The position numbers and the translations under genes were made by a program. 33,085 nucleotides of DNA from Acidobacteriota bacterium (GTDB taxonomy: Bacteria; Acidobacteriota; HRBIN11), in assembly GCA_030550225.1 (NCBI GenBank), contig JAUQPV010000003.1:1-33085 (forward strand), in the 5' to 3' direction. This document shows positions 1-33,085 of the stretch, one piece after another. The notes under the pieces are model-generated. The model made no database searches, was not told the origin of the DNA, and saw only the letters and a program-made list of their open reading frames with translations. Numbering within the stretch: the stretch's first letter is position 1; each line of letters starts with the position of its first letter.

Positions 1-25
1 ATTTCATCTGCATTTCATTTACCTA

Positions 26-127
26 TGAACTCGTCTCAAAACCCTCTCCCTGGGGGAGGGGACTGGGTGAGGGCCTCGATCCAGAGCTTCTTTCTCCCTG
101 GGATCAGGGACTTTTGAGATGAGTTCA
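26..127. mobile_element. Putative ~100-bp MITE-like element with 16-bp terminal inverted repeats
   Basis: TGAACTCGTCTCAAAA (26-41) and TTTTGAGATGAGTTCA (112-127) are reverse complements with 1 mismatch. A related end, GAACTCATCTCGAAACCC, recurs at 32927-32944. No transposase and no clear target duplication. Confidence 0.5.
42..61. repeat. REP-like palindrome CCCTCTCCCTGGGGGAGGGG
   Basis: Imperfect hairpin; near-identical copy at about 3659-3679. Confidence 0.55.
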
Positions 128-201
128 GGGTTTGGCCTGTAGACTTTCTCCCTGCCTTTTACCTTTTTACCTCTTGCCTCCTACCTCCGGGCCTTTCATG
201 T

Positions 202-237
202 CCATCTGCCTACCTGCCGACTGCCGAATTGCCGAAT
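202..237. repeat. Degenerate 7/8-mer tandem array (TGCCGAAT family)
   Basis: CCATCTG CCTACCTG CCGACTG CCGAATTG CCGAAT, ending at the SD of the next gene. Confidence 0.7.
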
Positions 238-250
238 AAGGAGGAGGCCG

Positions 251-412
251 ATGGCTGAGCCCGTCGTGGGCACCGTCGGGGAGATATGCAAGCAGGCCGG
301 TAACTACATCTGCGGCAACTGCGGTCACTACAAATACTACGACGAGGGCGACGAATTCGAGGCCTGCCCTATGTGCGGTGAAGAGGACATGGAGTGGGAA
401 TTGGAGACGTGA
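251..412 (+). CDS. Small acidic zinc-ribbon protein, 53 aa (not in ORF track)
   Basis: SD TAAGGAGGAGG at 237-247, ATG 251, TGA 410-412. MAEPVVGTVGEICKQAGNYICGNCGHYKYYDEGDEFEACPMCGEEDMEWELET has two CxxC pairs. Confidence 0.85.
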   Translation: MAEPVVGTVGEICKQAGNYICGNCGHYKYYDEGDEFEACPMCGEEDMEWELET

Positions 413-466
413 TGCGGGATGGGTCTCAGGCACCGGGGAAGACAGACCCCGGGCATAGGGTCCTCT

Positions 467-1378
467 TCACGCCGTGCCCTCGGCCCGCATCATCCACAGG
501 GCCAGGATGGCCCCCAGCAATCCCAGCAGGAGGCCCCCGCCGACGATCCACTGGGCGATCGAGTAAAGGACCGGGAGCTGGACCTGGACGGACCAGTACG
601 CCATCGTCAACTTCCGGAGATACCAGTTCGCCCCCTGCAGGCTGAGAAACCATAGGGCCGCCGCCAGCAGACTTCCCAGGAGACCCAGCAGGATCCCCTC
701 CAGGTAAAAGGGGAGCCGCACGTGCCAGGGATGCGCCCCCAGGAGGCTCAAGATCTGGACCTCCTCCCGGCGGGCAAAGAAGCTAAGGCGGATGACGTTC
801 GCCACCGTAAAGAGAGCCATCACGGCCAGGACCCCGCCGAGGACCAGGCCGCCCCACCGGACGACCCGGAACAGCGTACCCAGTCGCTCGACCCACCATT
901 GTTGGTAGTCGACCCCGGCGACCCCCGGCAGGCGCTGAAGGCTGGCGACCAAACGTCGCAGGCTCTGGGCTTCGACCCGCTCCGGTACCAACCGGACTTC
1001 ATAATGCGCCGGCAGGGGATTTGTCTGAAGACTGTCCATCAGGCCCTGGAACTCGGGGAACATCTCGACGAACCGCCGGCGGGCCTCGGTCGGGGAGATG
1101 AATTGCCAGGTCCGGACCAGGGGACTCTCGTGGAGCCATCGCTCGACGGCGACCCGCTGGCCGTCGTCGGCCTCCTCCATCAGATAAACGTACAGGATGA
1201 AACTCTCCCGGTACGGCCGGAGCCAAGTCTCCAGCCAGTGACCCGTCTGGAGCCAGCATCCGAATAGCCACAGGACGACCATGATGATGGACGACGAGAC
1301 GCCCGTCGTCATTCGGTTCCGCTTCAGGTTCATCCAGGCAAACTGCAGGATGGCCAGCCACGTGTACAACCGCCTCAT
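467..1378 (-). CDS. ftsX: Cell division permease-like protein FtsX
   Basis: N-terminal TM, periplasmic loop with NPLP, C-terminal motifs NVIRLSFFARREEVQILSLLGA and PFYLEG; ATGA overlap with ftsE. Confidence 0.92.
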   Translation of the reverse strand: MRRLYTWLAILQFAWMNLKRNRMTTGVSSSIIMVVLWLFGCWLQTGHWLETWLRPYRESFILYVYLMEEADDGQRVAVERWLHESPLVRTWQFISPTEARRRFVEMFPEFQGLMDSLQTNPLPAHYEVRLVPERVEAQSLRRLVASLQRLPGVAGVDYQQWWVERLGTLFRVVRWGGLVLGGVLAVMALFTVANVIRLSFFARREEVQILSLLGAHPWHVRLPFYLEGILLGLLGSLLAAALWFLSLQGANWYLRKLTMAYWSVQVQLPVLYSIAQWIVGGGLLLGLLGAILALWMMRAEGTA

Positions 1379-2091
1379 GGGACCTCCACGGGTAGGAGAC
1401 TGGGGTTGATCGGACGCTGGTCGACCAATTGGATCCGCTCCCGCTCGATGGCGTAAATCTTGCCGCCGACCAGCCGGATCAGGCGGTCGTCGTGGGTCGC
1501 CACGATGACGGTCGTACCGGCGGCGTTGATCCGGACGAAAATCCGCATGATCTCGACCGACATCTCGGGGTCCAGGTTGCCCGTCGGCTCGTCGGCCAGC
1601 AGGACCTTGGGGTTATGGATGATGGCCCGGGCGATGGCGACCCGCTGTTGCTCTCCGCCAGATAGGGCCGGCGGGTAGCTCCGCCACAGGCCTCCGAGGC
1701 CGACCGACTGGAGGGTCCGGATCGCCCGTTGGCGCTGTTCCTTCGGGGGGACGCCCATCAGGCGCAGAAGCAAGGTCACGTTCTCTAAGACGGTGTACGT
1801 CGGGATCAGGCGGAAGTCCTGGAACACAAAGCCCATCTGGCGCCGGATGCGGTACAAGCGGGCATCCGGGATGGCCCGCAGGTTCTGGCCCATGACCAGG
1901 ACCTGACCCTCCGTCGGATGAAGCTCCCGCAAGAGCAGACGCAAGAAGGTCGTCTTGCCTGCCCCGCTCGGACCCGTCAGGAACACGAAGTCCCCGGGCT
2001 CGATGACGAGATTCACGTCCCGGAAGAGCCAACGTCGCCGGTCGTAGGTGTGGCCCAATTGGAAGGTCTGGATGACCGCCGCCCGCACCAC
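1375..2091 (-). CDS. ftsE: Cell division ABC ATPase FtsE
   Basis: Walker A GPSGAGKTT, VFQDFRL, LSGGEQQRVAIARA, LADEPTGNLD; upstream of ftsX. Confidence 0.93.
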   Translation of the reverse strand: MVRAAVIQTFQLGHTYDRRRWLFRDVNLVIEPGDFVFLTGPSGAGKTTFLRLLLRELHPTEGQVLVMGQNLRAIPDARLYRIRRQMGFVFQDFRLIPTYTVLENVTLLLRLMGVPPKEQRQRAIRTLQSVGLGGLWRSYPPALSGGEQQRVAIARAIIHNPKVLLADEPTGNLDPEMSVEIMRIFVRINAAGTTVIVATHDDRLIRLVGGKIYAIERERIQLVDQRPINPSLLPVEVP

Positions 2092-2094
2092 TGC

Positions 2095-3555
2095 TCACCG
2101 GTCGGAGGGGGTCGTGACGAGGGCCTGAAGTCGTTCTTGTAAGAGGGCCTGCACTCGCTGGGGGTCCGCCTTGCCTCCGGCCTTGCGCATGACCTGGCCC
2201 ATGAAGAACCCGATGAGCTTCGTCCGGCCGGCCCGGTACTGCTCGACCTGCTCGGGGTTCTCCTGTAAGACCTCCTCGACCCAGTGGCGAATCTGATCTT
2301 CGTCCTGCGTCGCCTGCCAACCCCGCTCCTGCACGATGGCCGCCGGGTCCCGGCCCGTCCCCAACATGACGGTAAAGACCTCCTTGGCGACGGGGCCCGT
2401 GATGACCCGCGCCTGAACCATCTGAACGAGTTGGCCCAGGTGCGCCGGGGGGACGGTCGCCGGCGGTAGACCCGTCTCGAAGTCCATACAACGAAAGAGT
2501 TCAGATAAGATCCAGTTCGCTACGGCCTTCGGGGGAGCCCCGACTTGAACGGCCGCCTCGAAGTAGTCGGCCACCCGGGGATTCGCCGTCAGGAGCTCAG
2601 CGTCATAGGCCGGAAGTTGGTACTGGCGCATGAAACGCTCCATCCGCTGGTCCGGAAGTTCCGGTAGCGTCCGCCGTAAGTCCTCGACCCAGGCCGGGTC
2701 CAGACGGACCTCCAGGAGGTCCGGGTCCGGAAAGTACCGATAGTCATGCGCCTCTTCCTTCGTCCGCATGACCTCCGTACGTTGGTTCCGCTCGTCCCAC
2801 AGGCGGGTCTCCTGGACAAGGGTCCCGCCCGCCTCCAAGACCCGGACCTGGCGCTCGATCTCATACTCCAAAGCCTTCTGGAGGAACTTAAAAGAGTTCA
2901 AGTTTTTGAGCTCGACCTTGTAGTCCGGCAGGGGGGCCCCGGGCCGTCGGACGGAAACGTTGGCATCGCACCGGAGGCTCCCCTGCTCCATGTTGCCATC
3001 ACAGACGCCCAGATACAGCAAGACCTGCCGGAGCTTCCGCAGATAGGCGGCCGCCTCCTTGGGGGAACGGATGTCCGGCTCGGAGACGATCTCCATCAGG
3101 GGGGCCCCGCATCGGTTGAAGTCCAGATACGTGTAGCGGTCTGAGTCCGGGAAGCCCTCGTGGAGGGACTTGCCGGCGTCTTCTTCGACGTGGAGACGGC
3201 GGATCCGGACCCGCCGGGTCTCGCCGTCGAGACGGAATTCGAGGACGCCGCCCGTCGCCAGGGGCCGGTCGTACTGAGAGATCTGATAGTTCTTGGGGAG
3301 GTCCGGATAGAAGTAGTTCTTACGGCTGAACTCACAGACGGCATGGACCGTACACTGCAAGGCCAGGGCCGTCCGGACGGCCATCGCCAGGGCCGCCTCG
3401 TTGGGGACGGGGAGGCTCCCCGGTAGGCCCAGACAAACAGGACAGACGTTCGTGTTTGGGGGGTCGCCGAACCGGTTCAAGCAACGGCAGAACATCTTCG
3501 TCGCCGTCAAGAGCTGGGCGTGAACCTCCAAGCCGATGACCGCTTCCCAAGTCAT
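2095..3555 (-). CDS. gatB: Asp/Glu-tRNA amidotransferase subunit B
   Basis: [43 protein letters not shown]. Start placed at ATG 3555 (MTWEAV) with GGAGG upstream; the track's longer N-terminus is repeat sequence. Confidence 0.97.
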
Positions 3556-3568
3556 GAAGAACGCCTCC

Positions 3569-3657
3569 GATGGATGGCAGGATACAGGTGAAGGATGTAG
3601 GATGCAAGAGCAGGTTGGAGGGATACAGATTGACTCATGGCTCATGAGCCATGAGTC
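3569..3657. repeat. Heptamer arrays (GATGCAG-like, then palindromic TGACTCA/TGAGCCA)
   Basis: GATGGCAG GATACAG ... GATGTAG GATGCAA; TGACTCA TGGCTCA TGAGCCA TGAGTC. Confidence 0.65.
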
Positions 3658-3911
3658 GCCCTCTCCCTGGGGGAGGGGGTAGCCTTAGTCATGCGGGGGT
3701 CTGGAGGGGGCCTGGTGGCGGCCTGACGGCCGGTGTCCTGAAAGACGAGCGCCGGCACGGGGCTGTTTCAGGAGCGGCTGACCCAGGTCATCGCCGGATT
3801 CGCTGAAAGGGGTCCTGAGACAGGCCCCATCGGACTGTGGAAAAACCCCTGCAGAGGAGGTCTTCATCCCCTACCCACCAAAAATGGAACAGTCACGTCA
3901 CCCTCCGGTCG

Positions 3912-3940
3912 TTGACAGGTCGGGGTGAGAGACCTAAGAT
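3912..3940 (+). promoter_or_regulatory. Sigma70-type promoter for the tRNA/tuf cluster
   Basis: TTGACA (3912-3917), 17-nt spacer, TAAGAT (3935-3940). Confidence 0.75.
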
Positions 3941-4002
3941 AAAGGCCTAAGTGACACCCGTGCCTTCTGCGGCGTGCTCCACCCGTAAGGGGAATGCCAT
4001 CC

Positions 4003-4078
4003 GCCGGCGTGGCGCAATCGGTAGCGCAATGGATTTGTAATCCGTGGGCTGGGGGTTCGAGTCCCCCCGCCGGCTCCA
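4003..4078 (+). tRNA. tRNA-Thr(TGT)
   Basis: Acceptor GCCGGCG/CGCCGGC, anticodon arm ATGGA-TTTGTAA-TCCGT, T loop TTCGAGT, encoded CCA; 76 nt. Confidence 0.97.
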
Positions 4079-4439
4079 GGTGGCCCCGTCGTCCGGCGGG
4101 TCCGCCCTCCAGGCCCTTGGTCTTTCCCGACGGGTCCGGCCCCAGGTCCCAGTTGCCGGGTCCCAGGCGGATGGTGGATGATAGAAGGGGTGGACTATAT
4201 AATAGACATGGTGAAGGGGGTGGATTCTGTCGAACAGGTCGGTCCGAGTCAAAGGGCTTGAGGAGCCGATAGGGGTCTGCCCCAAGGGGTGGTTTTCGAG
4301 TCGGGGGTAGCGGCGTGGGGTTGCCGTACCGGCGGGACGTCGTGATGGCGGGACGAGGTCGTGCTCCTTTTCTGTAGTTCTCTCGATGGCTGCTTTCTTT
4401 GGAACCCCGTCACGATATCAGGACGTCCTGTCGTTAGGT

Positions 4440-4525
4440 GGGGAGGTGCCCGAGCGGCCAAAGGGAGTGGACTGTAAATCCACCGCCGGAAGGCTTCGGA
4501 GGTTCAAATCCTTCCCTCCCCACCA
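4440..4525 (+). tRNA. tRNA-Tyr(GTA)
   Basis: Acceptor GGGGAGG/CCTCCCC, anticodon loop CTGTAAA, long variable arm, CCA; 86 nt. Confidence 0.97.
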
Positions 4526-4528
4526 GGG

Positions 4529-4603
4529 GCGGGAATAGCTCAGGGGTAGAGCATCAGCCTTCCAAGCTGAGGGCCGCGGGTTCGAATCCCGTTTCCCGCT
4601 CCA
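4529..4603 (+). tRNA. tRNA-Gly(TCC)
   Basis: Acceptor GCGGGAA/TTCCCGC, arm TCAGC-CTTCCAA-GCTGA, CCA. Confidence 0.97.
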
Positions 4604-4662
4604 CGGGGTCGGGTCCTGGGTGCCAGACCTCCGGCAGGGGTCGGGTAATTAGGGTCAAGTTC

Positions 4663-4696
4663 AATTCGCAATTCGCAATCCAAAATTCGCAATTCA
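4663..4696. repeat. Heptamer array (AATTCGC)n
   Basis: AATTCGC AATTCGC AATCCAA AATTCGC AATTCA between two tRNA genes; same unit at about 19227-19251. Confidence 0.8.
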
Positions 4697-4706
4697 TGGG
4701 AAGGGG

Positions 4707-4782
4707 GCCCACGTAGCTCAGGCGGTAGAGCACTTCCTTGGTAAGGAAGAGGCCACCGGTTCGAGTCCGGTCGTGGGCTCCA
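4707..4782 (+). tRNA. tRNA-Thr(GGT)
   Basis: Acceptor GCCCACG/CGTGGGC, arm CTTCC-TTGGTAA-GGAAG, CCA; 76 nt. Confidence 0.97.
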
Positions 4783-4858
4783 TCTGACGGTGCTGGGTCG
4801 TGGGTGGGACCCGACGTCCAGGACTCAGCACCAGACCGAAGGACCGAGGAGGAATCCC

Positions 4859-6055
<1,197 letters not shown>

Positions 6056-6061
6056 GGGCCG

Positions 6062-6226
6062 ATGGCCAAAAAGAAGGGTCGTCAGACGGTCACCCTGGAA
6101 TGTACAGAATGCCGACGCCGGAACTACACGACCCAGAAGAACCGGACCAACACGCCCGACCGATTGGAGCTCCGGAAGCACTGTCCGCACTGCCGTCGGC
6201 ATACCTTGCACCGGGAGACGAAATAG
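6062..6226 (+). CDS. rpmG: 50S ribosomal protein L33, zinc-binding (C+) form, 54 aa (not in ORF track)
   Basis: [54 protein letters not shown]; canonical position between tuf and tRNA-Trp. Confidence 0.96.
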
Positions 6227-6259
6227 CCCATAATATGGGGTGGACTCCGGAGTCGCCGC

Positions 6260-6336
6260 AGGGCACTAGCTCAACCAGGCAGAGCATCGGTCTCCAAAAC
6301 CGAGGGTTGGGGGTTCAAATCCCTCGTGCCCTGCCA
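6260..6336 (+). tRNA. tRNA-Trp(CCA)
   Basis: Acceptor AGGGCAC/GTGCCCT, arm TCGGT-CTCCAAA-ACCGA, CCA end. Confidence 0.97.
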
Positions 6337-6356
6337 TCGTAGCGTGGAGTGCACGC

Positions 6357-6560
6357 GTGCAGTGGTGGCATCGTCTCCGCCGTTTCCTTCGCGACGTACA
6401 GGACGAACTCCGTCGAGTCACCTGGCCCAGCCGCCCATCGGTGGTAGAGCACACGGTCTTGGTCCTCCTGACGGTGGCCATCATCGGCTTCGTGCTGTGG
6501 CTGGTCGACCTGGGGGGCCAACAGGTACTGCATGAACTCTTTCGCCGTCTGCTCGGTTGA
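6357..6560 (+). CDS. secE: Preprotein translocase subunit SecE
   Basis: FLRDVQDELRRVTWPS motif plus one TM helix; between tRNA-Trp and nusG. Confidence 0.93.
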   Translation: MQWWHRLRRFLRDVQDELRRVTWPSRPSVVEHTVLVLLTVAIIGFVLWLVDLGGQQVLHELFRRLLG

Positions 6561-6641
6561 TCGAGCATCCCTACATTTTCGGTAGCCGGCTCGAAGGACC
6601 CGGGCCGACCTCTATGCTCAAATCGCTACGGGGTCTCCGAC

Positions 6642-7196
6642 ATGCCCGAATCGGTGGAAAAGACCACAAAGTGGTACGTCTTGCATACTTACGCCGGTCA
6701 GGAGGATGCCGTCCGGGAGGCCCTGGAACAACGAGTCCGGGCGTACAACCTCCAGGATAAGGTCCGGCGGATCCTGGTCCCCCGGCAAAAGGTCATCGAG
6801 ATCCGGGACGGCAAACGGGTCGAGACCGAGCGCAAGCTGTTTCCGGGCTACATCCTGATCGAGGCCGACCTGGACGACGAGCGGACCTGGCAAATCGTCC
6901 GGACGACGCCCCGGGTCGCCGGGATCATCAGCGCCGGTCGGCGGCCGATGCCCTTAACAGACGAAGAGATCCAGCGGATCTTCGAGCAAATCCGGGAAGC
7001 CGAGGAAAAGCCCGTCACGGAACTCGAATTCGAGCGCGGGGAGACGGTCCAGATCATCGACGGCCCCTTTACCGGTTTCGTCGGGCAAATCGAGGACATT
7101 AACTACCAGAAGCAGACCCTTCGGGTCGTCGTCACCATCTTTAGCCGGGCCACCCCCCTGGAGCTCAGTTTCTTGCAGGTCAAGAAGTTGCAGTGA
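6642..7196 (+). CDS. nusG: Transcription factor NusG
   Basis: KWYVLHTYAGQE, LFPGYILI, KOW domain GETVQIIDGPFTGFVG. Confidence 0.97.
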   Translation: MPESVEKTTKWYVLHTYAGQEDAVREALEQRVRAYNLQDKVRRILVPRQKVIEIRDGKRVETERKLFPGYILIEADLDDERTWQIVRTTPRVAGIISAGRRPMPLTDEEIQRIFEQIREAEEKPVTELEFERGETVQIIDGPFTGFVGQIEDINYQKQTLRVVVTIFSRATPLELSFLQVKKLQ

Positions 7197-7232
7197 CGCG
7201 GTGGCCGGGTTCACGGAGGGGAGAAGCGTCCG

Positions 7233-7661
7233 ATGGGTAAGAAGCGGGAGGTCGCTACCGTACGGTTAATCTTGGAAGGCGGGAGCGCCACGCCGGGTCC
7301 ACCGGTCGGCCCGGCCCTGGGTCAGCACGGCGTGAACCTGATGGAGTTTGTCAAGACCTTTAACGCCTTGACGGCCTCGATGCGGGGCCAACAAGTCCGG
7401 GTCCTGGTCCATATCTACGAGGACCGGACGTTTTCCGTCGAGCTGAAGGGTCCGGTGACCTCATTTCTGTTAAAGCAACTGGCCGGGATCGTGAAGGGCT
7501 CGGGGACGCCGAATAAGGAGAAGGTGGGTAAGATCACGCGGGCCCAACTGGTCGAGCTGGCCCGTCAGCGGATGAAGGATATGAACTGTGATTCCCTCGA
7601 GGCGGCTGTCCGGACCCTGGAGGGTCAGTGTAAGAGTATGGGCATCGCCGTCGTGGATTAA
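7233..7661 (+). CDS. rplK: 50S ribosomal protein L11
   Basis: ATPGPPVGPALGQHGVN, IYEDRTF, SMGI; synteny. Confidence 0.97.
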   Translation: MGKKREVATVRLILEGGSATPGPPVGPALGQHGVNLMEFVKTFNALTASMRGQQVRVLVHIYEDRTFSVELKGPVTSFLLKQLAGIVKGSGTPNKEKVGKITRAQLVELARQRMKDMNCDSLEAAVRTLEGQCKSMGIAVVD

Positions 7662-7662
7662 A

Positions 7663-7793
7663 GATGGGCAATAAGGCAGTGAGGCAGTAGGGCCGTAAGG
7701 CCGTAAGTTCTACCGGACGGGCATTTCAGGATGCCCCCAGTGACGGCGTACATAGACGGATGGCCTTACTGCCGTATTGCCTAATGGCCTAAT
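7663..7793. repeat. Inverted pair of octamer arrays between rplK and rplA
   Basis: GATGGGCA ATAAGGCA GTGAGGCA GTAGGGCC GTAAGGCC (7663-7702), then complementary GGCCTTAC TGCCGTAT TGCCTAAT GGCCTAAT (7762-7793). Confidence 0.8.
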
Positions 7794-7812
7794 CCTGTGC
7801 CGGAGGATTGCG

Positions 7813-8508
7813 GTGGGGCGTAAATACGCGGCGGCGCTGGCGAAGGTCGAGGCCCGGCCGTACCGTCTGGAAGCGGCCCTGGCTCTGCTGAAGGAGATCG
7901 CTTTTGCTCGATTCGATGAGACGGTCGAATTGGCCTTGCGTCTGGGGGTCGACCCCCGAAAGCCCGAGCAACAGGTGCGTGGAAGCGTCGTCCTCCCGCA
8001 CGGAACGGGCAAAGCCCGGCGCGTCCTGGCCATCGCCGTCGGCGACAAGGCCGTCGAGGCCCGCCAGGCCGGGGCCGATTTCGTCGAAGGCCCCGAGGTC
8101 GTCGAGCGGATCGAGCAAGGGTGGCTCGACTACGATGCCGTCGTCGCCACGCCGGACATGATGCGCTTTTTGGGACGCGTCGGAAAGGTCCTGGGTCCCC
8201 GAGGCCTGATGCCGAACCCGAAGGCCGGTACGGTCACCCAGGACATCGGTCGGGCGATCCGAGAAATCAAGGCCGGTCGTGTGGAGTTTCGGACAGACAA
8301 GACGGGTAACGTCCACATTCCTGTCGGGAAGAAGTCCTTCCCGGTCGAGCACCTGGTCGAAAATGTCCTGGCGGCCGTCGAAGCCGTCCTTCGGGCGAAG
8401 CCCTCGACGGCCCGAGGGAAGTACCTCCGGCGGGCCTACGTGAGCACGACGATGAGCCCAGCCTTGGAGTTGGACCTGAACGACCTGCTGGCCCGTCTGC
8501 GGGTGTAG
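7813..8508 (+). CDS. rplA: 50S ribosomal protein L1
   Basis: [32 protein letters not shown]; GTG 7813 after GGAGG at 7802-7806. Confidence 0.97.
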
Positions 8509-8684
8509 GGCCATTCGGGAATTCGGCAGTTCGGCAGATGGGCAGTTTGTCAAAGAGCTTAGAGCAGAGAGGGCAGAGGATGCGGGGCGCTGGACTCGTA
8601 GCGCTTTACCCTATGCGCTGGGCTCTTGGCCATGGGCTTACCCACCGAACGGCCGGATTCCCGAACTGCCGAATTGCCGAATGA
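8505..8684. repeat. Inverted pair of octamer arrays between rplA and rplJ
   Basis: GTAGGGCC ATTCGGGA ATTCGGCA GTTCGGCA GATGGGCA (8505-8544), then CCGAACGG CCGGATTC CCGAACTG CCGAATTG CCGAATGA (8645-8684). Confidence 0.8.
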
Positions 8685-8697
8685 TGGAGTCCTGACG

Positions 8698-9648
8698 ATG
8701 CGTGTCCGACCCAACCGGTTGAAGAAGGAAGAGTGGGTCCAGTCCTTTCGGCAGGAAGTCCTGCAGTATCCGGCTGTCCTCTTGCTGGCGCCCCAGGGCG
8801 TCTCGGCCCGAGAGGACCTGCAGATCCGGCGTCGCATCAAGGCCTTGCAGGCCCACTATCGGGTCGTCAAGAACCGTCTCGCCCGGCTCGCCTTCCAGGG
8901 GACGCCCTTCGAGAAGCTAAGCGACGCCCTCCGGGGGATGACGGCCGTCGCCTATCATACGGACGGGGTCGCCCTCGCCAAGTTGGTTCGGGACCTCATG
9001 AAGGAATACACGCACCTGGCCTTTAAGGCGGCCGTCGTCGAGGGCCAGCTCTTTACCGACAAGCAACTGGACTTATTGATCAACCTGCCGTCGAAGGAGT
9101 CGGCCCGGGCCCAACTGTTGGGCCTCTTCCAAGGTCCGGCGGCCCGGATGGTCCGGCTTCTGGCGGCTCCGCTTCAGCAATTTTTAGCCGTCTTACATCA
9201 GGCCCAAGCCCAACGGGCTCAAGAGCCTGCACGAGAAGGAGGTGGTCCCATGGCCGAGCTGACGAAGGAGCAGGTCATCGAGTACCTGAGTAGCCTGACC
9301 GTCACCCAGCTCGTCGAACTCGTCAAGGACCTCGAGCAACGGTGGGGTGTCCAGGCGGCGGCCGCCGTGCCGATGGCGGTGCCTGTCGCCGGCGGGGTCC
9401 CCGCCGGGACGACCGAGGAGGAGAAGGTCGTCACATACAACGTCGTTATCAAAGACGCCGGTCAGCAAAAGGTCCAACTCATCAAGGTCCTGCGGGAGAT
9501 CTTCCCGGAGCTGGGCCTGAAGGAAGCGAAGGCCCTGGTCGATGCGGCGCCCAAGACCATCAAGGAGGGCCTTACGCGGGAAGAGGCCGAGGACCTCAAG
9601 AAGAAACTGGAGCAGGCGGGCGCCACGGTCGAGATCACGTCCAAGTAA
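8698..9648 (+). CDS. rplJ: 50S ribosomal protein L10 reading in frame, without a stop, into L7/L12 (L10-L12 fusion ORF)
   Basis: L10 motifs VVKNRLARLA, L.G.TAVAY, LPSKE. Codons 9181-9249 checked by hand and contain no stop; the only stop is TAA 9646-9648. ATG 8698 follows GGAG. Confidence 0.9.
   Translation: MRVRPNRLKKEEWVQSFRQEVLQYPAVLLLAPQGVSAREDLQIRRRIKALQAHYRVVKNRLARLAFQGTPFEKLSDALRGMTAVAYHTDGVALAKLVRDLMKEYTHLAFKAAVVEGQLFTDKQLDLLINLPSKESARAQLLGLFQGPAARMVRLLAAPLQQFLAVLHQAQAQRAQEPAREGGGPMAELTKEQVIEYLSSLTVTQLVELVKDLEQRWGVQAAAAVPMAVPVAGGVPAGTTEEEKVVTYNVVIKDAGQQKVQLIKVLREIFPELGLKEAKALVDAAPKTIKEGLTREEAEDLKKKLEQAGATVEITSK
9250..9648 (+). CDS. rplL: 50S ribosomal protein L7/L12 (internal in-frame start)
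   Basis: GAAGGAGGTG (9235-9244) then ATG 9250; MAELTKEQVIEYLSSLTV...LGLKEAKALVD...LEQAGATVEI. Confidence 0.93.
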   Translation: MAELTKEQVIEYLSSLTVTQLVELVKDLEQRWGVQAAAAVPMAVPVAGGVPAGTTEEEKVVTYNVVIKDAGQQKVQLIKVLREIFPELGLKEAKALVDAAPKTIKEGLTREEAEDLKKKLEQAGATVEITSK

Positions 9649-9696
9649 GGCCGGTTGCCTGCTCCGCCCCTCAATTCCTGTCGGATGGGAGAGGCT

Positions 9697-12600
9697 ATGA
9701 GCCAGTCCGTATTGGAACGATACCGCCGCACGGAAAGCGGGCGTTACTCGTTTGCCCGCATTTCGTCGGACTTGCCGCTCCCCCACCTGATGGAGCTCCA
9801 ACGCCGTTCGTACCAGGAGTTCCTTCAGATGGACCTCCTGCCCGAGGAGCGCCAGGACGTCGGCCTCCAGGCCGTCTTTAAGCAGATCTTCCCCATCGTC
9901 GACTACCGGGGCATCTGCCAGCTCGACTTTGTCGACTACACGGTCGGCGTGTGGGAGTGTCTCTGCGGTCACCTGAAGGGCCTCGAGTACCTCCGGACGA
10001 CCTGTAGCGGCTGTGGGGCCCGGATCCCCGTCAACCCCGAGGAAGGCGACAGCGTCGTGTGCCCCCAGTGCGGCACACTGAACCGGGAAGTCCTCCAGGT
10101 CTGTCCCAAGTGCCAGACGTACGTCCACCTGAAGAATCGCTACACGGACCGGGAGTGTAAGGAGCGGGGCGCGACCTACTCGGCCCCCCTGCGGGTCCGC
10201 TTGCGACTGTCCCTGTTCGAGACGCCCGAGGACCGGGAGGCGGGCCGACCCAAAGAGGTGAAAGAACAGCTCGTTTACTTCGGGGAGATCCCCCTGATGA
10301 CCGAGTTCGGGACCTTCATCATCAACGGGACCGAGCGGGTCATCGTCAGCCAGCTTCACCGGTCACCGGGGGCTTACTTCCGTCAGATCGGCCGGCGGTC
10401 CTACCTGGCCGAGGTCCTTCCCTATTACGGGGCCTGGATCGAGCTGATGTACGACCGTCGGGGCATCCTGCATGCCCGCATCGACCGCCGGAAGAAGGTC
10501 CCGGGAACAGTCCTCTTGAAGGCTTTTGGCCTGGAAAGCAACCAGGCGATCCTCCAGCGCTTCTACCAGATTCATCACGTCCGTCTCCACGAAGAAGCCA
10601 TCGAGGTCGAGCTGACGGACCGGCTGGTCAACGTCCGGGTCCTCCAGGACGTCGTCCATCCGAAAAAGAACACCCACGTGATCGTCCCAGCCATGGAGCG
10701 GTTGACCCGACCCCGCCTGGAAGAGGCCCTGGCGGCCGGTGTCAAGACCGTGATGGCCCGGACCCGACTCCTGTTCCGTCGAGCGTACTTGGCCGAGGAT
10801 GTCGTCGACCCCACGACCGGGGAGGTCCTGGCCACGGTCGCCTCCGAGGTGACCCCGGAGCTGGTCGAAACCCTGATGAAGAAAAAGATCCTCGACCTGG
10901 CCGTCGTGTTCCCGGACCGGGAGCCCATCGGCGACACGCTGATCCTGACGATGGCCAAGGACAAGACCCAGGACCGTAAAGAGGCCCTCCGGGAGATCTT
11001 TAAGAAGCTTCGGCCTGGGGACCAGGCGACGACGGAGACGGCCCGGATCTTCTTCGAGGAACTCTTCTGGAACCCCCGGCGGTACAGCCTGGGCCCCGTC
11101 GGCCGCCTGAAGCTGAACACGAAGCTCGGGATGGACAAGCCCCTAACCCAGACGACCTTGGACCTGGACGATATCTGTCGGATCACGGAATACGCCCTGA
11201 AACTCCAGCGGAACCTCACCCAGGTCGACGACATCGATAGCTTGGCCAACCGGCGGGTCCGGGCCGTCGGCGAGCTCCTGCAAAACCAGCTCCGGGTCGG
11301 CCTGAGTCGGATGGAGCGGTACATCAAGGAGCGGCTGAGCGTCCTGACGGACCTCACCGACGTCATGCCGGGCGACCTGATCAACACCAAGATGGTCATG
11401 GCCTCGGTCCGGGAATTCTTCGCCACGGGCCAGCTTTCCCAGTTTATGGACCAGACGAATCCCCTGGCGGAGATTACCCACAAGCGACGGCTCAGCGCCC
11501 TCGGCCCCGGCGGCCTGAACCGAGAGCGGGCCGGTTTTGAGGTCCGGGACGTTCACCCGACCCACTATGGCCGGGTTTGCCCCATCGAGACGCCGGAAGG
11601 CCCGAACATCGGCCTGATCGTCTCCCTGAGCTGTTATGCCCGGGTCAACGAGTTTGGCTTCATCGAGAGTCCCTACCGGAAGGTCGAGGACGGTCGGGTC
11701 GTCGACTACGTGCGCATCCTCCATCCCGGGGGTTCGCCCTTCGAGAAGGGCCAAATCCTGCCCCGCGAGGAGGTCGACCGGGTCAACCAAGACTTGACAA
11801 AAAAGCGGAAACAGCCGGCCCGGTACGAGATCCACATCTGGTACATGACGGCCTGGGAGGAAGCCCAGTACGTCATCGCCCAAGCGACGGTCCCCTTGGA
11901 CAACCACGGCCGCATCATACCGGACTTTGTCATCGCAAGGCGTGCCGGCGAGATCGCCCTCGTCCCCCGGGAGGAGGTCCAGTTCATCGACGTCTCGCCC
12001 AAGCAGGTCGTCAGCGTCTCGGCGAGCCTGATTCCGTTCCTCGAACATGACGACGCCAACCGGGCTTTGATGGGCTCGAACATGGAGCGGCAGGCCGTAC
12101 CCCTGATGAAGCCTGAGCCGCCCATCGTCTCGACGGGGATGGAGGCCATCACGGCCCGGGACTCGGGCGCCGTCTTGGTCGCCGAGGAGGACGGCATCGT
12201 CGAGGCCGTCGACGCCACCCGGATCGTCGTGCGCTCCCGCCGGTCCCCAGGGGAGGACCGGGTCCGCATTTACAAGCTCCGAAAGTTGGAGCGCTCGAAC
12301 CAGGGGACGTGCATCACCCAACGGCCCATCGTCCGCCCGGGTCAAGAGATCCGCAAGGGCCAGGTCATCGCCGACGGTCCGGCGACGGCCGAGGGCGAGC
12401 TGGCGTTGGGTCGGAACGTCTTGGTCGCTTACATGCCCTGGCACGGCTACAACTTCGAGGACGCCATCGTCATCAGCGAGCGCCTCGTCGAGGAAGACGC
12501 CTATACGTCGATTCACATCGAGGAGTTCGAGGTCCAAGTCCGGGAGACCAAGATCGGCGAGGAACAACTGACCCGGGATGTCCCGAAGGCGACGCCGGAC

Positions 12601-13977
12601 CAGCTCCGGCACCTGGACGACACGGGGATCGCCGTCATCGGTTCGTACGTCAAGCCGGGCGATATCCTCGTCGGTAAGGTGACGCCCCAGCCGGAGACGG
12701 TCCAGACGCCGGAGGAGCGCCTCATCGCCGTCATCTTCGGCGAGAAGGGGAAGTCCTTCACCGACTCGTCCCTGCGGGTCCCGCCCGGCGTCGAGGGCGT
12801 CGTCGTGGACGTCAAGATCTTCGCCCGCCGGGGCGTCGAAAAAGACCCCACGATGCGGGAACTCGAACGGATCGAGAAGGAGAAGATCCAACGGGACCAG
12901 GAAGACCAGGTCCGCATCCTGCGGGAAAACGTGAAGCTTCAGTTGGCGACCCAGCTCGCCGGGGCTGAGCTCCGGGAGGCCCTGCGGGACATCCACGGCC
13001 GAGAGATCTTCCCGAAGGGTCACGTCCTGCGAGCCGAGGACATCGAGGGCCTGGAATTCTTAGACCTGGAGAATCTCAAGCTCCGGCAAGCGGCGGCCCA
13101 GAAGACCCTCCGGGACGTCCTCAAGCGGTACCACCAGCGACTGAAGGTCCTTCGGAGCATTTACGAGGAACGGCTGAAGCGCCTCGAACAGGGCGACGAG
13201 CTCCCGCCCGGTGTCCTCAAGGTCGTCAAGGTCTACGTAGCCATGAAGCGGCGTCTGCAGGTCGGTGACAAGATGGCCGGCCGGCACGGTAACAAGGGCG
13301 TCGTCGCCATCATCCTCCCCAGGGAAGACATGCCGTTCTTGCCGGACGGGACACCGGTCGACATCGTCCTGAACCCCTTGGGCGTACCGTCCCGGATGAA
13401 CATCGGCCAACTCCTGGAGGCGAATCTGGGCTGGGCCGCTCATGTGCTCGGCGTGCGCTTCGAGTCGCCCGTCTTTGACGGCGCTCGGGAAGAGGACATC
13501 CGGGCCCTTCTGAAGGCGGCCGGCCTGCCCGAAGACGGCAAGACGATCCTCTACGACGGACGGACGGGTGAGCCTTTCGAACAGCGGGTCACGGTCGGCT
13601 ATGCCTACATGATGAAGCTGGTCCATATGGCCGAGGATAAGATCCACGCCCGGGCCACGGGTCCCTACTCGCTGATCACCCAACAGCCTCTGGGCGGTAA
13701 GGCCCGCTTTGGCGGCCAGCGCCTCGGCGAGATGGAGGTCTGGGCCCTGGAGGCTTACGGCGCCGCTTACGCCCTCCAGGAGATGCTGACCGTCAAGTCT
13801 GACGACATCGACGGCCGTCTGCGACTGTTCCAGAGCATCCTTCGGGGTCACCCCCGGATCGAGCCGACGATCCCCGAGTCCTTCCGGGTCCTGATGAAGG
13901 AACTGCAGAGCTTGGCGCTGGACGTCGAGCTCATCTACCAGACACCGTCCGAGGAGGTCCGGGAGGCGGCCTCGTAA
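9697..13977 (+). CDS. rpoB: RNA polymerase beta subunit
   Basis: [52 protein letters not shown]; ATG 9697 after GAGAGG. Confidence 0.99.
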
Positions 13978-14025
13978 AGGAAGGTCCCAGGCACCGGACA
14001 CCCGGGACCCTTCCTTATGCCCCGC

Positions 14026-14073
14026 GGCCGAATGGCCGAACGGCCCGACTGCCGAATTCCCGAATTGCCCGAC
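14026..14073. repeat. Six-unit octamer array (TGCCGAAT family)
   Basis: GGCCGAAT GGCCGAAC GGCCCGAC TGCCGAAT TCCCGAAT TGCCCGAC, ending 1 nt before the rpoC SD GGAGG. Confidence 0.85.
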
Positions 14074-14086
14074 TGGAGGCATTGCC

Positions 14087-17000
14087 TTGGTGGCCACCAT
14101 CTTTCCACAGCCCGCCCAACGGCGGAAAAGGGAACGGAACATCAACGACATCGTGGCCATTCGCATCGGGTTGGCTTCCCCGGAGAAGATCCGTTCGTGG
14201 TCTTACGGGGAAGTCAAGAAACCCGAGACCATCAACTATCGGACCTTCAAGCCGGAACGGGATGGCCTGTTCTGTGCCCGGATCTTCGGGCCCGTCAGCG
14301 ACTACGAATGTCTGTGCGGCCGATACCGCAAGCTGAAGTATAAGGGTGTCGTCTGCGAGAAGTGCGGTGTCGAGGTCACGGAAAAACGCGTCCGCCGGGA
14401 GCGGATGGGCCATATCGAGCTGGCGGCGCCCGTCGCTCACATCTGGTACGTCCGGAACGTCCCGAGCCGGATGGGCCTCCTGTTGGGGCTGACGGCCCGG
14501 GAGCTCGAACGGGTCATCTACTATGAGTCGTACATCGTCGTCGACCCCGGCGACACAGACCTCCCATTCTGTCAGATCTTGACCCAGGAAGAGTACCGGG
14601 ACCTTCGCAAGCAGTACGGCCACCGATTCGTCGCCAAGATGGGCGCCGAGGGCATCCGGGAGGTCTTGCGGAAGATCGACTTAGCGACCTTGGCCCAGGA
14701 ACTGCGTCAGGAGATGAAGACGTCGCCGTCCCGTCAGCGGAAGATCCGGGCGGCCAAGCGCCTCCGGGTCGTCGAGGCCTTCCTCCGCTCTGGCCAGAAG
14801 CCCGAGTGGATGATCCTGGACGTCATCCCCGTCCTTCCGCCGGAACTGCGGCCCCTCGTACCCCTGGAGGGCGGCCGATTTGCCACCTCAGACCTGAACG
14901 ACCTGTACCGGCGGGTCATCAACCGGAACAACCGCCTCAAGAAACTTTTGGAACTCCATGCCCCCGAAGTCATCATCCGAAATGAAAAGCGGATGCTCCA
15001 GGAGGCCGTCGATGCCCTCCTGGACAACGGCCGGCGGTCTCGCGTCATGAAGGGGGCCCAGCGGCGACCCCTGAAGTCCCTCAGCGATAATCTCAAGGGC
15101 AAGCATGGCCGCTTCCGGCAGAACCTCCTGGGGAAGCGGGTCGACTTCTCGGGTCGAGCCGTCATCGTCGTCGGCCCCGAGCTGAGGTTGTGGCAGTGCG
15201 CCCTCCCCAAGAAGATGGCCCTCGAGCTGTTCAAGCCCTTCGTATACCACCAGCTTGAGAAGATGGGCATCACGGACCTCGTCCGCCGGGCGAAGGAACT
15301 GGTCGCCCGAGAAGACCCCCAGGTGTGGGACGCCCTCGAACAGGTCGTTAAGGACCATCCGGTCCTCCTGAACCGGGCCCCGACCCTGCACCGTTTGAGC
15401 ATCCAGGCCTTCCAGCCCGTCCTGATCGACGAGAAGGCCATCCGGATCCATCCCCTCGTCTGCACGGCCTACAACGCCGACTTCGACGGGGACCAGATGG
15501 GTGTCCACGTCCCTATCTCCCCGGAGGCCCAGCTCGAGGCCTCGACCCTCATGCTGGCCGTCAACAACATCCTGTCGCCGGCCAACGGCAAGCCCCTGGC
15601 GTCGCCGACTCAGGACATGGTCCTGGGGATCTATTACCTGACGGTCCGAAAGCCGACGGGTGACGGGGCGGCTTCCGAGCGGACGCCCTACTTCGGGACG
15701 GCCGACGAAGTCTTGATGGCCTATCAGTTAGGTCACGTCCAGACGCATACGCCTATCCGGTTCCGCTTCTCGGGCCTCCTCATCGACACCGAGTCGCAGG
15801 GGAATACGCAAGACATCCTGTACGCCGCCAAGGAGGAGGTCCGCAACCGGTGGATCGACACGACCGTCGGCCGGGTCCTCTTCCATGCGGCCCTACCGCC
15901 CCACATGCCCTTCGTCAACGGCGTCCTGAAAAAGAAGGGCGTGGCCTCCTTCGTCCACTTCGTGTATCTCAAGTACGGGATGCGGAAGACCGTCGAACTC
16001 CTGGACGCTTTGAAGGACGTGGGCTTCCGGTTTGCGACCCAGGCGGGCATCTCGATGGGCGTCTTCGACGACCTGGTCATCCCTAAGGACAAATGGGAGA
16101 TCATCGAAAAGGCCCGGAAGGAGGTCCGCCGCATCGAAGAACGCTACCGTCGGGGCGAGATGACCGCCCGAGAGAAATACAACCACGTCGTCGCCATCTG
16201 GTCCCGGGTCACCGAGGACGTCATGCAAGAGATGATCCGGGAGATGCGGGACCAGGCCATCGAACGGGGCGAGCTGAACCCCGTGTACGTCATGGTCGAC
16301 TCGGGCGCCCGGGGTTCGGACGTCCAGATCCGCCAGCTGGCCGGGATGCGGGGCCTGATGGCGAAGCCCTCCGGGGAAATCATCGAGACGCCGATCACGT
16401 CCAACTTCCGGGAAGGCCTGTCGGTCCTCGAGTACTTCATTTCGACCCACGGGGCCCGCAAGGGCCTGGCCGATACGGCCCTCAAGACGGCCGACGCCGG
16501 GTACCTGACCCGTCGGCTGGTCGACGTGGCCCAGGACGTCTACGTCACCGAGTACGATTGCGGCACGATGGAGGGGATTTACATCGAACCCCTCATCGAG
16601 GACGGTGAGATCGTCGAACCCCTGCGGGAACGCGTCGTGGGCCGCATCGCCGCTGAGGCCATCCGGGACCCCCTGACGGGCGAGATCATCGTCGGGGCCA
16701 ACGAGATGATCGACGAGGAGAAGGCCTTCCTCCTGGAAGAGGCGGGCATCGACCGGGTCAAGATCCGGTCCGTCCTGACCTGCCAGAGCCGGCGGGGCGT
16801 CTGCGTCTTGTGCTTCGGCCGGGACCTGGCGACAGGCCGACTCGTCCAGATCGGGACCCCCGTCGGGATCATCGCCGCCCAGTCCATCGGCGAGCCGGGG
16901 ACCCAGCTCACGATGCGGACGTTCCACTATGGCGGCACGGCCGGCCGGATCGGGGAGGTCTCCCAGCACCGATCCAAACACGGGGGCATCGTGCAATTCC

Positions 17001-18304
17001 GGGGCCTCCAGACGATTCGGAATAAGGCGGGCCACCAGATCGCCGTGAACCGCAAGGGTCAGGTCGTCATCATCGACCCCGACGGCCGGGAACGGGAGCG
17101 CTATACGGTCGTCTACGGCGCCCGGGTCCTGGTCGAAAACGGCCAGTTCGTCGAGCCCGACACGCCCCTTGTCGAGTGGGACCCCTACTCGTCGGTCATC
17201 CTGTGCGAGCACGAGGGAACCGTCCGGTACCACGACATCCGGGTCGGTGAGACCGTCCAGGAAGAGATCGATGAGGTTACCAAGAATCGAGACCTGGTCG
17301 TCGTCGACTTCGCCGTCGGCAAGGTCGTCCTGAAGCCTTCCATCGAGATCGTGGACAAGGCTGGCGAGGTCATCGCCACCTACCTCTTGCCGACAGGCGC
17401 CCGTCTGGTCGTCCAAGAGGACCAGAAGGTTTACCCGGGTGACGTCCTGGCCAAGATCCCCCGGGAGACGACTAAGACGAAAGACATCACGGGCGGTCTG
17501 CCGCGGGTCGAAGCCCTCTTCGAGGCCCGGAAGCCGGCCGAACCGGCCGTCATCGCCGAGATCGACGGCATCGTCCGCTTCATGGGCATCAACGAGAAGG
17601 GCCAGCGGATCATCCGCATCGAGGGCGAGGGCGGTGTCGAGAAGGAGTACATCCTCCCACGAGGCGCTCACGTCATCGTCCGGGACGGCGAAGCCGTGCA
17701 GGCCGGCGAGCCCCTTATGGAGGGACCCGTGAATCCGACGGACATCCTGCGGGTCTTGGGCGTGCGGGAGCTCGAAAAGTACCTCCTGAACGAGATCCAA
17801 CGGGTGTACCGCTCCCAGGGCGTCAGCATCGACGACAAGTATATCGAGGTCATCATCCGCCAGATGACCCGGTGGTTCCGCATCGAGGACGTCGGCGATA
17901 CCGACTTTCTGTACCGGGAGATCGTCGATAAGTTCCGCTTCATGGACAAGAACGCCGAGGTCGCCGCCCGGGGCGGTAAGCCGGCGACGGGCACGCCCGT
18001 CCTGCTTGGTATCACGCGAGCGGCCCTCAGCACCGATAGCTGGATTTCGGCGGCGTCCTTCCAGGAAACGACCCGAGTCCTCACGGAGGCGGCCATCCGT
18101 GGGAGCACCGACTACCTGTACGGCCTGAAGGAGAACGTCATCGTCGGGCGCTTGGTCCCCTGCGGGACGGGCAGTCCCTACTACCGACAGGTCCGTATCG
18201 AAAAGGACACGACCATCGAGGAGCGCATCGTCCCGGCCGCCTACGAGGAGCCAGCCGAGCTGGCGACCCCGCCGAGCGTTTCCGTCTCCGAAGAAACGGC
18301 CTAA
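14087..18304 (+). CDS. rpoC: RNA polymerase beta-prime subunit
   Basis: N-terminal zinc finger, NADFDGD, trigger loop with large SI3-type insert; start TTG 14087 or GTG 14090. Confidence 0.99.
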
Positions 18305-18318
18305 CAGCCCCATCTATT

Positions 18319-18349
18319 CCCGGCGGCCGGATTCGCTTCGGCCGCCGGG
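18319..18349. terminator. GC-rich hairpin after rpoC between convergent genes
   Basis: CCCGGCGGCCG ... CGGCCGCCGGG, 11-bp perfect stem; no U-tract, so the terminator role is uncertain. Confidence 0.5.
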
Positions 18350-18454
18350 GCGTCCCTCCCTACCCTCCCCCGCCTGTCCCGACGCGGCGTAAGCCGTTCC
18401 GTAGGACGGTCCCTGACACAAGCCTGAGCGGTGGAATCAGATCAAGACCGAAAG

Positions 18455-19090
18455 CTACGGGGAACACATGCGGCGCATCCGGTCGGCGTCCATCGCATAC
18501 AGGAAACCCTCGGACAGCGGGGCCTCGGCCAAGGCCGTCGCCATCTCTTGGAACGCCGCCGCGCAGTCGCCCCGCAGGTACTCGACCCAGGCGGCCGTGT
18601 GGTGGTATCGGAAACCCTCAGGCCCCCCCAGGGCGATGGCCCGGCGGACCCAGGCGGCCGCCAGGGACTGTCGTTTTCCACTCCGCAGGGCCGACCAAGC
18701 CAGGTTGTTCAAGCAGTCGGCGCATGTCCCGTCCAGGCGGACGGCCCGGGCGTAAGCCCGGAAGGCGTCAGACCACCGACCCTGACGGGCGTAGAGAAAT
18801 CCGAGATTCATGTAAGGGACGGCCCATCCAGGCGCCTTCCGACGGGCCCGTCGGAGGGCCCGTTCAGCGGCCTTCCATGCGCCCTCTTCCATGTAACGAA
18901 GGGCCAGGTCGTTGTGGGCCTCGGCGGGCAGGGGGTCGTGCAAGACGATGACGTGAGGGGCACAGCCGGCCAGACCGAGGCTCAGGACACCGAGTACGAC
19001 CCACACGAATGGCGAATTGCGGATGGCGAATCTTCCGATAGCGCATACTTGGAAATGACACCAGAGCCGTTCGGTTCGGGAAAATGGCAT
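18455..19090 (-). CDS. TPR-repeat lipoprotein (start uncertain)
   Basis: Lipobox LAGC after hydrophobic VWVVLGVLSLG; TPR motifs AHNDLA..Y, YMNLGFLY..QG, LNNLAW. The track's start at 19261 runs through repeat arrays. Confidence 0.75.
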   Translation of the reverse strand: MPFSRTERLWCHFQVCAIGRFAIRNSPFVWVVLGVLSLGLAGCAPHVIVLHDPLPAEAHNDLALRYMEEGAWKAAERALRRARRKAPGWAVPYMNLGFLYARQGRWSDAFRAYARAVRLDGTCADCLNNLAWSALRSGKRQSLAAAWVRRAIALGGPEGFRYHHTAAWVEYLRGDCAAAFQEMATALAEAPLSEGFLYAMDADRMRRMCSP

Positions 19091-19190
19091 CGGGACAGCC
19101 TTTCCCATGAGCCGGGAGGTGCGGTTTTCCAAGAAGGTCCCGGGTCCCAGGTGCCGGGTCCCGGCGGGGCCACGGCTTTTCCCGCTCCCC

Positions 19191-19251
19191 GGCCAAACGG
19201 CCCGACTGCCGAACTCCCGAATTCCCAATTCGCATTTCGCAATTCGCAATC
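19191..19251. repeat. Compound octamer plus heptamer array
   Basis: GGCCAAAC GGCCCGAC TGCCGAAC TCCCGAAT, then AATTCGC ATTTCGC AATTCGC. Confidence 0.8.
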
Positions 19252-19257
19252 TGTATT

Positions 19258-20568
19258 TCATGTGGTCTTCATCCGTCGCAAGTGCCGGTACAAGGTCGCC
19301 CGGGAGATGCCCAGGCGGCGAGCCGCTTCCTTCTTGTTTCCGCCGACCTGGGCCAGGACCTCCAGGACCCGGGCGGGCTCTAAGCGCTCGGTCGGCAGGG
19401 CCGGTCGGGGGAGCCGACGGGGAGTCGTCAAGCCCGGGAAGTGCTCGGGTCGGAGGGGTTCGCCCCGGGCCAACAAGAGGGCCCGTTCCAGGACGTTTCG
19501 GAGTTCCCGGATATTACCGGGCCAGGCGTACGCCGTCAGCAGGCGCAGGACCTCGGGGGCGACGCGGGGATGAGGCGCCCCCAGAGTCTTCAGGAGGTAC
19601 TCGACCAGAGGCGGGATGTCCTCGACTCGTTCCCGCAAGGGCGGTAAGACGATGGGAAATACGTTGATGCGATAGAACAGATCCCGGCGGAATCGGCCCG
19701 TCTCGACCAGCGCCTCCAAGTCCTGGTGGGTCGCGCAGATGAGGCGGAAGTCGCTCCGCCGGAGCCGAACCTCCCCGAGGCGGCGAAAGACCTTTTCCTC
19801 CAAGACCTTCAGGAAGGCGGCTTGTAAGCTCAGGTCCATATCCCCGATTTCGTCCAAAAAGAGGGTCCCGCTGTCGGCGACCTCGATCAGGCCCTCCTTG
19901 GCGTCCACGGCGGACGTGAAGGCGCCGCGGGCGTGGCCGAAGAGTTCGCTGGCCAGGAGCTCGCCCCGGAGGGTCGAACAGTTGATCTCGACGAAGGGTC
20001 CCGTCTGGCGGACGCTGTGTTCGTGGATCCACCGGGCGAGGACGCCCTTGCCCGTGCCGGTCTCACCCATGAGGAGGACGGGCGCATCGCTTTCGGCGGC
20101 GACGGCGACCATCTCCCGGACGCGGCGCATGGCCGGGCTGTCCCCAAAGAAGGGCTCTTCCCGTCGGTCCAGGCGACGCCGGGCGGTGTACTGCTTATGG
20201 ACCTTCCGGACGTCGATGCTCTTGCGAAGGAGGGTTTCCAGGTCCTGGAGCCGCACGGGCTTCGTGAGAAAGTGATCGGCCCCCCGCCGCATGGCCTCGA
20301 CGGCTTGAGGGATGTCCCCATGGCCGGTGACGACGATGACGGCGACATCCGGGAACTCCTCCCGGAGTTCAGGAATCCAATCGAGGCCGTTGCCGTCCGG
20401 CAGGTGGAGGTCTAACAGGACGGCGCTGAAGCGTCGGTCCGCCGCGGCCTGACGGGCTTCGTCCAGGGAAGCCACGCCGTAGGCCACATATCCAGCCTGG
20501 GCCAGATGCTCCGTCAAAAGGTTCCGGACGTGAGGGTCATCGTCTACGACGAGAACGTCGACGGACAT
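19258..20568 (-). CDS. Sigma54-dependent response regulator (NtrC/AtoC family: REC-AAA+-Fis HTH)
   Basis: VLVVDDD, LLDLHLPD, GETGTGK, ELFGH.RGAFTSA, GTLFLDEIG, WPGNIREL, LGISRATLY; ATG 20568 after GGGAGG. Confidence 0.95.
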   Translation of the reverse strand: MSVDVLVVDDDPHVRNLLTEHLAQAGYVAYGVASLDEARQAAADRRFSAVLLDLHLPDGNGLDWIPELREEFPDVAVIVVTGHGDIPQAVEAMRRGADHFLTKPVRLQDLETLLRKSIDVRKVHKQYTARRRLDRREEPFFGDSPAMRRVREMVAVAAESDAPVLLMGETGTGKGVLARWIHEHSVRQTGPFVEINCSTLRGELLASELFGHARGAFTSAVDAKEGLIEVADSGTLFLDEIGDMDLSLQAAFLKVLEEKVFRRLGEVRLRRSDFRLICATHQDLEALVETGRFRRDLFYRINVFPIVLPPLRERVEDIPPLVEYLLKTLGAPHPRVAPEVLRLLTAYAWPGNIRELRNVLERALLLARGEPLRPEHFPGLTTPRRLPRPALPTERLEPARVLEVLAQVGGNKKEAARRLGISRATLYRHLRRMKTT

Positions 20569-20813
20569 GTGGACCTCCCGACCTCTAAACTTCCTGCCTC
20601 CGTCGTAGAATACTCGGTCACCCTGAATCCCGGTGCTGAACACGGGGTGTCCGGCCTCTTGGAAACCAGACACCCAAGTCCGGTATCTCCGGATGAAAGG
20701 CCCGGGCCGCCTCTATTATACCCGGTGTTCGGTGCTGGATGTTAGGCGCCTGGGTGCTCGGCTGGAGTCTCTTGAGACCCAACACCCATCCGGCACCCGA
20801 CCTTCATCAGCCC

Positions 20814-21947
20814 TCAAAACCGGAAGACGACGACGGGGTCGACCCGGAGGGCTTTCCGGATGGCGACCAGGGAGGATAGCGTGCACATCGCCATCGTGAG
20901 GCCGATCACGACGACATACAGCTCAGAGGGGATCAACAGCCAGAGCTGGAGGCGCTCGTAGAGTGGAACGGTCAGGAGCGTGATCAGGAGACCCGCCAGG
21001 TAGCCCAGGAGGCCGCTGGCCCAGCCTTGGAGTAGGATGACCTGGGCCAGCTCCTGATTCGTCGTGCCCATCGCCTTCAGGGTCCCGTACTCCCGCAAGT
21101 GTTCCATCGTCGACGCATAGATCGTCTGGCCCACGATGGCCGTCCCGACCAGGAATCCCAACAAGACGGTCACCCCGATGCCGAGGCCCAGGCCCGTCTG
21201 GATGCTCCAGTACCGCCGCGTCTTCCAGGACCACTCGGCCTTCGTATATACGTCGACACCCCGGAGCTCGGGCCATGCCCGCAGACGCCGGACAAAAGCT
21301 CTCGGGTCCTGGCCGGGTTTCAACTTCACGACGATGAAGGTCGTCGTGTCAGGCGTGACGATCCGGGAGTAATGGCGGGCCATTCGCAGGGACGTGAAGG
21401 CGATGGGGTATGTCGTGAAGGACTTGACGCCCCGGGAGAAGCCCACGATGCGGGTCTTCTGCCAGAAGACCTCGACCTCGTCGCCGACCCGAAGGGGCCC
21501 GAGTCGCCGGAGGGACGAAATGTCCAGGATGATCCCCGCCTGACCCCGCAGGTCTTGGATCGAACCCTCGGCCATCTCCCAGGGTCCGCCGACGCCCGTG
21601 TCCAGGTTGAAGCCGATGACCTGCACGGACTCGGTCGCTCCTGACGGGAGCTTCATCAGGCCCCAACTCATCACGATCTCCTCGGCCCACTCGACTTCCG
21701 GGAGGGATCGGACCTTAGAGAGTTTGCGAAGGGGAAAGGGTCGGGCCGAGTCGAAGTTGACGGCGTGCTCGCTCGTGATCCATACGTCGCCCGGCGTATG
21801 GTCGATGAGGATGGACGCACTGCTGACGAAGCCCAGGTAGGCCCCCAACTGGGCAAACATCAAGACGACGGCGAACGTCACGCCGATGAGGGTGATGAGC
21901 GTACGGACCTTGTCGTACCAAAGGTTCTTCCAAGCCAACCGGTACAT
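20814..21947 (-). CDS. ABC transporter permease (MacB/FtsX-like, DevC-type)
   Basis: LAWKNL..DK.R start, large periplasmic domain, REYGTLKAMG, C-terminal ALRVDP..VFR. Confidence 0.88.
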   Translation of the reverse strand: MYRLAWKNLWYDKVRTLITLIGVTFAVVLMFAQLGAYLGFVSSASILIDHTPGDVWITSEHAVNFDSARPFPLRKLSKVRSLPEVEWAEEIVMSWGLMKLPSGATESVQVIGFNLDTGVGGPWEMAEGSIQDLRGQAGIILDISSLRRLGPLRVGDEVEVFWQKTRIVGFSRGVKSFTTYPIAFTSLRMARHYSRIVTPDTTTFIVVKLKPGQDPRAFVRRLRAWPELRGVDVYTKAEWSWKTRRYWSIQTGLGLGIGVTVLLGFLVGTAIVGQTIYASTMEHLREYGTLKAMGTTNQELAQVILLQGWASGLLGYLAGLLITLLTVPLYERLQLWLLIPSELYVVVIGLTMAMCTLSSLVAIRKALRVDPVVVFRF

Positions 21948-22033
21948 CGGCTAAGCTCCGGGACGGCGTGATTCATCGCTCATAGGTCCTGAGGGGGAGC
22001 CGACGCCCCATCAGCCATGACTCACGAGCCGTC

Positions 22034-23080
22034 TCAGCCCGCCGCCCCGGTGGGACTCGTGACCTCGGGGAAGGTCGCCGGGCCGATGACCCAGAGAGGG
22101 CCGGGGGGCGTCCGGAATCGGCCCTCGATCTCCAGCATCGGCGGCCAGGCGGACCATCCGACAATACGACCCATCCCGGAGGCATACCCGTCGGGCCGGA
22201 CGTCGCCGACCAGCCGGTGGCGCCATTGGGGGATCGGGTGGACCTGGACCTGATACTGGGGGAAGACTTCTCGGAGCCGATGATAGACGACCGGCGAGAG
22301 GGCCTCTCGGGTGAGGACCCAGACCTTCCGCGGCGTCTGTTCGGCATATACCAAGAAGTCCCCCAGGGCGTTCAGCATCCGGTCCCACTCGGGGGGCGTC
22401 GCCAGGGCCCCCAAGCCTGTGCAGTCGCTGATGAGATACGGGTCGATGGGCACATGAATACGCTGGACGTCGCTGAACCATCGTTGGAACATCTGATGCC
22501 GACGTTGGGCCCGCTCGGAGGGCGGCTTCGGTCGGACCCGCCCGTGGGGTTCCACGACAAACAGCTCGACGTCCGCCCAGGGGGCCAGCAAAGAGGCCCA
22601 CGGATGTTCGCCCCCGGGCCACGTCAGGAGGACAACCGTGCAGGGCCGGAGGCTCATCAGCAGGGTCCACTTGTATTCCCGTCCGACGGCGTCGTCGATC
22701 AGGCCGTCCGTGTCGACCAAGACCGTCGCATGACGCTGGCGGGCATACTGAACGACCCGCCGGATGGCGTCGACCGTCTGCAGAAGCCGGCCCGTCGGGT
22801 GCGTCGCCCCGACGAAAACACAAGCCTCCGGGAGGTACGCCTCGACGTCCGGTCGCCGGGGGTCCCACGGGGCATAGCTGATCAGGCCGGGGGCCCCAAA
22901 GAGACATTGACCCAGGTCGGCACTGACCAGACCGATGTCGACGTCCGGATACAGGTTGCAGTACTGCCGGACCCAGGTCGACTTGCCGCTGTCGATGGGT
23001 CCCATCAGGACGACGACGCCCCGGGGTGGTTTAAGGGTTTGCAGACTGGTGTCCCAAGTCAGCGCTCTTCCGTGCTTCAT
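22034..23080 (-). CDS. Clp1/Grc3/Nol9-family polynucleotide 5'-OH kinase
   Basis: Walker A GPIDSGKST, ADLGQ...PG, FVG, VDTDG, basic lid ERAQRR in Clp1-family order. Confidence 0.85.
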   Translation of the reverse strand: MKHGRALTWDTSLQTLKPPRGVVVLMGPIDSGKSTWVRQYCNLYPDVDIGLVSADLGQCLFGAPGLISYAPWDPRRPDVEAYLPEACVFVGATHPTGRLLQTVDAIRRVVQYARQRHATVLVDTDGLIDDAVGREYKWTLLMSLRPCTVVLLTWPGGEHPWASLLAPWADVELFVVEPHGRVRPKPPSERAQRRHQMFQRWFSDVQRIHVPIDPYLISDCTGLGALATPPEWDRMLNALGDFLVYAEQTPRKVWVLTREALSPVVYHRLREVFPQYQVQVHPIPQWRHRLVGDVRPDGYASGMGRIVGWSAWPPMLEIEGRFRTPPGPLWVIGPATFPEVTSPTGAAG

Positions 23081-23927
23081 GGAACCGCACCCACATCGGC
23101 GTCCCCAGCTTCCGCGCCGAGATAATCATCGCGTATCCCCGCAAGGGAAACGCCAGGTAGTCGAACCGTGTCAAGGCCCACAGGAGGGGGTACACCCGCC
23201 GGTACCACCGGAACGCCCCTTCGAGGGGCTGGAAGTCCGCCTCCGAGGTCGGGGCAATGACACCGTCCCGAGGAGCCGCACGTATGGCCGACACCCGCCG
23301 CCGTTGCTTCCGGACGTAATACCAGTTCATCAGCATTTCGATGCCCTCGGTCAGGAACCGGGCGTAGGTCACGACCCGCTCGACCTCGAAGCCCCGGTAT
23401 ACGAGGGCCTGATATAAGTCCTCCGGGCGGTACCCCTCGCGGACGTGGCCATAGTGTTCTAACCGAAGGCCCAACCGGGGCTTGACCCGATTGAGCAGAT
23501 ACCGACGGCCCGTGCAGGGCGTGCCGATGATCAGACGACCGCCGGGTTTCACCAAGCCACAGAGCTCGTCCAGACACGCCCGGTCGTCTTCGATATGCTC
23601 CATGTAATCCAGCGAGACCACGACGTCGAAGCTCTCGGGCCGAAAGGGCAGACCCCGGGTATCGACCTGGACGACGTTGGTCTCGACGACCCGACGGGTC
23701 TCTTGGACGTGGACGGTATCCAGATCGGCCGAGACCCACCAGCCGCCCATCTGCCGCAAGAAGTAACTGAGAGCCCCCTTCGCACAGCCAAGCTCCAGAC
23801 ATCGGACCGTCGGCGGCAGGTCCCGCAGGAGATACCGCAGGATAGTCAGCTTCTCCCGCTTCTTAAAGGAATACCGCGCCAGGCGAACCTGCCAGGGTTC
23901 GGGCGTCGGAGCCACCCTCGAGTTCAT
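23031..23927 (-). CDS. Class I SAM-dependent methyltransferase
   Basis: LELGCAKG motif I, LPFRPESFDVVVSLDYMEHIEDD, VKPGGRL. Confidence 0.9.
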   Translation of the reverse strand: MNSRVAPTPEPWQVRLARYSFKKREKLTILRYLLRDLPPTVRCLELGCAKGALSYFLRQMGGWWVSADLDTVHVQETRRVVETNVVQVDTRGLPFRPESFDVVVSLDYMEHIEDDRACLDELCGLVKPGGRLIIGTPCTGRRYLLNRVKPRLGLRLEHYGHVREGYRPEDLYQALVYRGFEVERVVTYARFLTEGIEMLMNWYYVRKQRRRVSAIRAAPRDGVIAPTSEADFQPLEGAFRWYRRVYPLLWALTRFDYLAFPLRGYAMIISARKLGTPMWVRFHEARKSADLGHQSANP

Positions 23928-23975
23928 CAGGTCACCCGAGTGGGATGTGCCGTTTGGCCTGTGAGAATCCCGTTG

Positions 23976-24063
23976 GGTGCTGGGTATTAGGTGTTAGGTG
24001 TTGGGTATTAGGTGTTAGGTGTTGGGTTCTTGGAGAAGGACCCAGCACCTAACACCCAACACC
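23976..24063. repeat. Heptamer array (GGTRTTR) x7 followed by inverted copies
   Basis: GGTGCTG GGTATTA GGTGTTA GGTGTTG GGTATTA GGTGTTA GGTGTTG (23976-24024, with a 21-nt super-period); CAGCACC TAACACC CAACACC (24043-24063). Confidence 0.9.
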
Positions 24064-24070
24064 TGCCGAC

Positions 24071-24409
24071 CTACTCGTGGGTCTCGATGAGAACGACGAG
24101 GCTCTGGTCACCCAGGGCAAAGGCTTGGTTCACGATGCCCGTCACACGAACCCGTTCACCCACCCGGGGTACCGCTCCCTGCGTGACGACCGGGATTTCA
24201 CCCGTGGCGTCCCGGACGATGAAGTAACGGACGACTAATAGGTTCACGCCCTGTGTGACCTCACCGGCGATAGTGACCTTCTTCCCGTGATAGGTCCGCG
24301 GGTGGTCCAGGATGTCCCGGATCGACGTGGTCCTCAGGACACATGCCGGGCCGGCCAGGAGTCCGAACCCCACGAGGGCCGCGTACCGAAGCAGTAAAAC
24401 GACCCTCAT
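24071..24409 (-). CDS. Exported OB-fold protein, possible lipoprotein
   Basis: Signal-like N-terminus ending GPAC; GKKVTIAGEV...F.VRDATGEIPVV...GERVRVTG beta-barrel pattern; GGAG SD and TATAAT (24449-24444) upstream. Confidence 0.75.
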   Translation of the reverse strand: MRVVLLLRYAALVGFGLLAGPACVLRTTSIRDILDHPRTYHGKKVTIAGEVTQGVNLLVVRYFIVRDATGEIPVVTQGAVPRVGERVRVTGIVNQAFALGDQSLVVLIETHE

Positions 24410-24512
24410 GCATGCTCTCCGGGAGTGTGTCCGGATGATCCTGATTATATGGAGTTACGGCCTCGCCTGCCCACCCCACCCTCGCCATGATGACAGTCAG
24501 TCACCATCGGCC

Positions 24513-24570
24513 TCATGGCGAACGGCGGATCATATCTCCCCATTCGCCATTCGCTACTCGCTGTTTGCTT
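24513..24570. repeat. Inverted heptamer pair (ATGGCGA / ATTCGCC)
   Basis: ATGGCGA ACGGCGG ... ATTCGCC ATTCGCT ACTCGCT GTTTGCT. Confidence 0.65.
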
Positions 24571-24669
24571 TTCTCGAAGGGTCGGAAAGGCTGAATCCAT
24601 ACGGGCTTCCACGGGCCGAACGGTTCTTAGATGCATGAGATCACCCTCAAAAATCCCTGGGGTGGACGA

Positions 24670-25230
24670 CTAAGCCGAACGACTGTCATTCCCAGGGGCC
24701 GAACGACTCTGGTAGATCAGCGTAGTTCCCTGAACTTGCACGCCGGCCGTGAGCCGATGAACTTGGCGGCGGGTCGGCGTCAGGATGTGCTCGACCCGCA
24801 GGCCCCGGACAGTCAGGGCGTCCGACAGAAGCCACCGATGGCATCGCCAGGGTAGAGCCTCGGCGCACATGTAGGCCAGCCGGTAGCGCTCGGTCAGCTC
24901 GATGATCACCCGGACGGCCTGGTCAAACTCGGGGGTCTCCATGTAGTCGGCGTAGCCCCGAAAGCCGGGGCTCGTCAGGCCCCGATGGGGCGAGTCGGGC
25001 CGGGGCGTCCGCCACCCGCCGAGTTCGGGAAAGTGTCGATACGTGATGCCGTACGGCGCCAGGGCGTCCGGCAAGGTATCCTTGTTGAACTGGGGATTCC
25101 GTCGAGACCGGGGGACCGTCCGAATGTCCGCCAGAAATTCGACACCGTGAGCCGTCAGGAGCCGGATGAAGTCCTCCAACGACCGGTTCGAATGGCCAAC
25201 CGTAAAGACCGTTCGAACGACTGATTCCAT
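24670..25230 (-). CDS. DUF488 family protein
   Basis: TVGHSNR, DIRTVPRSR.NPQF, LGG.R, YMCAE..PWRCHR; start placed at ATG 25230. Confidence 0.9.
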   Translation of the reverse strand: MESVVRTVFTVGHSNRSLEDFIRLLTAHGVEFLADIRTVPRSRRNPQFNKDTLPDALAPYGITYRHFPELGGWRTPRPDSPHRGLTSPGFRGYADYMETPEFDQAVRVIIELTERYRLAYMCAEALPWRCHRWLLSDALTVRGLRVEHILTPTRRQVHRLTAGVQVQGTTLIYQSRSAPGNDSRSA

Positions 25231-25239
25231 AGTCGAGAG

Positions 25240-25327
25240 TCTCGGATGCGAGATGCGGGCTGCGGGTGTCGGGTGTTTAGGGGTCAGACTCTTCGGGGCT
25301 CCCTGAACCCCGAACACCTAACACCGC
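25240..25327. repeat. Inverted heptamer arrays (GGTGTYR / GATGCGR)
   Basis: GATGCGA GATGCGG GCTGCGG GTGTCGG GTGTTTA ... GAACCCC GAACACC TAACACC. Confidence 0.7.
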
Positions 25328-25335
25328 CTCTTTTT

Positions 25336-25755
25336 TCAGGGTTCGCCAAAGATCTTGCCGACGACGACCCGCTCCCGGGGATGAATGTCAAAGTTGAAGA
25401 GGACGATTTGCTGCCACGTCCCGAGGTCCAGCCGGCCCTTCGTGATGGGGACGGTCAGGGAAGGGCCCACGACGGTCGCCCGGACGTGGCTCCGGCCGTT
25501 GCCGTCGTTCCAAGTCCGGTGATGGGCGTAGTCGATATCGGAAGGGGCGATCCGCTCCATCGCGTCGAAGATGTCCTTCCGAAGGCCAGGCTCGAATTCC
25601 ATCGTGCTGAGGGCGCAGGTCGAGCCTTGAGCAAACAGGACGACGAAGCCCTCGCGGACGCCCGCGGCTCGGACCTGTTCTTGGACATGGGTCGTGATGT
25701 CGGCGGACGTCTCGGCCTCCATCCGAAAGGAGAGCTGGAAACTATAGAGCTTCAT
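25336..25755 (-). CDS. yjbQ: YjbQ (UPF0047) family protein
   Basis: DIT..V, E.EPGL..D, Y.HH...DGNGRSH, LGTWQQI; ATG 25755 after AGGAGG. Confidence 0.9.
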   Translation of the reverse strand: MKLYSFQLSFRMEAETSADITTHVQEQVRAAGVREGFVVLFAQGSTCALSTMEFEPGLRKDIFDAMERIAPSDIDYAHHRTWNDGNGRSHVRATVVGPSLTVPITKGRLDLGTWQQIVLFNFDIHPRERVVVGKIFGEP

Positions 25756-25765
25756 CGGCCGCCTC

Positions 25766-26644
25766 CTATGATCCCCGATCGCCGAAGTACTTTCCGACGA
25801 TGGGCCAGAGTTTCTCGAGGGTCGCCCGGGGGACACACTGGGGGTCCGTGATAAAGGCGTCCTTCAGGGCCGAGGGACACGGACACTGGCGTTGGAGGGG
25901 CAGGAAGTCCATGACTTTCCGGATAATGCGTTGGGCTTTCTCCAGGTTCTCCTGGAGGACCCGGATGACCATCTCGGCTGTCACGGGTTCGGCGTGCTCG
26001 TACCAGCAGTCGTAGTCGGTCGCCATCGCGATGGTGGCATAACAGATCTCGGCCTCCCGGGCGAGCCAAGCCTCCGGTAGGTTCGTCATCCCGATGACGT
26101 CTACGTTCCACGTCCGGTAGGTCTCGGATTCCGCTTTCGTACTGAACTGAGGCCCCTCGATGCAGAGGTAGGTCCCCCCGAATTGGGTCTCGACGCCGAC
26201 CTGCTGGGCCGCCGTGTAAAGGGCCATGCTCAGTTCGGGACAGACGGGATGAGCGAAGCTGACGTGGGCCACGAGGCCCTCCCCGAAAAAGGTCCGTTCC
26301 CGCAGACGCGTCCGGTCGAAGAACTGGTCGGGGATGACCATCATGCCCGGTCGGATGGCCTCCTTCATGCTCCCGACGGCGCTGACCGAGATCAGCCATT
26401 CGACGCCGAGGACCTTAAACCCGTAAATATTGGCCCGGAAGTTGATCTCGGTCGGGAGCTTGACGTGGCCGACGCCGTGGCGGGGCAAGAAGGCCACGGC
26501 ATGAGGCCCCAGGCGCCCGATGACGTAAGGGCCCGAGGGCTCGCCGAAGGGCGTCGAGACCGTGTACTCGCCCTGGACCTCCAAGTCCTTCATCCGGTAG
26601 AGGCCGCTTCCGCCGATGATGCCGATCCGGATGGGTTCCGTCAT
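25766..26644 (-). CDS. mtnP: S-methyl-5'-thioadenosine phosphorylase
   Basis: IGIIGGSGLY, TPFGEPS, FLPRHG, EGPQFSTKAES, GMTNLPEA.LAREAE, TDYDCW. Confidence 0.93.
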   Translation of the reverse strand: MTEPIRIGIIGGSGLYRMKDLEVQGEYTVSTPFGEPSGPYVIGRLGPHAVAFLPRHGVGHVKLPTEINFRANIYGFKVLGVEWLISVSAVGSMKEAIRPGMMVIPDQFFDRTRLRERTFFGEGLVAHVSFAHPVCPELSMALYTAAQQVGVETQFGGTYLCIEGPQFSTKAESETYRTWNVDVIGMTNLPEAWLAREAEICYATIAMATDYDCWYEHAEPVTAEMVIRVLQENLEKAQRIIRKVMDFLPLQRQCPCPSALKDAFITDPQCVPRATLEKLWPIVGKYFGDRGS

Positions 26645-27447
26645 GGCCCACCTCCGTGGGGTTCTCGAAAGATGATATGTTCGACCGACAAGGCTCGGCC
26701 CGTGTCGGCGTCGGCTACGACGTAGAGGCCGGCAAATTGACAGGGCCCATCGGCGACCTCCAGGTGGCGGGGAAACGTCGTGCGGAGCTTCCGGATGGCC
26801 ATCTGGACGTCCATCCCGATGACCGAATCGTAGGGACCGTTCATCCCCACGTCGGTCACGTAGGCCGTATGGCCGCCCGTCAAGATACGGGCGTCGGCCG
26901 TCGGGATGTGCGTGTGCGTCCCGAATACGACCGTGACCTTCCCGTTAAGGTACCAGCCCATGGCGTTCTTTTCAGAGGTCGCCTCGGCATGCATGTCGAC
27001 GACGATGAGGGGGGTCTCCCGTCGGATGGCCGCCAGGTGCTGGTCGACCCAGTCGAAGGGACAGGGGACCCAGGGCATCAAGACCCGGCCCTGGAGGTTG
27101 ATGACGGCGACTCGGACGCCGCCGGTCGTCTCGTACAGGCCCCAGCCCCGGCCAGGCACCCCCGCCGGGTAGTTCGCCGGCCGCAGAAGGTCCGCCATGT
27201 CGTCCAGGACCGGGATGATCTCCTTCTTATCATAGATGTGATTGCCCGAAGTCATCACGTGGATACCGTAACCCCGGAGCTCCTGGGCGATCTCCGGCGT
27301 GATGCCAAACCCGTGGGCCGCATTCTCTACGTTGGCGACGACCAGGTCCACGGGCCGCTCCCGCCGGATACGTTCCAACTGAGACCGTACGATGCGCCGG
27401 CCAGGCCGTCCGATGATGTCACCCAACAGCAAAAGGTGAACGTCCAT
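26641..27447 (-). CDS. YmdB-like (TIGR00282) metallophosphoesterase
   Basis: GDIIGRPGR, ANVENAAHG, TSGNH, VDMHAEATSEK, GTHTH, TDVGM.GP; start at 27447 or 27462. Confidence 0.93.
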   Translation of the reverse strand: MDVHLLLLGDIIGRPGRRIVRSQLERIRRERPVDLVVANVENAAHGFGITPEIAQELRGYGIHVMTSGNHIYDKKEIIPVLDDMADLLRPANYPAGVPGRGWGLYETTGGVRVAVINLQGRVLMPWVPCPFDWVDQHLAAIRRETPLIVVDMHAEATSEKNAMGWYLNGKVTVVFGTHTHIPTADARILTGGHTAYVTDVGMNGPYDSVIGMDVQMAIRKLRTTFPRHLEVADGPCQFAGLYVVADADTGRALSVEHIIFREPHGGGP

Positions 27448-27477
27448 CCCTACCCACGGCATGGAGAATCGATTAAA

Positions 27478-27530
27478 GATGCAGGATGCGAGATGGGGGA
27501 TGCAAGATACAGGGTGTTGGGTGTTGGGTC
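27478..27530. repeat. Heptamer array (GATGCAG / GGTGTTG)
   Basis: GATGCAG GATGCGA GATGGGG GATGCAA GATACAG GGTGTTG GGTGTTG. Confidence 0.8.
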
Positions 27531-27680
27531 CAGGAAGAAGGATCATCCGAAGGTCCATGGTCTGGGGTCCACGGTCCTTCTCGCCGACCCCTGGGGACCT
27601 CGGTCCCCCATCCCGAAGGGTCGACATCGGAGAGGGCGGATACCAAAATATAGGCAGAATCCGGCGCGCGAGCCTTGGTC

Positions 27681-28034
27681 ATGTTCGGGAACCTGGGATT
27701 CGGCGAAATGGTCCTGATCGCCCTCGTCATCCTGCTCTTATTTGGGCCGGACAAGCTCCCGGAGCTCCTCCGGCAGGTCGGTCGGACCATGGCCGAAATC
27801 CGGCAAGCGGCCGAACGGGCCCAGGCTGTCGTCCGGGAGGAGTTGGCCCGGACAGGCCTCGAAAAGGGTCTGGACTTGACCGACACGGCGTCCGAGACGC
27901 CGGAGGCGACCGAAGCGGCCCGACCCGGCCCGGCCGAGACTTCCCCGGAGCCTCCCGGGGAAGGGGCCGACCTCGAGACGGCGCACGAGTCCGGGCCCGA
28001 AGGGACGGAAGATGACCCCAAAGGACGTCGATAA
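27681..28034 (+). CDS. Tat translocase TatA/TatB family subunit (TatB-like)
   Basis: MFGNLGFGEMVLIALVILLLFGPDKLP plus amphipathic helix and acidic tail; overlaps tatC. Confidence 0.88.
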   Translation: MFGNLGFGEMVLIALVILLLFGPDKLPELLRQVGRTMAEIRQAAERAQAVVREELARTGLEKGLDLTDTASETPEATEAARPGPAETSPEPPGEGADLETAHESGPEGTEDDPKGRR

Positions 28035-28788
28035 GCCGCTCCCCCTCTTGCAACATTTAGCCGACTTGCGGCGGTGTTTTTTGAACAGTCTGGCGGGGAT
28101 TTTCGTCGGGATGGTCGTCGCCTGGTTCCTCCGCCGGTGGCTCTTGGCCGAGCTCCTCCGGCCCCTCCGGCCCTACCTGCCGCCGGGGATGGGCCTGACC
28201 GTCTTGAGCTTGACGGAGGCCTTCATCTTTTACGTAAAACTTTCCTTCTTTGGGGGCATCTTCCTGGCGTCCCCCTGGGTCCTCTGGCAGGTGTGGCGCT
28301 TCGTGGCCCCGGGGCTGTATGCCCACGAGAAGCGGGCTCTCGTGGGCCTGATCGCCTTCAGTACGGTCTGCTTCTTGGCCGGCGGCTACTTCGGGTATCG
28401 GGTCCTCATGCCCCTGACGTGTCGGTTCCTGATCGACGTCAGCCAGGACTTTCATCTCCTGATCACGACGACCAGCTATCTATCGTTCTTCTTACACCTC
28501 ATCCTGGGCGTCGCCCTGACATTTGAAATGCCCGTCTTTACGCTTCTGCTGGCGCGGCTGGGGATCGTCTCGGCTCGGTCGCTGTGGAAGTTCTGGCGGA
28601 TCGCCGTCGTGGCCAGCTTCGTGGTCGCCGCCGTGATCACGCCCAGCGGGGACATGATTACCCAGACCGTCCTGGCCGTTCCCCTGGTGGGCCTCTACTT
28701 CGTGAGCGTCTTGGTCGCCTGGCTGTTTGGCAAGCGGCCCCAGGCGAAGGTGGCGGCCCGGGAGCGGGAAATCGAGAGCGCCCCATAG
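28012..28788 (+). CDS. tatC: Tat translocase TatC
   Basis: HLADLR, QVWRFVAPGLY.HEK, FEMP, AAVITP.GD; six TM segments. Confidence 0.96.
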   Translation: MTPKDVDKPLPLLQHLADLRRCFLNSLAGIFVGMVVAWFLRRWLLAELLRPLRPYLPPGMGLTVLSLTEAFIFYVKLSFFGGIFLASPWVLWQVWRFVAPGLYAHEKRALVGLIAFSTVCFLAGGYFGYRVLMPLTCRFLIDVSQDFHLLITTTSYLSFFLHLILGVALTFEMPVFTLLLARLGIVSARSLWKFWRIAVVASFVVAAVITPSGDMITQTVLAVPLVGLYFVSVLVAWLFGKRPQAKVAAREREIESAP

Positions 28789-28884
28789 ACCCCAGATCAT
28801 GGACTTCATAAGACCACCGGAATGCTTCGTCTCGAGATGAGGCGCACCGAAGCCCCGCGACGGGTCTGGGGTCTAAGGTCTCTC

Positions 28885-28913
28885 TTGTATCCCCCCGCTC
28901 GCCGGTCTATGAT
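28885..28913 (+). promoter_or_regulatory. Sigma70-type promoter for galU
   Basis: TTGTAT, 17 nt, TATGAT, 20 nt upstream of the ATG. Confidence 0.6.
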
Positions 28914-28933
28914 GGTCCTGAAGGGGATCAGGA

Positions 28934-29830
28934 ATGAAGACATTTCATCGAGTTCGAAAAGCCATCTTTCCGGTCGCGGGGCTCGGCACCCGCTTTTTAC
29001 CGGCGACGAAGGCGCTTCCCAAGGAGATGCTTCCGGTCGTCGATAAGCCCGTGATCCAGTATATCGTCGAGGAAGCCCTGGCGGCGGGCTTGACGGACAT
29101 CGTGTTCATCACGGGACGGGGTAAGGAGGCCATCGAGAATCACTTTGACGTGAGTCTCGAGCTCGAGCGCATCCTGGAGGAACGGCAGGAGCTGGAAAAG
29201 CTCCAGGTCGTGCGGGATACCTCTAATATGGTCCACGTCGCCTACGTGCGGCAAAAAGTTCCCCAGGGCCTTGGGCATGCCGTCCTCTGTGCGGCGCCCT
29301 TCGTAGACGACGACGAACCCTTTGCCGTCTTGTTAGGCGACGACCTGATCGTGGCGGACGTGCCAGCCATTCAGCCCCTGATCGCCTGGAGTCAGGAGGC
29401 CCAGGCGCCTGTCATCGGCGTCCAGCCGGTCCATGAGTCCGAAGTCTCGGCCTATGGGGTGATCGACGGCGTACCGGTTCATGCGGGCATCTACCGGGTC
29501 CGGGGCCTGGTGGAAAAGCCCTCGCCCGAGGCGGCACCCTCCCGACTGGCTATCATCGGTCGGTACGTCTTACACCACGACATCTTCCGTTATATCGAGG
29601 CGACATCCCCGGACACCCGAGGTGAGATTCAGCTCACGGATGCCCTCCAGGCGTGGGTCCAGGATGGCCGCCCCCTGTATGCTGTCGAGATCCGGGGCCG
29701 CCGCTACGACACGGGGAGCAAGCTGGGATTCCTCCAAGCGAACATCGAGCTGGGCCTCCAGCACCCGGACGTGGGGCCCGCCTTGCAGGCATACCTGCGG
29801 GCCCTGCTCCGACGGATTGCGCCTGAATAG
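28934..29830 (+). CDS. galU: UTP--glucose-1-phosphate uridylyltransferase
   Basis: PVAGLGTRFLPATKALPKEMLP, GLGHAV, VEKP, GEIQLTDA. Confidence 0.97.
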   Translation: MKTFHRVRKAIFPVAGLGTRFLPATKALPKEMLPVVDKPVIQYIVEEALAAGLTDIVFITGRGKEAIENHFDVSLELERILEERQELEKLQVVRDTSNMVHVAYVRQKVPQGLGHAVLCAAPFVDDDEPFAVLLGDDLIVADVPAIQPLIAWSQEAQAPVIGVQPVHESEVSAYGVIDGVPVHAGIYRVRGLVEKPSPEAAPSRLAIIGRYVLHHDIFRYIEATSPDTRGEIQLTDALQAWVQDGRPLYAVEIRGRRYDTGSKLGFLQANIELGLQHPDVGPALQAYLRALLRRIAPE

Positions 29831-29879
29831 TTCATAAGATGGGCAGATAGGCCGACCGGCCTAAACGTGTAAGGGACCG

Positions 29880-31145
29880 ATGACGACCCGACCGGCGCCG
29901 ACCCAAATTCGAAACGATGGCCCCACGTGGTGGAATCCGACATGGCGGTGGTGGTGGGGACGGGGCCTGATCGGTCAACAGGCCGCCCTCCGGCCGTGGC
30001 TTCCGGAGGCGGTTCACCAAGAGGCCAGTCTCTGGACGCCGCCGGAGGCCGACGAACCCCTCCCCCTGGATGTGTTTGTCCTGACGCCTCATGAGGTCCA
30101 CGGCATCCCCGCCGAGGCCACCCGACAGTTTCTGACGGCCTGTCTGGTCCTTTTCGACCCGGCGGAGGGTCCCGTCTACGTCCGATGGCCCAACGCCTGG
30201 TTCATCCCCTGGCGTCCGGAGCAGGGGATCCAGCACCCCCGGGTCATCCGGTGGATCCAGGAGATCCAGCAGGGGATCGCCGTCCTCCCCGAGCGGTCGG
30301 CTGACCCGGTCGGGAACCGCCTGACCGATGCCTCGTCCTCCTTTGCGACCTGGCTGGCGACGGTCCACAGCCGTATCCTTTCTCACGCCGGCACGGTCGT
30401 CCTGGCCGAGGTCGGTTCCCTTCCCTTCCTGGCCCGGACCGTCGTGTCCCTCCTGGCGTCTCATCCCCAGTGGAATCCCGCCGAATGGCATGTCGCCGAA
30501 CCCCTGGAAGTCACCGAACCCCAACGGGAGCGTATCTCCGAGTGGCTGAAGCCCGCCCGGGGCGAGCGCGTCCCTCGAAGCTTGCTGACCCTCTACGGGC
30601 GGGAGGACCGTCTCTATGCGATGTCCCAGGCCTTCCGGAAGACATCTAACGTCCTCTGGGTGTGGCTCCCGAAACCGACCCAGATGGCCCACGCCTGGCC
30701 TGATGTCGTCCGCTTGCTCCGCCGTCCCCCGAAGCCCATCGTATGGACCCAGTGGGCCTGGCAACGCTTTAGTTCCTACCCCTGGCCCGACGATATGGGC
30801 TCCGTCGTCCAGTTCTGGGAACGCCTGGTCCGCCTCACGGAAGGGGGACCGGTCCTCCTAACGACGGCCCGCCTGCAAGTCCTCCTATCCGGTCGTCTCC
30901 CGATGGAGGCGCCGGAGCCCCTGGCCAATCTCATCATCAGCCTGATCCACGAATACCTCCAGTCGGGTCAGACGGACGGCCTGATGGCAGAAATCGAGGG
31001 GCTCTTCGAACGGGCCATGCTTCAGTTCGCCACCCGGATGTTCGCCACCCTACCCGAGGCCACCCGGCTCCTGGGCATCAGCCGGACGACCTTCTTGCGG
31101 AAGCTCGAGCGGCACGGGATCCCCAACCCCTGGGCGGCCAAGTAG
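29880..31145 (+). CDS. Putative regulator: degenerate sigma54-activator-like domain plus Fis-type HTH
   Basis: C-terminal EATRLLGISRTTFLRKL; relics GTVVLAEVG and SYPWPDD...WERL; no Walker A or GAFTGA. Confidence 0.7.
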   Translation: MTTRPAPTQIRNDGPTWWNPTWRWWWGRGLIGQQAALRPWLPEAVHQEASLWTPPEADEPLPLDVFVLTPHEVHGIPAEATRQFLTACLVLFDPAEGPVYVRWPNAWFIPWRPEQGIQHPRVIRWIQEIQQGIAVLPERSADPVGNRLTDASSSFATWLATVHSRILSHAGTVVLAEVGSLPFLARTVVSLLASHPQWNPAEWHVAEPLEVTEPQRERISEWLKPARGERVPRSLLTLYGREDRLYAMSQAFRKTSNVLWVWLPKPTQMAHAWPDVVRLLRRPPKPIVWTQWAWQRFSSYPWPDDMGSVVQFWERLVRLTEGGPVLLTTARLQVLLSGRLPMEAPEPLANLIISLIHEYLQSGQTDGLMAEIEGLFERAMLQFATRMFATLPEATRLLGISRTTFLRKLERHGIPNPWAAK

Positions 31146-31148
31146 ACC

Positions 31149-31428
31149 CTTCGGGAATTCGGGAATCCGGGGTTCGGCCGTTCGACAATGGGGGGATCCA
31201 TTGACTCGAGGTCAGACGAGCCCTCAGGGGTCGGATATAACCGGTCGATTCGGCTCGGGAGAATGGTATCGGGACGGCCTTTTCTATTGGCAGGGAAGCA
31301 CGATTTTTCACAAAGGTCCCGAATCCCAGATGCCAAGTCCCGTGTGGCGACGGCTTCTCCCCTCTCCCTGCCCCCAGCCTTATTGCCTTACTGTCTGGCC
31401 GACCTGCCGAACTCTCGAATTGCCGAGG
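31149..31428. repeat. Inverted octamer arrays at both ends of a convergent spacer
   Basis: CTTCGGGA ATTCGGGA ATCCGGGG ... GTTCGACA (31149-31187); AGCCTTAT TGCCTTAC ... TGCCGAAC TCTCGAAT TGCCGAGG (31376-31428). Confidence 0.7.
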
Positions 31429-32667
<1,239 letters not shown>

Positions 32668-32688
32668 CGTTCCACCTCACGGGACATA

Positions 32689-32718
32689 AATGTAACACGG
32701 ACCGGTCCCCCCTTGCAA
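32689..32718 (-). promoter_or_regulatory. Candidate clpX promoter
   Basis: Minus strand TTGCAA, 18 nt, TACATT preceded by TGn (extended -10); GAGGTG SD downstream. Confidence 0.5.
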
Positions 32719-33085
32719 TGCCCGACCCGTCCATCCGAGAAGGAGCGAGATAAAGCCGGAGGCATCCATCCTTTCGTGGGATGACAAGGCCGTTCGGTTC
32801 GCTCGTCCCTTCGTTACCTCGTCACTCCGTCCCTTCAAAAAATCGTCCTTCCCGAAGAGTCGGAAGAGCTGATCCCATCGGGATTCTCATGGGCCAAGCG
32901 GCTATGCCCATCAAGATTTTCATAGGGAACTCATCTCGAAACCCGTGGGAAGGGATTCCGGGGGATCGCCCCGCATCCGAGGCCGAGACCCCGGCCCTTG
33001 ACTCGCGGGCCCTCCCCCGCCGCCACCGCCAGGACTCGACTCCCACCACCTCGGGATAGACGCCTCCCGCCCGCCCTCTCTCAGG

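What the first reader, a model, noticed from the sequence alone, without database searches (positions are those of the whole stretch)
8698..9648. rplJ and rplL form one ORF: predicted covalent L10-L12 stalk fusion plus internally initiated free L12
Seen: L10 has no stop and continues via ...LHQAQAQRAQEPAREGGGP into a complete L12. The linker codons GAA GGA GGT are also a strong SD (GAAGGAGGTG) 5 nt before the L12 ATG at 9250. Known: bacterial L10 and L7/L12 are normally separate, with 2-3 L12 dimers bound to the L10 C-terminal helix; here that helix shows three ~11-aa segments (Thermotoga-like). Archaeal/eukaryotic uL10 (P0) carries its own P-protein-like tail. Inference: one mRNA gives a 316-aa fusion and 132-aa free L12, so one L12 would be tethered to the stalk base, a P0-like architecture in a bacterium. 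Caveat: a single base change (CGA 9232-9234 from TGA, or a CAA from TAA) restores the normal layout, so this may be a sequencing error or recent mutation.
Basis: partly seen in the sequence, partly recalled or inferred. Interest (0 to 1): 0.8.

Follow-up and report, generated by a model that had tools for sequence, protein, structure and literature searches.

The report
Conserved fused L10-L12 ribosomal stalk gene
In this hot-spring bacterium and all its known class relatives the two ribosomal stalk proteins L10 and L12 are encoded as one continuous gene that keeps a ribosome-binding site and start codon for L12 inside it, so the ribosome's factor-recruiting stalk probably carries one permanently tethered L12 next to free ones.

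Summary
Window 8698-9648 (+) is one 316-codon frame: uL10, a 9-residue linker, then a complete bL12.

It is not an error. All 12 genomes of the class that hold the locus (13 searched, three families, 33-98% identity) have the same stop-free fusion. Contigs from three other studies bridge the junction without indels. No second L12 gene was found.

In all 12, the linker keeps GGAGG 4-7 nt before a conserved L12 ATG, although the linker residues differ. In the window this is a 9-nt match to the genome's own 16S 3' end.

Best reading: every L10 is made as an L10-L12 fusion, and free L12 comes from internal initiation. No protein-level data were available.

The fusion is not unique. None was found in 388 other sampled genomes of the phylum. 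It is present in 78 of 151 sampled genomes of the Nitrospira class, with the same internal start signature. About 22 further 50%-identity clusters exist in public data. Seven literature searches found no description.

Verdict: a real, conserved, recurrent and apparently undescribed variant of the bacterial stalk.

The parts
8686..8689 (+). Weak Shine-Dalgarno (GGAG) of the L10 start, 8 nt before ATG 8698
   Evidence: Read from the sequence. It is much shorter than the internal site.
8698..9648 (+). Single rplJ-rplL open reading frame: 316 codons plus TAA, calculated mass 34,964 Da
   Evidence: The start is supported by the alignment of class relatives, which all begin MRVRPNRL in family f1.
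8698..9222 (+). uL10-homologous part, residues 1-175 (globular domain plus helix alpha8)
   Evidence: Pfam PF00466. Collinear with the L10 chains 4v63_BJ and 1zav_A. AF2 pLDDT is above 90 for residues 11-120.
9136..9222 (+). Long C-terminal helix alpha8 (residues 147-175), the L12-dimer docking helix, of the long type
   Evidence: AF2 helix H147-175. Gapless alignment to T. maritima 1zav_A residues 114-177 of 180 and to T. thermophilus L10 residues 108-168 of 173. That this helix type binds three L12 dimers is recalled from the literature.
9223..9249 (+). Linker of 9 codons (EPAREGGGP) where relatives outside the class have a stop and an intergenic spacer
   Evidence: AF2 gives pLDDT below 50 and no secondary structure for 176-189. 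Five of the ten codons 9220-9249 are one substitution from a stop (read).
9235..9244 (+). Internal Shine-Dalgarno GAAGGAGGTG. Its AAGGAGGTG is complementary to the genome's own 16S 3' end. It is translated as Glu-Gly-Gly.
   Evidence: GGAGG is kept in 12 of 12 class genomes. GGA is a rare Gly codon in this genome (10.8%).
9250..9252 (+). Conserved in-frame ATG, the proposed internal start of free bL12 (132 aa, 14,297 Da)
   Evidence: ATG in 12 of 12 class genomes and in 17 of 17 Nitrospira-type fusions read. Mass.
9250..9345 (+). bL12 N-terminal dimerisation and L10-binding domain (residues 185-216)
   Evidence: Pfam PF16320 at residues 189-236. AF2 helices 190-199 and 202-216.
9346..9435 (+). 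bL12 flexible Ala/Pro/Gly-rich hinge (residues 217-246)
   Evidence: AF2 pLDDT below 50 for 217-248. Aligns to the hinge of solved bL12 chains.
9436..9645 (+). bL12 C-terminal factor-binding domain (residues 247-316)
   Evidence: Pfam PF00542, 89.7 bits. It is the only PF00542 match in the genome.

Best explanation
rplJ and rplL are truly fused. With no stop codon, every ribosome that starts at the L10 ATG (8698) reads on through a 9-residue linker into L12, so uL10 is made only as a 316-aa L10-L12 protein. This step follows directly from the sequence. The linker is the former intergenic spacer, and it still carries the old rplL ribosome-binding site (GAAGGAGGTG, then 5 nt, then ATG 9250), which now doubles as Glu-Gly-Gly codons. 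Ribosomes that start there make free 132-aa L12; this is inferred from conservation. The L10 helix alpha8 is of the long type and should dock three L12 N-domain dimers. The stalk would then be one L10-L12 plus five free L12, if the tethered N-domain folds back onto the last docking segment across the roughly 14-residue flexible linker. Alternatively it would hold six free L12 and a seventh, tethered head. Which of the two applies was not tested. The arrangement arose by loss of the rplJ stop in the ancestor of the class and has been kept since. The same thing happened independently in Nitrospira and other lineages, each time with the internal start kept.
For: Shown:
- One open frame with L10, L12_N and L12_C domains.
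- The fusion has no stop in 12 of 12 class genomes that hold the locus, out of 13 searched. G005 has no true L12 hit. The 12 span three families with identity down to 33%.
- Contigs from three other studies, one of them an RNA library, span the junction with 0 indels. The single linker change is 9233 G>A, Arg to Gln.
- There is only one L12 C-domain match above 90 bits in G000, G001 and G007, and in four Nitrospira-class genomes whose hit lies on a 2.1-4.6 Mb contig. In each it lies inside the fused frame.
- GGAGG lies 4-7 nt before ATG in 12 of 12, while the linker residues differ (EGGGP, EGGSP, QGGTS, SSGGE, IIGGKT, IIGGTT).
- The genome's 16S ends in GGATCACCTCCTTT, so AAGGAGGTG is a 9-nt match. 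The L10 start has only GGAG.
- GGA makes up 10.8% of Gly codons here, and 12.4% of first codons in Gly-Gly pairs.
- The L10 part is collinear with the T. maritima and T. thermophilus L10 chains.
- AF2 puts helix alpha8 at 147-175 and a disordered stretch at 176-189.
- Recurrence with the same signature: 78 of 151 Nitrospira-class genomes have stop-free full-length matches. In 17 of 17 junctions read there, an ATG is preceded by AAAGGAG, GGGGAGG or similar.
- Of 22 full-length fused cluster representatives, 14 have GG-x(0-3)-M at the L12 start and 16 have a Met there.

Inferred:
- Selection keeps the fusion. Five of the ten codons 9220-9249 are one substitution from a stop, yet no class genome and none of the 78 Nitrospira-class genomes has one.
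Against: - No protein, ribosome-profiling or transcript-end data exist here. The one raw-read RNA run laid (X20) put no reads on the gene.
- GGAGG as such is not rare in this genome's coding sequence (2.4 per kb). Gly-Gly could also be kept as a flexible linker rather than as an SD.
- In the low-GC families GGA is probably a common codon, so the codon argument rests mainly on family f1.
- The 12 genomes are kin, representing perhaps three or four independent lineages.
- Local mRNA structure around the internal ATG is weaker than the gene mean in 10 of 12 genes, but only by about one SD, and not in L004 or L015.
- The spacing in family f3 is only 4 nt.
- Cleavage of the linker after translation cannot be excluded.
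Confidence: 0.7

Rival explanations
1. The fused polypeptide is made but is cut in the linker by a protease. Mature ribosomes then carry ordinary L10 and L12, and the fusion is only a precursor. Free L12 from the internal start still supplies the remaining copies.
For: The linker is predicted to be disordered and exposed (pLDDT below 50 at 176-189). Nothing in the calls shows the mature size of L10.
Against: No conserved cleavage motif was seen. Apart from Gly-Gly, the linker residues differ between families and between the two clades. If the tether had no role, regaining a stop should be harmless. Five of the ten codons 9220-9249 are one step from a stop, yet 0 of 12 class genomes and 0 of 78 Nitrospira-class genomes have one.
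Confidence: 0.17
2. Sequencing or assembly error, or a very recent mutation in this one metagenome-assembled genome. The real organism would have a stop after L10.
For: The genome is a MAG of 385 contigs. A single base change would restore a stop.
Against: The same stop-free frame is in 12 of 12 class genomes down to 33% identity. It is also in contigs of three other studies with 0 indels and in further metagenome proteins of 54-93% identity.
Confidence: 0.01
3. There is no internal initiation. Only the fusion is made, and the stalk is built from fused chains alone, for example through L12 N-domain dimerisation between ribosomes or a one-headed stalk.
For: No direct evidence for the free L12 product was available.
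Against: The fusion supplies one L12 per L10, whereas the conserved long alpha8 is collinear with the T. maritima L10 chain 1zav_A. That 1zav contains three L12 N-domain dimers bound to this helix is recalled, not taken from a call. The ATG and GGAGG would have no reason to be kept in 12 of 12 and 17 of 17 genes. The internal SD is the strongest seen among the starts inspected in this gene cluster.
Confidence: 0.03
4. Recoding: most ribosomes leave the L10 frame near the junction by a programmed frameshift at the internal SD and terminate at an out-of-frame stop. This would give separate L10, with the fusion as a minor product.
For: SD-like sequences inside genes can stimulate frameshifting in known cases (prfB and dnaX, recalled). 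Out-of-frame stops lie just after the ATG: +10 in family f1 and +1 in family f3.
Against: The positions of the out-of-frame stops are not conserved between families; f2 has them at -14 and at +25 or +28. I noticed no slippery motif when reading the junctions, but I ran no pattern search for one. ATGA-type overlaps are common by chance.
Confidence: 0.03

Closest known systems
Canonical bacterial stalk, uL10 plus two to four bL12 dimers, encoded by separate rplJ and rplL. Solved example: T. maritima L10 with L12 N-domains, PDB 1ZAV/1ZAW/1ZAX.
   Same: Both domains are ordinary members of their families. Gene order is nusG-rplK-rplA-rplJ-rplL-rpoB. Alpha8 is collinear with 1zav_A. rplL keeps its own SD and ATG.
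   Different: There is no stop between the genes, so L10 cannot be made without a covalently attached L12. None of the 43 PDB sequences matched covers both parts. Copy numbers of 4-8 are described in the passages read of PMC12179292, and that paper contains neither 'fused' nor 'fusion'.
Archaeal and eukaryotic uL10 (P0), which carries its own C-terminal tail resembling the tails of the P1/P2 stalk proteins (recalled).
   Same: The stalk-base protein covalently carries one copy of the factor-recruiting element that the free stalk proteins also carry.
   Different: Here the tethered element is a whole bL12 (N-domain, hinge, C-domain), which is not homologous to P1/P2 tails. No P-protein family was among the Pfam hits at E up to 0.01. 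The fusion arose recently, within bacterial clades, by loss of a stop.
In-frame internal initiation giving two proteins from one bacterial ORF, such as infB (IF2 forms), cheA (long and short) and clpB (recalled).
   Same: An SD plus start codon inside a longer frame, predicted to give a long and a short product that share a C-terminus.
   Different: Here the short product is an ancestral complete protein and the long one is a fusion of two different ribosomal proteins. The products have not been observed.
L10-L12 fusions of the Nitrospira clade, for example loci L095 (record title Nitrospira sp. RSF12), L082 and L063.
   Same: Same architecture. A short linker (KKGEGD/E) holds an SD-like AAAGGAG or GGGGAGG before a conserved ATG. 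The fused gene is the only L12 gene in genomes whose hit lies on a Mb-size contig.
   Different: Another phylum, 36-37% identity to the window's protein, and a different linker. Relatives in both phyla have separate genes, so the origins are independent.

Membership tests
uL10 (Pfam PF00466, Ribosomal_L10) | L10 globular domain scoring above the family cut-off | tested here: met
   65.4 bits against a cut-off of 22.8, residues 6-100. Matches to solved L10 chains.
uL10 (Pfam PF00466, Ribosomal_L10) | C-terminal helix alpha8 that docks L12 N-domain dimers | tested here: met
   Gapless alignment to 1zav_A residues 114-177 and to 4v63_BJ residues 108-168. AF2 helix 147-175. Binding itself was not tested.
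uL10 (Pfam PF00466, Ribosomal_L10) | Separate polypeptide ending after alpha8 | tested here: not met
   No stop until 9646. The same holds in 12 of 12 class genomes with the locus.
bL12 (Pfam PF16320 plus PF00542) | N-terminal dimerisation domain, flexible hinge and C-terminal factor-binding domain | tested here: met
   53.6 and 89.7 bits, both above the cut-offs. Full-length alignment to 1dd3_A. AF2 secondary structure.
bL12 (Pfam PF16320 plus PF00542) | Own translation start (SD plus ATG) | tested here: met
   GAAGGAGGTG, then 5 nt, then ATG 9250. The SD is complementary to the genome's 16S 3' end and conserved in 12 of 12. Use of the start was not shown.
bL12 (Pfam PF16320 plus PF00542) | Free-standing gene | tested here: not met
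   It lies in frame inside the rplJ frame. No other L12 gene was found in G000 (90.6% complete), G001 or G007.
P0-type stalk base (archaeal and eukaryotic uL10 with P1/P2-like tail) | C-terminal extension homologous to P1/P2 stalk proteins | tested here: not met
   The only Pfam families at E up to 0.01 are the bacterial L10, L12_N and L12 families. The resemblance is one of architecture only.
Nested in-frame genes with internal initiation (infB, cheA type) | Two products with a shared C-terminus observed from one ORF | not testable with these tools
   Only sequence-level signals are available. This needs proteomics or initiation profiling.

The most novel reading that the evidence does not exclude
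In whole bacterial clades (this Acidobacteriota-labelled hot-spring class, most sampled Nitrospira, and some twenty other sequence clusters) the ribosome's stalk base is permanently and covalently joined to one L12. The join is kept by selection and was reached convergently several times. These bacteria would then run a P0-like stalk: either asymmetric (one tethered plus five free L12) or seven-headed (six free plus one tethered). A single gene would set the L10:L12 ratio through two start sites.
Probability: 0.55. Interest if true: 0.78.

Novelty: new variant of a known kind. Interest (0 to 1): 0.68.

Why it matters
The L10-L12 stalk recruits the translational GTPases. Its L12 copy number (4, 6 or 8) is treated as a tuned trait linked to growth rate (passages read of PMC12179292). 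A natural, clade-wide covalent L10-L12 would be a new stalk architecture in bacteria.

It would give an odd or asymmetric valency, a built-in nucleus for stalk assembly, and a one-gene, two-start solution to the 1:5 or 1:6 stoichiometry problem. It parallels the archaeal and eukaryotic P0 design, but was reached independently by simple loss of a stop.

The same fusion occurs in Nitrospira-class genomes. If so, the prediction can be tested with ribosome preparations or proteomic data from cultures.

There is also a practical point for annotation. The public records name these proteins 'L7/L12' or 'L10' only, so marker-gene and phylogenomic pipelines that expect two proteins may mis-handle them.

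Tried and rejected
- Sequencing error: rejected.
- A second rplL gene: sought with the protein and with PF00542. Only a 31-bit partial match in an unrelated short frame turned up, in G005 and G007.
- Other fusions in the phylum: 0 among 388 sampled genomes outside the class. Eight rows with suspiciously long 'open_frame_aa' values were fetched and all had a stop or a frame change. The same was true of G482 in the Nitrospira class. That column is therefore not reliable for two-match rows.
- The search for related loci on genome contigs did not return the window's own class, so the taxon name rests on two labels of 90%-cluster members ('bacterium HR11' and 'Acidobacteriota bacterium'). NCBI taxonomy lists HR11 as unclassified.
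- Raw RNA reads of run X20: 3 reads laid, all on a repeat and none on the gene, so nothing can be said about transcript ends.
- Local mRNA folding at the internal start: weaker than the gene mean in 10 of 12 genes, not decisive.
- Frameshift route to a separate L10: the out-of-frame stops are not conserved in position.
- Rfam at gathering thresholds: only five tRNAs, and no L10 leader family.
- A complex prediction was not run. It would only re-test the textbook L12 N-domain to alpha8 contact and cannot tell cis from trans docking.
- Literature: searches found no paper describing a natural bacterial L10-L12 fusion. The 2013 stalk-stoichiometry survey cited in PMC12179292 is not in the held library and was not read. 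Supplements were closed.
- Earlier notes of this scan: nothing relevant.

Full report
**Observation.** The window carries the usual cluster tuf, tRNA, secE-like ORF, nusG (6642-7196), rplK (7233-7661), rplA (7777-8508), then one frame 8698-9648, then rpoB. The frame 8698-9648 has no internal stop, and ATG 8698 and ATG 9250 are in the same frame. Pfam finds Ribosomal_L10 (residues 6-100), Ribosomal_L12_N (189-236) and Ribosomal_L12 (247-313), all above their cut-offs.

**Not an error.** The window lies in a metagenome-assembled genome of 385 contigs, 90.6% complete, so an error was a fair worry.

- The class holds 13 species genomes. Twelve of them have the locus, and all 12 have L10 and L12 as one match with no stop. 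They belong to three families, and identity to the window's protein ranges from 98% down to 33%. I read each junction directly and aligned the proteins.
- The thirteenth genome, G005, has no true L12 match at all, so its locus was probably not assembled.
- Contigs from three other studies bridge the junction without any insertion or deletion: X3 and X7 are listed as DNA, and X9 is an RNA library. The only linker difference is 9233 G>A, which turns CGA (Arg) into CAA (Gln), as in genome G001. An RNA-library contig does not prove transcription.
- Public protein collections hold further fused relatives of 54-93% identity.

**Only source of L12.** The whole-protein search and the PF00542 search find one L12 in G000, G001 and G007. 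They also find one in each of four Nitrospira-class genomes whose hit lies on a contig of 2.1-4.6 Mb. In every case the match lies inside the fused frame. A 31-bit partial match in G005 and G007 lies in a short unrelated frame.

**Anatomy.**
- Residues 109-172 align without gaps to residues 114-177 of the 180-residue T. maritima L10 chain 1zav_A, and residues 110-171 to residues 108-168 of the 173-residue T. thermophilus chain. The alignments to the 163-166-residue L10 chains end about ten residues earlier in the query. That the long helix docks three L12 dimers is recalled from the structural literature, not tested here.
- AlphaFold2 on a 21-sequence alignment gives a confident L10 core. It places helix alpha8 at 147-175, an unstructured low-confidence stretch at 176-189, L12 N-domain helices at 190-216, a disordered hinge at 217-246 and the C-domain at 247-315. 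Mean pLDDT is 69.5.
- The new part is therefore only nine residues, EPAREGGGP (9223-9249). It sits exactly where relatives outside the class have a stop and a short spacer. Several of those relatives already have the two genes in the same frame, separated by a single stop. Loss of one stop explains the origin.

**The internal start.**
- All 12 class genes keep GGAGG 4-7 nt before an ATG at the first L12 codon: gAAGGAGGtggtcccATG in genus g1, cAAGGAGGaacttccATG in genus g2, tcaGGAGGagaaATG in family f3, and ataGGAGGaaaaacaATG in family f2.
- The linker residues otherwise differ, and the only invariant linker columns are the two glycines that GGAGG encodes.
- The genome's own 16S rRNA ends in GGATCACCTCCTTT (contig C161), so AAGGAGGTG pairs over 9 nt. 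The L10 start has only GGAG, and nusG, rplA and rpoB have weaker motifs or none.
- In this 64% GC genome GGA makes up 10.8% of Gly codons and 12.4% of first codons in Gly-Gly pairs.
- Points against: GGAGG alone is not rare in coding sequence (2.4 per kb). Gly-Gly might be kept for flexibility. GGA is probably a common codon in the low-GC families. The 12 genomes are kin. The folding test was weak.

**Distribution.**
- In an even sample of 401 genomes of the phylum, the only full-length stop-free matches are the 12 class members. Eight other rows with long open frames were fetched, and all have a stop or a frame change. The unpublished genome G035 is one of the outgroup genomes. It enters only these tallies, and no claim depends on it alone.
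- The scan of named genome records turned up three Nitrospira loci with a stop-free fusion.
- In a sample of 151 genomes of that class, 78 have full-length stop-free matches (77 covering residues 1-311, plus G452 covering 4-311). One further match is cut by a contig end. The rest have stops or two separate matches.
- I read 17 such junctions in all: 15 from the 78 genomes of that sample, plus loci L063 and L082 from the named-record scan. All have an ATG preceded by AAAGGAG, GGGGAGG or a similar motif, encoded as K-G-E-G-D/E. Four non-fused relatives have stops.
- The two clades share only 36-37% identity and have different linkers. Relatives in both phyla have split genes. The origins are therefore independent.
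- Against 1.84 billion cluster representatives there are 16,296 hits. Twenty-two are clean full-length fusions. Five two-stretch proteins and some truncated ones look like frame errors or fragments and were left out. Of the 22, 14 have GG-x(0-3)-M at the L12 start and 16 have a Met there. Several of the others have Val or Leu, which could be GTG or TTG starts, but their DNA was not seen.

**Mechanism.**
- Shown: uL10 can only be translated as L10-L12.
- Inferred with good support: free L12 comes from the internal SD and ATG. One fused L12 per L10 cannot fill a helix that docks dimers, and the start signals are conserved in two old clades and in most other fusions.
- Inferred with moderate support: the fusion is kept by selection. 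Five of the ten codons 9220-9249 are one substitution from a stop, yet none of the 12 class genomes or 78 Nitrospira-class genomes has regained one, even though the L10 parts have diverged to 33% identity.
- Open: whether the tethered N-domain occupies one of the six docking places (one fused plus five free) or is a seventh head, and whether the linker is cleaved.
- Rivals, with my odds: post-translational cleavage 0.17, fusion-only 0.03, recoding 0.03, error 0.01.

**Comparison with what is known.** Both halves are ordinary members of uL10 and bL12. What is not met is the defining separateness of the two polypeptides. The architecture resembles archaeal and eukaryotic P0, which carries its own stalk-protein-like tail (recalled), but the tethered part here is bL12 and not a P-protein. 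The two-start design resembles infB, cheA and clpB (recalled). No solved structure chain covers both parts. Public records label cluster members simply 'L7/L12' or 'L10'. Seven full-text searches found no description of a natural bacterial L10-L12 fusion. In PMC12179292 I read passages only; it describes L12 copy numbers of 4-8 and their link to growth rate, and it contains neither 'fused' nor 'fusion'. The 2013 survey of stalk stoichiometry that it cites is not in the held library, and I could not check whether it or its supplements mention fusions.

**Verdict.** This is a real, conserved, recurrent and apparently undescribed variant of the bacterial stalk. It lacks protein-level confirmation but can be tested directly in cultured relatives that carry the same architecture.

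Noticed in passing
window 8509-8547 and 8645-8682 (rplA-rplJ spacer): Two inverted arms built of TTCGGCAG-like octamer units flank the L10 leader. The 35-nt core has 39 copies with up to 5 substitutions on 33 contigs of this genome. Many unrelated contigs in other runs share it, and depth spikes there. It looks like a dispersed REP- or MITE-like repeat sitting in the leader of the stalk gene.
   Followed up: partly
window about 9950-10150, inside rpoB (9697-13977): The RNA polymerase beta subunit has an insertion near its N-terminus with four Cys pairs (CLCGH, CSGCG, CPQCG, CPKCQ), which looks like a double zinc ribbon (translation).
   Followed up: no
loci L063, L082, L095, L125-L138 (Nitrospira-class genomes): The same L10-L12 fusion, with an internal SD-like motif and ATG, is present in 78 of 151 sampled genomes of the Nitrospira class. 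It is the only L12 gene in four of them whose hit lies on a Mb-size contig.
   Followed up: yes
proteins P0116, P0117, P0119, P0124, P0135: Long proteins of 593-1066 aa with 5-8 separate matches to the L12 C-terminal domain, that is, tandem arrays of L12 heads. Their nature is unknown.
   Followed up: no
proteins P0008-P0011, P0014, P0120-P0137: Further fused L10-L12 proteins of about 33-42% identity from metagenomes, with other linkers. These include a long acidic one in P0134 and a 30-residue extension in P0145. They point to more independent fusions, but their organisms are not known.
   Followed up: partly
G005:C11:84118-84216 and G007:C4:130638-130733 (L033, L034): A 31-bit partial match to the L12 C-terminal domain lies in a short 93-123 aa frame away from the ribosomal cluster in two genomes of family f3.
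   Followed up: no
window 9233: A G/A polymorphism (Arg or Gln in the linker) separates this genome from contigs of three other runs and from genome G001. The linker tolerates change, but no variant is a stop.
   Followed up: yes
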